From an uncultured Gammaproteobacteria bacterium (GTDB lineage Bacteria; Pseudomonadota; Gammaproteobacteria; UBA9214): a DNA stretch of 64,000 bases. The position numbers were made by a program, and so were the translations under genes. Below are positions 1 to 64,000 of this stretch, one piece after another. Location: the NCBI GenBank assembly GCA_963748215.1, contig CAVVHS010000002.1:64001-128000 (forward strand), read 5' to 3'. Each line of letters opens with the position of its first letter. Position 1 is the first letter of the stretch. The notes beneath the pieces were generated by a model, which was given only the letters and a program-made list of their open reading frames with translations, was not told where the DNA came from and searched no databases.

Positions 1-311
1 TGCACTGGGACCAGGCCGCGGGCCTGGCCGCGCTGGACACCCTTGTCGAGGCGCACGAGGACGCATTGCTGGTCAATCTGTCGCGCTACCCCGAAGTCCT
101 GGAAAGCGCGGCGCTCAACCACGAACCGCACCAGCTGACGCACTACCTGCGCGAACTGGCGAACGATTTCCACACCTATTACAACGCGCACAAGTTCATC
201 ATCGATGACGATGCGCTGCGCAACGCGCGCCTGGCGTTGATCGAGGCGACCCGGCAGGTGATCGAAAACGGGCTGCGGCTGCTGGGCGTGTCCGCGCCGG
301 ACAGCATGTAG
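1..311 (+). CDS. argS: arginyl-tRNA synthetase, 3' part (runs off window)
   Basis: DALR anticodon-binding C-terminus ([21 protein letters not shown]...[13 protein letters not shown]); followed by a SPOR gene as in typical synteny. Confidence 0.95.
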
Positions 312-322
312 GCCGGCGCACC

Positions 323-910
323 ATGGCACGCGACTACAAGCACCGCGCCCGCGACCGCAGGAAGAAATCCGGGCTCTCTCCCTGGGTGGGCGTGGTCTCC
401 GGCCTGCTGATCGGCCTGTTCGTCGCCTTCCTGGTCTACATCAGGATGCAGGCCGCACCGGTACAGCAGGTGTTCGTCAAGGAGACCCTTCCGCCACCGC
501 AGCAGCAGCCGGCCGAAGCGGTACGCAAGGCGGCCGAAGGCAAGCAGGCACCCGAACCGCCGCCCAAGCCACGCTTCGATTTCTACACCCTGCTGCCGGA
601 AATGGAGGTGCTCGTGCCGGAGCAGGAAATTACCGGCAAGCCCGAACAGGGCGTGCCGCAGGTCGAGGCGCCAGGCACCTATTTCCTGCAGGTCGGTTCA
701 TTCCGCAACAGTGAACAGGCCGACCGCTTCAAGGCGGAACTGGCCCTGCTCGGGCTGGAGACCGGCATCCAGAAAGTCACCATCGACAACAAGACCACGT
801 GGCACCGCGTGCGCGTCGGCCCGTTCAGCGACCTCGATGACCTGAACAAGACCCGCCGCCTGCTCAAGCAACGCGGCGTGGAGAGCACGCTGGTCAAGGT
901 CACCGGCTAG
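323..910 (+). CDS. SPOR-domain cell division protein (FtsN-like)
   Basis: N-terminal TM helix, FDFYTLLP motif, C-terminal SPOR (YFLQVGSF...WHRVRVGPF). Confidence 0.9.
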   Translation: MARDYKHRARDRRKKSGLSPWVGVVSGLLIGLFVAFLVYIRMQAAPVQQVFVKETLPPPQQQPAEAVRKAAEGKQAPEPPPKPRFDFYTLLPEMEVLVPEQEITGKPEQGVPQVEAPGTYFLQVGSFRNSEQADRFKAELALLGLETGIQKVTIDNKTTWHRVRVGPFSDLDDLNKTRRLLKQRGVESTLVKVTG

Positions 911-1146
911 CAACGGTCGTGGTCTTGCACGTCAGCAACCAGAACAAGCACCCGCAGGAGCGGAACGCGTCCACGATCATTTCATCATCCATCGCGCGAC
1001 GCACAGTGATGTGCAAGTGCCGCGAGAGGGCATGGAGCAGGTGAGACCATTTTTACGGGCATAGCCCGGTCCGAGAGACTGGCCTGGGCCATGCCTGTAG
1101 CGGCCTTGTGAAGCGCCCCTACGGCAACAGGTATACCGGGAGGGCG

Positions 1147-1527
1147 TCAGTCATCCTTCTTTTTCAGCAGGTCGGCGAGGCCGGCCAGCGCCTTGTGCGA
1201 CGTCTGCAGGCCATCACTGCCCGCGCCACCCGCGGCCGGGTCCAGCTGTTCCAGGTAGCGCGCGTGTTCGTTGTCGTGACAATACAGGCACAGCAACTCC
1301 CAGTTGCTGCCATCGGACGGGTTGTTGTCGTGGTTGTGATCGCGGTGATGCACGGTCAGTTCGTGCAGGTTGGCGCGGGTGAACTCGCGCGAGCAGCGTC
1401 CGCACACCCAGGGATAGAGTTTGAGCGCCTGTTCCCGGTACCCGGCCTCGCGTTGCGCACGGCTTTGCCGCGCCCTTGCCACGACCGAGTCCAGCTTGCC
1501 GTTACCGGGTTTTCTGTCCCGCGTCAT
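1147..1527 (-). CDS. YajD-family HNH nuclease
   Basis: YREQALKLYPWVCGRCSREF...LTVHHRDHNHDNNPSDGSNWELLCLYCHDNEH. Confidence 0.9.
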   Translation of the reverse strand: MTRDRKPGNGKLDSVVARARQSRAQREAGYREQALKLYPWVCGRCSREFTRANLHELTVHHRDHNHDNNPSDGSNWELLCLYCHDNEHARYLEQLDPAAGGAGSDGLQTSHKALAGLADLLKKKDD

Positions 1528-1537
1528 ACACTGTGCT

Positions 1538-1960
1538 TCATTTGAGCGGTTTGCAGTTGTCCACGCGCAGCCAGAGCGCACTGCAATCGTCGCCGACAGG
1601 CAGGGCCTTGATGTCTTCCGCTATCAGGCACACCGATTCACCCTTTTTTACGACCGTATTGCCGTCCCAGCTGATGTCTTCCCTGAAGGTATGCACCTCG
1701 ATGACGCCCACCGGTATGGTGTAATCCTGGTACCTGACGGTATCTCCGAGCTTGATGATATCGCCCTCGTGCTCCACCACGCCGACCATCCCCGATTTGC
1801 AGGACTGGTCCTTTCCCTGGCGCGCGTGTCTCAGCAGCACGATCTTGCCCCCGGAAACGTTAACCTCGTGTGCCGCCGCTGTGTCGTATTCGATGGCGGA
1901 TACGGACTGGCCAAGCAGCAGACCGGCCAGCAGGGCAGCACCCGGAATCTTGCCTGTCAT
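1538..1960 (-). CDS. hypothetical exported protein
   Basis: Signal-peptide-like N-terminus, AGGAG RBS, co-oriented with neighbours. Confidence 0.65.
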   Translation of the reverse strand: MTGKIPGAALLAGLLLGQSVSAIEYDTAAAHEVNVSGGKIVLLRHARQGKDQSCKSGMVGVVEHEGDIIKLGDTVRYQDYTIPVGVIEVHTFREDISWDGNTVVKKGESVCLIAEDIKALPVGDDCSALWLRVDNCKPLK

Positions 1961-2053
1961 TATTATCTCTCCTGGTCTTTTCTGTCTGACACCGGATCAC
2001 CCTGGCATGCCCCGGCGCGTATTGCACCCGGCAAGGTGGCCGGGCGTCCAACA

Positions 2054-2554
2054 CTAGGGCAATGCGGCGGGATGCGTGAACACGTAGTCGTTGTCTTTCA
2101 CCGGGGTATGACAGCCGAAACATTCCTGCACAAAACCGGCGTCCTTGCCATAGGGTACCTGCTCAATCCCCTTCCAGCGCGCAAAGCCCCAACCGCCGGT
2201 CTCCCGGTACTTGTTCGCATCCTTGACCATGAATTCGGCGTGCACGAACTCACCGGGCACCGTCGCCTGTGGCCAGGCCGTGTGCGCGGCATCCTTCCAC
2301 ACCAGCTTGCCGAGGATGGCGCCGTCCGGCCACGGCCTGGTCTGGCCGGCACGGGCCGCCGCCACGGCCGCGTCATTACCGAGGATCACGCGCAGGGTAT
2401 TGTTGTCGGTACGGTGTGACGAGCCGATCACGCGCCAGTCCCGGTAGCCTTCCGGCAGCTGGATACCGTTCGGCGCCGGTGCGGGCACCCCGCCGGCGCA
2501 CACGACGCCTGCCAGCAGCATCGCCGGCAACACACTGATATTCTTCATATTCAT
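2054..2554 (-). CDS. cytochrome P460 family protein
   Basis: Signal peptide, PEGYRDW, WPDGAILGK, FMVKD..GGWGFARW, C-terminal CFGCH heme motif. Confidence 0.9.
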   Translation of the reverse strand: MNMKNISVLPAMLLAGVVCAGGVPAPAPNGIQLPEGYRDWRVIGSSHRTDNNTLRVILGNDAAVAAARAGQTRPWPDGAILGKLVWKDAAHTAWPQATVPGEFVHAEFMVKDANKYRETGGWGFARWKGIEQVPYGKDAGFVQECFGCHTPVKDNDYVFTHPAALP

Positions 2555-2687
2555 CGCTTATCTCCCACTGTTGTCACCTGCCGCGCACGCCGGCAGGATA
2601 GCATCGCCAGCCGCCTCGGCATCCGCCTGCACGTGTCAGTTATGACCGGCAATGCCCGGTAAAAATCCACGCCCCTGCCGGCCGCGC

Positions 2688-3434
2688 TCAATCCTCAAGC
2701 TTCTTGTGCAGCCGCACCGGCTCTGCCAGGCGCTTGCGCATGCGCAGGTTGAGCATTTCAACGGCGACCGAGAACGCCATGGCGAAATAGATATAGCCCT
2801 TCGGCACGTGCACGTCGAAGCCCTCCACCATCAGGGTTACACCCACCATGATCAGGAACGACAGGGCGAGGATCTTGATAGTCGGGTGTTCATCGACGAA
2901 ATCGCCGATCGGTTTGGCGGCGAACAGCATAACGGCCACGGACAGGATGATAGCGATCGCCATAATCGAGACATGGCTGGCCAGGCCCACGGCGGTAATC
3001 ACCGAGTCCAGCGAAAAGATGATATCGAGCACCGCGATCTGGAACAGCACCGCGCCCATGCCCGCTACGGCGCCACCGGCTTGTGTGTGTTCGGTTTCGC
3101 CCTCCAGGCTGTTGTGGATTTCGAAGGTGGCCTTGGCCAGCAGGAACAGACCGCCGCCGATCAGGATGATATCGCGCCCGGAGATCGCCTCGCCGAGTAC
3201 GGTGAACCAGGGCTCGGTCAGGCCGACCACCCAGGCAATCGAGAACAGCAGGCCCAGTCGCGTAAGCATGGCCAGCGCCAGCCCGATTGTGCGCGCAAAG
3301 TTGCGCTGGTGCATCGGCAGCCGCCCCACCAGGATCGAGATAAAGATGATGTTGTCGATCCCGAGCACAATTTCCAGGGCCGTGAGTGTGCCCAGTGCAA
3401 TCCATGCCTCGGGACTGGAAAACCATTCAAACAT
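2688..3434 (-). CDS. TerC family membrane protein
   Basis: LEIVLGIDNIIFISIL, DIIFSLDSVITAVG, PKGYIYFAMAFS. Confidence 0.95.
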   Translation of the reverse strand: MFEWFSSPEAWIALGTLTALEIVLGIDNIIFISILVGRLPMHQRNFARTIGLALAMLTRLGLLFSIAWVVGLTEPWFTVLGEAISGRDIILIGGGLFLLAKATFEIHNSLEGETEHTQAGGAVAGMGAVLFQIAVLDIIFSLDSVITAVGLASHVSIMAIAIILSVAVMLFAAKPIGDFVDEHPTIKILALSFLIMVGVTLMVEGFDVHVPKGYIYFAMAFSVAVEMLNLRMRKRLAEPVRLHKKLED

Positions 3435-3469
3435 CCGCTGACTCCCTCGTCTTGCTGGTTAGCGGCGCT

Positions 3470-4057
3470 TTACGATACGCCGTTCTTTACTGCCGGCATG
3501 CCCGTACCGAACAGTACCGGCGCGGCGGCGATGCGCGCGCACAGCCTGCCCTGGCGGTGGTGCGGCGCCCAGTTGAGCAGGAACGTGGCCAGCGCATTCC
3601 ACAGCGCCACCCAGGCGGCGACGGTCAGCCCCTCGGCAAACACCCGCGCGACGACCGATTCGCTGTGCTCGATGTACAGGTTTGTCCTGACCGCGAGGGT
3701 CAGGATCGCCAGGCCCGCCAGCAACAGGATAAACGAAGCCCGGAACATACGCTTGATTTCACGTGTTTCCAGGTGCCCGAGATAGTTAAAATAGGTGCTG
3801 ATACTCTGGCACACGCGCGACGTGCCTTCATCGTCGACCGGTTTTGCGAAACTGAAACGGATGCCGAACGGCTCCTTGCCGATCTCGCGCACCGACTCGA
3901 CCAGGTACTCGACCAGGTCCGGCTCCAGGTCCTTTTTCAGGAAGTGCGCGGTGTTGTCAAAATCGCTGTACAGTTCCTCGACCCGGTTGGCGGCGATATC
4001 GATGATCAGCATGCCCTCGTCGGAGCGTGAGTAGCGATCGAGAATGTGCGTATCCAT
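3470..4057 (-). CDS. hypothetical protein with two C-terminal TM helices
   Basis: 195-aa ORF; EGLTVAAWVALW TM motif. Confidence 0.7.
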   Translation of the reverse strand: MDTHILDRYSRSDEGMLIIDIAANRVEELYSDFDNTAHFLKKDLEPDLVEYLVESVREIGKEPFGIRFSFAKPVDDEGTSRVCQSISTYFNYLGHLETREIKRMFRASFILLLAGLAILTLAVRTNLYIEHSESVVARVFAEGLTVAAWVALWNALATFLLNWAPHHRQGRLCARIAAAPVLFGTGMPAVKNGVS

Positions 4058-4169
4058 GCCGGCTCATCCAGTCTGCTCAACAGTGCGCAGATAGTAAACC
4101 GGATGAAAGGCATAGTACATTGGCGCAACGGCCTGCAGGTGGCACTGCAGGACAACCGGCGGGTCTGCG

Positions 4170-4796
4170 TTAATGTGTTGTCAGCAGCAGCTTCACCGCC
4201 AGGCCGCCCAGCACTACCCCCGCAACACGCTGCATCAGCAATTGTGCCGCGGGCGTTCGGCCAAGCCACACGCCCAACCGGCCTGCCAGCAATGCAATCA
4301 CACCGAATACCAGCAACGTCGCCAGCATGAACAGGGCACCCAGCAGCACGATCTGGCCGGCGACCGGCCCGTGTGCCGGACTCGCGAATTGCGGCAGGAA
4401 GGCGAGAAAGAACACGGCCACCTTGGGATTGCTCACGTTCATGATGATGCCGCACCGGTAATACCCGGCGGCCGTCAGGCGTGCGGCCGGGCGCGCGCCG
4501 TCGCCTTGCGTATCAGCACGAAATGCCCGCCAGGCAAGGTACAACAGGTACAGCGCACCGAGTATTTTCAGGATATTGAAGGCGGTGGTCGATGCCAGCA
4601 CCAGCGCAGCGATACCGAACGCGACCGCGGCGGTATGCACCAGCAGACCGGTGCACAGCCCGAGGGTGATGCAAAGGCCGGCGTTGCGGCCATACAGCGC
4701 CGACTGGGCCAGCACGAACAGGTTGTCCGGGCCGGGAGCCAGCGCCAGCAGCACGGAGGCAATGAAAAACGTCAGCAGCGCGTCGACGGGTGGCAT
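4170..4796 (-). CDS. LysE/RhtB family translocator
   Basis: LALAPGPDNLFVL, GALYLLYLAW, NVSNPKVAVFFLAFLPQF. Confidence 0.92.
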   Translation of the reverse strand: MPPVDALLTFFIASVLLALAPGPDNLFVLAQSALYGRNAGLCITLGLCTGLLVHTAAVAFGIAALVLASTTAFNILKILGALYLLYLAWRAFRADTQGDGARPAARLTAAGYYRCGIIMNVSNPKVAVFFLAFLPQFASPAHGPVAGQIVLLGALFMLATLLVFGVIALLAGRLGVWLGRTPAAQLLMQRVAGVVLGGLAVKLLLTTH

Positions 4797-4813
4797 GCGT
4801 GCCCTACCTGCCG

Positions 4814-5134
4814 CTACGGAAGGTAGTCGGCATCCGGCCAGGCCGACTGGATTTCTCCCGCCTGCTGTTCGGCAGTAAAACGCTCCCAGGCAATGCCATT
4901 GACATCGGTTTCCACCGTGAACGCCTCGCACGCCGCGTCTTCCCAGCCCAGGTGCCTGAGCTGGCCGGCCATGCCAGCGGCAACCCGGCGTATGGACAGG
5001 TTGATCGTGTCCGTGCGCCACAACGCATAGTCACCGGATACCACGACGACCGGCGGCGCCCCGAGCCGCCGGGTATAGTCCGTCACCGAGGCGGCGATAT
5101 CGATCACGCCGATGGCAATGTGGATTCTGCGCAT
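4814..5134 (-). CDS. VOC/glyoxalase-like protein
   Basis: RIHIAIGV, LRHLGWE, TDVNGIAWE. Confidence 0.7.
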   Translation of the reverse strand: MRRIHIAIGVIDIAASVTDYTRRLGAPPVVVVSGDYALWRTDTINLSIRRVAAGMAGQLRHLGWEDAACEAFTVETDVNGIAWERFTAEQQAGEIQSAWPDADYLP

Positions 5135-5240
5135 ATGTCAGCCAGGGTTCTTGTCACGGGGAATCCGCATGATTCATCTTTTGTCATTCCGGCGCAAGCG
5201 GCATGGCGAATGGCCAGGGATTTTTGCTGCTTGTTGAAAT

Positions 5241-5545
5241 AGCCACGGAAAAACACGGCAAGATAAGAATTCATGAGGGGGCGCAGGGTGCGTTTTACGC
5301 GCCGGCAACGGTGCACGGAGTGCACCCTACACTATCTATTGGGTGTAGGAGCGCATCTCATGCGCGATGATAATGGCCACGGAAGCACACGGAACTACAC
5401 AGGATTCGTTTGTTCCTTTCCGCGCACATCCCTGGCCTGTTCTGTCACGCAGCCTGACTCGATTCGATATCATCCTCACGCTCAGCGTGACAAAGGCAAT
5501 GCCTTATTTTTCCGTGCTCCTCCGTGTGCTTCCGTGGCTATTATA
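5241..5545. repeat. composite intergenic repeat cluster (CCACGGAA-type repeats, GTAGGGTGC REP doublet, GTAGGAGCG REP)
   Basis: gcagggtgcgttttacgcgcc..ggtgcacggagtgcaccctac; gtaggagcgcatctcatgcgcgat; ccacggaagcacacgga and inverse tccgtgtgcttccgtggc; same motifs recur at 39.4-39.8 and 42.2-42.6 kb. Confidence 0.75.
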
Positions 5546-5613
5546 TTGAGTGCAGGTGATCGGGACACAGGCGACTCATAGCAAGCGCCTCCGCTATTTG
5601 TTGACACACAGCA

Positions 5614-5925
5614 TCAGTAGCCCAGGAACAGCAGTGTACCGGCCAGTCCGGCGAGCATGATCAGCGCCGGCGCGATGCCGCAGACGCGGGCCGGCGCTGA
5701 CAGCACATCGAACACGTGGATGGTCTGCGCCAGCAGGTAGAGCGCCAGCAGGGTCGTGAACAGCAGCATGGCAAGAAACACCAGCGAGGCAGTTGCCGCG
5801 GCCGCGAAGCCTTCGTCAGGCGGCACGAAGCGCGGCACGACAAAGGCGGCCAGCAACAGGATGCCGCACCACCCGGCCAGACGGTAGATCGGTCTTTCGA
5901 TGTCGTTTTGCGTCGGGCGTTTCAT
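5614..5925 (-). CDS. small membrane protein
   Basis: Three hydrophobic segments; last of four tightly packed co-oriented ORFs. Confidence 0.65.
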   Translation of the reverse strand: MKRPTQNDIERPIYRLAGWCGILLLAAFVVPRFVPPDEGFAAAATASLVFLAMLLFTTLLALYLLAQTIHVFDVLSAPARVCGIAPALIMLAGLAGTLLFLGY

Positions 5926-5929
5926 GGTG

Positions 5930-6235
5930 TTAAAAGATGATCAGTGCCAGCCCGATCAGGAACCCCGGCACTGGAAACACCCATATCAGGATCCGTTCGG
6001 GAAATGCCTTCCTGCCGGTCAATACGCTGCCCCGGACATTCTGTATCCTGACCAGTACACCCAGCAAATAGAAAGCCAGCAGGGTAACAGCCAGCACCAC
6101 GACTGGGTTGGCGGAAGCGAAGGTGCCGAAGTGCCTGAACAGCAGCCATTGCAGCAGCCCGGACAGGCCCGCCATGGCCATCCAGGACAGCTCGTCCTTC
6201 CAGTTCATGCGGTCGGTCGTTTCATCGAAGCTCAT
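5930..6235 (-). CDS. small membrane protein
   Basis: Hydrophobic ORF; ATGA overlap with upstream stop. Confidence 0.65.
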   Translation of the reverse strand: MSFDETTDRMNWKDELSWMAMAGLSGLLQWLLFRHFGTFASANPVVVLAVTLLAFYLLGVLVRIQNVRGSVLTGRKAFPERILIWVFPVPGFLIGLALIIF

Positions 6236-6603
6236 GACCCGAACAGGCGCTCGCCGATCTCCATTCCCGCAGCGGCCAGCACCAGCCACGCCAGCGACGC
6301 CAGCAGGAACAGCCCGAATGCACGCAGCCCGCGCCGAGCGCCCCTGGAACGGAACAGATACCAGGGAATGGCGAAGACTCCCGCGGCCACGACCATCGCG
6401 TTCAGCAGTGGCGTGCGCCGGTACGTATGTTCGTCCGAATCGATGTAATACCAGGTAAACACCAGGATTGCACAGAACAGCGACAGCGCCAGGTTAAACC
6501 ACATGAAGCCGCTGTCCGGGGTGCCGAACAGCGGATCCACCAACCCGGCAAGCAGCGCAGACAGCCCGAGCACTACCAGCACCAGAGTCTTGCCACGCAT
6601 CAT
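6232..6603 (-). CDS. small membrane protein
   Basis: Four TM segments; IPWYLFRSRG motif; ATGA coupling. Confidence 0.7.
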   Translation of the reverse strand: MMRGKTLVLVVLGLSALLAGLVDPLFGTPDSGFMWFNLALSLFCAILVFTWYYIDSDEHTYRRTPLLNAMVVAAGVFAIPWYLFRSRGARRGLRAFGLFLLASLAWLVLAAAGMEIGERLFGS

Positions 6604-6980
6604 CTCTTGCCCGTAATTCTATCGACTGCGCCGGCACCGGTCGCAGGCTGGCACAGGTTCCGGATGATGAACTGGTAGCGCCGTTCGTTCCTGATACTCT
6701 GGTGCAGGAACAGCAGCATGACGGCGAGGACGAAAAACAGCACGCTGATCACAATGGGGAGAAACACGGCCGAGAGTTGCATGATATCGGCGGACAGCGT
6801 GTCAGCACTGACGGCATCGATGACGAAGGAGGCATTGGCCAGCGCAGGATGTTTCAGGAACAGGAACAACCAGGTGCCCGCCAGCAGGAGCAGCGTGAAC
6901 AGGAGCACCAGCGGCCACCAGCGGACCAGCTGGCGGCGCCTGTCGATGAAGTCCATTTCAGCTTCGTTCAGTTGTTTCAT
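6600..6980 (-). CDS. small membrane protein
   Basis: Two TM segments; GGGG RBS before ATG 6980. Confidence 0.65.
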   Translation of the reverse strand: MKQLNEAEMDFIDRRRQLVRWWPLVLLFTLLLLAGTWLFLFLKHPALANASFVIDAVSADTLSADIMQLSAVFLPIVISVLFFVLAVMLLFLHQSIRNERRYQFIIRNLCQPATGAGAVDRITGKR

Positions 6981-7098
6981 GGCAATAGCCCCTGACGGTG
7001 TGATCGAATGACTGCAAAGCTCATGTCGAATAGTACCGGCCGGCAATCAATCTGAAAACAGCAGCAGCATTCCACATCTGCGTGGCAGCATGTCATGA

Positions 7099-7130
7099 CC
7101 CCGGGTTTCGCTACGCTCAACCCGGGCTGC
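7099..7130. repeat. REP-like palindrome
   Basis: cccgggtttcgctacgctcaacccgggctgc hairpin in intergenic DNA. Confidence 0.5.
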
Positions 7131-7279
7131 ATGGAACTGAAGCATGATTTCTCTGGGTACCCGGCATGATCTGTGACGAGCATGTCACCGCCTTTCTACT
7201 TGCCTTTGCGTCTGCGCGCAAAATTTGTAATGTAGCTCACGAACCTGCCCGCCAGCCGCGTGGCGGTGGATTGCGCCGG

Positions 7280-8551
7280 TCATTGCCGGCCGCCCTGATC
7301 GCTTGCCCCGGCGCTATGCGTGGCATTCGTACCGGGACGGTACAGCAACAAACCTGCCACCGCGGCGGCGGCAAATACTGCGCCTGCGACAAACGTGGCC
7401 ACAGCACCGTACACGCTCCATAACAGGCCCGCGATCAGGCTGGCCAGCAGCAGCGCACCGCCGCTGACCAGATTGAAAATACCGAACGCCGTGCCGCGCA
7501 GCCCGGCCGGCGCGGTGTCGGCCACCAGCTTGGAAAGCAGGCCCTGGGTGAAGGCCATGTGCAGCCCCCACAACGCCGCGCCGATGAAGGCCTGCACGGG
7601 CGATGCAGCCAGTGCCAGCACCGCGTCGGCGGCAATCAAAACGACAAGCCCGGACACGAGCAGCGTGCGCGGTGCCAGCGCATCGGCGGCAGCGCCGGCG
7701 GGATAGGCGAACACGGCATAGACGGCATTCATGACGACCATGATCAGCGGCACATAGCCGATGGCCAGCCCGACATCCTGCGCGCGCAGGATCAGGAACG
7801 CCTCGCTGAAACGGGCCAGCGTAAATACCGCGCCCAGCGCGACCACCAGCCAGTAGCGCAGCGACAGCTGCCGTACGGCGACCAGTGACAGGCCATTGCG
7901 CGCCGCGACTTCGTGCGGCGCGGCCGCAGGCTCGCGCACCGCGAGCACCAGCACCGTGACGGCCAGCACTGCCGGAATTACCGCAAGCCACAACACCGCC
8001 TTGATATCGCCCGCCAGCCAGATCATGAACAGTACGGCCAGCAATGGCCCGATGAAAGCACCCAGCGTATCGAGCGCCTGGCGCAGGCCGTAGGCCGCCC
8101 CGCGCAGACGTGACGGCACGATATCCGCGACCAGCGCATCGCGCGGCGCACCGCGAATGCCCTTGCCGACGCGGTCGACAAAGCGGGCCGCAAATACCCA
8201 GCCGATCGTTGTCGCCAGCGGAAACACCGGCTTGGTAATCGCAGCCAGGCCGTAGCCGATAACAAGCAGCAACTTGCGCCTGCCGAGGTAGTCGCTGAGT
8301 GCACCGGAGAATACCCGGGTGACCGAGGCCGTGGCCTCGGCGATGCCCTCGATCATGCCGATTGTCAGCATGGAGGCGCCCAGCACGCTGCTCATGAACA
8401 CCGGCAGCAGGCTGTGGATCAGCTCCGAGGAAATATCCATCAGCAGCGAGACGCAGCCCAGCGCCCAGATACTGCCGGGCAAGGCGCGCAGACTGCGCAT
8501 GCCCGATGGCGGGCTGACGGGATCCTGTTGCGACGGTGCGTTCATGGACAC
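7280..8551 (-). CDS. MFS transporter
   Basis: GALSDYLGRRK motif A, DRVGKGIRGAPRDA, about 12 TM helices. Confidence 0.95.
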   Translation of the reverse strand: MSMNAPSQQDPVSPPSGMRSLRALPGSIWALGCVSLLMDISSELIHSLLPVFMSSVLGASMLTIGMIEGIAEATASVTRVFSGALSDYLGRRKLLLVIGYGLAAITKPVFPLATTIGWVFAARFVDRVGKGIRGAPRDALVADIVPSRLRGAAYGLRQALDTLGAFIGPLLAVLFMIWLAGDIKAVLWLAVIPAVLAVTVLVLAVREPAAAPHEVAARNGLSLVAVRQLSLRYWLVVALGAVFTLARFSEAFLILRAQDVGLAIGYVPLIMVVMNAVYAVFAYPAGAAADALAPRTLLVSGLVVLIAADAVLALAASPVQAFIGAALWGLHMAFTQGLLSKLVADTAPAGLRGTAFGIFNLVSGGALLLASLIAGLLWSVYGAVATFVAGAVFAAAAVAGLLLYRPGTNATHSAGASDQGGRQ

Positions 8552-8662
8552 TCGCGGCCGCGACTACGCCGACGGCAATGCCGGCGGGTCAGCGTTGGCA
8601 GCGGAAAAGTTGCCGGTGCAAACAGCCGGGTACACATGTCAACGCCAGCGGGAGACTCACCG

Positions 8663-9016
8663 TTATGCCGTATTGCTCTTCTCGCTCTGCCACGGCCAGC
8701 GGCCTTCCACCTCGAGGTGCAGCGTCACGCTCAGGAAAGAACGGATCAGGATAATCAGGCCTAGAATGGCAATGTTTTCCAGCGTGTCGGCGACCACTAC
8801 GGTGCGGATGATATCGCCGGCGATGAGAAACTCGAGCCCGAGGATAATGGAACGTCCCAGCTCCCGCCGGTAGCTTCGGTATGCCACCCCTTCCTCCTGC
8901 CGGCGAAATGTGCGCAGGAAAGTCACCGTGGACACGCACGAGCCGAGAATGATCACCAGCACGCCGACCGCCTCGACGGCATAACCTGCAAACGAGATCA
9001 AATCGGTGAATTGCAT
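8663..9016 (-). CDS. DUF1622 family membrane protein
   Basis: LGRSIILGLEFLIAGDIIRTV...IRSFLSVTLHLEVEGRWPW. Confidence 0.88.
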   Translation of the reverse strand: MQFTDLISFAGYAVEAVGVLVIILGSCVSTVTFLRTFRRQEEGVAYRSYRRELGRSIILGLEFLIAGDIIRTVVVADTLENIAILGLIILIRSFLSVTLHLEVEGRWPWQSEKSNTA

Positions 9017-9211
9017 GGTGTGTCTTCCCCTGCCTGTGTGTACTACCGGACCTGCGCGGAACGGTCAGCGGCGAATCCTGAATGTCGAGCCGTTGAAGCG
9101 TGGCCCTTGCAGCACATTAATCGCATAACTCGCGGCACGGTTCAATGATGCAGGGCAATACTGACAGCCAGGCAATGACTACGGAGCCTGCGAACAGGGC
9201 CGGGACCTGCC

Positions 9212-9913
9212 TCACGTCTGCTGCAGGTGCTGCAGGCGTATGGAAAACACGATGCCGGAAGTGACTTCCGCCCGGCTCAGCAGATGGCGTCCTGCACCCT
9301 GTTGCTGCACGCGCAGGAAATGAAAACCCGCGGCGGGTATGGCGATATCGTGAACATACTCGTCCTGGTCTAGATACAGGGTACCCGACAGGACACAGGC
9401 CCTGTCGAAATACATGAGGATCAGGTGCTCCCGGGTAGTGGCGTCGATAAAGCCGCCTTCGCCCAGCGGTTCGAGCGTTTTCGCATCGAAGGGAAAGGTG
9501 CCTATTCTCGCAAGCCGGGCCTGGGCCGGCCTGATGGTCAGCCCGGCTGTTTTCGCAACCGTCTGCAGGAGGGTCGCCCCGTCCTGCAGGCCCGGCAGGG
9601 CATTTCCCAGCTCCAGCTGCAGCTCACTCCGGGGGGTAAGCAGGTGGGTGAACAGCAACTCGCTGCCGGGGCTGCCGAATATCTGCCCGGGGACATAGGG
9701 AAATACCAGGACGATGTGCCTGGGCTGGAATCGCGCGTCAACCAGTAGATTGTTCTCGTCGACATACTCAACGGTTGCCCGCACCACAGTCAGGCTTCCG
9801 GCATGCCGCAGGACCGGACCGCCCGCACAACCGCACAGCAGGGCTGACAGCAACAGCACTGCGATGATCCCTGCATGAACAGGCTGAAACAGCAGTACAT
9901 TTCCGCTTTTCAC
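9212..9913 (-). CDS. hypothetical lipoprotein
   Basis: Lipobox-like LCGC after hydrophobic leader. Confidence 0.6.
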   Translation of the reverse strand: MKSGNVLLFQPVHAGIIAVLLLSALLCGCAGGPVLRHAGSLTVVRATVEYVDENNLLVDARFQPRHIVLVFPYVPGQIFGSPGSELLFTHLLTPRSELQLELGNALPGLQDGATLLQTVAKTAGLTIRPAQARLARIGTFPFDAKTLEPLGEGGFIDATTREHLILMYFDRACVLSGTLYLDQDEYVHDIAIPAAGFHFLRVQQQGAGRHLLSRAEVTSGIVFSIRLQHLQQT

Positions 9914-10190
9914 GTCAATGCCCCCCGGTTCAGGCTGTTCCCGGTCACAGCGGGTCGCAGCACGGAAACAGCACGACCGCCCCGGCCCGGCAGCAAGCCG
10001 GCCAGCACCGCCGGAATCAGGATCGCGTAGATAGCTTTCATTTCGCGTGTTTGATCACATGCCCGGCATGCGGGCGTACCATGCTGAAAGACGACGCTAT
10101 CCCTGCAGCTATCGTAAGGCGCACGGGACGGTACCAACAGGCCACCCCGGCAGAACACGATCCGGGCCTGCCGTCACATCACCCCTGGCA

Positions 10191-10688
10191 TCAGGCTAGC
10201 AACAGCGGGTTGAGCCTCCAGACGGCAAGAGTGAGCAGCGCGGCAAAGCTCACCCAGGCCAGGTACGGAAGCAGCAGGATTCCGGCAAGCGGACGCACGC
10301 GCCAGAAGGTGATAATCGTGCCGACGATAAGCACCCAGAGCAGAATGATTTCGGCAAATGCCAGCGCGCCCTTGCGCCAGGCGAAAAACAGCCAGGTCCA
10401 AAGCGAATTCGCGGCCAGCTGTATGATAAACAGCCAGAGCGCGATCCGCGCGCCACGGAAGCCTTCCGCCCGCCAGACCAGCCAGGCGGCAATACCCATG
10501 GACAGGTAGAGCAGGCTCCACACCGGGGCGAACAACCCTGCGGGCGGCGCCCATGCGGGACGGACCAGTTGTCCATAAAAGTCACCGGCAGTTGCGGACG
10601 CGAGACCACCGCTTGCGGCGGCCGCGAAGACCAGCGCAAGCCACGCCAGGAGACCGTAGATTTGCCTGTTCAGTGCACGATTGGTCAC
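10191..10688 (-). CDS. tspO: TspO/MBR tryptophan-rich sensory protein
   Basis: LVRPAWAPP..FAPVWSLLY, NSLWTWLFF, LLPYLAWVSFA. Confidence 0.92.
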   Translation of the reverse strand: MTNRALNRQIYGLLAWLALVFAAAASGGLASATAGDFYGQLVRPAWAPPAGLFAPVWSLLYLSMGIAAWLVWRAEGFRGARIALWLFIIQLAANSLWTWLFFAWRKGALAFAEIILLWVLIVGTIITFWRVRPLAGILLLPYLAWVSFAALLTLAVWRLNPLLLA

Positions 10689-11078
10689 AGGGAATCTCTG
10701 TGCAGGTCGTCATTGAGACGGCTGCAGGGAAGCAGAGCACCGGCGCCCGGAGTACAGCAGAAGCACCCGTCCGGGCATGGAGCAGTTAGCGGAGGGTGCG
10801 ATGAGTTACGACGTGACCCGATGAAAGGGTCCTCAGGTTTGCGGTCGAATATCGAGTAGTTGTGAATGCGCATGTGCAGGCTGTTCATAACAGGCTGCAC
10901 ATGCAGCCGCGTTGCCTTTGGACTAACCGCTTTGACAGTGACGCGCAATTACCGTCACTGGGTATCTGCATGACAGACAAGCGATGTTAGATTGTTTCCG
11001 TGGGTGAGCAAGCGGTCAAGCGTCAGTGTAATGCGCGTTGTTATGTACCGACACTTGACCGCCAGGTCTCGATACAAA

Positions 11079-11285
11079 TTACACTGGCACAACCTTGTTG
11101 GCACATGGACCCTTCTGTCCCTGGCCTACTTCATACTCTACAGTCTGACCTTCATTGAGGGATGCATAGCCGCCCCCGCTCTTGATTTCTGAATGATGCA
11201 CGAAGAGATCCTTTCCACCGTCTTCCGGCGTGATAAAACCATATCCCTTGTCTGCGTTGAACCACTTTACTGTACCTTTACTCAT
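11079..11285 (-). CDS. cold-shock protein
   Basis: [25 protein letters not shown] motifs. Confidence 0.96.
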
Positions 11286-11599
11286 TTAACTTTTCCTGTC
11301 GCAATTAAGGTGGATGCTGCTTTTCAATGATAACGCTTCTGGACGACAACGTCTGTAGTGGACTTTACTAGATAAAACTTGCGTCTGTTACCGGTAAATA
11401 AGGCCCTGATCGAAGAACTGCAGCATCTGGCACGGCCTGCCTGCACCAAACCGGACAAGCATGCCAAAATGCATAATGCGTGATTCTGCACTGTTGGCTG
11501 CGCGCCCGGCGGTAGCTTGCAGCCTCATGCCAGGCACGGCCGCGGACATCCCCTGCTCTCGCAAACCCTTTAATAAACAAGGGATACTCATCACGGCAA

Positions 11600-12314
11600 T
11601 CACCGTAACCGGCTCCAGCAGGCGATCAGGGTCAAGCGATGCGACATAGGACGGGGCGGGGCCTGTACCCCCGAGCAGGGGATCCCAATAGTCATCGAAG
11701 CTGGCAAACTCTGTTGTAATCTCGATCGACTCGCAGCATACCTCGCACAGGCGACTCGCGCGGAACAGATCTGCAAGCGTCCCGGGGCGGCAGATCGGGA
11801 AGCGCTTGCCTTCATCCAGATCCCGGGCATTCGAATCCTTCGCCACGGCGGCATCCCGGAAATAGCGAAGCAATTCCATCTTGCCTGCATAGTCCCAGAC
11901 GCAGGCCGAGATGATCCCCCGGCCAGCGCTGAGAGAGCGCATCTCTTCGATCGCGGCCTTCGGACCCGCAAAGGAGTTAAGGGCGAGTAACGAGGTAATG
12001 CTGCCATAGCCGTCTTAGTGGCCGGGAAGCGAGCCCACTCCAGCGACAACAAACAAAGCCCGGGCGTCACGGGATTGCCGACCCGCGTACGCCATGAACG
12101 GATCGGCCGGATCGCAACCCAGGACCGATGCGGGATCGACCTGACAGCAGATTGCCTCCGTGAGGGCGCCCGTTCCGCAGCCCACATCCAGCCAGTGAAT
12201 ATTGCCGGGCGGGCGCTACCAGGAAACAAACCGGGGCACGAGCTGTCGGCTCCACCGGCCCATGAAGTCCTCATAATCAAGGCCGGCAGCCCATTGATCG
12301 CGTACATCAGGCAT
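11600..12314 (-). pseudogene. class I SAM-dependent methyltransferase pseudogene
   Basis: One frame gives YEDFMGRWSR..WLDVGCGTGALT..ACVWDY..TGPAPSYVASL, with in-frame TAG (12216) and TAA (about 12015) and an apparently truncated 3' end. Confidence 0.8.
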
Positions 12315-12431
12315 GCGCTTGTCTTCTTCGCCCTGTCTGACGACTGCCATGAACGGCCGGGGCACCGCCACCAGGCGGAGACCTGGTCCGGTTGCATATG
12401 GCGCACGGATCGATGGCCTTCTCAGGTGCAC

Positions 12432-12438
12432 ACCTAAC
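12432..12438 (-). repeat. attC remnant (R' GTTAGGT only)
   Basis: acctaac on plus strand just downstream of the last cassette ORF; no partner box seen. Confidence 0.35.
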
Positions 12439-12464
12439 GACCCTGTACATTGTCTCTCCTTGAA

Positions 12465-12695
12465 TCACCACGATCTATATACAACCAAACCACTTATAAC
12501 AACCAACACCAGGTAGGTGGCCAAATAGCACCATTCCGCGGGCCCGGAGTGCCCGACCGCTTCAATTGAAAAGGTGCCTTCAACCCACGTCCAAAACGGC
12601 ATCGTCAACAGGGTTGTAACGACAGCAATCGGTGCACAGACAATCACGACGACCAGTCCGATTGCAGCTCCCTTCAAGCGCTCGAGAAATGTCAC
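12465..12695 (-). CDS. cassette 34: small membrane protein
   Basis: GTG start just inside attC 12706-12769; PFWTWVEGTFSIEAVGHSGPAEWCY. Confidence 0.6.
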   Translation of the reverse strand: MTFLERLKGAAIGLVVVIVCAPIAVVTTLLTMPFWTWVEGTFSIEAVGHSGPAEWCYLATYLVLVVISGLVVYRSW

Positions 12696-12705
12696 GTTAA
12701 AAACT

Positions 12706-12769
12706 GCACAGTGTGCGCTTAGCTGTCGGGCGGCGACGCCGTCCGGTCGGCTGCAGCGTGTTGTTGGGC
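12706..12769 (-). repeat. attC (degenerate)
   Basis: gttgggc box at 12763; hairpin core; R' box decayed. Confidence 0.5.
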
Positions 12770-13165
12770 AGAAGTTCTCGACTCGATTCCCAGGCGCATA
12801 AACCTGGAAAAGCGAGGCATTATCCAGATCGACACGCATATCGCCACGAGATGGCGGCCGATGGCATAGGTCGATAGCCACTGTCGCGGGTACTCGAATA
12901 CTCCCCATGAGGAAAGGTCCGTGACCACGAACCATAGTGTGTCTATAACCTCGAGCACACCAAGTGGCAGGAGTAGCAGTACGAGGTAGAGCTGCAGCTT
13001 GCAAGGTGCCCGTCTCAAGAAGAAGAGAGGCAATACAAACGGCCAAATTCGAGAAAGGCCCTGAAATACTCCGAAATAGGCCAGTGCTTCCCAGCCTGCA
13101 GCGGCGGCCACGCCCGGCAGCACGAAGAACAGCACAACGAGTGCGACATATGCGAGTCGATTCAT
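12719..13165 (-). CDS. cassette 33: membrane protein
   Basis: Hydrophobic ORF between attC sites; reads into its attC. Confidence 0.6.
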   Translation of the reverse strand: MNRLAYVALVVLFFVLPGVAAAAGWEALAYFGVFQGLSRIWPFVLPLFFLRRAPCKLQLYLVLLLLPLGVLEVIDTLWFVVTDLSSWGVFEYPRQWLSTYAIGRHLVAICVSIWIMPRFSRFMRLGIESRTSAQQHAAADRTASPPDS

Positions 13166-13171
13166 TTCTTC

Positions 13172-13232
13172 ACCCGACTATTGAACTCAAGCGAGCCGTG
13201 TAAACAGTGCCGCCTGGAGCGACTGGTCATAC
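13172..13232 (-). repeat. attC (degenerate)
   Basis: acccgac...gtcatac, both boxes one change from consensus. Confidence 0.5.
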
Positions 13233-13241
13233 GTAGATCGC

Positions 13242-13430
13242 CTATTTTGAGCCTGCCATAGGTTGGTACATATCCTGATTTATAAACCAGAATACGCTGC
13301 CTGTATCAATGAAAAGAGCAAACAGCCCTGAATAGAGAACAAATGGTCTGTCCGAGCCATCTGACACCAGCGCAACAACAATGGAAACCGTGCCCACCAA
13401 CGGAAAACCTGATACCCATTTGTAATCGTC
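13242..13430 (-). pseudogene. cassette 32: 5'-truncated membrane-protein remnant
   Basis: Open frame DDYKWVSGFPLVGTV...FIDTGSVFWF* with no start; loosely resembles the C-terminal half of the 15700-16041 product. Confidence 0.5.
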
Positions 13431-13434
13431 CCTC

Positions 13435-13496
13435 GTCTGAGCTCACACGCTAGCGGTGCGCCAGCATCGCGAGTAAGGTGGGGCGATTAGTTAGAC
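13435..13496 (-). repeat. attC (partly deleted)
   Basis: gttagac box at 13490 matches the cassette start gtctaac at 13851; other end lost. Confidence 0.5.
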
Positions 13497-13498
13497 GT

Positions 13499-13843
13499 TC
13501 AATTAACAATAGCGACAACACCTTTCAGTACGATGATAAAAAGCAACAGCAGGGCCGAGATTAACAGCCCTACCCAGGTGGCCTTCTCCAGGTATTCGTC
13601 TCTCGCACGGAATGCACTCACCTCTGGTCCCGATATCCGTCCTTTACTGATGAGGACCTCGACGCCTGCCCAGGCGTTTCGTTTGGCAAGCCAATGGAGG
13701 CCATTCCATTCCTCTCTATGGGTTGCTTTTACCCATGCCGCTGTTCTTTGAGCATTGATGATCCGGCGAACCCAACAGAGAAACCCGTATATGCCGGGTG
13801 ATGAAGCAGCCACAAGAACAATGTTTTCAACTACTGTAGCCAT
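13499..13843 (-). CDS. cassette 31: 2-TM hypothetical protein
   Basis: ORF fills the cassette. Confidence 0.7.
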   Translation of the reverse strand: MATVVENIVLVAASSPGIYGFLCWVRRIINAQRTAAWVKATHREEWNGLHWLAKRNAWAGVEVLISKGRISGPEVSAFRARDEYLEKATWVGLLISALLLLFIIVLKGVVAIVN

Positions 13844-13850
13844 CGGCAAC

Positions 13851-13922
13851 GTCTAACGCCAAGCCAGGAGGCGGGCAAACCGCGAAGCAGGTTGGCCGTC
13901 CGACTTGAGCACCGTGTTATGT
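13851..13922 (-). repeat. attC
   Basis: gtctaac...gttatgt with internal palindrome. Confidence 0.8.
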
Positions 13923-14462
13923 GTTGAGCACATTCCGCCAGTATCCCCGTATCTGCTCGGCCAGCAGGGCAGGTTCGACGGGCAACAACGGCCCCCTCAA
14001 GGCTACAGCCGGATACCCGAAACGAGCGCTTCGATTAAGCCTTTCCAGCCAGTTGAACCGCTGTAGAAAACGCTCACGATTTTTCGGTACCAACTCGACA
14101 CAAGGGAGACCCTGGTATTTGGAGAGACGGACATCGGCAATCTCACTCCAATCGATCCAACCCGCTCCAGACCAGCTACCAGAGGCGTTATCATAGACAC
14201 CACGAGGACTGATTACTAAATATGGCTGTCTGGAGTATAGCCTGCGGAGGAACATAAGACCCAGAATGCCGAAGAGTACGATACCGCCAATTCCGGCGAT
14301 GTGAACAAGAACCTTGGTCGCAGAAGGCAAGTCCGTTTCCCCTAAATTGGGTGAGACATAAATGTAGGAGAGAAGGAAGGTGAGCAACAGAACCAGGCAG
14401 AAGATTACTGTTCTCCTGGTGCCCCTGCGATTGACGTAGAATACGATTTCTTCCGGGTACAA
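13917..14462 (-). CDS. cassette 30: STM3941-like membrane protein
   Basis: Two TM helices, then PYLVISPRGVYDN..GWIDWSEI (PH-like); TTG start after AGGGA. Confidence 0.7.
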   Translation of the reverse strand: MYPEEIVFYVNRRGTRRTVIFCLVLLLTFLLSYIYVSPNLGETDLPSATKVLVHIAGIGGIVLFGILGLMFLRRLYSRQPYLVISPRGVYDNASGSWSGAGWIDWSEIADVRLSKYQGLPCVELVPKNRERFLQRFNWLERLNRSARFGYPAVALRGPLLPVEPALLAEQIRGYWRNVLNT

Positions 14463-14476
14463 TTCCCTACTCTGAC

Positions 14477-14557
14477 AAATAACGTTGAGCGCCAGGGACA
14501 TTGCGCTGTTTGCGCAGTCCCGGCCGCGTAGCGGCGAACTGGGCGCCGTTGTTAGAA
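14477..14557 (-). repeat. attC
   Basis: aaataac...gttagaa. Confidence 0.75.
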
Positions 14558-14573
14558 GAAAATGTCGCCATGT

Positions 14574-14882
14574 TTAGTCGCCGACAAACTTCAGGAAAGT
14601 ATGAGCCTGACCGTTTGCCTTCTCTGCAAGGCAGATCTGTTTCCTGCCATGGACTTTAGCGCTGGAGTCAGCGGCCCCTTCTATAGCCAATGATAACTCC
14701 TGTATAAATACAGGCAACTGACCCTGGTTGAATATCGTATCGCCGTATGGATCAACAAAACGCAGGCAAATCGAAGTTTCGTCGTTGTAATCGGACAGAA
14801 GTCTTTCGAGCAGGTTTTCTATATCGAGCAACTCTTCAATAAGTTCACCCGATTCCGTTTCTATTCGCGCGTCGATTCCCAT
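14574..14882 (-). CDS. cassette 29: hypothetical acidic protein
   Basis: MGIDARIE..CLRFVDPYGDTIFNQGQ..HTFLKFVGD. Confidence 0.75.
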   Translation of the reverse strand: MGIDARIETESGELIEELLDIENLLERLLSDYNDETSICLRFVDPYGDTIFNQGQLPVFIQELSLAIEGAADSSAKVHGRKQICLAEKANGQAHTFLKFVGD

Positions 14883-14910
14883 ACAGGTATCTTTTGTCTT
14901 CTGACGGCAT

Positions 14911-14970
14911 CCATAACGGACTGTGAAAGCGCAGCACTGTAGCAGATCCGAGCTCATGGCGTTGTTAGCG
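14911..14970 (-). repeat. attC
   Basis: ccataac...gttagcg overlapping the stop codon. Confidence 0.7.
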
Positions 14971-15603
14971 TTCAACTTTTTCAATTATCGGGCTCTTATC
15001 CGTGCCAATATGACGAAAGACTGCCACAGCTCTTTCTCTATTTAAAGCATCGTTAAGCGGATCGTATAATTCGCGTGGCACAAAATAATACTGAACATCC
15101 AATGTTACATATTGGCTGTTTTCCCAGGTCTTTTTCGTATATGTTTTCCTTGCATAGTTGTCTATTTCTTTCTGTTCTTCGATTGAACCTGTATAGCTAT
15201 TTACTACGAAAATAGATTCGTATGTGCCATCCCCAACCGGCCCACTTCCAGCTACTTGAATGTTTTCTTCCTGCCTTGGGAAATAGGGTCTAATGGTGTG
15301 ATCCCACATGCCAGTGTAATAGATAAGAATGGCAACCAGAAAGCATGAAGGCAGAATCATGCTTCTGAAGATATAAGAAAACTTATCCGTCATATGTCCC
15401 GGTAAAACCAGTAAATTACCGACAAGTGTGATGGGTATGGCGACGATTAACATGATGACGACAAGGATTCCGGCGAACCCTTCTGCAGAGGCCCCAGAGT
15501 CGGGAACGATCACAGCGAATGCCGCTATCACCTCGACCAGTACTGGCAGGGCGAACCCGAAAAAAAGCCGGCTTAGTCTATTTTTTGTTAAATCAGATGA
15601 CAT
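14965..15603 (-). CDS. cassette 28: 3-TM protein with soluble C-domain
   Basis: ORF fills cassette; stop inside R'' box. Confidence 0.75.
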   Translation of the reverse strand: MSSDLTKNRLSRLFFGFALPVLVEVIAAFAVIVPDSGASAEGFAGILVVIMLIVAIPITLVGNLLVLPGHMTDKFSYIFRSMILPSCFLVAILIYYTGMWDHTIRPYFPRQEENIQVAGSGPVGDGTYESIFVVNSYTGSIEEQKEIDNYARKTYTKKTWENSQYVTLDVQYYFVPRELYDPLNDALNRERAVAVFRHIGTDKSPIIEKVER

Positions 15604-15614
15604 TTCGTCATAGA

Positions 15615-15687
15615 CGCAAACGCTCAGCATCAGCGGCCAACAAAACGCGTAGCGGCTTTTTGGTTCGCCTGCATGCGCTTGTTAGGC
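15615..15687 (-). repeat. attC
   Basis: cgcaaac...gttaggc with palindromic core. Confidence 0.75.
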
Positions 15688-15699
15688 GGTATTGTCAGA

Positions 15700-16041
15700 T
15701 TATGCTCGAGTTGAATACCAACCAGTCAGAAAGAAGGGTAATCCTCCCCAGTCTATAACTAATGGTATCCAAAACCACTTCCAGCTCTCACTAATCGGCA
15801 AGATCACAATTCCTGCTGCTGCGAAGACTCCACCAAAAATAGGTGCTACGGAAGATGCGTGCTCCTTTCGAATAACGGTAAGCCAAAATATCATTGCGTT
15901 AAATGCAATGAAGGTACTTCCAATAATCAGCAATGTACCAGCTAATGTAATTTGCGGCCAGATTACAAAGACAATAAGCCAGGTCACTGTCGACAGTAGT
16001 CGTAGCCAATCCAGAGCGGCAAAAGAATCCTTGTCTGTCAT
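15700..16041 (-). CDS. cassette 27: membrane protein
   Basis: Hydrophobic ORF filling the cassette. Confidence 0.75.
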   Translation of the reverse strand: MTDKDSFAALDWLRLLSTVTWLIVFVIWPQITLAGTLLIIGSTFIAFNAMIFWLTVIRKEHASSVAPIFGGVFAAAGIVILPISESWKWFWIPLVIDWGGLPFFLTGWYSTRA

Positions 16042-16054
16042 TGCTTCACCACCT

Positions 16055-16138
16055 GACTACAAAGCTTAGCGGCACGGACGGAACGCCAAAGAAAGAAGCT
16101 CGCGTCTAATCCGCGTCCGCTCCAGCGCCTTGCCAGGC
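16055..16138 (-). repeat. attC (degenerate)
   Basis: gactac...gccaggc; R'' change turns the expected TAA into TGG so the ankyrin ORF reads into the site. Confidence 0.55.
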
Positions 16139-16633
16139 TACCGCTTCAAGGTACTTCACCGCGTCGTTCGAACCAAGCATTCGCGCTTCCTCAAGGGGGG
16201 TAGCATAGTTATCGATTCTCGTCTTCGCCGTCGAGTCCGCCCCGTAATCCAGGAGCAGCTTCAGTGCCTTTACGTCATTTCTCGCCGCTGCCATATGTAG
16301 CGAAGTCCAGTCGTTAATGCCACGTATGTCTGTTGGTGCCCCATGCTCAAGCAGCATCTCCAGAATCTCATACCTATCATAGCGTTCTGATACGATAGCA
16401 GATAGCAGCGCGGGATAGCCCTCGTCGTCGGAGAAAGCCAGATCCACCTTCTTCTCCAGCATCCAGGCAATGGCCACACTTGAACCGAAGTCGATTGCGT
16501 TTCGTATCCAGCGCCTTCCTGTGAAGTCATCTTCACCATTAGGAAAGTCATCCACCAGCTCGGCAAGTTCTTCGAGTTGTTCCGTGGTTCCGGTCTTCAG
16601 CACACCACTAACGTAATCGTAGTCCTTAGACAT
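16106..16633 (-). CDS. cassette 26: ankyrin-repeat protein
   Basis: GYPALLSAI..LLEHGA, WTSLHMAA..LLLDYGAD, TPLEEA. Confidence 0.9.
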   Translation of the reverse strand: MSKDYDYVSGVLKTGTTEQLEELAELVDDFPNGEDDFTGRRWIRNAIDFGSSVAIAWMLEKKVDLAFSDDEGYPALLSAIVSERYDRYEILEMLLEHGAPTDIRGINDWTSLHMAAARNDVKALKLLLDYGADSTAKTRIDNYATPLEEARMLGSNDAVKYLEAVAWQGAGADAD

Positions 16634-16644
16634 ATAGTCAGGTC

Positions 16645-16729
16645 ACCGAACACCGCGCGTTAAAGACCGAGCTTAAAACGAGGTCCTGGCCCACCTGAAA
16701 GGCGGGCGCACTCGATGCTCTTGTTATGT
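16645..16729 (-). repeat. attC
   Basis: accgaac...gttatgt. Confidence 0.65.
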
Positions 16730-16750
16730 AATTTCTGCAACTTCTTTTCC

Positions 16751-17161
16751 CTACGCAAAACCCTGTTTGACACTTCCTCTGACGGGACGCGAAAGGAACG
16801 TTCGCTTCACCAAAGCAACCGAGACCGACTCATCGCTATTCCTCGGGAATATTGAAACAAACCGAGCCATTGCGCAGTAACCGAATATTATCTGCGCCCA
16901 CGTTCCTATGGTAGGAATCCAATATATCAGCCGAACCGGCTCAGGTAGTGCAACAATAAGAAGCATCAGGTACCAAAAACGTACTTGAACAGGGAATGCA
17001 GTAATGCCACGCTCTCGAATTACAAAGTGGCACATTTGAAATACTGTAAGCCCGATAGCAAACATGAAGCCGTCTGGATACCCAGACACGCCAACCGTGA
17101 GCAGACATGCTGTTACCAACCAATACCACTAGCCAATATCCCTATAATCGATCATAAACAT
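16751..17161 (-). pseudogene. cassette 25: membrane protein with early nonsense codon
   Basis: MFMIDYRDIG*WYWLVTAC...; TAG at 17129-17131 within a Trp-rich run. Confidence 0.7.
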
Positions 17162-17186
17162 GTTAACGTCCTCTGACTGGTTATAA

Positions 17187-17287
17187 ACATAACTGAGAGT
17201 TCAGCCGCCCTTGACGGCTGCCGACTGGAGCGATTGCAAAGAAGGTCGCGGTCAGGGTCAGGGGGCTTCTGCAACGACTCGTTATGT
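17187..17287 (-). repeat. attC
   Basis: acataac...gttatgt. Confidence 0.8.
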
Positions 17288-17659
17288 GTTCTCATCGGGT
17301 CGCTCAGCGAAATGGAGTAGAACGCCTGCCGGATCCCAAACGTGGGTTATTAGCAATCCCCATGGTTTCAGATCTGGAGGTGCGACTTTCGTGCCTTTGA
17401 ATTTCTCCATAAGCTTTATGCTCTCGAAATGGTCGTACCACTCCTGTGCAGAGTTAACCATAAAATGTAGCATCAGGCTGTGTGCGTAGTTATTGTGATT
17501 CTTTGGCAAGAGAAGAAATCTATAACCAAAATTCGTGTCAATTTCACAGACTTCCCCATCGTCCCAATTGACGGTGAACCCCATGCATTCATAGAACGCC
17601 TTCGATACTTCGAAATCATTCGAAGGAACAAACGGCTTGAAGTCAGTTATCTCACGCAT
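17282..17659 (-). CDS. cassette 24: VOC/glyoxalase family protein
   Basis: KPFVPSNDFEVSKAFYE..GF, PWG..HVWDPAGVLLHF. Confidence 0.88.
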   Translation of the reverse strand: MREITDFKPFVPSNDFEVSKAFYECMGFTVNWDDGEVCEIDTNFGYRFLLLPKNHNNYAHSLMLHFMVNSAQEWYDHFESIKLMEKFKGTKVAPPDLKPWGLLITHVWDPAGVLLHFAERPDENT

Positions 17660-17677
17660 GATTCACGGTCCCGGAAC

Positions 17678-17744
17678 ACATAACGACCAAGCTGCGCGGC
17701 GTGAACGGAGCATAGTGAACATCCGAACAAGCGCCTTGTTAGCC
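17678..17744 (-). repeat. attC
   Basis: acataac...gttagcc. Confidence 0.8.
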
Positions 17745-17765
17745 ATTTCTTGCCTACCACCATCG

Positions 17766-18524
17766 TCAATGACTTTTCCCGGCTGGTTTATGCTTAAAAA
17801 TGATAAGGCAGGCGACTATAAAAATTAAAAGCGCTGCTGATGCGGAGTATCTGCTCAAAGCCAAACCACCGGAAGCAGTCGGCTTGTCTAGAAAGTCACC
17901 AACCACAGCTCCGAGCGGTCGGGTAAGCACGAAAGCAGCCCAGAAAAGAAGTGTGCGGGAAATTGTTGTCCAGTAGTAGGCTGCAACTACTAAAGCGAGC
18001 AACCCACTGAACACCGCCGCGCCACCAGTGTAACCTAACCCTGCGGTATCTGCTGTCCAGTCACCCAATGCAGTGCCGAGTGTTTGTGAAAACATAATTG
18101 TAACCCAGTAAAAGACTTCTGCTTTGGGGCTGCTTACAGACTCTACTGACACCGTACCAAGCGTACGGTACCACAGTACAAGCGAAGCGATTAGCAAGGT
18201 GAATAGCAGAGAAGTGCCGCCAGCGTAACCAATCCCGAGTGAACGATCTGCGTAATCAGCAAGCGTTGTTCCAACCGTTGTGGTAGCTATGATGGTTGTC
18301 CAGTACACATAAGGATGGAAGCGCTTGGCAGCAATTTGCACACCAACGGCTGCAATGAAGATCGCGGCGAAGATGGCTGTGGCTGTGAGGTAACCAAGAT
18401 TCATCGACATCGATACAGCGTCGCCGCCTGTTTCGCCGAGTGTAGTGGCCGCGACTTTTATAACCCAGAATAGCAGGGTAACTTCTGGTACTTTGGCAAT
18501 GATCTTTTCTGTCGTATTATTCAT
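17766..18524 (-). CDS. cassette 23: COG4705 membrane-anchored protein
   Basis: KVPEVTLLFWVIKVAATTLGETGGD, SQTLGTALGD, LTRPLGAVVGD. Confidence 0.9.
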   Translation of the reverse strand: MNNTTEKIIAKVPEVTLLFWVIKVAATTLGETGGDAVSMSMNLGYLTATAIFAAIFIAAVGVQIAAKRFHPYVYWTTIIATTTVGTTLADYADRSLGIGYAGGTSLLFTLLIASLVLWYRTLGTVSVESVSSPKAEVFYWVTIMFSQTLGTALGDWTADTAGLGYTGGAAVFSGLLALVVAAYYWTTISRTLLFWAAFVLTRPLGAVVGDFLDKPTASGGLALSRYSASAALLIFIVACLIIFKHKPAGKSH

Positions 18525-18552
18525 GCTATTTCCTGTGATTCTCGAATTTGAT

Positions 18553-18629
18553 AGCTGACGTCACAATAAGGCGCGCCGCATGGTGGCGTCGCAGTGAGCG
18601 AGGCGAACGACTTGATTGAGTTGTTATGT
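18553..18629 (-). repeat. attC (R' core mutated to GTC)
   Basis: agctgac...gttatgt. Confidence 0.7.
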
Positions 18630-18643
18630 GTAAGCTCTCGCAT

Positions 18644-18925
18644 TTATCCTTTGACTTCGACACCTTTCCAAAACGCCACACGCCCTTTTATATTCGATGC
18701 TGCCTCCTTTGGCTCTGGGTAGTACCACACCGCATCGACGTTCATTTCTCCGCCAACTTCAATTGAGTAATAACTGGCTTCCCCCTTCCATGGACATGTT
18801 GTATGGGTATCGCTTGGCGTCATGTACTTCATCTTCACGGATTCGATGGGAAAATAATGGTTACCCTCTACCACTACGGTATCAGTGCTCTCGGCAATAA
18901 CTTCGCCGTTCCAAATTGCTTGCAT
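18644..18925 (-). CDS. cassette 22: DUF427 protein
   Basis: VVEGNHYFP, TTCPWKGEASYY, WYYPEPK..IKGRVAFW. Confidence 0.93.
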   Translation of the reverse strand: MQAIWNGEVIAESTDTVVVEGNHYFPIESVKMKYMTPSDTHTTCPWKGEASYYSIEVGGEMNVDAVWYYPEPKEAASNIKGRVAFWKGVEVKG

Positions 18926-18947
18926 CGACGTGGCACTCCTTATTTAC

Positions 18948-19053
18948 ACATAACGCCACAAATCACCGGCGAATTGTAGCAACGTATGGCTTGCGGCAAT
19001 CGCCACAAACGAACGTTGCGGTAATTTGTCCATGTGAATTTGCCTTGTTAGCC
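18948..19053 (-). repeat. attC
   Basis: acataac...gttagcc with long stem. Confidence 0.85.
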
Positions 19054-19560
19054 ATTAGCCTTGAATCCTTCGTGGAAAGTTACTGTACCTTGAGGAATAT
19101 GCCCGTCGAAAGACAGGGCAAAGAAGACCTCCTGGGGTACTCCCTCACACACAAGTCCGGACACATTCTTGAATCCGAATTGCCTGTAGTACTCTGGATG
19201 CCCAACGAGGCAACACCCTTGAGCAACCATATCTTTAAGCCTTTTCAGCCCTTCTTCTATCAGGGCTTTACCGATACCCTGTCGTTGATATTCCGGCAAC
19301 ACCGAAACAGGCCCCAGGCCGTACCAGTTTTGTGTGCCGTCCGAATTCTTCAGGTGTGAAAACGCAATATGTCCAACCACACGTCTACCTATTTCTGCAA
19401 CGAGCGATATCGTAAGTGCGGCTGCGACCCGTAGCGCCTCTATGATAAATTGCTCAGTGTGATCACTAATATCAAGGGTCTTAAATGCAGCTACAGTCAC
19501 CTCGGTTATTGCGCTCACATCGGCATCTGTTGCATTCATAATCAAGACCTCCAGATCCAT
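19048..19560 (-). CDS. cassette 21: GNAT acetyltransferase (YhbS-like)
   Basis: LGPVSVLPEYQRQGIGKALI, LVGHPEYYRQFGF. Confidence 0.92.
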   Translation of the reverse strand: MDLEVLIMNATDADVSAITEVTVAAFKTLDISDHTEQFIIEALRVAAALTISLVAEIGRRVVGHIAFSHLKNSDGTQNWYGLGPVSVLPEYQRQGIGKALIEEGLKRLKDMVAQGCCLVGHPEYYRQFGFKNVSGLVCEGVPQEVFFALSFDGHIPQGTVTFHEGFKANG

Positions 19561-19709
19561 GAGTTTCTTCTTTCTCCTCCTTGATGGCTAGACATAATGA
19601 CTTCCCGTTAAAGAGCCGACCTCCGTCCTACGTGGATTAGCAGCGGTGCTGCCAGCGCCGTACTATTCAGGGTCGTTACACCAGCTAAATAACAGGATCG
19701 GAGGTCGAC

Positions 19710-20836
19710 ATGGGAAAATCTAGCATACTTTTTGTCGGAATGGATGTGCACAAGGAGTCCATTGAAATCGCCATTGCGAAGATGGAGCAAACAGCGAAAT
19801 CCGGCGTTATGAAAAGATCGGCGGAACCTTTGATGCCCTCAAGAAAGCCCTGCGCAAGCTGGTCTCGCAGGGTCGTACACTGCATTTTTGTTACGAAGCG
19901 GGACCGTGCGGATATGAGCTGTATCGTTATCTGACGGGCGAGGGGCATGTTTGCGTCGTCGTGGCACCGTCCCTGATCCCGAAGAAACCTGGGGACAAGG
20001 TCAAGACGGATAAACGGGTTGCCGTCCAGCTGGCACGCCAGTTCCGTGCCGGCGAGTTGACGGCCGTGTATGTGCCAGCGCGTGAAGACGAAGCCATCCG
20101 TGATCTGAGCCGGGCACGTGAAGATGCCATGCTGGTCCAGAAGTCGGCACGACAACGGCTCAAATCCTTTCTGCTGCGTCACAATATCCGTTATCAGGGC
20201 AGAGCCAACAGGAAGGAAAAACACCTGCGCTGGCTGGCCGATGAAGTGCGCCTGCCGGACCCGGCCCAACAAGTGGTCTTCCAGGAATACGTCAATACCG
20301 TTACCGATGCGGCGCACCGCATGGCGCGTCTGGTCGGCGAGATCCACCACTACGTCGAAGGCTGGCGCCTCTACCCGGTGGTTAAAGCGTTAATGGCCTT
20401 GCGTGGTGTGCAAATGATCGTCGCCGTTACGGTGATCGCGGAACTCGGCGATCTGACCCGCTTTGAAAACCCGAAACAGCTCATGAACTACCTGGGTCTG
20501 ACGCCGTGCGAATACTCCAGTGGTGAACGGCAACGCCGCGGGGCGATTACCAAGACCGGAAACCGGCATGCCCGGCGTATCCTGATCGAGGCCGCCTGGT
20601 TCTATCGCTACCTGCCGAAGGTGAGTCCTGAAATCCAGAAACGCCAGGAAGACCTGCCCCTGCCAATCCGCGACATCGCCTGGAAGGCGCAGCTGCGGTT
20701 AACAAAACGCTATCGGATCATGAGTCAGCGCGGCAAATCACCCAATGTCACGGTCGTGGCCATTGCACGGGAACTGGCCGGGTTTATGTGGGCCATTGCC
20801 AAGGCCGCTCCACTGTCGAAAGCATCACCGGCCTGA
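19710..20836 (+). pseudogene. IS110-family DEDD transposase, frameshifted
   Basis: VGMDVHK, YEAGPCG, KTDKR(V)A, YSSG, ITKTGN; 1-bp deletion near 19777; fourth DEDD Asp reads Val. Confidence 0.9.
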
Positions 20837-20905
20837 CCGGTTGAAAACACCGACTCAACAACAAGGAGAGGCCTTTCCATGCATTGAGTAACAGACCGAC
20901 AGAGT

Positions 20906-21095
20906 GATTGAGTGTGGGAGTGCGGCCACGGTAAGAAGAACCCTCGAAAACGTTATGTGCCATTCAACGCATCAGCGAATGACGCTCGCACCTAGACCGA
21001 GGCAGCTTCACGGCGTACACAAGTAAGGCGGTATACAACCCGCGCATATCAGCATGACAACCGTCGTTATACTGGCTCCGCTCCCACACCCAATC
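20906..21095 (+). ncRNA. predicted bridge/seek-type guide RNA of the IS
   Basis: Outer stem 20906-20928 with 21073-21095; inner stems cctcg/cgagg, gtgc/gcac, cattc/gaatg, gcgg/ccgc; loops contain aacgtta, ccta and catatcag. Confidence 0.65.
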
Positions 21096-21169
21096 GCTTT
21101 GGCGATGCCGCCATGCCAGTTTGCTCAGGATCGAGTTCGTGTGCCTGCTTGACAACGGGAAGTCATATC

Positions 21170-21240
21170 AACGTTGGAACACTGCCGTCGCCGGAGGAGC
21201 GAAAGCGACGGTGGCGATCGGCAGGAGTGATTTGTTATGC
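21170..21240 (-). repeat. attC (TA-type family), interrupted by IS after GTT
   Basis: aacgttggaacactgccgtcgcc..ggcgatcggcaggagtgatttgttatgc. Confidence 0.88.
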
Positions 21241-21450
21241 GGCGTTAACTTCAATGAATTCGCTGACTGAGGAGGGATGAGGAGCTGGTTCACCAGCTTC
21301 AATTAGACCCTCAATATGAAACTCCATGGCGTCCTTAATCAGCTCCATAACTTCTTCGCGGGTTTCGGCCGCGGCAATACAGCGAGGTAAATCCGGCACA
21401 TGCGCACCATACCCGGATTCGCCATTTTCGATAACTACCATATATTTCAT
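21235..21450 (-). CDS. hicB: cassette 20: HicB-like antitoxin (short)
   Basis: YMVVIE..YGAHVPDLPRCIAAAETREEVMELIKDAMEFHIEGL. Confidence 0.9.
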   Translation of the reverse strand: MKYMVVIENGESGYGAHVPDLPRCIAAAETREEVMELIKDAMEFHIEGLIEAGEPAPHPSSVSEFIEVNAA

Positions 21451-21467
21451 GATATTTTCCCTCGCAT

Positions 21468-21652
21468 CTATTTTAGACCAGCCTGCTTGAGGATGCTCGA
21501 TAATGTACCTGGTGGTATGCCGGCACTTGGCTTTCCCGATACAGTGAACGTCACTTCTATCTCAGGATGCCGGTATTGACGATGGCTCCCGTTCATCCTG
21601 GTCTGCTTCCAGACATCCTTTTCAATCAGTTTATCAGTTCCTTGACCTTCAC
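21468..21652 (-). pseudogene. hicA: cassette 20: HicA toxin, frameshifted
   Basis: VKVKELI/(K)LIEKDVW..RMNGSHRQYRHP..IPPGTLSSILKQAGLK; one A missing near 21630. Confidence 0.8.
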
Positions 21653-21673
21653 CAAATGTTCCCTATCTAAGCC

Positions 21674-21729
21674 GCAGAACGGCGCGGTTCACACGCCGGA
21701 GTAGCCGGTGTGTGAACCGTTTGTTCGAC
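21674..21729 (-). repeat. attC
   Basis: gcagaac..cggttcacac..gtgtgaaccg..gttcgac. Confidence 0.75.
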
Positions 21730-21753
21730 CACAATTCAAGTATGTACCATTGG

Positions 21754-22419
21754 TCAGAAAACCAGTGTTTTCCACGTCTTTCCAAAGTCCATGCTTTCGA
21801 CTCGTACAGCCTTGCCATTCCGCAACGCCTTGGAGTTGACCACAAACGATACATGGCCATCTGAATTCACTCGGATATCCTTGAAGTGCGGTTCGCGCCC
21901 ACCCAGGTAATCGTACTGGCGGCAGTCCACATTTCCTTTAGGTTTACAGTGATCCGGCTTGTCGGCTGGAACAATCAAATCCTCCGGAAGAGAAGTGGGA
22001 TACCATCCTCGAAAACTGCCACAGGAATCGAAGCTCACATTCACTCCGTTCCCGATCCAGACCAGGATACGATCATCAACGACAAGGTAGTTTCGGCGTT
22101 CACGCTCTGCCAATTCGGCGGCACTCTTGGAACCAATCGCACCGCCGTTTCCGAGCGAGACCCATCCCGCATCTTGTGTCTTGTGTGCGGGAGAGTTGCG
22201 AGTTTGTAACGAGGAGCATTGGACGCGAAACACCTCGCCGGTGTAATGAAGAGGAAGATTCTCAAAATACCGAACAAGTTTGAGTCGGAGTTGAGCATTC
22301 TCATAAATCATGGCTTCGTCGAGTTTCCGCGTGCTCGGGCTACACGCGAAAACCACCACAACCGCAAGCATTCCACCTACCAACCAGAGCAACTTTCGTA
22401 TTGACACCGACTTTTCCAA
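21754..22419 (-). CDS. cassette 19: hypothetical lipoprotein
   Basis: VFAC lipobox-like; SMDFGKTW Asp-box at C-terminus. Confidence 0.75.
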   Translation of the reverse strand: MEKSVSIRKLLWLVGGMLAVVVVFACSPSTRKLDEAMIYENAQLRLKLVRYFENLPLHYTGEVFRVQCSSLQTRNSPAHKTQDAGWVSLGNGGAIGSKSAAELAERERRNYLVVDDRILVWIGNGVNVSFDSCGSFRGWYPTSLPEDLIVPADKPDHCKPKGNVDCRQYDYLGGREPHFKDIRVNSDGHVSFVVNSKALRNGKAVRVESMDFGKTWKTLVF

Positions 22420-22437
22420 AACTGTTACCTCAGTGGG

Positions 22438-22489
22438 GCTGAACGCCTGATTTCAGCTGCATTAGACCCGCTGCAACGTCTTGTTGGAT
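22438..22489 (-). repeat. attC (short)
   Basis: gctgaac...gttggat, 52 bp. Confidence 0.6.
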
Positions 22490-22506
22490 GTCAATTGCAC
22501 CAGTGT

Positions 22507-23166
22507 TTACTCAATGTCCGGGGGTCTCTCAACGGGCACTAAGATTTCATTCCGCCTCAAAAACCACGGCATGAATGGAGGGTTATATCTGGCCCATATA
22601 GGGTCTCCAGCAACGTTCAGGTTTTGTTTCTCGATCCAAGCATTCAGCTTATCCAAATTACGACGATAACCTTTTTCACTCCAGAAGCCAGAGTACCGGA
22701 CGGCCGCAATGTATCGCGCAGGAACTTGACGCAAGATTACGTTCGGATCTTTGGGTTCCGGGAGTGTTTCCAGCGAATAGGATGAGGGCATCATAAAGCT
22801 CACGGCCCACCTGCCATTCATACGCTGTTGGCCAACGGGCGAAGTCATGTCGATATTCTCGCTTACAGGTCCTTGGGTAACGGGTGCAGTCATTTCGACT
22901 TTACGCTGGGACTTGTTGTTGCCGGAAATGTATTTGAACAGCCGGCTAAAGGCTTTGTTTCCCGCGTCTTCAAGATCTCCGTCAACCATGGTTTCGGCAA
23001 TAACATGCGGCTCATACTGGCGCACCTCGAAGCCCTGCTCCTTGAACACGACTGTGTATACGGCTTCCTCTATCGCCATAACGTTTCCCGCTCCAGGAAC
23101 CGCAACAAGAACCACAACAAGAACCGCAACAAGAAAAGACCAGCCAACCCGTTTTATCCCAGCCAT
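22507..23166 (-). CDS. cassette 18: SOUL heme-binding protein
   Basis: FEVRQYEP, AFSRLFKYISGNN, EMTAPV, ARYNPPFMPWFLRRNEI. Confidence 0.92.
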   Translation of the reverse strand: MAGIKRVGWSFLVAVLVVVLVAVPGAGNVMAIEEAVYTVVFKEQGFEVRQYEPHVIAETMVDGDLEDAGNKAFSRLFKYISGNNKSQRKVEMTAPVTQGPVSENIDMTSPVGQQRMNGRWAVSFMMPSSYSLETLPEPKDPNVILRQVPARYIAAVRYSGFWSEKGYRRNLDKLNAWIEKQNLNVAGDPIWARYNPPFMPWFLRRNEILVPVERPPDIE

Positions 23167-23268
23167 GAAACCCCTCCTTCGAATCCCCGACAAACACGCG
23201 CACCAACACACCCCGGACTCTCCGCCATTCTGATGACCGCCGTCTTTGCAAAACGGCTCGCTTTTGAT

Positions 23269-23345
23269 GCCCAACGCTTGAATCAAGCGGCGCGCGTTAG
23301 CGCATCCGGCCCCGAAGGGGGGCGAGCTTGAATGATTTGTTATAT
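23269..23345 (-). repeat. attC
   Basis: gcccaac...gttatat. Confidence 0.85.
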
Positions 23346-23733
23346 TTCTTTGCACCAAGAATGCAGCTCCGCCTAAAAGTAATGATATAGCCAACCAATT
23401 AATTACCATACCTATAATTGATTCGGCTATACCAGGCAAAACGATCCGAGTTAATATTTCAAGCACAAGACTCATTGCTATGGTAGTTGCGATAGTCGTA
23501 TTCGTAAACTCCAAACCGACCGCCTTGTTCAATGCAATGTATGCAGCCAGAACAGAGAGCGAAGATGCGAATCCATTAATACCAAGAATAAATGCACCGA
23601 ATCGAATGCCTCCAAAACAATCGAATTTGGGATCACAGTTTCCGAGCACGAATATATCAAACGTGTATCAAGCCAGCATTGGCATCACTACCGATGCAAA
23701 TGACATGCTCAATATGGTAGTCGCTTTCTTCAT
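23340..23733 (-). pseudogene. cassette 17: membrane protein with nonsense codon
   Basis: MKKATTILSMSFASVVMPMLA*YTFDIFVLGNCDPKFDC...; TGA at 23668-23670; frame continues through the attC. Confidence 0.65.
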
Positions 23734-23745
23734 GTCTTCTTAGAA

Positions 23746-23822
23746 ATATAACGTCTGAATTGAGCTGCGCGCGAAAGGAGGCGAAGCCGACTGAAGCGCT
23801 TTCGGTTGATCGCATGTTAGGC
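23746..23822 (-). repeat. attC
   Basis: atataac...gttaggc. Confidence 0.75.
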
Positions 23823-23850
23823 CCGACCGTGTTAGATGTTCGGCCTGGGC

Positions 23851-24195
23851 TTACTCTTGCCTGACTATATCGATCGGGATCTCCACCACCCGAATCGTTC
23901 CTCTGTTCTCAAGCCAGTGTGTGGTATTTCTATCCTCGGGCCAGCCCACTCCCGGCCCATAGTCCGTAGCGACTCCATTTCGATGGTCAGTGATGGTTCC
24001 TTGCAGTATGTAGACGGTGCCCGGTCTGCCTTTATGGTCGTGAATCGGGCCAAAGGCGCCTCCAGGCTCGATGGTCACCATACGCATTCGAAGTTTGCGC
24101 CCTGCCATGCCCTCGATCTCAGTGCCAAGGTCAACCGTTGCAGGTAACTTCACCGTAACACCTTTTGTCTCAGGTGCAACCTGTTCGTTGCTCAT
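23851..24195 (-). CDS. cassette 16: cupin domain protein
   Basis: VTIEPGG..IHDHKGRPGTVYILQG..THWLENRG. Confidence 0.9.
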   Translation of the reverse strand: MSNEQVAPETKGVTVKLPATVDLGTEIEGMAGRKLRMRMVTIEPGGAFGPIHDHKGRPGTVYILQGTITDHRNGVATDYGPGVGWPEDRNTTHWLENRGTIRVVEIPIDIVRQE

Positions 24196-24219
24196 CGTGC
24201 TCCTCTCTGTACTTCCAGG

Positions 24220-24309
24220 GCCTAACGGGGCAAGCCAGCCGCGCTGCTACGGGCAGGACCGCGAAGCACCACAATACTTTCCAGCTTCGGCCTCGGTGAC
24301 TGGTTGAAA
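24220..24309 (-). repeat. attC
   Basis: gcctaac...gttgaaa; homologous to attC 29740-29829 and 31838-31927. Confidence 0.75.
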
Positions 24310-24332
24310 CGCTACTTCGGCGGTTCGACACA

Positions 24333-24803
24333 TCAACCTTCTCCAGTGCCAAGCCCAGCAGCGAGCAGAACAATAGAAACTACTCCAATGCAGGTCCTAA
24401 AGTGATTCCAGTACAGCCACTTTTTTTGATAGACGGGCCACACATCATCAGCTACTGATTGCTCAGCTTCAGCTAATTTGTTGTTTAGTGGAACGTTGAA
24501 TAACACCGTAATCCCAAATGGGCCTATAAAATAGGCCAGCGCACCTATGAATAGTAATAGACTGCCAGACGAATCAAGTTGCTGGGCGGATTTAAACGCG
24601 ATCAGGGCACAAAGTGTCGGGGTTCCAAGAAACAGAATAAGGAAAACAGGATTAAGTATTCTTTCGTTCACGCGTTGCATCGCAAACATCCCCTTATCAT
24701 TCGGCAGGTCGGCAAGCGCTCGCATAACGAAGTTCGAGAATGCGAATAGCAACCCCGTTATAATCGCAGCACCTGTTATTGCCATGACAACGATACTCGT
24801 CAT
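24333..24803 (-). CDS. cassette 15: DUF1772/anthrone oxygenase family
   Basis: FAFSNFVMRAL, AMQRVN, FNVPLNNKLA, WLYWNHFRT. Confidence 0.9.
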   Translation of the reverse strand: MTSIVVMAITGAAIITGLLFAFSNFVMRALADLPNDKGMFAMQRVNERILNPVFLILFLGTPTLCALIAFKSAQQLDSSGSLLLFIGALAYFIGPFGITVLFNVPLNNKLAEAEQSVADDVWPVYQKKWLYWNHFRTCIGVVSIVLLAAGLGTGEG

Positions 24804-24832
24804 TTCGCCTCACTAATGTCCGTCTCGTTGGC

Positions 24833-24930
24833 GACTATCGCTTGAGTTCAGCGGCGTTTGAGGCGTCGGCCCTTTTACGGCAGCAAAAATGGGCGACGGG
24901 TCAAACGTCCGCTGCAACGATATGTTGGGC
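24833..24930 (-). repeat. attC (R' core mutated to GAT)
   Basis: gactatc..cagcggcgtttga..tcaaacgtccgctg..gttgggc. Confidence 0.75.
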
Positions 24931-24934
24931 GCCA

Positions 24935-25327
24935 TTATTGCCACGTTTCGAATTGCGGCGCTGAACTACAAATGTGATCCCAAGGTGCCTTCGAGCCGAC
25001 AAAGATATGGGCTTCGATCTCGACGCCAGGGTCTCCGTTGACCGTTCCCAAAGCGACACCGTGCACACGGCCTTTATGCGTTCCACAAATTGTGGTGCCG
25101 CATGTTTTGCAAAAGACCAACCCCCAATCCTGCTGGGAGGAGTAATTCTGCAAGTTTTCTGAGCCGCTTACCCAGGCGAATAATTCGGTGTCTACCAACT
25201 CTGCATAGGCTGACGAAGCTCCGCTGAACGCCTTTCGGCAGCGTGAACAGTGGCATGACCGAGCACGCATGAGGTCGCAATCGATACGGTACTGCACGGT
25301 GCCGCAGAAGCATTCACCTTCGATCAA
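24935..25327 (-). CDS. cassette 14: GFA/CENP-V family protein
   Basis: GECFCG, CHCSRCRK, FCKTCG, HIFVGSKAPW. Confidence 0.92.
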   Translation of the reverse strand: MIEGECFCGTVQYRIDCDLMRARSCHCSRCRKAFSGASSAYAELVDTELFAWVSGSENLQNYSSQQDWGLVFCKTCGTTICGTHKGRVHGVALGTVNGDPGVEIEAHIFVGSKAPWDHICSSAPQFETWQ

Positions 25328-25351
25328 ATCATTCGCTCCCGTTCAAATGGC

Positions 25352-25426
25352 GCCCAACGTTGGAACTCTGCCGTCGCCGGAGGAGTGAAAGCGACGGAGG
25401 CAATCGGCAGGAGTGATTGGTTATGC
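25352..25426 (-). repeat. attC (TA-type family)
   Basis: gcccaacgttggaactctgccgtcgcc...ggcaggagtgattggttatgc. Confidence 0.9.
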
Positions 25427-25681
25427 CGCAGATTCTTGATGTACATCCCATCCAGGAAAGACAAGAACTGCGGGATGACACTTCAGCACCCTTGCAAGAA
25501 CCTTGGCTCTCTCTACACCCAGATTTACCCGATCGTTTTCAATGGCCGAGATGGTAGATTGAGGAATACCGGTTAAATCAGATAGCTTATTCTGGCTCAT
25601 CTCCTGCAATTCCCGAAGAATCCGAACCGACTCCCCAACAGAGACATCTACCAACTTCTTAGCTTTTCTATAATCTTTCAT
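25421..25681 (-). CDS. cassette 13: XRE-HTH antitoxin (HigA-like)
   Basis: RILRELQEMSQNKLSDLTGIPQSTISAIEN HTH; downstream of toxin. Confidence 0.88.
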   Translation of the reverse strand: MKDYRKAKKLVDVSVGESVRILRELQEMSQNKLSDLTGIPQSTISAIENDRVNLGVERAKVLARVLKCHPAVLVFPGWDVHQESAA

Positions 25682-25682
25682 A

Positions 25683-25964
25683 TCATTTTCTCCGATAATC
25701 GTGCGGAGTCACTTTAACCACTTGAACTAAAACAAGATCCTTTTGAATTTTATAGATGACACGATACTGTATGTTGAGACGGGATGACCGGTGTCCCTTC
25801 CATTCACCACGAAGAGCCTCATCTCTGAATCCATTAATTTGCCTTAACCCATCAGGACCACTTATCGAGACGATATCTTTCCACTTCTCATATCGCTTGA
25901 GCACATCAATCGGTAATGACTCAAGCTGTTTAACAGCCCTCCTGTGCTCATATATCTCCCACAT
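25683..25964 (-). CDS. cassette 13: RelE/HigB-family mRNA interferase
   Basis: DEALRGEWKGHRSSRLNIQYRVIY..HDY. Confidence 0.88.
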   Translation of the reverse strand: MWEIYEHRRAVKQLESLPIDVLKRYEKWKDIVSISGPDGLRQINGFRDEALRGEWKGHRSSRLNIQYRVIYKIQKDLVLVQVVKVTPHDYRRK

Positions 25965-25973
25965 ACATTAATT

Positions 25974-26001
25974 AGTATATATACGTAATATGGTATGTCA
26001 A
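25974..26001 (-). promoter_or_regulatory. sigma70 promoter of cassette 13
   Basis: TTGACA-16 bp-TATACT on minus strand just inside the cassette. Confidence 0.75.
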
Positions 26002-26008
26002 CCCTGAG

Positions 26009-26069
26009 GCATAACGCCTCGCATCAGCGACATGGTGCAACCAAGTCCGACTGCATGCGTTTGTTATGT
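26009..26069 (-). repeat. attC
   Basis: gcataac...gttatgt. Confidence 0.85.
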
Positions 26070-26098
26070 CGCGCTGTGTGAATGTATTCATGCAACAT

Positions 26099-26578
26099 TT
26101 AATCCTCGTTGTTTTTATCAACATCAACAATAAAATCTCCATGCAGCCAATTTCTTCCTAACAGGAGACGGTACTCCATCTTCGTGCGATCGTTCAGGGT
26201 TACGAGAATACTTTTTTTAGAGTCATTCCATTTCATTAGCAACGGAACTACATACCTATGTTCTGCCGTTTCTGAAGTTCTTACCTTAATGACTGAGGAT
26301 ACGCGAGTCTCGATCTTTCTAGACAGGCCTTCCTTGGTAACCAGATCAAATGAAATAGGTTTACCCCGTGGGTCACCTGATATATCTACTTCAATATTTT
26401 CGGCATGAATACTAGAAGTCTTCGCACCAGTGTCTACCCGGGCCTTAAAGCTTAGGTTAGCTTCTTCAACAAAAACCACTTCGGTGGCACCAACAATCTG
26501 CTTAAGTGAATCGGCATCTACATCTATTGAAACTAAAAGTACAAGAGTCAGAAGGAACGGGTACCATAATATTTTCAC
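26099..26578 (-). CDS. cassette 12: RimK/LysX-associated putative protease (retropepsin-like)
   Basis: Signal peptide, KARVDTGAKTSSIHA, LNDRTKMEYRLLLGRNWL. Confidence 0.88.
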   Translation of the reverse strand: MKILWYPFLLTLVLLVSIDVDADSLKQIVGATEVVFVEEANLSFKARVDTGAKTSSIHAENIEVDISGDPRGKPISFDLVTKEGLSRKIETRVSSVIKVRTSETAEHRYVVPLLMKWNDSKKSILVTLNDRTKMEYRLLLGRNWLHGDFIVDVDKNNED

Positions 26579-26606
26579 CTCCGGTCCCCGAGCAGGCTAG
26601 TAAGCG

Positions 26607-26681
26607 ACATAACGTTGGAAGCCAGCCGCGCGCATCAGCGCGTCCGGCCCCGCAGGGGCGTACTCGAATGACTTGTTAGGC
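26607..26681 (-). repeat. attC
   Basis: acataac...gttaggc. Confidence 0.85.
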
Positions 26682-26687
26682 ATTTGT

Positions 26688-26999
26688 CTACCTTGGCTCC
26701 GTAGCTTTAAGCAACTCATCGGACATGCCCTCCAACCCATGATTTTCCACCAGGCCCTCACTTCGAAATAGTGTTAACTGAAGCTGCGCCCTTGATCTAC
26801 TGTGACCATCAAAAAGCAGGCTCATTCGCTTATCCGCGTTCTCTACCAACTTATAAAGATTCAAGTATTTTTCGTGATTTGATGTATCTTCTTTTTGTAC
26901 AGCTTCCTCAAAATCTGACATGGCTTCCGCACAAAACCTTTCTAGCGCAATCTCTTTAACCTTTTTGAAAAGTTTCCAATCGGATTCTTTCATCATCAA
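26688..26999 (-). CDS. cassette 11: hypothetical helical protein
   Basis: MKESDWKLFKKVKEIALERFC..FDGHSRSRA. Confidence 0.8.
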   Translation of the reverse strand: MMMKESDWKLFKKVKEIALERFCAEAMSDFEEAVQKEDTSNHEKYLNLYKLVENADKRMSLLFDGHSRSRAQLQLTLFRSEGLVENHGLEGMSDELLKATEPR

Positions 27000-27012
27000 T
27001 GTTCTGTTATAT

Positions 27013-27084
27013 GCCTAACGTGGCCATCACTGGCGGGAATGGAGCGCAGCAGAATTCACGTCCGAGTGAATGGCATGGTTAGCC
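27013..27084 (-). repeat. attC
   Basis: gcctaac..gccatcact..agtgaatggc..gttagcc. Confidence 0.88.
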
Positions 27085-27921
27085 ATCAGTCGGATTTCCG
27101 TGCGGAATGACTTCTGTGACCGATCCTTCCTTTGTGAACATATTCTTGCGGTTCCCCCAAACGATTAGAAAGGCGGCGACAATCAGCAGGTACGTGTCGT
27201 AGGGCTGCGCGTCAGGAAAGATCGGGTTCATGAGCGAGAAATGGAAGAACGCCGACAGCAGAATGCTACCACGCGATCTATTGAAAAGCGCAGTTGCAAT
27301 GACGCTTATCGCCAAGCACCCAGTAAAGAATGCCGTGAACGACCACTCGCTATGCTGGGTTCCGCTCAAGAGGAAAGCAGGCAAATGCCACAGCCCCCAT
27401 ATGGCTCCAAGAATCAGCCCGGCCCAGATTGGAGCGAACTTCCTTTGCAGAAGAGGAAGTGCAAGCCCCCGCCAGCCGAACTCCTCGATCGGCCCTTTAA
27501 TGGCCGCGAGGCCCAACGCCACGAGCAGTGCCTGAAGGGTCGCAAATGGGAACGGTTCCGCGAAAAGGTTCCCTCTAAGCGTGGAAGCGCCAATGAAGAT
27601 CAACGGAATGCCAATGATCAGAAAAGCATACCAAGCTGCGCCGCATCGCCAGAGCAAAGCCCGTCCGAGGAAGCGCCGCAGACCGGCGACGCCGCCGTTG
27701 CGGGCAACAAGAGAGAACGCCGCGATTGCAGGTGCGTACACGGCCAGGAAGAAGAGCGGATGGTTGCCGGTGAGCTGGCCAAACGCTGGCCCCATAAGTT
27801 CCGGGAGGAAGATGTACAGTCCAAGGATACCCCAAGCTATGCCAAACGAGATCAGCAGAAAGGGAGTAAATGAACGGAACTGCACTCCACACGTTTCAGG
27901 CACTGAGATGGTTGAAGGCAT
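27079..27921 (-). CDS. cassette 10: CPBP (CAAX/Abi) intramembrane metalloprotease
   Basis: EEFGWRG, WGLWHLP, FFHFSLMN. Confidence 0.92.
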   Translation of the reverse strand: MPSTISVPETCGVQFRSFTPFLLISFGIAWGILGLYIFLPELMGPAFGQLTGNHPLFFLAVYAPAIAAFSLVARNGGVAGLRRFLGRALLWRCGAAWYAFLIIGIPLIFIGASTLRGNLFAEPFPFATLQALLVALGLAAIKGPIEEFGWRGLALPLLQRKFAPIWAGLILGAIWGLWHLPAFLLSGTQHSEWSFTAFFTGCLAISVIATALFNRSRGSILLSAFFHFSLMNPIFPDAQPYDTYLLIVAAFLIVWGNRKNMFTKEGSVTEVIPHGNPTDG

Positions 27922-27930
27922 GTCTTTCTT

Positions 27931-28035
27931 GGCTAACGGCTGAACTCTGCCGCGCCGAGCACAGCGAGGGAACCCTTGACTCCGCGAGCGCATGCGAGCG
28001 GTGTCAAGGGCGTCGGCAGGAGTGATTTGTTATGC
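27931..28035 (-). repeat. attC (TA-type family, long variant)
   Basis: ggctaacggctgaactctgccg...cggcaggagtgatttgttatgc. Confidence 0.9.
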
Positions 28036-28227
28036 TGCAATGCCTTCAACAGACAGATGGCTTATATCAGTCCGTTGACTGGCATGTTCAAATGTAATGG
28101 CGCATACATTGCCTTCTGCATCTACGTCCAGCACTGTATTTTCATCGAGGTCTTTTGACTCGGTGATCTCTTCATCACGGAATTCAATATATAAAGTATC
28201 CGTATCTTCGAAGTATTTAACCTTCAT
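28030..28227 (-). CDS. cassette 9: DUF2283 putative antitoxin
   Basis: MKVKYFEDTDTLYIEF..VLDVDAEGNVCAITFEHAS. Confidence 0.88.
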   Translation of the reverse strand: MKVKYFEDTDTLYIEFRDEEITESKDLDENTVLDVDAEGNVCAITFEHASQRTDISHLSVEGIAA

Positions 28228-28460
28228 GATTTATAACCCCGATCAAAAAATGCGTTGTGTACAGTTTCAGCATCTTGTAGCAAGATGACTCGCAGGTATT
28301 TCCCCTGCATAGCGTCGATTTTAGCCCATCGGCGAATACGCCCATCTGCTTGAATTTGCTCACTTTCAGGATTATCCATAACATGCTGTATCCATTCATT
28401 TTTTATTACAGAGCGGTCCTTCCTGCTGCGGATTGTCTGGAAGTACTTTGTAGTTTTCAC
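28224..28460 (-). CDS. cassette 9: putative toxin (DUF4258/RelE-like)
   Basis: Basic 78-aa ORF (QADGRIRRW..YLRVILL..VHNAFFDRG) coupled to DUF2283. Confidence 0.75.
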   Translation of the reverse strand: MKTTKYFQTIRSRKDRSVIKNEWIQHVMDNPESEQIQADGRIRRWAKIDAMQGKYLRVILLQDAETVHNAFFDRGYKS

Positions 28461-28479
28461 AGGATCTCGCCCTTATGCA

Positions 28480-28554
28480 GCATAACGGTTGAACTCTGCC
28501 GTTACCGAGGGAGCGCCAGCGACGGAGGTAGTCGGCAGTAGTGATTTGTTATAT
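28480..28554 (-). repeat. attC (TA-type family)
   Basis: gcataacggttgaactctgccg...cggcagtagtgatttgttatat. Confidence 0.9.
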
Positions 28555-28560
28555 GCCGCT

Positions 28561-28893
28561 TTATTCATGTGTTGAGCGCTTGAGAATTTCTGACACCCAC
28601 TGATTGATGCTTTTACCAGCAGCTGTTGCTCTCGCCGCAATTTCACTATGCAACCGGGGTGGTATCCTCAGGTTAAACTTACCCGAGTACTCTTTCATTG
28701 GGGCAATACCCTTCTCTTCGCAAACTTCCAGATACACCTTCAATGAGTTTTTAAATTCCTTTCGTAGATTTGCAGGGCTTTTACCATAGAAGTCTGCGCT
28801 TCCATTCAACCCGAGAATCTCCCCTCGAAATTGATCAAGCTCAGGATCGTACTCAATCTTTGCCTTGTAACCATCAACTTCCATGATATTCAT
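28561..28893 (-). CDS. hicB: cassette 8: HicB antitoxin
   Basis: GYKAKIEYD..YLEVC..YSGKFNLRIPPRLH..SINQWV (RHH). Confidence 0.93.
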   Translation of the reverse strand: MNIMEVDGYKAKIEYDPELDQFRGEILGLNGSADFYGKSPANLRKEFKNSLKVYLEVCEEKGIAPMKEYSGKFNLRIPPRLHSEIAARATAAGKSINQWVSEILKRSTHE

Positions 28894-29144
28894 GGCTTCA
28901 CCTCATAAAACTCTAACCATTTGCGAATACTGGCTATCGCTCCTTTATCAGTATTCGGTGATGGGTGTGGCCTATGAAATACGCGGACTTCGCTGAATAG
29001 CACAACGGCTACCCTGGATCCTGCTCTTTCTGATACATCCGCACCCAGCGCTTTGAACAGAGACTCAATATCCGTCCATGGGATATTGCCGCTAGTAGGT
29101 CGTTTGTAGATTTGTTCTAGCGTTTTCTGATGCTTGCGCTTCAT
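28890..29144 (-). CDS. hicA: cassette 8: HicA toxin
   Basis: IPWTDIESLF..ERAGSRV..VFHRPHP. Confidence 0.92.
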   Translation of the reverse strand: MKRKHQKTLEQIYKRPTSGNIPWTDIESLFKALGADVSERAGSRVAVVLFSEVRVFHRPHPSPNTDKGAIASIRKWLEFYEVKP

Positions 29145-29150
29145 AGAAGG

Positions 29151-29178
29151 ATGGTACCATATAGTGGTACCATGTCAA
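29151..29178 (-). promoter_or_regulatory. hicAB promoter with operator palindromes
   Basis: TTGACA-16-TACCAT overlapped by two TGGTACCA palindromes. Confidence 0.75.
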
Positions 29179-29187
29179 GCTCAAGGC

Positions 29188-29262
29188 ATATAACGTTGGA
29201 ACTCTGCCGTCGCCGAAGGAGCGCCAGCGACGGAGGCGATCTGCAGGAGTGACTTGTTATAC
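29188..29262 (-). repeat. attC (TA-type family)
   Basis: atataacgttggaactctgccgtcgcc...gcaggagtgacttgttatac. Confidence 0.9.
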
Positions 29263-29263
29263 G

Positions 29264-29524
29264 TCACTTAGCTTTTAGCGGGAATTTTTCGGGATTCTCG
29301 ATGGTATCTAAACCCAAGTCGACATCGAGATCGGGCCAATAGAAATGCCCTGGGCTAGGCTCTTCCACATTCAACACTTTTCCAACCGGTGCATCCTTGA
29401 ACCAGGGAAAGTCATCATAAGACATAAATAGCTCTCGGTCCCCGACCAGTATCCATACGCCGTGGCCAGAGATATTTGTAACCTCAATTCCCGAAGTGGC
29501 TATTCCATGCGGCCTTGAACTCAT
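29264..29524 (-). CDS. cassette 7: DUF2442 protein (TA partner)
   Basis: EVTNISGHGVW..FPWFKDA..YWPDLDVDL. Confidence 0.88.
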   Translation of the reverse strand: MSSRPHGIATSGIEVTNISGHGVWILVGDRELFMSYDDFPWFKDAPVGKVLNVEEPSPGHFYWPDLDVDLGLDTIENPEKFPLKAK

Positions 29525-29723
29525 CATAGTGTCCTTCAATGATTCTTTCGATTTCTTTCAACTGTATCTTAGTCAATCTGTAGTTTTTAGCCAACTCCAG
29601 CTTCGGGTCTAACCAGTATTTCGCTTCTCCATCAGCACTATAGATATGCACATGTGGTCGTGATTCTTCCCGGGAAAAGAAAAAGAACCTGTATCCACCT
29701 TCCCTGTGTATCGTCGGACTCAT
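29484..29723 (-). CDS. cassette 7: DUF4160 protein (TA partner)
   Basis: MSPTIHREGGYRFFFFSREESRPHVHI..EAKYWL. Confidence 0.9.
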   Translation of the reverse strand: MSPTIHREGGYRFFFFSREESRPHVHIYSADGEAKYWLDPKLELAKNYRLTKIQLKEIERIIEGHYDEFKAAWNSHFGN

Positions 29724-29739
29724 TCATTTCCCTTGTGAC

Positions 29740-29829
29740 GTATAACGTTTGAGCCAAGCTGCGCCACCACGGACGGAACCGCGAAGCGCCAAAATACTTT
29801 CCAGCGTCGGCTTGGGCGATTTGTTAGCG
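29740..29829 (-). repeat. attC
   Basis: gtataac..ccaagctgcgc..gcgtcggcttgg..gttagcg. Confidence 0.9.
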
Positions 29830-30120
29830 GTCATTTCTACCCTGCCAATAACCAGGTCGACGTCGATGATGAGCAACGGCCACGACCAAAATATAATCTG
29901 GCTCAATCCTATAAATTAGGGAATACGGAAATCTGGCAAGAATGATTCGCCGAAACTCTCCTGCAACTCTCTGGCCGATTTCCGGCTGGTCGCTTAGAAC
30001 TCCAATTATTTTCTCCACCTCTGTAATGAAACCATCGCCGAGTCCGGGTACTTCACCTTCATAATATGCAGTAGTTTCTACAATTTCATCAGATGCAGCT
30101 GGATGAAATACTGCATTCAT
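29824..30120 (-). CDS. cassette 6: RelE/ParE-family toxin
   Basis: FHPAASDEI..YYE..GLG..RFPYSLIY..VAVAHHRRRPGYW. Confidence 0.92.
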   Translation of the reverse strand: MNAVFHPAASDEIVETTAYYEGEVPGLGDGFITEVEKIIGVLSDQPEIGQRVAGEFRRIILARFPYSLIYRIEPDYILVVAVAHHRRRPGYWQGRNDR

Positions 30121-30350
30121 TTGTTGAGCCTTGCCCTCGCCCGCGCAAATACTTCTTCGGCTGGAATAATCTCGACATCTCCCACCTTAACTTCCTTATA
30201 CCGTCGTTCAGCTTCTTCTAGCCATGCTTTTTCGACATCTTCGTCCATACTTCCGTCAAGATCAGCAATCAGAGCCCTTAGCAGATGCATACGATCATCG
30301 ACACTTAACGATCGTATTTCGTTTTCGATATCTTCAATTGTCTTGCCCAT
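30117..30350 (-). CDS. cassette 6: addiction-module antitoxin (TIGR02574-like)
   Basis: LSVDDRMHL..VEKAWLEEAERRY..IPAEEVF. Confidence 0.9.
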   Translation of the reverse strand: MGKTIEDIENEIRSLSVDDRMHLLRALIADLDGSMDEDVEKAWLEEAERRYKEVKVGDVEIIPAEEVFARARARLNK

Positions 30351-30402
30351 AAGCCTTCTCCGAACTGTTGCTGATTAAATATTACTCTGATGTATCAATG
30401 AC

Positions 30403-30489
30403 CGCTAACGTCTCACATCACCGGCAGCAAAAAACAGAGCGAGGGACGAGCGGCGCTTTTTGCTGTCCGAGTGCATGTAATTGTTAGCC
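30403..30489 (-). repeat. attC
   Basis: cgctaac..cagcaaaaa..tttttgctg..gttagcc. Confidence 0.9.
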
Positions 30490-30747
30490 GATTTTTGATT
30501 TAAGCTGCTTCTTTTTTTGTTCACCTATTTCATTCCAATGTTTGTCAATCAAGGCCCCTTCAAACGAATACAGGTAATAACAAACCGGCAACGTTTCTTC
30601 TGGGTATTTTTCTTTAATCATCTGGTGTGCGCCAACCGCACCAACATGCCGTAGTTCATCTTCAGAATAAACACCAATTTCATTTAAGCGGCTGGCAATT
30701 TTTTTGCCGATATTTTTTAGCTCAGTAAGACTTCTATTTCGAGACAT
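30484..30747 (-). CDS. cassette 5: TfoX/Sxy C-terminal domain protein
   Basis: LTELKNIGKKIASRLNEIGV..LRHVGAV..LYSFEGALIDKHWNEI. Confidence 0.85.
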   Translation of the reverse strand: MSRNRSLTELKNIGKKIASRLNEIGVYSEDELRHVGAVGAHQMIKEKYPEETLPVCYYLYSFEGALIDKHWNEIGEQKKKQLKSKIG

Positions 30748-31159
30748 AATCACTTTGATACTCTTCGGTTGGCTCAAAAGATTGAACAATGTCCAAATAG
30801 ACTCCGTTCGGGTCCTGAATACAGAAGTGTCGCTGACCCCAGTCCTCAGAACGCAATTCGAGCGCAATATTAAGCAATTTAGATTTAGCTACGGCGAAAG
30901 CGGCATCTGAATCCTCCACTTCCAAGCTGAAGATGACACCTTCGCCAGAGTGTGGTTTTTGGAATATTGGTGGTTGTGTGGGTTGATCTGGCAGCATAAA
31001 ACCAACCTGAACACCCATACTCGAAACTAGGTGAATATACCAATCACCCGAGAAGACAACATCAAAGCCAAGGTTCTCTGTGTAGAAGGATTTTGCCGCA
31101 TCGAGATCCTTAACGATAAACACGGGAAATGAGCTTTTTGGTTCTATCATTTGTGACAC
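30734..31159 (-). CDS. cassette 5: VOC/glyoxalase family protein
   Basis: KDLDAAKSFYTENLGF, EDWGQRHFCIQDPNG. Confidence 0.9.
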   Translation of the reverse strand: MSQMIEPKSSFPVFIVKDLDAAKSFYTENLGFDVVFSGDWYIHLVSSMGVQVGFMLPDQPTQPPIFQKPHSGEGVIFSLEVEDSDAAFAVAKSKLLNIALELRSEDWGQRHFCIQDPNGVYLDIVQSFEPTEEYQSDYVSK

Positions 31160-31171
31160 CTCCTTTTTTAC

Positions 31172-31252
31172 GGCTAACGCCAGCCATAACCGGCGACAAA
31201 AAGCGGAGCGCAGCGTAGCTTTTTGGTGTCCGTGTTTATGGCATTGTTATGT
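31172..31252 (-). repeat. attC
   Basis: ggctaac..gccataac..gtttatggc..gttatgt. Confidence 0.9.
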
Positions 31253-31261
31253 TCTTTTGTT

Positions 31262-31798
31262 TTACCAGTACACAGGATCATTGAATTCCTTTACGCACAC
31301 AGGACGCTCGTTAATGGTTGGAATTGGCTCATCCGTTAAAGATTGGCCTAACCAGCCAAAAGGCATTGAGAGCTTTAGCGGGGCCTGAATTACATTTTCT
31401 GAAAGCGCCAGAAACCCGACCTTTGAATAAAAGGATGAATCTCCATATGTAACAGCAACATTAGCAGAGCGCCTTTTAAGTTCATTAAGCCCGTAATTGA
31501 TTAATGCCTGACCGATTCCTTTCCCCTGATGTTCAGCGCTTACTGCAACTGGGGCAAGCATGTAAACCTGAATAGGCTTACTAAACTGAAGGCGAGTGAA
31601 GAAAATAGAACCGATGAGTGTTTCATCTTCGTATACGCCGATACAGATTATTTCATTGTTGTCGATGTTTGATGCCAACTGTGAAGAAAGGTTACCAATC
31701 AATTTCCCTTCCTTTTCGCCCTCTGATGAGGTGAATACAGAAGTGAATAGCTCTTCTACCTCTTTTTGTTTTGATTTGTCTAGAATTCGGTGAATCAT
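31262..31798 (-). CDS. cassette 4: GNAT acetyltransferase
   Basis: LAPVAVSAEHQGKGIGQALI, TYGDSSFYSKVGF. Confidence 0.92.
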   Translation of the reverse strand: MIHRILDKSKQKEVEELFTSVFTSSEGEKEGKLIGNLSSQLASNIDNNEIICIGVYEDETLIGSIFFTRLQFSKPIQVYMLAPVAVSAEHQGKGIGQALINYGLNELKRRSANVAVTYGDSSFYSKVGFLALSENVIQAPLKLSMPFGWLGQSLTDEPIPTINERPVCVKEFNDPVYW

Positions 31799-31837
31799 GC
31801 CTTACCTTTCAAGATTACTGCACTTATCGCTTTTGGA

Positions 31838-31927
31838 ACATAACGGTTGAGGCAAGCCGCGCCGCCACGGTAACTACCGCGTAGCGCCACCGTACATTCC
31901 GGCGTCGGCTTCGGCGATTTGTTATGT
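31838..31927 (-). repeat. attC
   Basis: acataac..agccgcgccg..cggcgtcggct..gttatgt. Confidence 0.9.
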
Positions 31928-32176
31928 TGCCAGAAACACCGAAGCAGGCGACTTGCACACCACAACGAAGTCCGGCGACTGAGGGCAAGAATTTCGCCAA
32001 CAGGGTGCAGGAAGAACGAAGCTGCGTTATCACAAACCATCTAACTCCCCCCTCGCTACTGGAGCCATCGTTTACGCAGCGCCAGACAAAGCCACCATCC
32101 AGCCTAAACAATTGCGCGTTTACAACAATACTCAGCAGCGGTCCTTTCAAGCCTCATTCCTGACATGCAACATAAC
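31921..32176 (-). other. cassette 3: apparently ORF-less cassette
   Basis: Bounded by complementary GTTATGTTGC / GCAACATAAC; no ATG ORF filling it and ending at R''. Confidence 0.6.
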
Positions 32177-32229
32177 GTTAAAGCTCAGGCGCGCCGCTTT
32201 TTGGCGTCGACTGAAGCGCTTTGTTAGGC
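32170..32229 (-). repeat. attC
   Basis: acataac..tcaggcgcgcc..ggcgtcgactga..gttaggc. Confidence 0.9.
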
Positions 32230-32348
32230 GTGAATTCAATAGCTGCCCATAGAATAAGCCCAGAATATCGATAGTTGTGATAGATATCAGGTTGGTAGCG
32301 CAGGTTTCTATAAAGGGGTAGCGTCACATTTTATTCTTTTATTTAGAA

Positions 32349-32627
32349 TTAATTATTCTCTGAGCCCGGTTTTTTATCACCAAAGGGATCATCAACTATT
32401 AAATCATAAATAGAGGGTGCATAGGTTAAAACTGCACCTTGAGTTATACCAAGGTTCTGAAATGCATCATGAAGCTGTACTAAAAGTGATGCGTTTTTAG
32501 GCTCTTGCTTTATTGCTTCCAATATTGAGATGAAAGATTTAATGCCCTCTTCTTTAACGTTTGTATTTAACATATGAATTGCTTCTTCAATTCTTGCAAC
32601 ATCTACATTGTCTGTAATATTTTTCAT
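32349..32627 (-). CDS. cassette 2: hypothetical protein (AT-rich)
   Basis: 92-aa ORF, LGITQGAVLTYAP. Confidence 0.75.
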   Translation of the reverse strand: MKNITDNVDVARIEEAIHMLNTNVKEEGIKSFISILEAIKQEPKNASLLVQLHDAFQNLGITQGAVLTYAPSIYDLIVDDPFGDKKPGSENN

Positions 32628-32698
32628 ATATCTTTTTATCCGTTTTTAAACTGTGTTCCGACCTCAGTTTTCACTTACTGAATGTGTACATCTATATT

Positions 32699-32761
32699 GC
32701 CTAACGGTTGAAGCCAGCCGCGCCTGCGAAGCAGGCGTCGGACTGGGCTGATTTGTTATAT
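32699..32761 (-). repeat. attC
   Basis: gcctaac..cgcctgcgaagcaggcg..gttatat. Confidence 0.92.
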
Positions 32762-33157
32762 GCCATTGTAATTACTCTGATAGTACCCGTTGCCATCATT
32801 GCCAAGAATAATTGTGATTGTTCGAGTGTCTACCGGAGGGCATAAATATTTCTTACCTCGGTCGTTTTCAGCAATCTTTTCACATTCAGATTCAACAGAT
32901 TTCACGTCGCCTACTGTGTATCTGAATGATGCCCACACTTCATTAGTATCAATGTTGTGACGTTCTTCTATCTGAGATGCTGAGCTTGGCAAATACCCAG
33001 GAAGCCAACCTGCATCAACAAGGCCAGATGCTTCCATTTCTGCAATTGAGGGAAAACTGGATTTCGGATTCTCTATATACTCCATGTACCTAACACCTCC
33101 CAACACTACTCCAAGCAGCGCAAGAGCAAGGATCACCGATTTAACGAGGTGTTTCAT
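32756..33157 (-). CDS. cassette 1: membrane-anchored hypothetical protein (YbbD-like)
   Basis: N-terminal TM helix; GWLPGYLPSSASQIEERHNIDTNEVWASF. Confidence 0.75.
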   Translation of the reverse strand: MKHLVKSVILALALLGVVLGGVRYMEYIENPKSSFPSIAEMEASGLVDAGWLPGYLPSSASQIEERHNIDTNEVWASFRYTVGDVKSVESECEKIAENDRGKKYLCPPVDTRTITIILGNDGNGYYQSNYNGI

Positions 33158-33159
33158 GG

Positions 33160-33195
33160 CATATAACTACCATTGGGCGAACCATTAACTGTAGT
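33160..33195 (-). other. attI (inferred)
   Basis: GTTATATG at 33167-33160, complementary to cassette 1 R'' (CATATAAC); no attC palindrome upstream; second GTTAATGG 22 bp upstream; adjacent to intI 5' end. Confidence 0.7.
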
Positions 33196-33384
33196 AAAGA
33201 CGAAAGTCGATTCGCGTAACGTGTATTCGTCCTACTTTATTATCAGGCTGTTGAGGTTCCGATATGTACTTTAGGCGGATTTAAAATTTCATGAAATACG
33301 CAAATCCAGGTTCGCATTCTTCCTACAGAATATCCTGATTATCTGAATTACTCTGTTTGCGCCATTTTTTACGCGGACAGATCC

Positions 33385-34347
33385 TTGAAAAAGCCAAGAC
33401 TACTGGATCAGGTGCGTTTGTCTATAAGACGAAAGCATTACAGTCATCGGACCGAGCAGTCCTATATCTACTGGATTCGTTACTACATTCGTTTCAACAA
33501 GCTGCGTCATCCTAGCGAGATGCGTGAGCCCGAAGTCAGGCATTTTCTCGATCACCTGGCCGTGAACCGCAAGGTCTCGGCTTCCACCCAGAATCAGGCG
33601 CTGTGCGCCATCCTGTATTTATATCGCGAAGTCCTGGGCAAGCCACTCGGTATGATAGAGGGTGTCACGCGCGCCCGCCATTCGAAGTACCTGCCGGTGG
33701 TCCTGACCCGCCACGAGGTGGCGGCCGTTCTCGGTCAGATGGAAGGTGTGTGCCATTTGGTGGCCTCGCTGATCTATGGCACCGGCATGCGTGTCACTGA
33801 AGCGGTGACGCTTCGCATTACTGATATCGACTTCGATTACGCACAGATCACCGTGCGCAGTGGCAAGGGTGACAAGGACCGGGTAACTATGCTGCCAGAA
33901 AGCCTGCGTCACCCGCTCTGGGAACACCTGGCAACGGTCCGCGCCATGCATAACGGCGACCTGGACAATGGCTACGGTTACACCTGGCTGCCTTATGCAC
34001 TGGACAGGAAATATCCCAACGCGGAACGTGAGTGAATCTGGCAATACGCGTTCCCGTCGACCTGCATTTCGCCCGACCGCAGTGACGGTGTCCTGCGGCG
34101 CTTTCACATGTCACCACGCACGCTGCAAAAGGCCATGCGCGAGGCCGTCCGGCGTGCCGGGATCAGCAAGCGAGCCGGCCCGCACACCCTGCGGCACACT
34201 TTCGCTACGCACCTGATCGAGGATGGCTACGACATCCGTACCGTACAGGAACTGCTCGGCCACAAGAATGTACGCACCACGCAGATCTACACCCACGTGC
34301 TGAACCGCGGCGGTCGTAGGGTGCGCAGCCCGCTGGATGGGAGCTAA
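33385..34347 (+). pseudogene. intI: integron integrase with one nonsense codon
   Basis: YSHRTEQSY, SASTQNQAL, GMRVTE, GKGDKDR, insert [43 protein letters not shown]; TGA at 34033-34035 where Trp is conserved. Confidence 0.95.
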
Positions 34348-34406
34348 TCCGCAAACAAGGCGTATTAGATACGTTGTAATATACATATTATATACATTTA
34401 CTGTAT

Positions 34407-34682
34407 ATGGACGTTCGCGTGGACCCGGTCAAGGCGGCCGCCAATCGTCACAAGCATGGTGTCAGTTTTGCGGATGCCGAGGCTGTGCTGTTCGACCCTA
34501 TGGCATAGTCGCTGGAAGATCATAATGCACTGGGCGAGCAGCGTTTTATCAGCCTGGGCACGGGCGCAACCGGCGAATTGCTGGTCGTGGTCTATACCTG
34601 GCGTAACGACCATGTTCGACTGATTTCGGCGCGCAGTGCCACCAGGACGGAACAAATCACGTATGAAAAAGGAATATCACTT
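34407..34682 (+). pseudogene. BrnT-family toxin, inactivated
   Basis: DPVKAAANRHKHGVSFADAEAVLFDPMA*SLED..GEQRF..LLVVVYTWR..VRLISARSAT; TAG at 34506-34508; expected terminal TGA reads TCA. Confidence 0.8.
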
Positions 34683-34914
34683 CAGCAAGGCACGCCGTGG
34701 TGCCGTGGCATCCGGCAAGGGCAAGACACGCATTACCATATACCTGGATGACGACGTGCTGGCCGCATTTCGCACCCTGGCCGAGAAATCCGGGCGCGGC
34801 TACCAGACGATAATCAACGAAGCACTCGGCGAATACCTCGCCAACGCGCCGCGCCCGGTCGATGCCGCGACCTTGCGGCGTATCCTGCGCGAGGAGCTGA
34901 AAAAGTTCTCCTGA
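34663..34914 (+). CDS. BrnA-family antitoxin
   Basis: KTRITIYLDDDVLAAFR..GYQTIINEAL. Confidence 0.9.
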   Translation: MKKEYHFSKARRGAVASGKGKTRITIYLDDDVLAAFRTLAEKSGRGYQTIINEALGEYLANAPRPVDAATLRRILREELKKFS

Positions 34915-34924
34915 AAGGCCCCGG

Positions 34925-35791
34925 TCAGGGATTCGCGAACAGTCCGCGTTTTTCGCGGAACAGCGCGGAGATGTCCTCGTCACCGAAACCGGCCTGCATC
35001 AGGCGGCGGTAGTGAATCAGCGTCATCTCGACCACCGGCATGGCCACGCCGAGCTCGGCCGCCATCGCCTTGCAGATGGCCAGGTCCTTGTGATGCAGCG
35101 CGACGCGAAAGCCGGGTTCGAATTTACCCTTGCTCATGCTAGGGCCGCGATGGGACAGGAACCAGTTGCCGGCCGCGCCGCTGCCGACCACCTCGATGAC
35201 CTTGTCGAGCGGCAGCCCGAGCGCCTCGGCAAAGGCCAGTGCCTCGGTCACCGCCTGATTGATGCCGGCGGCCATCACCTGGTTGACCGCCTTGGTGGCC
35301 TGCCCGGCCCCGACCGGGCCCATGTGTTCGACACGCCCGGCGATGCTGTCCAGCGCCGGGCGAATGCGCTCCAGGACGTGTTCGTCGCCGCCGACCATCA
35401 TGGCCAGCGTGCCGTTGCGGGCGCCCTCGATACCGCCGGAGACCGGGGCGTCGAGAAAGGCCGCCACGGAATGCAGCGTGGCGGCGGCCTGCTGCGCGGT
35501 CGCGCGGCTGACAGTGGAGGTATCGAGCACCACGGCATTGTCCTGCAGGCCCGGCTGCAATGCCGCGATCACTTCCAGCAGGTCGGCATCGGCCGACACC
35601 GACAGGATGACCAGCTCGCAGGTTCGCGCGAGTTCAGCCGGGGACCCGGCAACATGCACACCGGTATCGGCTTGCAGTTGCGCGGCCTTGTCCGCGCTGC
35701 GGTTCCAGATCGAAACGAGGTAGCCGGCCGCGTGCAGGTTGCGCGCCATCGGCGCACCCATGGCCCCGAGGCCGATGATACCGGTTTTCAT
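34925..35791 (-). CDS. NAD(P)-dependent oxidoreductase (3-hydroxyisobutyrate dehydrogenase family)
   Basis: IGLGAMGAPMA, DAPVSGG, GAGQATKAVNQ, HHKDL. Confidence 0.93.
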   Translation of the reverse strand: MKTGIIGLGAMGAPMARNLHAAGYLVSIWNRSADKAAQLQADTGVHVAGSPAELARTCELVILSVSADADLLEVIAALQPGLQDNAVVLDTSTVSRATAQQAAATLHSVAAFLDAPVSGGIEGARNGTLAMMVGGDEHVLERIRPALDSIAGRVEHMGPVGAGQATKAVNQVMAAGINQAVTEALAFAEALGLPLDKVIEVVGSGAAGNWFLSHRGPSMSKGKFEPGFRVALHHKDLAICKAMAAELGVAMPVVEMTLIHYRRLMQAGFGDEDISALFREKRGLFANP

Positions 35792-35839
35792 GGAATATCC
35801 TCCTTTGCAATCCAAATGGAGTAGTCAGCGGATTTTAAG

Positions 35840-36100
35840 TCCCGTCAGGCGGAGCCGAGCACCGCAGTCATCTTGAGAAACAGCGAGCCGCCGTGTCGAG
35901 CTGGATTTGCTAGCCGGAAGGCGCGGCAAATCCTGCGAGTTCGGTGAGCGCTCAAGATGACGAGAAGCGCAGGTCAAGGCTGCGAAGCGGCCTTGTATAT
36001 TCAGGTGTCTTGGCAACCAAGTCTCCGGGTCCGCCATTCTTTCGGGTACTTTTCTTTGGTGGAGCAAAGAAAAGTAACTCGCCCGACAGGGCGAAACCCG
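35840..36100. repeat. structured non-coding element (nested hairpins)
   Basis: Six stems, including gtcatcttgag/ctcaagatgac and tacttttctttg/caaagaaaagta. Confidence 0.6.
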
Positions 36101-36179
36101 ATGTTGAGGCGCTCACAAGCCAGCAATTCGCGCAGGCCTGCGCTCCTGCCACAATAAGCCAGCCATCGGGTACGAACCG

Positions 36180-38057
36180 CTACTCGTCTTCCATGTAGGT
36201 GGTGCCGGTGAGTCCGCCTTCCAGCGCCTGCAGGTACATGGCACGTTCCGGGCCCTTGAGGCCTGCCGCGTTGAGTTTTTCGCGGTAGCGCGCCATCAGG
36301 CGCTTGGGCTCGAACTCCACGTATCGCAGCAGCTCATCCACGCTGTCGGCATGGCGCGGATCGACCAGCGAGTAGCCGCCGGCGCTGTCGAACTCGACGT
36401 TGATCGCGTCGGTGTCGCCGAACAGGTTGTGCATGTCACCGAGGATTTCCTGGTAGGCGCCGAGCAGGAAAAAGCCGAGCAGGTAGGTCTCGTCATCACG
36501 CACCGCGTGTAGCGGCAGGGTCGACTCGACGCCATTGCCATCGACATACATCCCGATTTGCCCGTCGGAATCGCAGGTCAGGTCATGCAGGATGGCACGC
36601 CGCGACGGTGCCTCGTCTAGCCGCTGCAGGGGCACGATGGGAAAGATCTGGTCGATCCCCCACACATCAGGCATGGACTGGAACACCGACAGGTTGCAGA
36701 AGTACTTGTCGGCGAGGCGCCGGTTGATGTCATCGAGTTCAGGCGGCGGCAGGTCCTGCAACTCCAGGAAACCCTGTACCTTGCGGCACAGGGCGTAATA
36801 CAGCGATTCGCCGTGCGCGCGCTGCTGCAGGCCGGCGCGGCCGACCAGGTACAGGCCGCGCAGCTCGGCGAGATGCCCGCCCGCCAGCAGGTAGCTGTCG
36901 AGTGCACTGTCCGCCGTGCACTGCGCCAGTGACTCGCGCAGCGCCAGCACCGGAGCGATATCGGAACTTGAGCCGGCGTCTTCCTCACTCAGCACCTGCT
37001 CGGTGTCGAGCACATTGGTGATCAGCACGGCGTGGTGCGCGGTCAGCGCGCGGCCGGATTCGGACATCAGGTCGGGTGCCGGCAGGTCATGCGCTTGCGT
37101 GATTTCGCTGAAGATGTCGATCACGGTCTGCGCGTAGCGGTCCACGTCGTAGTTCATGGAGCATTCACTCATCGAGCGCGTGCCTTCGTAGTCGATGCCC
37201 AGCCCGCCGCCGACATCGACCGTGGTCACCGGTACACCGGCGTTGCGCAGCTCCACCCAGGTGCGGGCAACTTCCATGAGCGCATCGCGGAACACCTCGA
37301 TACTGGTGATCTGCGATCCGGGATGACAGTGCAGCAGCGTCAATCGGTCGAGCATGCCCGCGTCCCGCAGACGCTCCATCAGCGCCAGCGCGCCGGCCGC
37401 GGTGAAGCCGAATTTGGAACGGTCGCCACCGGTGTTCTGCCAGTTGCCGGAGGTCACCGTGGACAACCGTACACGCAGGCCGAGCTCCGGCTGCATGCGC
37501 ATCGACGCTGCCGTGGCGATGATCAGCTCCAGTTCCGACAGCTTCTCGATGACCAGCACGGTAGGGTGGCCAAGGCGCTGCGCGATCAGTGCGAGACGTA
37601 TGTACTCGGCGTCCTTGTAGCCGTTGCAGATGATGGTGCCGCCGGCAGGCAGGCTGCCGATCACCGCCATCAGCTCGGGCTTGCTGCCGCACTCCAGGCC
37701 GATGCGCGCGCCGCCGTGCGCGACCAGCGCTTCGACCACGTGTCGCTGCTGGTTGACCTTGATCGGGTAGATGGCGGTGTAGTTCGCCGGGTAGCCAGTA
37801 AGCTGCATGGCGGTGGTGAAGGCGCCGTGCAGGCGGTCCACGCGATTGCGGAGGATATCGGTGAAACGCACCAGCACCGGCAGGGTAAGGCCGTCCTCAT
37901 GCAGGCGGTCGACCAGGCCATGCAGGTCGATGGCCGGCGCATCGGTGTGCGCGCCCGGCCGTGCCAGCAGGTGGCCATTGTCACCGACATCGAAATAGCC
38001 GGCGCTCCAGCCGGGGATGTTGTACTGCCTGCGGGCGTCATCGGGTGTCCAGTCCAT
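36180..38057 (-). CDS. speA: biosynthetic arginine decarboxylase
   Basis: YPIKVNQ PLP-Lys, GLECGSKPEL, CNGYKD, TCDSDG, GAYQEILGDMHNLFG. Confidence 0.97.
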   Translation of the reverse strand: MDWTPDDARRQYNIPGWSAGYFDVGDNGHLLARPGAHTDAPAIDLHGLVDRLHEDGLTLPVLVRFTDILRNRVDRLHGAFTTAMQLTGYPANYTAIYPIKVNQQRHVVEALVAHGGARIGLECGSKPELMAVIGSLPAGGTIICNGYKDAEYIRLALIAQRLGHPTVLVIEKLSELELIIATAASMRMQPELGLRVRLSTVTSGNWQNTGGDRSKFGFTAAGALALMERLRDAGMLDRLTLLHCHPGSQITSIEVFRDALMEVARTWVELRNAGVPVTTVDVGGGLGIDYEGTRSMSECSMNYDVDRYAQTVIDIFSEITQAHDLPAPDLMSESGRALTAHHAVLITNVLDTEQVLSEEDAGSSSDIAPVLALRESLAQCTADSALDSYLLAGGHLAELRGLYLVGRAGLQQRAHGESLYYALCRKVQGFLELQDLPPPELDDINRRLADKYFCNLSVFQSMPDVWGIDQIFPIVPLQRLDEAPSRRAILHDLTCDSDGQIGMYVDGNGVESTLPLHAVRDDETYLLGFFLLGAYQEILGDMHNLFGDTDAINVEFDSAGGYSLVDPRHADSVDELLRYVEFEPKRLMARYREKLNAAGLKGPERAMYLQALEGGLTGTTYMEDE

Positions 38058-38198
38058 GACAGGCACGATAATGACAGCGGGCGGTAATAGCAATGGGTTG
38101 GCCCGCACGACAGGGTCATCACCTCGCATAAGCGACCCGCTACGCGATCGTGCCTATCACGCATGAGATGCGCTCCTGCGAGACTTTATTTGCCAGAT

Positions 38199-38511
38199 CC
38201 CATTGATCCCGCCCCGCCCGATCTTGTATTGGCTGCACGCCTATCCGCCTGATCGAGTTGTAGGGTGCGTTTCACGCACCGAAAACGGTGCACAGAGAGC
38301 ACCCTACGGCTGGTGCCAATGACCAGGGCATCTGACGCCCCATTGATCCCACCCCGCCCGATCTTGTATTGGCTGTACGCCTATCCGCCTGATCGAGTGG
38401 TAGGGTGCGTTTCACGCACCGAAAACGGTGCACAGAGTGCACCCTACGGCTGGCGCCAATGACCAGGGCATCTGACGCCCCATTGATCCCACCCCGCCCG
38501 ATCTTGTATTG
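38199..38511. repeat. 140-bp tandem repeat (about 2.2 copies), each full copy holding a REP doublet
   Basis: cattgatccc at 38201, 38341 and 38481; gtagggtgcgtttcacgcacc..ggtgcacagagtgcaccctac. Confidence 0.9.
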
Positions 38512-38546
38512 TCTGCCACCCGACCTGCCAGACCGAGGACGCAGCC

Positions 38547-39398
38547 GTGACAGACAAAGACCAGTGGTTTACCGAGATCTACGAAATCGGCGGCTCCGCC
38601 TTCGGCGTGAAAATCCGCGAGCGGCTGCACAACGAGCAGACCGAATACCAGCACATCGAGATCTACGCGACAGAAAAGTTCGGCAACCTGATGGTCATCG
38701 ACGGCTGCTACATGCTCACCGCACGCGAGAACTTCATCTATCACGAGATGATGTCTCACCCGGTACTGTTCACCCACCCGTCGCCGGAACGCGTGGTGAT
38801 CATCGGTGGTGGTGACTGCGGGACGCTGCGCGAGGTGCTGAAGCACGGCCGCGTCACCCATGCGCTGCAGGTCGAGATCGACGAGCGCGTCACGCGCCTG
38901 GCCGAGGAGTTCTTTCCGGAGCTGTGCGTGGCGAACGAAGATCCGCGCGCAGACTTCCTGTTCGGCGACGGCATCCGCTGGATGAAGGAAAGCACGCCCG
39001 GCACCGTCGACATCGTGATCGTCGACAGCACCGATCCGGTCGGACCGGCGCTGGGACTGTTCACCGAGGATTTCTACCGCGACTGCCACCGCGCGCTGGG
39101 CGACAACGGCATCCTCATCCAGCAGAGCGAGTCACCTCTATATAACATGGACATCATCAACCCGATGCACAAGGCGATGCGCGCAGCCGGCTTCGTCGAT
39201 GTGCAGACGCTGTTCTTCCCGCAGCCGTGCTATCCCTCAGGCTGGTGGAGCGCCACCATGGGCAGCAAGCAGCCGATGGCCGGACACTTCCGCGAAAAGG
39301 ATGCCGCCGGCAAGAGCTTCGAAACACACTACTACAACGCCGCCATCCACAAGGCCGCGCTGACCCCGCCGGAGTTTTTCAGGCAGGCGCTGGAGTAG
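38547..39398 (+). CDS. speE: spermidine synthase
   Basis: YHEMMSHP, IIGGGDCGTLREV, VDSTDPVGPA. Confidence 0.96.
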   Translation: MTDKDQWFTEIYEIGGSAFGVKIRERLHNEQTEYQHIEIYATEKFGNLMVIDGCYMLTARENFIYHEMMSHPVLFTHPSPERVVIIGGGDCGTLREVLKHGRVTHALQVEIDERVTRLAEEFFPELCVANEDPRADFLFGDGIRWMKESTPGTVDIVIVDSTDPVGPALGLFTEDFYRDCHRALGDNGILIQQSESPLYNMDIINPMHKAMRAAGFVDVQTLFFPQPCYPSGWWSATMGSKQPMAGHFREKDAAGKSFETHYYNAAIHKAALTPPEFFRQALE

Positions 39399-39404
39399 AC
39401 ATCA

Positions 39405-39830
39405 CGTGAGACGTGAAAAGTGAAAAGTGAAAAGTGAAAAGAATAATGGCCACGGAATCCACGGAAGAGCACGGAAAAATAACAATGCAGACGTAGGGTG
39501 CGTTTTACGCACCACAACGGCTTAAAGGGAAAGAGAAGACCATGCGCGCACATTCAGGATTATCCCTTCAAGACGCAGGATGTGCGGGAACGGCCATGAG
39601 ATGCGCTCCTACAACAATAGCTACCCGTTCATGCGCGACTCGCATTTTGGAAACAACCACATCCATTATTTTCTTGTTGTTCTGTGGATTCCGTGGCCAT
39701 TATCTTTCGCACCCGTAATTCACGTTTCACCTTTCACGTCCCACCCAATGGTGCACAGAGTGCACCCTACATTTTTCCGTGTTCTTCCGTGGATTCCGTG
39801 GCCAGACTTCATTTTCATTTCACGTATTAC
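39405..39830. repeat. composite repeat mosaic
   Basis: (gtgaaaa)n, tggccacggaatccacggaa, GTAGGGTGC REP and GTAGGAGCG REP, followed by inverted copies. Confidence 0.8.
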
Positions 39831-39904
39831 CATTCAAGTGGATAGTGACGTCGGGTGCGCTCATGCACCGGGGTGGCACACAAGCCACCCACTGAAGGCT
39901 TCCC

Positions 39905-40351
39905 TCAGTTACACCAGCGCTTGACGTTTTCGCGCGCCTGCTCGAGCGACTGTTCACGCGCATCGTCCGGCAGGTACACACGCTTTCCTGATTCATCGAG
40001 GGAATATACGCGGCCGGCGCGCTCCATGTTGCGCAGGTAATCACGCGCATAGTTGCAGCGTTTTTGCCGCTGCTCGCGCTCGGCCTTTTCCTCTTCGGCC
40101 TGAAGCTGCTTTTGCTGACGCTCGTCACGCATGGCATCGAGCAGGCGTTGCGTCTTGTCCATGCGCACATCGGGTGCTGCCGCACCGGCCCCGGACGCGG
40201 ATCCGTCGATCTTGCGCAGGCTGTGGGCACGGCTGTCACACGGTGAGTCGCGGTATTGCACGCCGCCATCGGGACCGGTGCACTTGTAGACCTCGGCCGA
40301 TGCCACAGATCCAAACAGCAGCATCGCAAGCATGGGGATTAACCTGGTCAC
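39905..40351 (-). CDS. DUF4124 domain protein (start uncertain)
   Basis: Signal peptide, AEVYKCTGPDGGVQYRDSPC. Confidence 0.85.
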   Translation of the reverse strand: MTRLIPMLAMLLFGSVASAEVYKCTGPDGGVQYRDSPCDSRAHSLRKIDGSASGAGAAAPDVRMDKTQRLLDAMRDERQQKQLQAEEEKAEREQRQKRCNYARDYLRNMERAGRVYSLDESGKRVYLPDDAREQSLEQARENVKRWCN

Positions 40352-40482
40352 GGTGAGTACCTCATTGTTGAATAATCCGGTTCGTACATGCCTGCGTTCC
40401 CACCCCATTGTTGCACATACGAGAGCGGGCCCCGTCCGCAATCATTTTAAACAACCTCTCGCACGCAAGATGCGCTCCTGCC

Positions 40483-41274
40483 TCATGTCCCCCGCAACCG
40501 GTCCAGGCACAGGCGCTGGCGGGAATCGAACAGGTGACGCGCGCCGATGGTGACCGCGGCCAGCGTACCCAGGCCGGTGCCGGTGGTGATGAGGAACATG
40601 ATCAGGATCTGGTATTTCACCGCTTCAACCGGCGCCGCACCGGCCAGGATCTGGCCGGTCATCATGCCCGGCAGGCTGACCACGCCGGCGGCTGCCATGG
40701 CATTGATGATAGGGATCATGCCGCTGCGGATGGCCTTGCTGCGATACTCCGAGATCGCCGTGTCCCAGCCTTCGCCGAGCATGAGACGCGCCTCGATAAT
40801 GTTGCGCTGCTCCCAGGCCGCCTGCGTCAACCGGTCCATGGCAATTGCGATGCCGTTCATGGTGTTGCCGAGCAGCATGCCCAGCAGCGGGATGGCGTAT
40901 TGCGGCGCATACCAGGGTTCGTCGCCGAGGATCACTATCAGTGCGAAAATGGCAATGGCAAAGGAGGACAGGAACATAGAGATGGTGCCGACGGCATAGC
41001 CCCACCAGCCACGAAAGCGGCGCTCCTGGCGCATCATAACCTCGCGCCCGGCGATCAGCAGCATGAACAGCGACAGCAGCGCCACCCAGCCCGGGTGCGA
41101 ACTGGCGAACAGCGCCTTGAGAACCAGTCCGATCAATGTCAGCTGCACCGCGGTCCGGGTCGCCGCGATGACAAGCTGCCCGCCGATACCGGTGCGCAGG
41201 CGAATCGACAGCAGCGCCAGCAGCAGTACCAGCACGGCGGCAATCGCGAGATCGTAAGTGTCGAGTGTGATCAT
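40483..41274 (-). CDS. fetB: iron-export ABC permease (UPF0014/YbbM)
   Basis: RTAVQL, IPLLGMLLGN, GVVSLPGMMTGQILAG..AVKYQI. Confidence 0.9.
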   Translation of the reverse strand: MITLDTYDLAIAAVLVLLLALLSIRLRTGIGGQLVIAATRTAVQLTLIGLVLKALFASSHPGWVALLSLFMLLIAGREVMMRQERRFRGWWGYAVGTISMFLSSFAIAIFALIVILGDEPWYAPQYAIPLLGMLLGNTMNGIAIAMDRLTQAAWEQRNIIEARLMLGEGWDTAISEYRSKAIRSGMIPIINAMAAAGVVSLPGMMTGQILAGAAPVEAVKYQILIMFLITTGTGLGTLAAVTIGARHLFDSRQRLCLDRLRGT

Positions 41275-41894
41275 TGCCGTGCTTCCATGGCCAGCTCCTC
41301 GAGTCTGCCGTCCCTGAGCTCGACGTGGCGGTTCGCCACGCGCGCAACCTGGGTGCGGTCGTGGCTGACCCAGATCACCGCGGCGTCGTGCGTTTTCATA
41401 TAGTCGTCGATCACCGCCTCGACACGGCGCGTGTTCTCGGCATCCAGGTTCGCGGTGGGTTCATCCAGCAACAGTACGCGCGGCCGGTTCGCGAGCAGGC
41501 GCAATAGCGCCAGACGCTGCCGCTCGCCGCTGGACAGGCGCGACACCGCCTGCTCCAGTACCGCCGCGGCAAGACCCAGCTCTGACAGTAAAACTGGCAT
41601 GCCGTTGACGAAATGGTCATGTGCACGCGGCAGCCACCAGCTGCTTTCCGGCGGCAGCAGGCCGGCCTGGCGACGCCATTGCTCGGGTGGAATGTCCTCT
41701 GCTCGCACCCCATCCAGCCACAATTCGCCGCCATGCGGATCGATGTCGGCAATGGCGCGCAACAATTGCGACTTGCCGCTACCCGATTCTCCGGTGATGC
41801 ACAGGCAATCCCCGGCTGCCAGCGACAGCGACACGGGACCGAGCATCGGCCGGGACAGGTCCTTGATTTGCAGCAGGGGCAGTGTTTTACTCAT
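41271..41894 (-). CDS. ABC transporter ATP-binding protein (YbbL/FetA-like)
   Basis: GESGSGKS, LSSGERQR, LLLDEPT. Confidence 0.9.
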   Translation of the reverse strand: MSKTLPLLQIKDLSRPMLGPVSLSLAAGDCLCITGESGSGKSQLLRAIADIDPHGGELWLDGVRAEDIPPEQWRRQAGLLPPESSWWLPRAHDHFVNGMPVLLSELGLAAAVLEQAVSRLSSGERQRLALLRLLANRPRVLLLDEPTANLDAENTRRVEAVIDDYMKTHDAAVIWVSHDRTQVARVANRHVELRDGRLEELAMEARQ

Positions 41895-41902
41895 TGCGCA
41901 CG

Positions 41903-41981
41903 GGGGACAGACCCCGTTGTTTCGATGAAATTGCCATGCCGGGCCACCCGGAGACAATACACGAAAACGGGGTCTGTCCCC
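41903..41981. repeat. inverted repeat pair in divergent intergenic region
   Basis: ggggacagaccccgtt / aacggggtctgtcccc. Confidence 0.7.
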
Positions 41982-42009
41982 TTACCTTGAGAACAATCCA
42001 GAGGCCATT

Positions 42010-42246
42010 ATGTCAGAACCGACCATCGCACAAAAAGCGCCCTATGCACAGGAACTCGAACCCGGCACCTACTGGTGGTGCGCCTGCGGCAAATCGAAGC
42101 AGCAGCCGTTCTGCGACGGCTCGCACAAGGGCAGCGATTTCCAGCCCGTGAAATTCGAAATCACCGAAAAGAGAAAAGCCTGGCTGTGCGGCTGCAAGCA
42201 CAGCAGCGACATGCCGTTCTGCGACGGTACTCATAAAAGCCTGTAG
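42010..42246 (+). CDS. CDGSH iron-sulfur domain protein
   Basis: WCACGKSKQQPFCDGSH and LCGCKHSSDMPFCDGTH. Confidence 0.95.
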   Translation: MSEPTIAQKAPYAQELEPGTYWWCACGKSKQQPFCDGSHKGSDFQPVKFEITEKRKAWLCGCKHSSDMPFCDGTHKSL

Positions 42247-42600
42247 GAGCCGATCCCATCCGCGATCTATTTCAAACACCGCATCGCGCATGAGATGCGC
42301 TCCTACACCCAATCAATGCTCCTGCAGGAGCGGGCCGCGTCCGCGATCGTTTCAAACACCGCATCGCGCATGAGATGCGCTCCTACACCCAATCAATGCT
42401 CCTGCAGGAGCGGACCGCGTCCGCGATCATTTCAAACATCGCATCGCGCATGAGATGCGCTCCTGCAAAAATTCCCTGAATTTATATTTCCGTGTTCTTC
42501 CGTGGATTCCGTGGCCATTATCTATCGCACATGGGATGTGCATCTGCTGGTCGTCTGTGGCGCTTCTTTGTTTGCGCCCTGGCGCCTCTGCGCGAAATAT
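42242..42600. repeat. REP doublet array (three 80-bp units) plus CCACGGAA-type repeat
   Basis: (g)yaggagcgg..ccgcgat..atcgcgcatgagatgcgctcct x3; tttccgtgttcttccgtggattccgtggcc. Confidence 0.88.
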
Positions 42601-42611
42601 TTCCACGAATT

Positions 42612-42637
42612 AAAAAAGGGCGCCGCAGCGCCCTTTT
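42612..42637 (-). terminator. intrinsic terminator after amtB
   Basis: aaaagggcg-ccgcag-cgccctttt hairpin with T-run on minus strand. Confidence 0.75.
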
Positions 42638-42659
42638 CCGTTGCGCATAACCGAACGCG

Positions 42660-43961
42660 TTACAGGTTATACCCCACCTCGTCGTGCAGCACGATGTCGA
42701 GGCCTTCGGTCTCCTGGTCGCTGGTGACTCGCAGGCCGATGACGGCATCGATCAGCTTGAGAATGATCCAGGACAAAATGGCGCAGTAGACGAAGGTCGC
42801 GACGACGCCGACGAACTGCACCCAGACCTGGCCGCCGATGGTCATGCCCTCGGCGAGACCGGCGCCGCCCAGCATGCCGACAAACACGCCGGCCAGCAGC
42901 GTGCCGAGAATACCGCCGACACCGTGCACCGGGAACACGTCGAGCGAGTCATCGACTTTCAGCACCTGCTTGAGGTAGCTGGTGCACGTGTAGCAGATCA
43001 CGCCGGCGCTGGTGCCGATGATCAGCGCACCGATCGGGCCGACGAAACCGGACGCCGGCGTGATGGTGCCCAGCCCCGCCACCATGCCGGTGACGATACC
43101 GAGCACGCTCGGCTTGCCGTGCCGCATCCATTCCATCGTCATCCACGCCAGCGAGCCGGCGGCGGCACTGATGTGCGTGACCAGCATCGCCATGCCGGCA
43201 TCGCCGTTCGCTGCCAGCGCGCTGCCGGCATTGAAACCGAACCAGCCCACCCAGAGCATGGCCGCACCGATCACGGTCATGGTCATGTTGTGCGGCGGCA
43301 TTGCCACCGTAGCGAAGCCCTTGCGCGGCCCCAGCACCAGCGCCGCCACCAGCGCGGCGACGCCGGCGTTGACATGCACCACGGTACCGCCGGCGAAATC
43401 CAGCAGACCCATGTCCTGCAACCAGCCGCCGCCCCATACCCAGTGCGTGACCGGCGCATACACCAGCACCAGCCACAGCGCCGAGAACCACAGCATGGCG
43501 GAAAACTTCATGCGCTCGGCAAAGGCGCCGACGATCAGCGCCGGCGTGATGATGGCGAAGGTCAGCTGGAACATGGAGAACACGCTCTCCGGGATGGTGC
43601 CGATCAGGCTGTCGCGCCCGACGTTGGCCAGCAGCAACTGGTCGAAGCCGCCGATCCAGCGATTCATGGCTCCACCGTCGCCGAATGCCAGTCCGTAGAC
43701 GAACACCAGCCACAGGATGGACACCAGGCAGGTAATGGCAAAGCACTGCATCAGCACCGACAGCACGTTCTTGCTGCGCACCAGGCCGCCGTAGAACAGC
43801 GCCAGGCCCGGTATGGTCATGAACAGCACCAGCGCCGTCGAGGTCAGTATCCAGGCGGTGTCCGCCCCGTTCAGTTCGTCCGCCAGGGCGGCCGCCGGAA
43901 ACAGCCCGGCGACGGCGAGTGGCAGGAGTGTCTTGTACCGCGTCAGGGCAGCAAGGCTCAT
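42660..43961 (-). CDS. amtB: ammonium transporter
   Basis: FQLTFAIIT, DFAGGTVVH, LWVGWFGFNAGS, DDSLDVFPVHG. Confidence 0.97.
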   Translation of the reverse strand: MSLAALTRYKTLLPLAVAGLFPAAALADELNGADTAWILTSTALVLFMTIPGLALFYGGLVRSKNVLSVLMQCFAITCLVSILWLVFVYGLAFGDGGAMNRWIGGFDQLLLANVGRDSLIGTIPESVFSMFQLTFAIITPALIVGAFAERMKFSAMLWFSALWLVLVYAPVTHWVWGGGWLQDMGLLDFAGGTVVHVNAGVAALVAALVLGPRKGFATVAMPPHNMTMTVIGAAMLWVGWFGFNAGSALAANGDAGMAMLVTHISAAAGSLAWMTMEWMRHGKPSVLGIVTGMVAGLGTITPASGFVGPIGALIIGTSAGVICYTCTSYLKQVLKVDDSLDVFPVHGVGGILGTLLAGVFVGMLGGAGLAEGMTIGGQVWVQFVGVVATFVYCAILSWIILKLIDAVIGLRVTSDQETEGLDIVLHDEVGYNL

Positions 43962-43991
43962 GTCGAATCCCCCCGTTTTTTCTGGATTGTT

Positions 43992-44417
<426 letters not shown>

Positions 44418-44445
44418 TCATCTGCCCATCCCCAATCGATGTTCC

Positions 44446-44510
44446 TGCAGGAGCGGATCCCATCCGCGATCTTTTTAAATTCCCCATCGCGCATGAGATG
44501 CGCTCCTACC
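44446..44510. repeat. REP doublet
   Basis: gcaggagcggatcccatccgcgat / atcgcgcatgagatgcgctcctac. Confidence 0.85.
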
Positions 44511-44536
44511 CCCAGGGGAAAACACGGTTCACAGGC

Positions 44537-44564
44537 AAAAAAAACGGGCGCCGAAGCGCCCGTC
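44537..44564 (-). terminator. intrinsic terminator
   Basis: acgggcgc-cgaa-gcgcccgt with T8 on minus strand. Confidence 0.75.
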
Positions 44565-44580
44565 AAGGTGGGCAGGTAAA

Positions 44581-45850
44581 CTACTTGCCGGAGCCCTTTG
44601 CACCCACGAACTCGGGGTAGGCCTCGAGACCGCATTCGCCGAGATCGACGCCTTCGTACTCTTCCTCTTCGCTGACGCGGATGCCGATCACCATCTTGAT
44701 GATGCCCCAGACGATCAGGCTGGTCACGAAGGTCCAGGCGAAGATCACGCCAAGACCGGTGAGCTGCGCCACCAGCGTCGCGTCCGGATTGGTGAAGGTG
44801 ACCGCGATCAGGCCCCACATGCCGACCACACCGTGCACCGAGATGGCACCGACCGGGTCGTCGATCTTGATGCTTGTCCAGACCGAGGATCGAGAACACC
44901 ACGAGCACACCGCCCACGGCACCGATGATGGTGGCCAGCAACGGGGTCGGGGTCAGCGGTTCGGCGGTGATCGCCACCAGGCCGGCCAGTGCGCCGTTCA
45001 GCGCCATGGTCAGGTCGGTCTTGCCGAACAGCAGGCGGGCAACCACCATCGCGGCGATCACACCACCGGCAGCCGCCATATTGGTGTTGACGAACACCAG
45101 CGCCACGGCGTTGGCCTCGTCGACGTTGGAGACCTTCAGCTCGGAACCGCCGTTGAAGCCGAACCAGCCCATCCACAGGATGAACGTGCCCAGTGTCGCC
45201 AGCGGCATGTTGGCGCCCGGGATCGGGTTGATGGTGCCGTCAGCCCGGTACTTGCCCTTGCGTGCACCGAGCAGCAGGACACCGGCCAGCGCCGCGGTTG
45301 CACCACACAGGTGCACGACACCGGAACCGGCGAAGTCCAGGAAGCCCAGGGCATCCAGGACCGCCGCCGCCCCACTTCCAGTAACCCTGCATCGGGTAGA
45401 TGAAGCCGGTCATGACCACGGCGAACAACAGGAACGCCCACAGCTTCATGCGCTCGGCAACGGCACCGGAGACGATCGACATGGCGGTTGCCACGAACAC
45501 GACCTGGAAGAAGAAGTCGGACAAGGCTGGAGTAGTAGGTCATCACCACCGCTTGCCAGCACGGCTTCGGCCGTATTGTCGGTACTACCCAGGATGCCGC
45601 CGATTCCCGGCCACCAGGGGCTGACCGCCGCATCGCCCGGATACATGATGTTGTAGCCATACAGCATGTACATGATGCAGGCGACGGCAAACAGGGAGAT
45701 GTTCTTGGTCAGGATTTCGGCGGTGTTTTTCGCACGCACCAGGCCGGCCTCGAGCATCGAAAAACCCGCAGCCATCCACATTACGAGCACGCCGGATACC
45801 AGGAAGTAAAAGGTATCGAGCGCATAACTCAGTTCGGTTATTGCTTCCAC
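44581..45850 (-). pseudogene. amt: second ammonium transporter, split by about three frameshifts (possibly assembly errors)
   Basis: Fragments MWMAAGFSMLEAG / DFFFQVVFVATAMS / LWMGWFGFNGGS / IDDPVGAISVHG lie in different frames. Confidence 0.8.
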
Positions 45851-45873
45851 GATTCAGTCCTCCGTCGGCCGGA

Positions 45874-46219
<346 letters not shown>

Positions 46220-46239
46220 CTACTCCTTATGAAGACCTT

Positions 46240-46268
46240 TAAAAACGGCCTGCCCGAAGGCAGGCCGT
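46240..46268 (-). terminator. hairpin/terminator between porin gene and glnK
   Basis: acggcctgcc..ggcaggccgt followed by TTTT on minus strand. Confidence 0.55.
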
Positions 46269-46279
46269 AGCCACGTCGG

Positions 46280-47014
46280 TTAAAGAGACTTGGAGACGCT
46301 TAAGACGATGCGTGAATCGGCCAGGTCGCCGAACATGTTCACATCATCACCGTCGCTGTCCACATAGGTCAGGCCCAGGTCCACACCGGCCACCGACTTG
46401 GTCAGGCCGATACTCCAGTCCGTGTAGCTGTCCGGCAGACCGGACACACCGGGAGGAGCGCTGGGGCTGACATCGTAGGCATCACCGAAGTTGTGACCGA
46501 CATGCGCAGATAAGCCGATCTCGTACCAGGGCAGGGTCATCTCGTAACCGGCCGCCAGGTACCAGGCGCTCTCCGTTGAACCGATAAAGGCCAGCTCATC
46601 GGAGTAGTTCAGGGACACGGTAAAACCGGCCATGCTGCCACTGACATAGAGTTCGGTCGTATCAACATCGAAGCCGGACTGATCTCCACCGGGATACACA
46701 TAACGCAGAATGCCGAGGTCATAACCGATGCCGTTGGCCATTTCACCGGCATAGCCTGCGTAAATATCCAGCTCGATCTGCGGATCGCGTGCGCCGCCGA
46801 AGAAGGTGGAATCGACATTGGACGCCCAGGTGCCGACATAGAGGCCGCTTTCATGGGCATAATCGAACCCGCCCTGGATGGCAATCTGCTCGTCCGTCTG
46901 GGACACACCGCGGAAGGCATAATCAGACACAAGGGCGACATTGCCGCTGATTTCTGCCAGTGCTCCGGTCGAAGCGGCCAGCAGCGCGGAGGCAATCAAG
47001 GTTTTCTTCATCAT
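46280..47014 (-). CDS. TorF family putative porin (TIGR02001)
   Basis: SDYAFRGVSQT, AIQGGFDY, GTWASNV, ELDIYAGY; usual position upstream of glnK-amtB. Confidence 0.9.
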   Translation of the reverse strand: MMKKTLIASALLAASTGALAEISGNVALVSDYAFRGVSQTDEQIAIQGGFDYAHESGLYVGTWASNVDSTFFGGARDPQIELDIYAGYAGEMANGIGYDLGILRYVYPGGDQSGFDVDTTELYVSGSMAGFTVSLNYSDELAFIGSTESAWYLAAGYEMTLPWYEIGLSAHVGHNFGDAYDVSPSAPPGVSGLPDSYTDWSIGLTKSVAGVDLGLTYVDSDGDDVNMFGDLADSRIVLSVSKSL

Positions 47015-47103
47015 TTCATCTCTCCTAAAAGTTGTGGTTAGCACTGTGCAATGACTGAACCACTTCAACTCAACTGTGAATAAGGGAAATTCAGCTTGTG
47101 TTC

Positions 47104-47119
47104 AGCAGGAACCGTGCCA
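47104..47119 (-). promoter_or_regulatory. sigma54 (-24/-12) promoter
   Basis: TGGCACGGTTCCTGCT. Confidence 0.8.
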
Positions 47120-47195
47120 GATCGCACATTATTTTATATATCAATACTTTATCCGGTTATTGAGGAATATCAGGGGGCGATAAAAGAGCATGCGG

Positions 47196-47231
47196 TGCAC
47201 GCTTTTTGTGCATGCGCCCTATATTGGTGCG
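47196..47231. promoter_or_regulatory. two NtrC-like enhancer sites
   Basis: tgcacgctttttgtgca and cgccctatattggtgcg, about 80-110 bp upstream of the -24 box with an AT-rich spacer. Confidence 0.65.
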
Positions 47232-47291
47232 CCTTGATGGCCAGTCGGCAGGTTATGGACGGGACAGCGGACGTTCGACTAAGGTAGGCGC

Positions 47292-47537
47292 ATGCTCAAT
47301 ACCAAATTCATCGACGACCTGGCGCGCCAGATCAGCAACAGCATCCCCGCCGGCGTGAAGGGCCTGCAGCAGGACGTGGAGAAGAATGTGCGCACCCTCC
47401 TGCAGGGCGCGTTCGCCCGCCTCGACCTGGTTACCCGCGAGGAATTCGACGTGCAGGCGAAGGTACTCCTGCGCACGCGCGAGAAACTGGAAGCCCTGGA
47501 ACGACTGGTCGCGGAGCTGGAAAAGAACAACCGCTAG
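47292..47537 (+). CDS. ubiK: UbiK/YqiC (BMFP) family protein
   Basis: LDLVTREEFDVQAKVLLRTREKLEALE. Confidence 0.9.
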   Translation: MLNTKFIDDLARQISNSIPAGVKGLQQDVEKNVRTLLQGAFARLDLVTREEFDVQAKVLLRTREKLEALERLVAELEKNNR

Positions 47538-47825
47538 GAGCGGATCCCATCCGCGATAAACATTCCCACCGGACCCTGTAGGAGCGGATCTCATCTGCGA
47601 TGTGTTATTCGACGTGTGCATGAAAAAATATCGCGCTTGAGAAGCGCTCCTACAAAACCGGTTCACCCGGCAGGCGCGTACCCCATCCACAATAAATATT
47701 TCAACCCAACCCTGTAAGAGCGGATCCCATCCGCGACAAACATTCCTCCCAACCCTGTAGGAGCGGATCCCATCCGCGACAAACATTCCTCACAACCCGG
47801 CAGGAGCGGATCCCAGCCGCGAAAC
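47535..47825. repeat. REP cluster flanking RAYT
   Basis: About seven copies of tgtaggagcggatcccatccgcga and variants. Confidence 0.9.
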
Positions 47826-47829
47826 ATCA

Positions 47830-48294
47830 CTACAACCATGCCGCATCCCACAGGGGATAATCACCGACACGCCTTGCCAGGCCTGCTCGCAATGGATTGG
47901 CAATGATGTACCTGGCTGCTTCAATGATGGCCGCCTCACCGTGCAGGGCATGATCATGAAAACCACGCTGCCAAACAGGATGGCCACGCCGTGCAATAAG
48001 GTCATTCACCTTCCGAGCTGAATTCAGCTTGAGGTTTCCCACGAGACTTGACAATGATGCAGCGTTTTCAAGTGAAAACAGCCAGTGCAGATGGTCGGGC
48101 ATGACAACAAATGCCATTGTCTTTGAACAACCGAATGCATCGGAACGTATCATTTCCCTGACCAGAATTCGCCCGGCCGCCAATACCCTGAAATATGGAT
48201 ATCTTTGATGTGTTACCGCGGTAATCAGATAAATCTGCCCATCAAGGGATAGACGGCCCTTTCTTAAATTGCAGCCATGTGCTTGCGTAGACAT
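47830..48294 (-). CDS. REP-associated tyrosine transposase (RAYT, Y1 HUH)
   Basis: YLITAVT, VVMPDHLHWL, VWQRGFHDH, YIIANPLRAGL. Confidence 0.92.
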   Translation of the reverse strand: MSTQAHGCNLRKGRLSLDGQIYLITAVTHQRYPYFRVLAAGRILVREMIRSDAFGCSKTMAFVVMPDHLHWLFSLENAASLSSLVGNLKLNSARKVNDLIARRGHPVWQRGFHDHALHGEAAIIEAARYIIANPLRAGLARRVGDYPLWDAAWL

Positions 48295-48313
48295 GAATGG
48301 ATGAATAACAGAT

Positions 48314-48422
48314 ATCGCGCTTGAGAAGCGCTCCTACAAAACCGGTTCACCTGTAGGAGCGGAGCGCATCTGCGATAAATATCCCTACCCAACCTTGTAG
48401 GAGCGGATCTCATCCGCGATAT
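48314..48422. repeat. REP cluster flanking RAYT
   Basis: atcgcgcttgagaagcgctcctaca plus two tgtaggagcgga copies. Confidence 0.88.
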
Positions 48423-48511
48423 GCATTCGCTGACAACGATCACCGGGATGGACTACTGCATTCAGACATCGGCATCACCCACACTGTCGGCTTGCCAGCA
48501 AGGATGCCACC

Positions 48512-50011
48512 ATGTCCCTCGCCATCGTCTACAGCCGCGCCCGGCTTGGCATGGATGCTCCGCTGGTCACCGTGGAAGTGCACTTGTCGAACGGACTGCC
48601 GTCGCTGTCCATCGTCGGACTGCCGGAAACCGCGGTCAAGGAAAGCAAGGACCGGGTGCGTGGCGCCCTGCTCAATACCTGCTTCGAATTTCCCGCGCGT
48701 CGCATCACTATCAACCTGGCACCGGCCGACCTGCCCAAGGAAGGCGGGCGTTTCGACCTGCCGATCGCACTGGGCATCCTGGCTGCGTCCGGCCAGATAC
48801 CCAGGGATGAACTGGACCAGTACGAATTCGCCGGTGAGCTGGCCCTGTCCGGCGAACTGCGCCCGGTACAGGGCGTCCTGCCGATGACGCTACAGACACA
48901 GCGCGCACAGCGCACTTTGCTGGTGCCGCAGGACAATGCAGCGGAAGCCGCGCTGGTCAGGGATGTGCGTGTGCTCGCGGCGGATCACCTGTTGCAGGTC
49001 ACGGCCCACTTCACCCGCATGCAGCGCATCGAAGCCGAGCCGGCCACCGCCGTGAATTCCGCTGCAGAAGATGTACCCGATCTCTCCGACGTGCGCGGCC
49101 AGGCGCATGCGCGACGCGCGCTGGAGATCGCAGCCAGCGGTGGGCACAGCCTGCTGATGCTCGGCCCGCCCGGCACCGGCAAATCCCTGCTGGCAAGCCG
49201 CCTGCCTGGCATCCTGCCGGAGCTGACCGAGACCGAGGCGCTGGAAACGGCCGCCCTGCGCTCCATATGTGGCCTGCCTGTCGATCCGATGCGCTGGCGG
49301 TTACGGCCGTTTCGCACCCCTCACCACACGGCATCGGCCGTGGCACTGGTCGGCGGCGGCTCCAGCCCGCGCCCGGGCGAGATTTCGCTCGCGCATCACG
49401 GCGTACTGTTTCTGGACGAACTGCCCGAATACGATCGGCGTGTGCTTGAGGTATTGCGCGAACCCCTGGAGTCCGGGCAGATCACGATCTCGCGCGCGGC
49501 GCTGCAGGCGGATTTCCCGGCCCGTTTTCAGCTGATTGCCGCCATGAACCCGTGTCACTGCGGCTACCTCGGCGACGCCTCCGGCAAATGCAGATGCACG
49601 ATGGAGCAGATACAACGCTACCGCAACCGGATTTCCGGCCCGTTGCTGGACCGCATCGACATGCACGTGGAAGTGCCTCGCCTGCCGTTTGAACACATGC
49701 ATGGCAAGAAGGGGGAAGGCAGTAATGTTGTACGTGAACGCGTCACGAGAACGCGTGATGTTCAATTGCAACGCAACGGCACGCTGAACAGCCAGCTCAC
49801 CAGCAATCAGATGGATGAAGTTTGCGCGTTATCGAAAGCCGATCGACTGCTGCTGCAACAGGCGATGGAGAAGCTCCAGCTCTCCGCTCGCGCCTACCAC
49901 CGAATTCTCAAACTGGCGCGCACGATTGCAGATATGGATGGAGGTGCGGCGATAGTGACATCGCATCTGGGCGAAGCCATCAATTACAGGAGACTGGACA
50001 GGTCTCTCTAA
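48512..50011 (+). CDS. comM: YifB/ComM Mg-chelatase-like AAA+ ATPase
   Basis: INLAPADLPKEG, GPPGTGKS, FRTPHH, GVLFLDELPE, SGPLLDRID. Confidence 0.95.
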   Translation: MSLAIVYSRARLGMDAPLVTVEVHLSNGLPSLSIVGLPETAVKESKDRVRGALLNTCFEFPARRITINLAPADLPKEGGRFDLPIALGILAASGQIPRDELDQYEFAGELALSGELRPVQGVLPMTLQTQRAQRTLLVPQDNAAEAALVRDVRVLAADHLLQVTAHFTRMQRIEAEPATAVNSAAEDVPDLSDVRGQAHARRALEIAASGGHSLLMLGPPGTGKSLLASRLPGILPELTETEALETAALRSICGLPVDPMRWRLRPFRTPHHTASAVALVGGGSSPRPGEISLAHHGVLFLDELPEYDRRVLEVLREPLESGQITISRAALQADFPARFQLIAAMNPCHCGYLGDASGKCRCTMEQIQRYRNRISGPLLDRIDMHVEVPRLPFEHMHGKKGEGSNVVRERVTRTRDVQLQRNGTLNSQLTSNQMDEVCALSKADRLLLQQAMEKLQLSARAYHRILKLARTIADMDGGAAIVTSHLGEAINYRRLDRSL

Positions 50012-50185
50012 AGGGAACTGACGCTCAGGAAATTAACAGTTTCGGAGTGAATTTTATTTTGTCTGTCGTGGTTATCAAAGGTTGGGGCATTGACGAATCA
50101 AATGACTCTGACCTCTTTGATTCAGTCCTGCGCTCTAACACTGGAAGCCGATCTCCGGCAGCTAAAGAAGGAGCATGAGTTGTAA

Positions 50186-50765
50186 TCATAAAACGTGTCT
50201 GTCCCCGTTTACTCTCATTATTTTCTCTGACGTCTTATTACTACTTCCAAGCCTCCAGACTTTGCTAGCAATGACGCTGTATAATTCAACTTTACTAGTA
50301 TCAGGCTCGAGCACGGTAAGCATCAGCAGTATATTCGCTCTGCATAAGAGATGGAAGTATGCTCTGATTGCTCTCGCGTGTAAATAAATGTCGGGATTCG
50401 TTATCACTGGTACGGATCAGCACCTGAAGCGAGTTTTGATTTCTCGCAAATACAACCTCACCCCTAACGTCTGCAATTCGAGCAAAATTGTAGGATTGAC
50501 TGATCGCTTCTCGATGATGGCTCGATCTTTTTCTACAACACTGATTTCAATCCCTGTCACGAAGCTCGCCTCCGGAAGATTCGCAATCCGGTACGACTTT
50601 GTTCCTGACTGACTCAGATCAATCACCCCAAGATTGAGCACGTAACGATCGGTTGCCGCACTTATCCCTTTATCAATCAGCTCTCCATCTCTCCGAATAT
50701 TCAGACACTTTATAACATCCAGCAAGCAATAAAGAGGACATTACTATAAATAATAATGATCTCAT
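50186..50765 (-). pseudogene. putative lipoprotein immunity gene, frameshifted
   Basis: MRSLLFIVMSSLLLAGC lipobox at 50765; continues in shifted frames (DGELIDKG...); directly downstream of the RHS tip. Confidence 0.55.
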
Positions 50766-50792
50766 GATCAGGCTCATTTCGTAGCATTTCTT

Positions 50793-53700
50793 CACCGAAT
50801 GTGACTCCTCCGACCATGTCGATTTAACCCTGGTGGTTTAGGTGGTTGACCACTGACCCCAGGAGCACCTCTTACACCAAGATGGAACTCCGCCATTACA
50901 GCATGACCGCGCCAACGTGCCTGCATAGGATTACTATTGGTCCCGAGACTAGCCATAGGAACCTACAGGAAAAGAGTTATGAGCTTTTTTTAGGCATTCG
51001 TTCTGATCGCTACACTTAATTGTCGGACAATCAAAGCAATCGCCTCCTGTATCTCGTGGATCATTCGTGCGCGGTACACCACGCCCATTCTGCGGATAGA
51101 GACCGTACACTGTTCCATCATCCGCAATGATGTAACAGTGTCGTTGCCTAAAACCGTGTCCACGACCACCAACTCCTGCTATAGAATCAAGATATCTGCA
51201 ACATAGTTTTGCAAGGCCAGTCGGATCAGTCCACCTTAATGGATTAAGCTCTACGTAAGCATAGGTATTTAAACCACCATCCAACCCAATCGGATCACTC
51301 GTAATATACCGCCCTGTCTCCGGATCATAATACCTGAAGTAATTGTAATGCAGACCCGTCTCGGCATCGTAGTACTGACCCGGAAAGCGAACATTCAACT
51401 CCACTGTATTCACGCTCACCGTTGCATCACCAAAGGGATCATACGTCGCCCGCCACACCACGCTGCCAGCCTCGTCTGTCATCACTTGCGGGGTGCCCAG
51501 GTGGTCGGTGTGCACGTAATAGAGTTGCCCCTGCGCGACCGCGGCGTCGGCCCTGTCGATCAGCCCGTCCCAGGCCGTCAGCAAGGTCTTGCCGAGCGCA
51601 TTGTCGATAACAGACTGCCATGCCAGGCCCAGCAGGGTCCGTGACAGGATTACCAGATCACCGGCATTCAGCTGACCGTCCTGGTTCATGTCACCGGCCG
51701 TAAACTCGGCCGGTGTTGGCGTCCGGCTTCCCAGCACCATCTGCATCAACAGCAGGTAGTCGCTGACAGTGATCTGCCCATCGACATCGATGTCCCCCGG
51801 CACGGACACGCTGCCGGGATCGCCCGGATCCGAACCATTGGCCACCTCGGCCCCGTCACTCACCCCGTCGCCGTCCGTATCCGGGTTGTTGATCAGCGTG
51901 CCGTACAGCAGCAGCTCGTCGCGGTTACCCAGGCCGTCACCGTCATCATCCGGGCTGACGGGATTACTGCCCAGGGCGGCCTCGTCCCGGTTGGTCTGGC
52001 CGTCCTGGTTGGTATCCGGGAGGTAGATCGCCAGCAGCTGCCCGTTGAGGTAGAGATACTCCACCAGCACCGTGCCCGCCTGATCGGTCTCGGCCAGCAA
52101 TGCGCCGTCGGTGCCATACAGAAAGGACTCTCCGCTGCCGTCCGGCCGTGCCTTGGCCACACGCTGTCCCAGGCCGTTGTAGGCGAAGCTCGCTACCAGG
52201 CTGCCATTGTCGGCGGCATCGGCCAGGCGCTGATGGGCCGTATAGGCATAGCTCCAGTTGCCTTTGGCAAGGGTATTGCCGGCAATGCTCGTCACGACAT
52301 CGGCACTGCCGAGCTGGTCGAGGCGGTTGCTGGCCGGTTCATAGTTGAGCAATACCGGACTGCCTTCGTCGCCAAGGAGACGGTTGCCGTTCTTATCGTA
52401 GTCATAGTTCCAGCCGCCACCAAAGGGACCGCTGGCGGTATCCAGCCGGTTGAGCGGATCGTAGCCGAAGCTGCTGGCACTGCCCAGGCTGTCATCGCGC
52501 TGGATCAGGTTGCCGTTATGGTCATAGAGCGGATAACTCAGTGCCAGGGCTCCGGGTACGCTCTGGGCCGTCAGCCGGTAGGCGCTATCCCAGGTCTGTG
52601 TCAGGCTCTTGCCGTTGCCGTAGGTTAGTGACGCGACCCCGCCATACGGCACATAACCGATGGCGCCGGCCAGGCTCTGTGTCTGGCCGTTGACGGTAAG
52701 GTCGACGCCATCGACCTGACCTGCTGCATCGTAGTGATAGGTCACGACGGTACCGGACGGATAGGTGACGGTCTTGAGCCGGTTGGTGGCATCATGGGTG
52801 TAGCTCACCCCCTGGTGGGTTGTGACGTTGCCAAAGCCATCGTAGCGATAGAAGACCGCGGCGCTGCCGGTCGTGACGCGGCACAGCCGGCCGCTGCCGT
52901 TCGGGCAGCTGTCATAGCTGTACGTGACATCCTCCTGCGGACCGGGTGTCGTGACGCCAGTCAGTCGGTTCAGGGCATCGTAGCTGTAGCTGTGCGTAAT
53001 GGCCTCGGGCGTACCGCTCGCCGTGGTCTTGCTCAGTACGTTGCCGGCGTCATCGTAGCTGTAGGTGGTGGTCCCGGTATCCGGGCTGGTGGTCGCGAGC
53101 AGGTTGCCCAGGTCATCGTACTGGTAGGCAGTGGTGCCGTTATTGGGATCGGTAACCGTAGTCAGCCGGTCGTCAACGTCATAGCCGTATTGCGTCGAGG
53201 CATTCGCCGTGGACGGATCGGTCCCGCCCAGGTCCTGGGTTGATGTGAGCAGACGCTTGAGGGCATCGTAGCTGTAGTCGGTGATACTGCCGTTGCCGTC
53301 GGTGGCTTTGTCCAGGCTGCCGTCCGGCGCATAATCCGCATCCACCCGTTCAAGCGGGCTGGCCGGGTTGTTGCCTGACTGGCTGAGATCCAGACGGTTG
53401 TAGGCATCGAAGGTTTGCGTCAATGCCTTGTACAAAGTACCGCTACTGTCACGGGTCTGCTCGGCTACCCGGTTGCCCTCGGTATCGAGACTGTAGTCGA
53501 TGTAGTTACCTATTCCATCAGTCACACGCACCAGGCGGCGTGCGGGATCATAGCCAAAGGTCACCGTCGTGGCCGCCGGCGTACCATGTGCCGTTGTAAT
53601 ACTCTGCACCTCACCCGTGGCCAGGTAGGTCCAGCGGGTCACCTGTACCGCCGACGCACTGCGCTTGGTCAGGGTTTCCAGCCTATCGTTGCCGGGGTAA

Positions 53701-55699
53701 TAGGTGTAATTCAGGCTTAGCCCGTTGGGGCGATCCTCGCTGGCCACCTTGCCGGTGGCCGTGTACTGGATGTTGCGGCGGATCAGGATACCTAAGGCAT
53801 CCTCGATCTCCTTCAGTCGCGCGCGGTTATTGCCCTCCAGGGGATCATCCGGGTAATAGCGGAAGTTGGTAATATCACTGACATCCGTTCCTGGACCGTC
53901 GATCCGGGTGAGCTGGTGCAGGGGTCCGTTGTATTGCCAGGTTGTGGTACGGGAGACCACCGTGCTGTCCGGCTTGAAACCGGCCACGGTTTCCGCGATA
54001 CGGTTGCCGAAGTTATCGTAGCTGTAGGTCGTGATCTTGTTCGCGCCGGCATGGACCGACGGCTCGGTCATCGTGGCAATCCGGCTGAAATAGCGCGGGA
54101 TCGTAGGTGTAGTCGGTACGGCGTTCCTCCGGCGTCCCCTTGGCCTCTATCTTGAATCCTGGATTGCCGTTGGCATCGTAGTTGCCGTACTCCGTTGGTG
54201 ACACCGTTTTCGGTTCTCGTGAGCAGGTTGTTGTTGGCCGGATCGTAGCTGTAGCTGGTATTTCCTGAACCGCAGGTAGCGCAACCTGGCCCGTTTATGC
54301 CTGTTACCAGTGCTACATCAATCTGTGTATTTATCGAATAATTACTCTGAATGTTCTTGCTGTTAGTCAATGTCCTGGCGTTATTAACATCGTCATAGGC
54401 AATATCGACACGATCAGCGCCGCCTGCGTGGTAACTGGCCCTGACTCTTCGGTCTGCATAATATTCGTAAGTTGCATAACGTACTTCTCGTGTACCATCC
54501 CAGTCAGAAATCCCGGTAAGGTGACCGGGTAAATCCGCAGCGCTTTCAATCAGTGATGATTCATTATAGTGATAACGACGATACGGGTTATTCAAATAGC
54601 CATCCGAACTCCCGTCCGGGTAATACACATACTCCAGGTTGTAATTGGCATCGTAGGTATATGTCCAGACATTGCCAGCATGATCGGTAATGGTCTCGAT
54701 ATGATTATCCGGTGTATAGGTGAACGCGATGGACTCGCCGATTGAATTGGCAACCGCCAGCAGCCTGTCCGGATTGGAAGGATCCTGGTAGTCAAGCGAC
54801 GTTGTCACACCATCGATCGATGCAATACTTAGCAGACGCCCGGTAAAATGATAGGTCTCGACGGAATCATCTTCCCTGGTAATTTCGAATGTATCATTTG
54901 ACTCTACAAGCCTGATTCTGGAGTCACTTTCACCGAACCACGACTGATTCGCCGTGCTGTAGTTCCATTGCTCTCCCCTGCCATCAGCATCCCTGACTAT
55001 CAGTTTGAACGCACTCAACTCGAGCTGTTTATGCCAGGTCGATGACCACCCGTTACCCAGGCCACTATCGTCGATACTCTGGCTGTTATAGAAACGTTCA
55101 AAATGCAGACTTGAGAAATCGCCCGGCAAATCAATATCTCTGTGAACCTTGTTGCCCGTTGCGACATTGACAGGGTTGCCGGCCATGGAATTACCTGCAC
55201 AGGCCATACCGCGGTTCTTGTCTTCATTCCACGGCACGGCAGGAAGCTCGCATACAAGTTGCGCATTATCGTCTGTGCCGGGAATACTGCCGTCGGGACA
55301 TGCATTGAATCTGTCATAGGTAACCCTGAAGTAGGTGTCAGCTGTCCGCCAACCGTTCTGTGGATTTTGCTGATCAAAATATCGGTATCTAAAGCAGGTG
55401 CCGGGTGCAGTACACTGGCTTCCGGTTAATAGCGTTTCGAACTCGTACGTGATCTGGCAACTCGTCGAGGGCGGTGGATAGGGGGTATTCGCGCACCCTA
55501 TAAAACAGCGCTCGACTTTAAAATCGAACAGCTTGTTAAATGCATCGGCAAAACTTGAGCCATACTGCCTGACAGAGTTGCCATACGAGCAAGGCCACGG
55601 TGGGTCCCGCGCTATCCAGACAGGGACGCTGGGAAACGTGTGACTTGCAAACAAGGCCAGCAGCAGAGCCGCACTGACAGTTACATTTCTTTTTCTCAT
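50793..55699 (-). CDS. RHS/YD-repeat polymorphic toxin (split by frameshifts near 54200 and 54075 and in the tip)
   Basis: Signal peptide, DUF6531-like GNPVNVATGNK, YD repeats, HTDHLGTP, RFPGQYYDAETGLHYNYFRYYDP..SDPIGL..NPLRWTDPTGL. Confidence 0.9.
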
Positions 55700-55946
55700 C
55701 CAAAGACCCAATCCATGCTCATATCCCGTACTGCATGCCGGCTTCCCGACAGGCAACACGCGAAGGGCCCAATGCCGTTGCGTGCTTCTACAGCACTCAG
55801 CCTTCCCATCGGTTTCGCATCACGCGGATAATTAACAATCCCCGCCAGCTATTCTTGCGCCGGGCAACATGGCAGTTCAGCCAGAGACATGCGCCGCCGG
55901 TTGTAGGTAAACAGGGTTTTCTGGCGCAGGACATGCGCGGGGATTG

Positions 55947-56873
55947 CTATTCAGCAGGCACCTTGAGAGTTTCGTCCCAGTACGGCGCATCACCGTAGCG
56001 GCTGGCAAGAAACTCGATGAACACCTGCACACGCCGCGGCACCAGGCGCCCCGGCGGGGTTACGGCATGGATGCCGGTTGCGGGCTGCTCGAAGTCCGGG
56101 AGGATGCGTTGCAGTTTGCCTTCGTTGATATAGCGGGCAAGGATGAAGGTCGGACCGGTGGTGATGCCGATCCCGGCCGCGGCGGCACAGGCCAGCGCCT
56201 CGCCGTTGTTGGCGCGCATGCGCAGCTGCGGCTGAGCGTGCAGCGGGCGGCCATCCGGCGTTGCGTATTGCCACTGCCGCCGGTAACTCATGTTGCTGTA
56301 CTGCAGGCCGACGTGGTGTTGCAGGTCGTCCGGGTGTTGCGGCTCCCCGAAACGCTCGAGGTAGGCGCGGCTGGCGCAGGTCACCGTGCGCGAGGTGCCG
56401 ATACGGCGCGCGATCAGCGTGGAATCCGTTAGCTCGCCGATCCGCACTGCGAGGTCGAAGCCCTCCTCGACCAGGTTGATGCTGCGGTCGTTCAGGTCCA
56501 GGTTGAGTTCGATGGCGGGGTAGGTGTCGAGAAATTCCGTCAGTGCGTCGGACAGGTGCGCGAGGCCGAAGCTCAGTGGCGCGGCCAGCTTGAGTGCCCC
56601 GCGCAGATCGGTGACCTCGGCCGTCACGCCCTGCTCCGCGTCCTCGAGATCGGCCAGGATCTGCACCGCGCGCTGGTAGAAATTGCGGCCGGCGTCGGTC
56701 AGCGTCAGGCGCCGCGTGGTGCGGTGCAGCAGGCGGCTGCCGAGGCGCTGCTCCAGCTGACTGACGCGCCGGCTGATGACCGACTTCGCGACCCCGAGGC
56801 GCTCGCCTGCGGCGCTGAAGGTGCCCGCCTCGATCACGGCAACCAGGGCTTGGATATCGGCAAAGCGATCCAT
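55947..56873 (-). CDS. LysR family transcriptional regulator
   Basis: GTFSAAGERLGVAKSVISRRVSQLEQRLG..RTTR; divergent from the operon. Confidence 0.95.
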   Translation of the reverse strand: MDRFADIQALVAVIEAGTFSAAGERLGVAKSVISRRVSQLEQRLGSRLLHRTTRRLTLTDAGRNFYQRAVQILADLEDAEQGVTAEVTDLRGALKLAAPLSFGLAHLSDALTEFLDTYPAIELNLDLNDRSINLVEEGFDLAVRIGELTDSTLIARRIGTSRTVTCASRAYLERFGEPQHPDDLQHHVGLQYSNMSYRRQWQYATPDGRPLHAQPQLRMRANNGEALACAAAAGIGITTGPTFILARYINEGKLQRILPDFEQPATGIHAVTPPGRLVPRRVQVFIEFLASRYGDAPYWDETLKVPAE

Positions 56874-56994
56874 ATTGTTGCTGATAATAGAACAGTAATT
56901 TCTATATATCGATATTTATTAATCTTTTTGCAACGACCATGCTGGTATCACACGGGCGTAGACCGTCTCCGGCCCGACAAGCGAGGAACACAGC

Positions 56995-57411
56995 ATGAAT
57001 ACATCCACCACCGCAGCCGCCACGCAACTCACGGGCCGGCTGCTCCTGTCGGTCATTTTCATCATGGCCGGCATCACCAAGATCGGCGCCTTTGTAGGCA
57101 CCCAGGGCTACATGGAAAGCATGGGCGTACCCGGCGCCCTGTTACCACTGGTCATTGCACTCGAAATCGGCGGCGGACTTACCCTCCTGCTCGGCTGGCA
57201 GACCCGCATCGGCGCCTTCCTGCTGGCGGGCTTCTGCCTGTTGAGCGGGTTGCTTTTTCACGCCGACTTCGGCGACCCGATGCAGTCGATCCTGTTCATG
57301 AAGAACCTGGCCATTGCCGGCGGCCTGCTGACGCTGCTCGCCAATGGCGCCGGCGCCTGGTCGGTCGATGCCTGGCAGCAGCGCCCGGCCGGAGGATTGC
57401 ACCATGCCTGA
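56995..57411 (+). CDS. DoxX family protein
   Basis: GRLLLSVIFIMAG, LEIGGG, FMKNLAIAGGLL. Confidence 0.92.
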   Translation: MNTSTTAAATQLTGRLLLSVIFIMAGITKIGAFVGTQGYMESMGVPGALLPLVIALEIGGGLTLLLGWQTRIGAFLLAGFCLLSGLLFHADFGDPMQSILFMKNLAIAGGLLTLLANGAGAWSVDAWQQRPAGGLHHA

Positions 57412-58033
57412 TCAGGGCAGCTTCAATATTCTGCGCATCGACGCCAGTGCGCGGCGTGACCATTCGATCACGCGCCAGCTGGGTGACACGGTGACGCAGC
57501 GATTGCTGCGGGAACACCCGCAGGCCACGATCACCTTGCGCGATCTCGCCGAGCCCGTCGGCTTCATCGATGCCGACTGGGTCCAGGCCAACCTGACGGA
57601 CCCGGCGGCGCGCGATGCGCGGCAGCGTGACGCCCTCGGCACGTCCGACCGCCTGGTACGGGAACTGGATGCGGCCGATGTCATCGTGCTGACCACGCCG
57701 GTCTATAATTTCTCTGTACCGGCGTCGCTCAAGGCCTGGATTGACATGGTCTGTCGCGCACGCCTGAGTTTCCGCTACACGGAACATGGCCCGGCGGGCC
57801 TGCTGCGTGACCGGCCGGTCTACGTGGTAATGGCGTCCGGCGGCATGGCGTTCGGTGGCCCGGCCGATTTTGCCAGCGGCTACCTGCGTCATATCTTCGC
57901 CTTCATCGGCATCCATGACGTGCGGATGGTGCAGGCGGAACGCACCGGCAGCGATGCCGACTCCAGCACGCGAGCCGCGCTCGACATGCTGGCACACTGG
58001 TTACCCGGCCGGGCAATACCGGCCATAGCGTAA
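57404..58033 (+). CDS. FMN-dependent NADH azoreductase (AcpD/AzoR family)
   Basis: ILRIDASAR, PVYNFSVPASLKAWID, FRYTEHGPAGLL. Confidence 0.92.
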   Translation: MPDQGSFNILRIDASARRDHSITRQLGDTVTQRLLREHPQATITLRDLAEPVGFIDADWVQANLTDPAARDARQRDALGTSDRLVRELDAADVIVLTTPVYNFSVPASLKAWIDMVCRARLSFRYTEHGPAGLLRDRPVYVVMASGGMAFGGPADFASGYLRHIFAFIGIHDVRMVQAERTGSDADSSTRAALDMLAHWLPGRAIPAIA

Positions 58034-58047
58034 GCGAGGAGTTTTAC

Positions 58048-58923
58048 ATGACTGCAATCACCGACACTGCAACCCGCACGGCACGGCACGTCACGCGCGT
58101 CGTCAAGGGCATGCCGGCCACCGACGGCGCGGGCGTGGAACTCACGCGCGTCATCGGTCAGCCGGCGTTGCCCATGATCGATCCCTTCCTGCTGCTGGAC
58201 GCCTTCCGCTCCGACCGGCCCGAGGACTACATCGCCGGCTTTCCGCCGCATCCGCATCGCGGCTTCGAGACGGTCACCTACCTGCTCGACGGGCGCATGC
58301 GGCATCGCGACAATGCCGGCCATGAGGGCGTCATCGAGCCCGGCGGCATCCAGTGGATGACCGCCGGTCGCGGTATCGTGCACTCGGAAATGCCGGAGCA
58401 GGAAAACGGCCTGCTGGAAGGTTTCCAGCTCTGGGTGAATCTGCCGGCCGCGCACAAGATGGACGCGCCGGGCTACCAGGAATACCCTGCCGACCGCATC
58501 CCTGAAGAGTCGCGCGACGGCGGCATCACGGTGCGCGTGATCACCGGCACCACGTCACTGGGCACCCAAGGACCGGTGGTGCAACCGCTCACCGCACCGC
58601 TTTACCTGGATGTCACGCTGCCGGCCGGCGGCACGTTCACGGAATGCATGCCGACTCAGCACAACGCCTTCGTCTACGTCATCAACGGCCCGCTCACGGC
58701 CAGTGACCCGGACGGCTATGCCGTCACGCTTTCGCGTGACGACCTTGGCATCCTCGCGCATGGCGACAGCGTGACGCTGCTGGCGGCGGATAGCGATGCA
58801 CGCTTCCTGCTGGTGGCCGGCCGGCCGCTCAACGAGCCGGTCGCCCGCGGCGGACCGTTCGTGATGAATACCCGCTCCGAGGTACAGCAGGCGTTCGACG
58901 ATTACCAGCAAGGGACGTTCTGA
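58048..58923 (+). CDS. pirin family protein
   Basis: DPFLLLD, HPHRGFETVTY, WMTAGRGIVHSE, GGPFVMNT. Confidence 0.95.
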   Translation: MTAITDTATRTARHVTRVVKGMPATDGAGVELTRVIGQPALPMIDPFLLLDAFRSDRPEDYIAGFPPHPHRGFETVTYLLDGRMRHRDNAGHEGVIEPGGIQWMTAGRGIVHSEMPEQENGLLEGFQLWVNLPAAHKMDAPGYQEYPADRIPEESRDGGITVRVITGTTSLGTQGPVVQPLTAPLYLDVTLPAGGTFTECMPTQHNAFVYVINGPLTASDPDGYAVTLSRDDLGILAHGDSVTLLAADSDARFLLVAGRPLNEPVARGGPFVMNTRSEVQQAFDDYQQGTF

Positions 58924-59139
58924 GTACCGGCCAGGGCAGGCCGCCGATCCGGATCAGAGCGGGACGCGCAGTATGTCGCCGGCCCGGATCATGTCCGGGC
59001 TGGTGAGGTGCGGGTTAGTCTTGTAGATGCGCGGGTAGTTACAGACGCGCACGGCGATCGCCCACAGCGAGTCACCGTGACTGACATGCCTAGAATCAGG
59101 TCAGGGCATTCCTGGCGTAAAATAACGCAGTTATCGGGA

Positions 59140-60897
59140 TCAGGACGGCCTCACGGCAACGGCGGAGTCTGGCAGGAAAAATACATTATCGATTTCAAAA
59201 TCCGAACGCCATGCGGTTTCCGACGGATGGCCGAAGAAGTAGCCCTGCCCGAGTGTGAAACCGGCCTGGCGTACGGATTCCAGGGTATCCTCATCCTCGA
59301 TACCCTCTGCGATGAGGCGATGGCCGATCTCGCTTATCATTGCGACCAGGTGTTCGACAATGCGGCGCTGCGAGTCATCACCGAGACTCCTGATCAGGCT
59401 GATATCGAACTTCACCGTATCTACCGGCATGGTTGCGAGGTAGCGGAACGACGAATAACCGCTGCCGAAATCATCGAGCGCAATCTCGAAACCCTGGCCC
59501 CGCAGCTGTGACAGATTCTCGCTGGCAATCGCAACCTGGGTTATCAGCGACGTCTCGGTAACCTCCAGCACGATGCGATAATCGGTCAACATCGGCCGGA
59601 ATGGCGCAATCCATTCCGATAGATTCTTGTTGACGATGGTCGGACCGGACAGGTTGATAGCTACACCACTGCCTCGCTGCACCCTGCCTGAACGCAGGTC
59701 TTCCAGAACACGCTTCAGCACGGCCTGGTCAAGATCGACCTCCAGATGACGTGCCTCCACCAGCGGGAAGATAACTGCAGGCATGATCAATTCGTTATTG
59801 TGTCGTATCCGCACCAGCGCTTCATAATAGAGCGCCTGCCCGCTATTGAGATCCACGACAGGCTGGTAAAGCATGACAAGGCCGGTACCGAGCGTAATTG
59901 CCTCGTACACAGCAGTGTTGACGCGGCTGGAAAATATGCCTTCATAGTTTTTTGCCATATCATCGCGAAAGACCGATATGTTCGCATTGCCGGGCCGCTT
60001 GGCATTGTGCATGGCTATATCCGCACACCATTGCAGCGATGCCAGCGAATCCGGGTCATCGAATCTCGCACCCGCAATGCCCACGCTCACCTTGACGGGC
60101 TCATGCACACCCAGCACGGTGAAATCTTCCGTGCCGATCTCCCCCAGGCAACGTTCGGCAAAACGCAATGCACCGGGCTCGTCGATTTCCAGCATGATCA
60201 CTGCGAATTCGTCCCCGCCCACACGGAACAAATGCTCTCCGCGACGCAGCACCCCGCTTATGCGGCTGGCAATCAGCTTGAGTATTTCGTCACCGGTCTG
60301 GTGACCATAAGTGTCGTTAAAGGCCTTGAAATGATTGACGTCGAACAGTGCGAAACACACGCTGATACGCCGTTCACTGAGTACACCTGGCAATTCACGC
60401 AGGTACTCATCAAACGCCCCGCGGTTTCTGGCCCCGGTAAGTACATCGTGATTGATCAGCGTGCGCAGTTCCTTGCTGGCCTTTTCCAGGCTTCGGCGCG
60501 CCTCCATGTGGCTGCTGTGGTATTCATCCAGCGATGCGCGGATGTTGGTTGCCTCCGCGACCGGCAACACGCACGCCAGCCTATTCAGGGCAGTTTGATC
60601 GCCGCCACGAATGAGACGACTGATGTGCATCGATATGGACCGCAGCGGCTGGGCGGCGAGCAGCTTCAGGGTGGCAAACAACAAGAGGAGCACCAGACCG
60701 AACAGGATACCGAGGCTGCGTAATGCCGCGCGCTGCAGGCTCTCCATCCCTTCACCTGTCGGCACGAATCGCAGGCGTTCCAGTTCGCCGAAGACATGGT
60801 AGCCATACAGGGCAAAAGCGGCTGTGACCAGCACGGCCACGACTGCCCCGTAAAACAGGATCGACCTGGCCCTGGCCTTTTCGGGCATGGCAGCCAC
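59140..60897 (-). CDS. membrane-bound GGDEF/EAL protein
   Basis: Two TM helices, GGDEF, YEALVR, DDFGSG. Confidence 0.92.
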   Translation of the reverse strand: MAAMPEKARARSILFYGAVVAVLVTAAFALYGYHVFGELERLRFVPTGEGMESLQRAALRSLGILFGLVLLLLFATLKLLAAQPLRSISMHISRLIRGGDQTALNRLACVLPVAEATNIRASLDEYHSSHMEARRSLEKASKELRTLINHDVLTGARNRGAFDEYLRELPGVLSERRISVCFALFDVNHFKAFNDTYGHQTGDEILKLIASRISGVLRRGEHLFRVGGDEFAVIMLEIDEPGALRFAERCLGEIGTEDFTVLGVHEPVKVSVGIAGARFDDPDSLASLQWCADIAMHNAKRPGNANISVFRDDMAKNYEGIFSSRVNTAVYEAITLGTGLVMLYQPVVDLNSGQALYYEALVRIRHNNELIMPAVIFPLVEARHLEVDLDQAVLKRVLEDLRSGRVQRGSGVAINLSGPTIVNKNLSEWIAPFRPMLTDYRIVLEVTETSLITQVAIASENLSQLRGQGFEIALDDFGSGYSSFRYLATMPVDTVKFDISLIRSLGDDSQRRIVEHLVAMISEIGHRLIAEGIEDEDTLESVRQAGFTLGQGYFFGHPSETAWRSDFEIDNVFFLPDSAVAVRPS

Positions 60898-61198
60898 TAC
60901 CGCCCCCCCGACCGCACAGCAGAATCAGCCCCGGTTCCCGCCCGGTGCACGATCCCGGCGCGTATGCAGCACGTCGCGCGGCATGCTCCCGCGCCTTGGA
61001 ACGGGTCTGAAATGGAAATGAAAAAACCGATCATCGAACCGCCTTCCCTGGTCAGTCTTGATGAGTCATAAATCCGATACGCCGGTAGCGGCCATGGCAT
61101 CAATTACTTTAGAAATATCGGTCAGTTGCGTCCGATGACCGGCCGGCGTTCGACCGGTCCCGCGGCTAAAGCTTTTCCTGTTCCAGCCGCACTAGCGT

Positions 61199-63697
61199 GT
61201 GTTGCCCTGCAGAAAAACGCGTTCCGAACAGGATTCCAGCTTGCGCCTTCAAAACAAGATTCTGTTGCTGCTTGTCCCGCTGATAGTCCTGCCGCTGCTC
61301 GTGCTCGGCTGGTCTGCCTATGCGCTGCTCATGGAAGACGCGCGTGACCGCACCCAGCACCAGGTCACCACGCTGCTGGAACAGATCAGGTTCCATACCG
61401 AATCACTTCTGCAAACCGCGCGCGCGAATGCCAGCCTGTTCGCCAGTGCCGACCCCGTAACACAGTACATCCTCACACCACCCGATGAACCGAAAAAGCC
61501 CAGGCTCAAAAACGAGGTGCTGGATCTGCTGTTCAATTACCAGCTGGCCTACCCGGAATATTACGAGATACGGATTCTTTCAAGCGATGGCCAGGAAGAG
61601 CTGCGCTCCGTTATCGGCAATGTCGAAAACCTGTCTACCGATGAATCATCGACCGCCTATTTCAGGGGCACCAGTAATAAACCGGGCGTCATATACACGT
61701 CATTCTTCAACAATCCGGACAATAACAAGCCGGCATTGCTGACCAGCAAACCACTGACGGTTATCAGAAACAGCAGGGATGCGGAAAGCCACGTCGAGGT
61801 ACACGGTTACCTCATGCTGACCGTCGATCTCGGCATCATGGGCAGGCTGGCCCAGAGCGAAAAGGTCGGACAAAGCGGCCATGTGTTTTTCACCGACAGC
61901 AGGGGAAATATCCTGTTTCATCCAAAGGCTTCCGAAATCGGAAAACAGCTGCCTCCGGAGCTGTTCCTCAACATCAGCAAGGCGGCCGACAGGTTCACGC
62001 CGTTTGATTACAGCCATGATGGTGACATTTCCCATTACCAGGGGATCAAGCTGCATAACTGGTTGTATGCATTCGCCGTTTACGGTGAAGACGAATTCAT
62101 TGGCAAGAGCGTCAGCCTTGGCAGGCTGGTCACCATCATCACCTGTCTCGCCATCATCATCACTATCGCTTTCCTGCTCGGCATACTCAGGTCACTGCTC
62201 ATAAAGCCCATTCAGCAACTCAGTATTGCGGCACGCGAGATGGGCCATGGACAGGTGCTGGTACCGATCAATGTCGAATCCGATGACGAAATCGGTGACC
62301 TGGCAAACACGTTCAGGGAGATGGGAGAGAATCTCAATCACTACCACGAGCAGGTGCGCTACGTCGCCTACCATGACAGCCTGACCGGGCTGCCCAACCG
62401 GCTCATGTTCAAGGATTACCTGACACGCGCAACAGCAGAGGCACGCCGCAACTCCCAGGAACTCACCATCCTGTTCCTCGACCTGGATAACTTCAAGCGC
62501 ATCAATGACACGCTGGGGCACCAGGCCGGGGACAATCTGCTGGAAGCCTTCTCGGACCGGCTGTCAGGCTGCCTGCGCCAGACCGATGTCATTGCTCACT
62601 CGTCCCACGACACGTCAACCAGCGTAATGGCGCGACTCGCAGGCGACGAATTCATCATTCTGCTGCCCAGAACCACCGGCTCATCCCAGGCACAAAAAGT
62701 CGCTACCCGCGTCCTCGACTCCCTCAAGACGCCATTCAACATCGACAAGCAGGAATTGCATATCAGCTCCAGCATCGGCATCGCCCTGTACCCCGAAGAC
62801 GGGCAGAACGCGGATGACCTGATCAAGAACGCCGACATCGCCATGTATCATGCCAAGAAAGCGGGACGCAACAATTACCAGTTCTACTCCAGGAAGATGA
62901 ACGAGCGAGCATTGCTCAAGCTCAGGATCGAAAGCCGACTGCGCCATGCGGTGGAAAACAATGAACTGGAGATTCATTATCAGCCACAGGTCAGCCTGTC
63001 CACCGGCGTGATCACCGGGGCCGAGTCGCTGATCCGCTGGCGCGACGGCGAATCCGACATGATCCCGCCCGACGTATTTATCCCGATCGCGGAAGAATAC
63101 GGCCTGATCATTCCGATCAGCGAATGGCTGATCCACGAAGCCTGCCGCCAGGCCCAGGAATGGCTGGAAATGTACAACAACCCGATCACCATCGCGCTCA
63201 ATATATCTGCCATACATCTGAACGGGCGCGAACTCTCCAACCTGATATCGAAGACGCTGGATGCCACCGGCTACGATCCGCGCCTGCTGGAACTGGAACT
63301 TACGGAAACCAGCATTCTGAATGACCCCGAGCTCGCCATCGATACCCTCGGACAACTGCAGGCAATGGGGGTGCAGACCTCGCTGGACGATTTCGGTACG
63401 GGCTATTCCTCGCTCAATTACCTGATGCGCCTGCCCCTGAACAAGCTGAAGATCGATCGCAGTTTCATCCAGAATCTTGACAAGGATACGCGCGGCAAGG
63501 CCATCGTCTCCGCAATCATCGCGATGGCGCACAGTCTGGACCTGGAAGTCATCGCCGAGGGTATCGAGGAGGTCGGGCACCTCGAGTTGTTACGCAAGAT
63601 GCAGTGCGACATCGTGCAGGGTTATTACATCGCCCGCCCCATGCCTCCCCTGGAATTCGAAAAGATACTTGCGACCAGTATCAAGCTCATTGCCTGA
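61199..63697 (+). CDS. sensor (Cache-like)/HAMP/GGDEF/EAL protein (start uncertain)
   Basis: TM-periplasmic-TM, DDEIGDLA HAMP, AGDEF, ESLIRW, DDFGTG. Confidence 0.92.
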   Translation: MLPCRKTRSEQDSSLRLQNKILLLLVPLIVLPLLVLGWSAYALLMEDARDRTQHQVTTLLEQIRFHTESLLQTARANASLFASADPVTQYILTPPDEPKKPRLKNEVLDLLFNYQLAYPEYYEIRILSSDGQEELRSVIGNVENLSTDESSTAYFRGTSNKPGVIYTSFFNNPDNNKPALLTSKPLTVIRNSRDAESHVEVHGYLMLTVDLGIMGRLAQSEKVGQSGHVFFTDSRGNILFHPKASEIGKQLPPELFLNISKAADRFTPFDYSHDGDISHYQGIKLHNWLYAFAVYGEDEFIGKSVSLGRLVTIITCLAIIITIAFLLGILRSLLIKPIQQLSIAAREMGHGQVLVPINVESDDEIGDLANTFREMGENLNHYHEQVRYVAYHDSLTGLPNRLMFKDYLTRATAEARRNSQELTILFLDLDNFKRINDTLGHQAGDNLLEAFSDRLSGCLRQTDVIAHSSHDTSTSVMARLAGDEFIILLPRTTGSSQAQKVATRVLDSLKTPFNIDKQELHISSSIGIALYPEDGQNADDLIKNADIAMYHAKKAGRNNYQFYSRKMNERALLKLRIESRLRHAVENNELEIHYQPQVSLSTGVITGAESLIRWRDGESDMIPPDVFIPIAEEYGLIIPISEWLIHEACRQAQEWLEMYNNPITIALNISAIHLNGRELSNLISKTLDATGYDPRLLELELTETSILNDPELAIDTLGQLQAMGVQTSLDDFGTGYSSLNYLMRLPLNKLKIDRSFIQNLDKDTRGKAIVSAIIAMAHSLDLEVIAEGIEEVGHLELLRKMQCDIVQGYYIARPMPPLEFEKILATSIKLIA

Positions 63698-63839
63698 CAC
63701 GGGCCATGACACGCATGCGTCACGCAAACGCCCGTTGACATCAGGCAGCCACGGATTCCACGTGGGCCGCACACCTGATTGCCAGGGCAAGCCCGACACC
63801 CGGCCAGAATCACGCCGCCGACATGCAGTTGCCGAGTAT

Positions 63840-64000
63840 TCATGAGCGTGACAGCAGCATAAGCCACAGCACATTCAGCAGAAACAGCAACAGCGCAATC
63901 CCCTTCCAAACCAGTAACGGATTACGATCGATTAGCGGCTCCATGCTGCGCGTGACAAACTCGGGGTTCGGATGCGACAGGTCATGTATGAATTCCGACG
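63840..64000 (-). CDS. 3' end of a gene, resembling bifunctional Ser/Thr kinase-phosphatase C-terminus
   Basis: SEFIHDLSHPNPEF..PLIDRNPLLVWKGIALLLFLLN..*. Confidence 0.55.
   Translation of the reverse strand, partial: SEFIHDLSHPNPEFVTRSMEPLIDRNPLLVWKGIALLLFLLNVLWLMLLSRS

Follow-up and report, generated by a model that had tools for sequence, protein, structure and literature searches.

Guide RNAs (seekRNAs) with matches to their targets have been described for the attC-targeting IS1111 elements ISKpn4, ISPst6 and ISPa25 (Siddiquee et al. 2024, PMC11187229). According to that paper, IS1111 seekRNAs co-purify with the transposase and carry the top-strand match 5′ of the bottom-strand match, and the seekRNA of ISEc11 was shown experimentally. 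The bridge RNAs of IS1111 elements are placed in the right end by PMC11208160. Known attC members of the group are described in PMC3001079 as lying antisense to cassette transcription and near the 5′ end of attC. A secondary source, the table of a review (PMC13604230), puts the insertion points of ISKpn4, ISPst6 and ISPa25 9 nt before a GTTAG. Since attC-targeting IS1111 seekRNAs have been in print since 2024, the element described here is a further member and not a new system.

The sequence analysed (the window) is the whole 64-kb stretch, and all coordinates below are positions within it (contig coordinate minus 64000). The insertion sequence (IS) studied here has the following parts:

19590-21169, forward strand: whole IS1111-group insertion sequence, 1580 bp, boundaries read from the sequence
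19590-19596, forward strand: left terminal extension AGACATA, 7 nt, outside the inverted repeat; AGAC is near-invariant in relatives
19593-19598, forward strand: CATAAT, read as a candidate -10 of Pjunc, a promoter that would arise only where the IS ends are joined in the circle
19597-19609, forward strand: left subterminal inverted repeat, 13 nt, 100% complementary to 21154-21166
19710-19793, forward strand: N-terminal piece of the transposase, about 25 codons including GMDVHK (tblastn of intact relatives, frame 1, IS positions 121-204)
19766-20836, forward strand: main piece of the transposase, carrying CYEAGPCGY (tblastn of intact relatives, frame 3, IS positions 183-1244; PF01548, PF02371)
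20837-21169, forward strand: 333-nt 3′ non-coding region holding the predicted guide RNA (sequence and relatives)
21149-21154, forward strand: TTGACA, candidate -35 of the junction promoter, found just before the right repeat in nearly all relatives
21154-21169, forward strand: right subterminal inverted repeat (21154-21166) and 3-nt extension ATC (inverted-repeat analysis, relatives' ends)

The sequence-only reading, whose coordinates all agree with the sequence, had proposed an IS110/IS1111-type element with a YEAGPCG-type transposase. Both Pfam domains of the family were found above their cut-offs (PF01548, E 1.9e-8; PF02371, E 1.5e-23), GMDVHK and CYEAGPCGY are present, and the enzyme is a DEDD (RuvC-like) transposase with an IS110-type C-terminal domain. 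IS1111-group elements are described as having subterminal inverted repeats of 7-17 bp (PMC11208160) and a long non-coding region downstream of the transposase gene, tnp (PMC11187229). Here the repeats are perfect over 13 bp, with 7 nt outside them on the left and 3 nt on the right, and the non-coding sequence measures 333 nt downstream of tnp vs 120 nt upstream. The element is therefore assigned to the IS110 family, IS1111 group. Its reading frame is broken once, within about 19775-19793, a break common to contigs of 4 sequencing runs from 2 studies, none of which has an indel there. This makes the copy defective, which is no argument against IS1111-group membership. A separate observation is an 80-nt skip from 21068 to 21149 in one contig, the shorter side of which spans only 25 letters and which was treated as unreliable.

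An end-finder located the ends in 47 of 80 relative loci; removal of 5 implausible cases left 42. Relatives share the ends AGACATA...CAT-ATC. Across the joined IS ends, TTGACA and CATAAT would be separated by a spacer of 17-18 nt, and together they may form a circle-junction promoter, Pjunc. Such a promoter is reportedly known for ISEc11, where it is said to have been shown experimentally. When 19500-21300 was scanned for promoters and terminators, the single promoter-like site fell outside the IS and terminators were absent, a yield no greater than that of shuffled sequences.

The IS interrupts the cassette array of a chromosomal integron, whose relevant features are:

33400-34338, forward strand: integron integrase gene intI, with one in-frame TGA (TIGR02249, 443.7 bits, above cut-off)
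21235-21450, reverse strand: cassette gene for a HicB-like antitoxin, lying upstream of the attC that the IS interrupts (ORF and Pfam)
21170-21240, reverse strand: main part of the interrupted HicB-cassette attC (R″ GCATAAC ... AACGTT), from the fold of the restored site
19583-19589, reverse strand: remainder of the interrupted R′ box (AGCC...), forming the start of the GNAT cassette, from the sequence
19048-19560, reverse strand: GNAT acetyltransferase cassette gene, downstream of the insertion (ORF and Pfam)

Excision of the IS by script left ...AACGTT|AGCC... on the minus (cassette) strand, a continuous attC without target-site duplication. Only one A is ambiguous; being shared, it leaves a 1-nt uncertainty in the IS boundary. 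This bears out the earlier claim that removing 19590-21169 restores GTT|AGCC, a box complementary to the R″ of the GNAT cassette, whose own attC carries GGCTAAC as R″ at 19047-19053. The insertion thus lies between T and A of GTT|AGCC, in the R′ box at the 3′ end of a cassette attC, and the IS is antisense to the array (tnp on the plus strand, cassette genes on the minus strand). When folded, the restored attC (78 nt) forms an imperfect hairpin in which GGCTAAC pairs with GTTATGC, as expected of the proposed insertion in an attC R′ core, and the minus strand of the array shows many ...CGTTA... cassette ends. For the sites of relatives a strict minimum free energy (MFE) hairpin test was too strict, and a local inverted-repeat score with 200 shuffles was used on the 15 loci with an AAC-type right flank and sufficient flanking sequence. 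An attC-like inverted repeat, its score reached by at most 10/200 shuffles, was found at 10 of the 15 (L001, L008, L011, L012, L025, L032, L033, L037, L038 and L082). L002 came close (12/200), and at L005, L009, L023 and L040, 4 of the 15 loci tested, the score revealed nothing.

The 3′ non-coding region was compared among 39 distinct sequences, from which the following layout was obtained:

20903-21098, forward strand: scaffold of the guide RNA, with P1 (20903-20926 with 21075-21098) as its closing outer stem, from covariation
20935-21009, forward strand: target-binding arm, 75 nt, with helices GAAG/CTTC, CCTCG/CGAGG and GTGC/GCTC around an internal loop, from covariation
20948-20955, forward strand: right-target guide AAACGTTA, the complement, across the insertion point, of the top strand T|AACGTT(T) in IS orientation
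20989-20997, forward strand: left-target guide CACCTA (20989-20994) followed by GAC, same sequence as the left flank, though at this site only over CT|A
21011-21066, forward strand: donor-binding arm with helix CGGCG/CGTCG, internal loop and hairpin GCGG/CCGC, from covariation
21016-21027, forward strand: donor-loop 5′ strand TACACAAGTAAG, the expected place of a second donor guide, with none assignable
21045-21052, forward strand: donor guide CATATCAG, which repeats the circle junction, i.e. CATATC from the right end of the IS and AG from its left end

In the family fold 88.5% of cells are paired, vs 32.8-43.8% with slid partners, and 30 of the 41 pairs are altered on both sides. On 4/5 measures none of 500 shuffles reached the observed value. 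Shuffle-based controls overstate significance because related sequences share ancestry, a problem mitigated by the diversity of targets (17 different 5-mers among 31 loci). The outer stem has both-sided changes in 19/19 pairs and 87.3% of cells paired. In the window its arms extend over 20897-20928 and 21073-21104 (32 nt, 78% complementary), which recovers the stem noted from the sequence, and it is present in the MFE fold as well. The folding check otherwise told less: the MFE has a z of -1.97, 4/100 shuffles fold as well, and fold energy alone is a weak, not decisive indicator. Of the two helices proposed to close the target loop, CCTCG/CGAGG occurs throughout the family, but GTGC/GCAC does not hold. 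By family covariation GTGC (20957-20960) pairs with 20984-20987, which in the window reads GCTC with one T-T mismatch (helix P3), and not with GCAC at 20988-20991; the GTGC/GCAC pairing is a window-specific alternative register. A covariance model (R1), a check that had been suggested, was built from 38 relatives with the window excluded. It recovered the window RNA at 20933-21068 (+) with 120 bits (E 1e-28), as the one match in the window and the one match in the whole genome. No Rfam family was found in 19000-22000 at E up to 1. We are confident, at the level that applies to the explanation as a whole, that this region encodes a predicted seekRNA/bridge RNA of about 130-200 nt with an outer stem and two arms.

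The target arm carries two segments that follow the insertion site. The sequence-only reading had noticed that AACGTTA (20949-20955) spells the target. This motif occurs 10 times on both strands of the 64-kb window vs 3.65 expected, so one match within 333 nt is unlikely by chance; the main support is covariation, rather than this estimate. Complementarity between RNA columns 55-59 and flank positions +6 to +2 holds in 78-97% of loci. In a permutation test on the 31 of 39 loci that were usable, the right guide scored 7.26/8 on its own site vs 4.99/8 on the sites of other loci, and 0/2000 permutations did as well. The left guide behaves similarly: column 107 is identical to flank position -2 in 71% of loci and column 108 to position -1 in 97%, and this guide scored 3.84/6 on its own site vs 3.06/6 elsewhere (0/2000 permutations). 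Its CCTA (20991-20994) suits canonical GTTAGG, as had been claimed, but not the actual GTTAGCC, at which it matches only at CT|A (3/6). It is continued by AGAC, with which the IS begins, and TAGA is near-invariant. Relatives inserted at other targets have correspondingly different loop letters, which was the outcome sought in comparing loops with the insertion sites of homologues. As described for bridge RNAs, the target-loop segments therefore match both strands of the target and covary with its flanks.

The donor arm provides one clear guide. The match of CATATCAG to the circle junction, also noticed earlier, extends to the family. In 39/39 sequences columns 189 and 190 have the same letters as right-end positions -2 and -1, and column 188 is identical to position -3 in 82%. 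The right-end variants ATC, ACC, GAG and AAG covary with the donor guide. A second donor-guide segment had not been picked out by eye. Likewise, comparison of the donor-loop 5′ strand with IS left ends, by regular expression and by eye, yielded no assignment, and a column-by-column concordance scan of that strand against the left end gave no consistent complementarity or covariation. Two weak hints were considered and rejected as unproven, namely GTC opposite GAC, which is present in many relatives but is GTA in the window, and a G opposite C at left-end position +5. The IS left ends of the relatives vary too little in this respect.

Taken together, we consider it very probable that this is an IS1111-group element whose own guide RNA directs insertion into the attC R′ box. 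The anatomy of the element, the covarying RNA structure and the covariation of the guides with flanks and IS ends are observed; that the RNA is made, is bound by the transposase and directs recombination would follow by analogy with published work on ISEc11, ISKpn4 and IS621. In such a mechanism AAACGTTA, on the 5′ strand of the target arm, would base-pair with one DNA strand across the insertion point into attC (T|AACGTT). CACCTA, on the 3′ strand of that arm, would correspond to the sequence of the same strand beyond the insertion point (canonical ...CCT|A) and would thus pair with the opposite strand, continuing as GAC, the IS start. CATATCAG, on the 3′ strand of the donor arm, carries the sequence of the joined IS ends and so would pair with the excised circle. 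The DEDD transposase and the RNA would then bring circle and target together, and strands would be exchanged at the shared A, giving a simple insertion with no duplication.

The short matches could instead be features of the DNA, such as protein-binding sites or remnants of earlier target copies within the IS. They are only 7-8 nt long, no RNA run was listed among the sequencing runs that contain the stretch, and AACGTT is palindromic, which makes its strand sense ambiguous when the window is taken by itself. However, the helices around them keep pairing through the compensatory changes described above, which indicates an RNA, and relatives whose targets are not palindromes settle the strand: in these the 5′ segment is in every case complementary to the right flank, and the 3′ segment equals the left flank. 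With seekRNA and bridge RNA experiments published for the same family (PMC11187229 and PMC11208160), we regard a purely DNA-level origin as highly improbable. Returning to the guide RNA reading, the element might belong in the strict sense to the published IS1111-attC group (Tetu & Holmes 2008; ISPst6, ISPa21, ISKpn4) and share its insertion point. Its attC target, its antisense position relative to the cassettes and its family architecture agree with this. Known members are placed by the text of PMC3001079 near the 5′ end of attC, and the published points 9 nt before GTTAG (PMC13604230) differ from an insertion inside GTT|AG, in the R′ box at the 3′ end. Strict membership is accordingly unlikely.

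A further question is whether this copy still moves, by programmed frameshifting or with another transposase acting in trans. The RNA region and both ends are intact and the frame break is stable across samples. However, the 8 relatives examined have one uninterrupted frame (7 ORFs were retrieved, of about 369-384 codons), the sole other IS110-family gene of the genome is only 28% identical, the genome holds one copy of the IS, and no joint across the IS, as excision would leave, was seen in contigs of the 4 runs from 2 studies. Continued mobility is thus very unlikely; because the transposase is frameshifted and the genome is without a second copy, the element is most likely stranded and immobile.

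Among known systems, the element resembles ISKpn4, ISPst6 and ISPa25, as they are described, in its IS1111-type DEDD transposase, its guide RNA downstream of tnp, its attC target and the placing of the top-strand match 5′ of the bottom-strand match within one folded arm. Its target arm is 75 nt vs 82-86 nt for the published short seekRNAs (PMC11187229). None of the named attC IS (ISKpn4, ISPa21, ISPst6) appeared in the tblastn lists. ISEc11 and ISSso6 (Shigella and E. coli plasmids) are IS1111-group elements with 53% protein identity over 96% of the query, but their target is a short linear sequence and not attC. With IS621, as presented in PMC11208160 and PMC11208158, the window RNA shares a target loop and a donor loop, each reading both strands around a shared core, and the AGAC after the left-target guide resembles the non-cognate 'handshake' positions that adjoin a guide in IS621. 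In contrast, the RNA of IS621 is encoded upstream of tnp, in the left end, and has its guides in reverse order; the IS621 core is CT and not a single shared A, its subterminal repeats are only 2-3 bp (13 bp here), and no clear second donor guide is seen in the window RNA. Group IIC-attC introns are likewise mobile, home to attC by RNA-DNA pairing and lie antisense to cassettes (PMC3001079), but as retroelements they rely on a ribozyme and a reverse transcriptase, and they have no homology or mechanism in common with the IS.

Another close case is L082 on the Klebsiella pneumoniae IncC plasmid NZ_CP095763.1, where an IS110-family element occupies the arr-3 attC of a class 1 integron, together with its marine relatives L086-L089. 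These share ends AGACATA...CAT-ACC, insertion at GTT|A of the R′ box and the RNA layout with matching guides, but differ in protein (about 55% identity to the window), in an extra donor-arm hairpin and in an intact transposase. A megablast of the L082 element against 72,556 plasmid records matched its own record only, and there was no match in E. coli genomes.

A wider reading, which we offer tentatively as the less probable one, is that there are attC-targeting lineages distinct from ISKpn4/ISPst6/ISPa25, with an R′-box-programmed target loop and a built-in handshake/excision guide. These may comprise the window element, its 72-78%-identical gammaproteobacterial relatives, Vicinamibacterales-type relatives and the marine/clinical clade of L082. 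Their target loop may be programmed for the R′ crossover box (...NNCGTT|ARR), 1-2 nt from the IntI cut, and 5-6 variable guide letters may track the attC spacer of the host (AACGTT, ATCGTT, GGCGTT, GACGTT). The 3′ strand of the target loop always equals the left flank plus AGAC, i.e. the left junction as it stands after insertion. This suggests a built-in handshake/excision guide in IS1111 RNAs that would replace a separate left-end donor guide.

Little is added in principle, as the RNA-guided choice of targets by IS1111 elements, attC-targeting ones among them, was already published in 2024. What the locus and its relatives provide is a natural data set of 39 distinct RNAs and 17 flank 5-mers, in which both target guides and one donor guide emerge by covariation alone, for a family absent from Rfam. 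One clinical class 1 integron (L082) also carries an element of this type, and the covariance model could aid the annotation of such insertions. Moreover, these elements point to a possible second mode of attack on integrons, at the 3′ crossover box of attC, where an R′-box insertion would weld two cassettes (here HicAB and the GNAT gene) and block their excision.

The sequence-only reading had proposed that the IS1111-group insertion sequence (IS) at 19590-21169, on the plus strand, lies in an attC site and is targeted by an RNA of its own. The insertion is confirmed, and the interpretation is supported by covariation between guides and flanks and by an independent covariance model. Read from its sequence, the element has the full anatomy of its group. 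The element and its integron setting comprise:

19048-19560, minus strand: GNAT acetyltransferase gene, neighbour of the IS
19593-19598, plus strand: candidate -10, CATAAT, at the left end of the IS
19597-19609, plus strand: left inverted repeat, 13 nt, a perfect match to the right repeat, 7 nt (AGACATA) from the left end
19710 onward, plus strand: N-terminal piece of the transposase, ~25 codons in one frame, including GMDVHK
19766-20836, plus strand: remainder of the transposase, open in another frame
21149-21154, plus strand: candidate -35, TTGACA, conserved and preceding the right repeat
21154-21166, plus strand: right inverted repeat, 13 nt, perfect, 3 nt (ATC) from the right end
21235-21450, minus strand: HicB-like antitoxin gene, neighbour of the IS
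33400-34338, plus strand: integron integrase gene (443.7 bits, above cut-off), with one in-frame TGA

In-script removal of the IS restored ...AACGTT|AGCC... (cassette orientation) within a 78-nt attC; when the bottom strand of this site is folded, GGCTAAC pairs with GTTATGC. The AGCC side is supplied, as previously noted, by the GNAT cassette, whose own attC starts GGCTAAC (19047-19053). With both neighbouring genes on the minus strand, the IS is thus oriented antisense to the cassettes, and what it interrupts is the R' box, at the 3′ end of the attC belonging to the HicB cassette. The crossover of integron integrases is G|TT, and the insertion is presumably 1-2 nt from it. Minus-strand cassette ends (...CGTTA...) are numerous from about 13.8 kb to 32.7 kb of the window, and AACGTTA occurs 10 times in the window against 3.65 expected (1/100 shuffles had as many). 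An attC 93-94% identical to this one (cf. window 21170-21240) was also seen with different neighbours on other contigs of the same metagenomes (sequencing runs X2, X4 and X5), one of which carries an uninterrupted ...GCCT|AACGTT, a perfect target of the guide.

The transposase frame contains the Pfam domains DEDD_Tnp_IS110 and Transposase_20 and encodes a CYEAGPCGY motif. It is split in two, tblastn with relatives' reading frames locating the break within about 19775-19793; the frames retrieved from 7 relatives are uninterrupted and about 369-384 codons long. In 4 sequencing runs from 2 studies, contigs covering this region are indel-free, and none of them joins across the IS as an excision joint would. 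The IS is present once in its own 3.5-Mb genome, where the sole other IS110-family gene is 28% identical (329 codons). In all likelihood the window copy is a relic that no longer moves. Judged by sequence, TTGACA and CATAAT would form a candidate promoter on the circle only, with a spacer of 17-18 nt; the circle-junction promoter of ISEc11 is reportedly known as Pjunc. One contig from run X2 skips 80 nt of the non-coding region (window 21068-21149), downstream of the RNA and short of the right repeat; with only 25 letters on its shorter side, it is unreliable. Just downstream of the genome's other IS110-family gene (locus L091, about 1190-1265; contig C4 near 100186, minus strand) is a lone attC-like site, CCCTAAC ... 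GTTAGAGC, which includes CCTAACGTT, an ideal target for the window guide.

One genome per species was scanned, and 432 of 599 candidate stretches proved to be relatives. Of these the best 80 were kept (protein identity 52-78%); a script found repeat-bounded ends in 47/80, and five loci with false-looking ends (L031, L039, L045, L064, L076) were dropped, leaving 42. The ends are strikingly conserved among relatives (left AGAC-NNN-ATG..., right ...CAT-NNN). There were 41 distinct 3′ regions, of which 39 were aligned; L070 and L079, which closely resemble L065 and L075, were omitted. Features of the predicted RNA in the window are:

20903-20926 with 21075-21098, plus strand: outer stem P1, derived from the alignment
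20935-21009, plus strand: target arm, with helices GAAG/CTTC, CCTCG/CGAGG and GTGC/GCTC
20948-20955, plus strand: right-target guide AAACGTTA, pairing with T|AACGTT(G), 7/8
20989-20994, plus strand: left-target guide CACCTA, agreeing with the window flank at CT|A only
21011-21066, plus strand: donor arm, with helix CGGCG/CGTCG and hairpin GCGG/CCGC
21045-21052, plus strand: donor guide CATATCAG, identical to CATATC (right end) followed by AG (left end)

Standard pairs fill 88.5% of 1550 cells in the 39 sequences, versus 32.8-43.8% with partners slid 1-3 columns, and 30 of 41 pairs show both-sided changes. For four of the five measures none of 500 shuffles did as well as the real alignment; for the remaining one (further pair types) 79/500 did. 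The loop closure gtgc/gcac of the sequence-only reading stands as a window-specific alternative, but in the family GTGC pairs with the tetranucleotide immediately preceding gcac, a register that leaves one T-T mismatch in the window. A covariance model built from 38 relatives, excluding the window, had a single match in the window and in the whole genome (20933-21068, plus strand, 120 bits, E 1e-28, full length). Among sequencing runs listed as containing the stretch, none was of RNA.

RNA columns of the 39 sequences were scanned against flank and IS-end positions. In 78-97% of loci, columns 55-59 are complementary to right-flank +6 to +2 (z 5.2-9.2); identity with left-flank -2 and -1 reaches 71% for column 107 and 97% for column 108. 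The loops of homologues had been expected to covary with their insertion sites, and they do: in the 31/39 usable loci (the others lacking flank or being gapped), the 8-nt right guide pairs at a mean of 7.26/8 with its own site versus 4.99/8 with those of other loci, and the 6-nt left guide agrees at 3.84/6 versus 3.06/6 (0/2000 permutations each). Right-guide misses are L071 (2/8, ends probably mis-set) and L015, L016, L032 and L067 (6/8). CACCTA would, as first proposed, suit canonical GTTAGG.

On the donor side, columns 189 and 190 equal the last two IS bases in 39/39 and column 188 the third-last in 82%; relatives ending ACC, GAG or AAG have donor guides with matching letters. By symmetry the left end should be read by the donor loop's 5′ strand. 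A left-end guide sought there (21016-21027) showed no convincing complementarity or covariation, the left ends varying too little. In the target loop 3′ strand, a near-invariant AGA(C) follows the left-flank match and equals the first IS bases; it might serve in place of a guide for the left end, and resembles the IS621 handshake guides in what PMC11208158 says of them. Right-end -3 and left-end +6 are complementary in 90% of the 39 sequences (A-T, G-C; via column 188), which may be due to common descent or to a pairing across the circle junction that has gone unrecognised.

The right flank begins AAC in 15/31 usable loci (AACGC 8, AACGT 4, AACGA 2, AACAG 1) and otherwise in 16/31 (e.g. AGGGT, AGCAG). 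Read in the direction of the cassettes, the AAC class is ...CGTT|A(G/T)(G/C/A)..., the form of an R' box. Flank sufficient for a repeat search was available for 15 loci of the AAC class: 10 have an imperfect inverted repeat adjoining the insertion point (≤10/200 shuffles reach the score), one is borderline and four have none. The certain integron case is L082 (NZ_CP095763.1, 28578-30132), on a Klebsiella IncC plasmid, where it separates arr-3 from qacEdelta1 in a class 1 integron, precisely where R' (last attC) meets the 3′-conserved segment. It is the sole copy among 72,556 plasmid records; its relatives at 70-80%, on Pseudoalteromonas, Alteromonas and Vibrio replicons, likewise occupy GTT|A sites. 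L082 places an intact marine-type IS1111 element in a clinical class 1 integron, beside blaNDM-1.

Other targets were also seen. Four loci of 53-54% identity (L057, L058, L049, L050) are all inserted at CTT|AGCAGGCTGCTGAA, in L057 and L058 at the foot of a ~140-nt palindrome ending ...CAGCAGCCTGTTAGGG, with matching guides; this target is a different repeated hairpin, possibly also attC-like. A clade from Nitrospirota and delta-type MAGs (L015-L021, L019, L027, L035) has repeats ATGGTTGACAGT and TT|AGGGT-type sites with which guides covary (e.g. GACCCTA, CCACCTA, GGAAACTA); in L019, L027 and L035 the non-coding regions are longer by 130 nt.

In the parts of Siddiquee et al. 2024 (PMC11187229) that describe it, the seekRNA is made by IS1111 elements from the downstream non-coding region, co-purifies with the transposase, is reprogrammable and has its top-strand match 5′ of its bottom-strand match; Durrant et al. 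2024 (PMC11208160), in the portion concerned, predict, for 93% of IS1111 elements, a bridge RNA within the right end. The window element is consistent with all these features and is therefore another member of an already described kind. Known attC elements, compared by description only, are placed near the 5′ end of attC in the relevant part of PMC3001079, with ISKpn4, ISPst6 and ISPa25 inserted 9 nt before GTTAG in a review table (secondary source, PMC13604230), whereas the insertion point falls within GTT|AG, at the 3′ end of attC, in the window element and in the L082 clade at least. RNA-guided target choice by IS1111 elements is already published, so the overall significance is modest. With its in-frame TGA the integrase gene of the window is possibly a pseudogene, in which case both the array and the IS stranded in it may be frozen.
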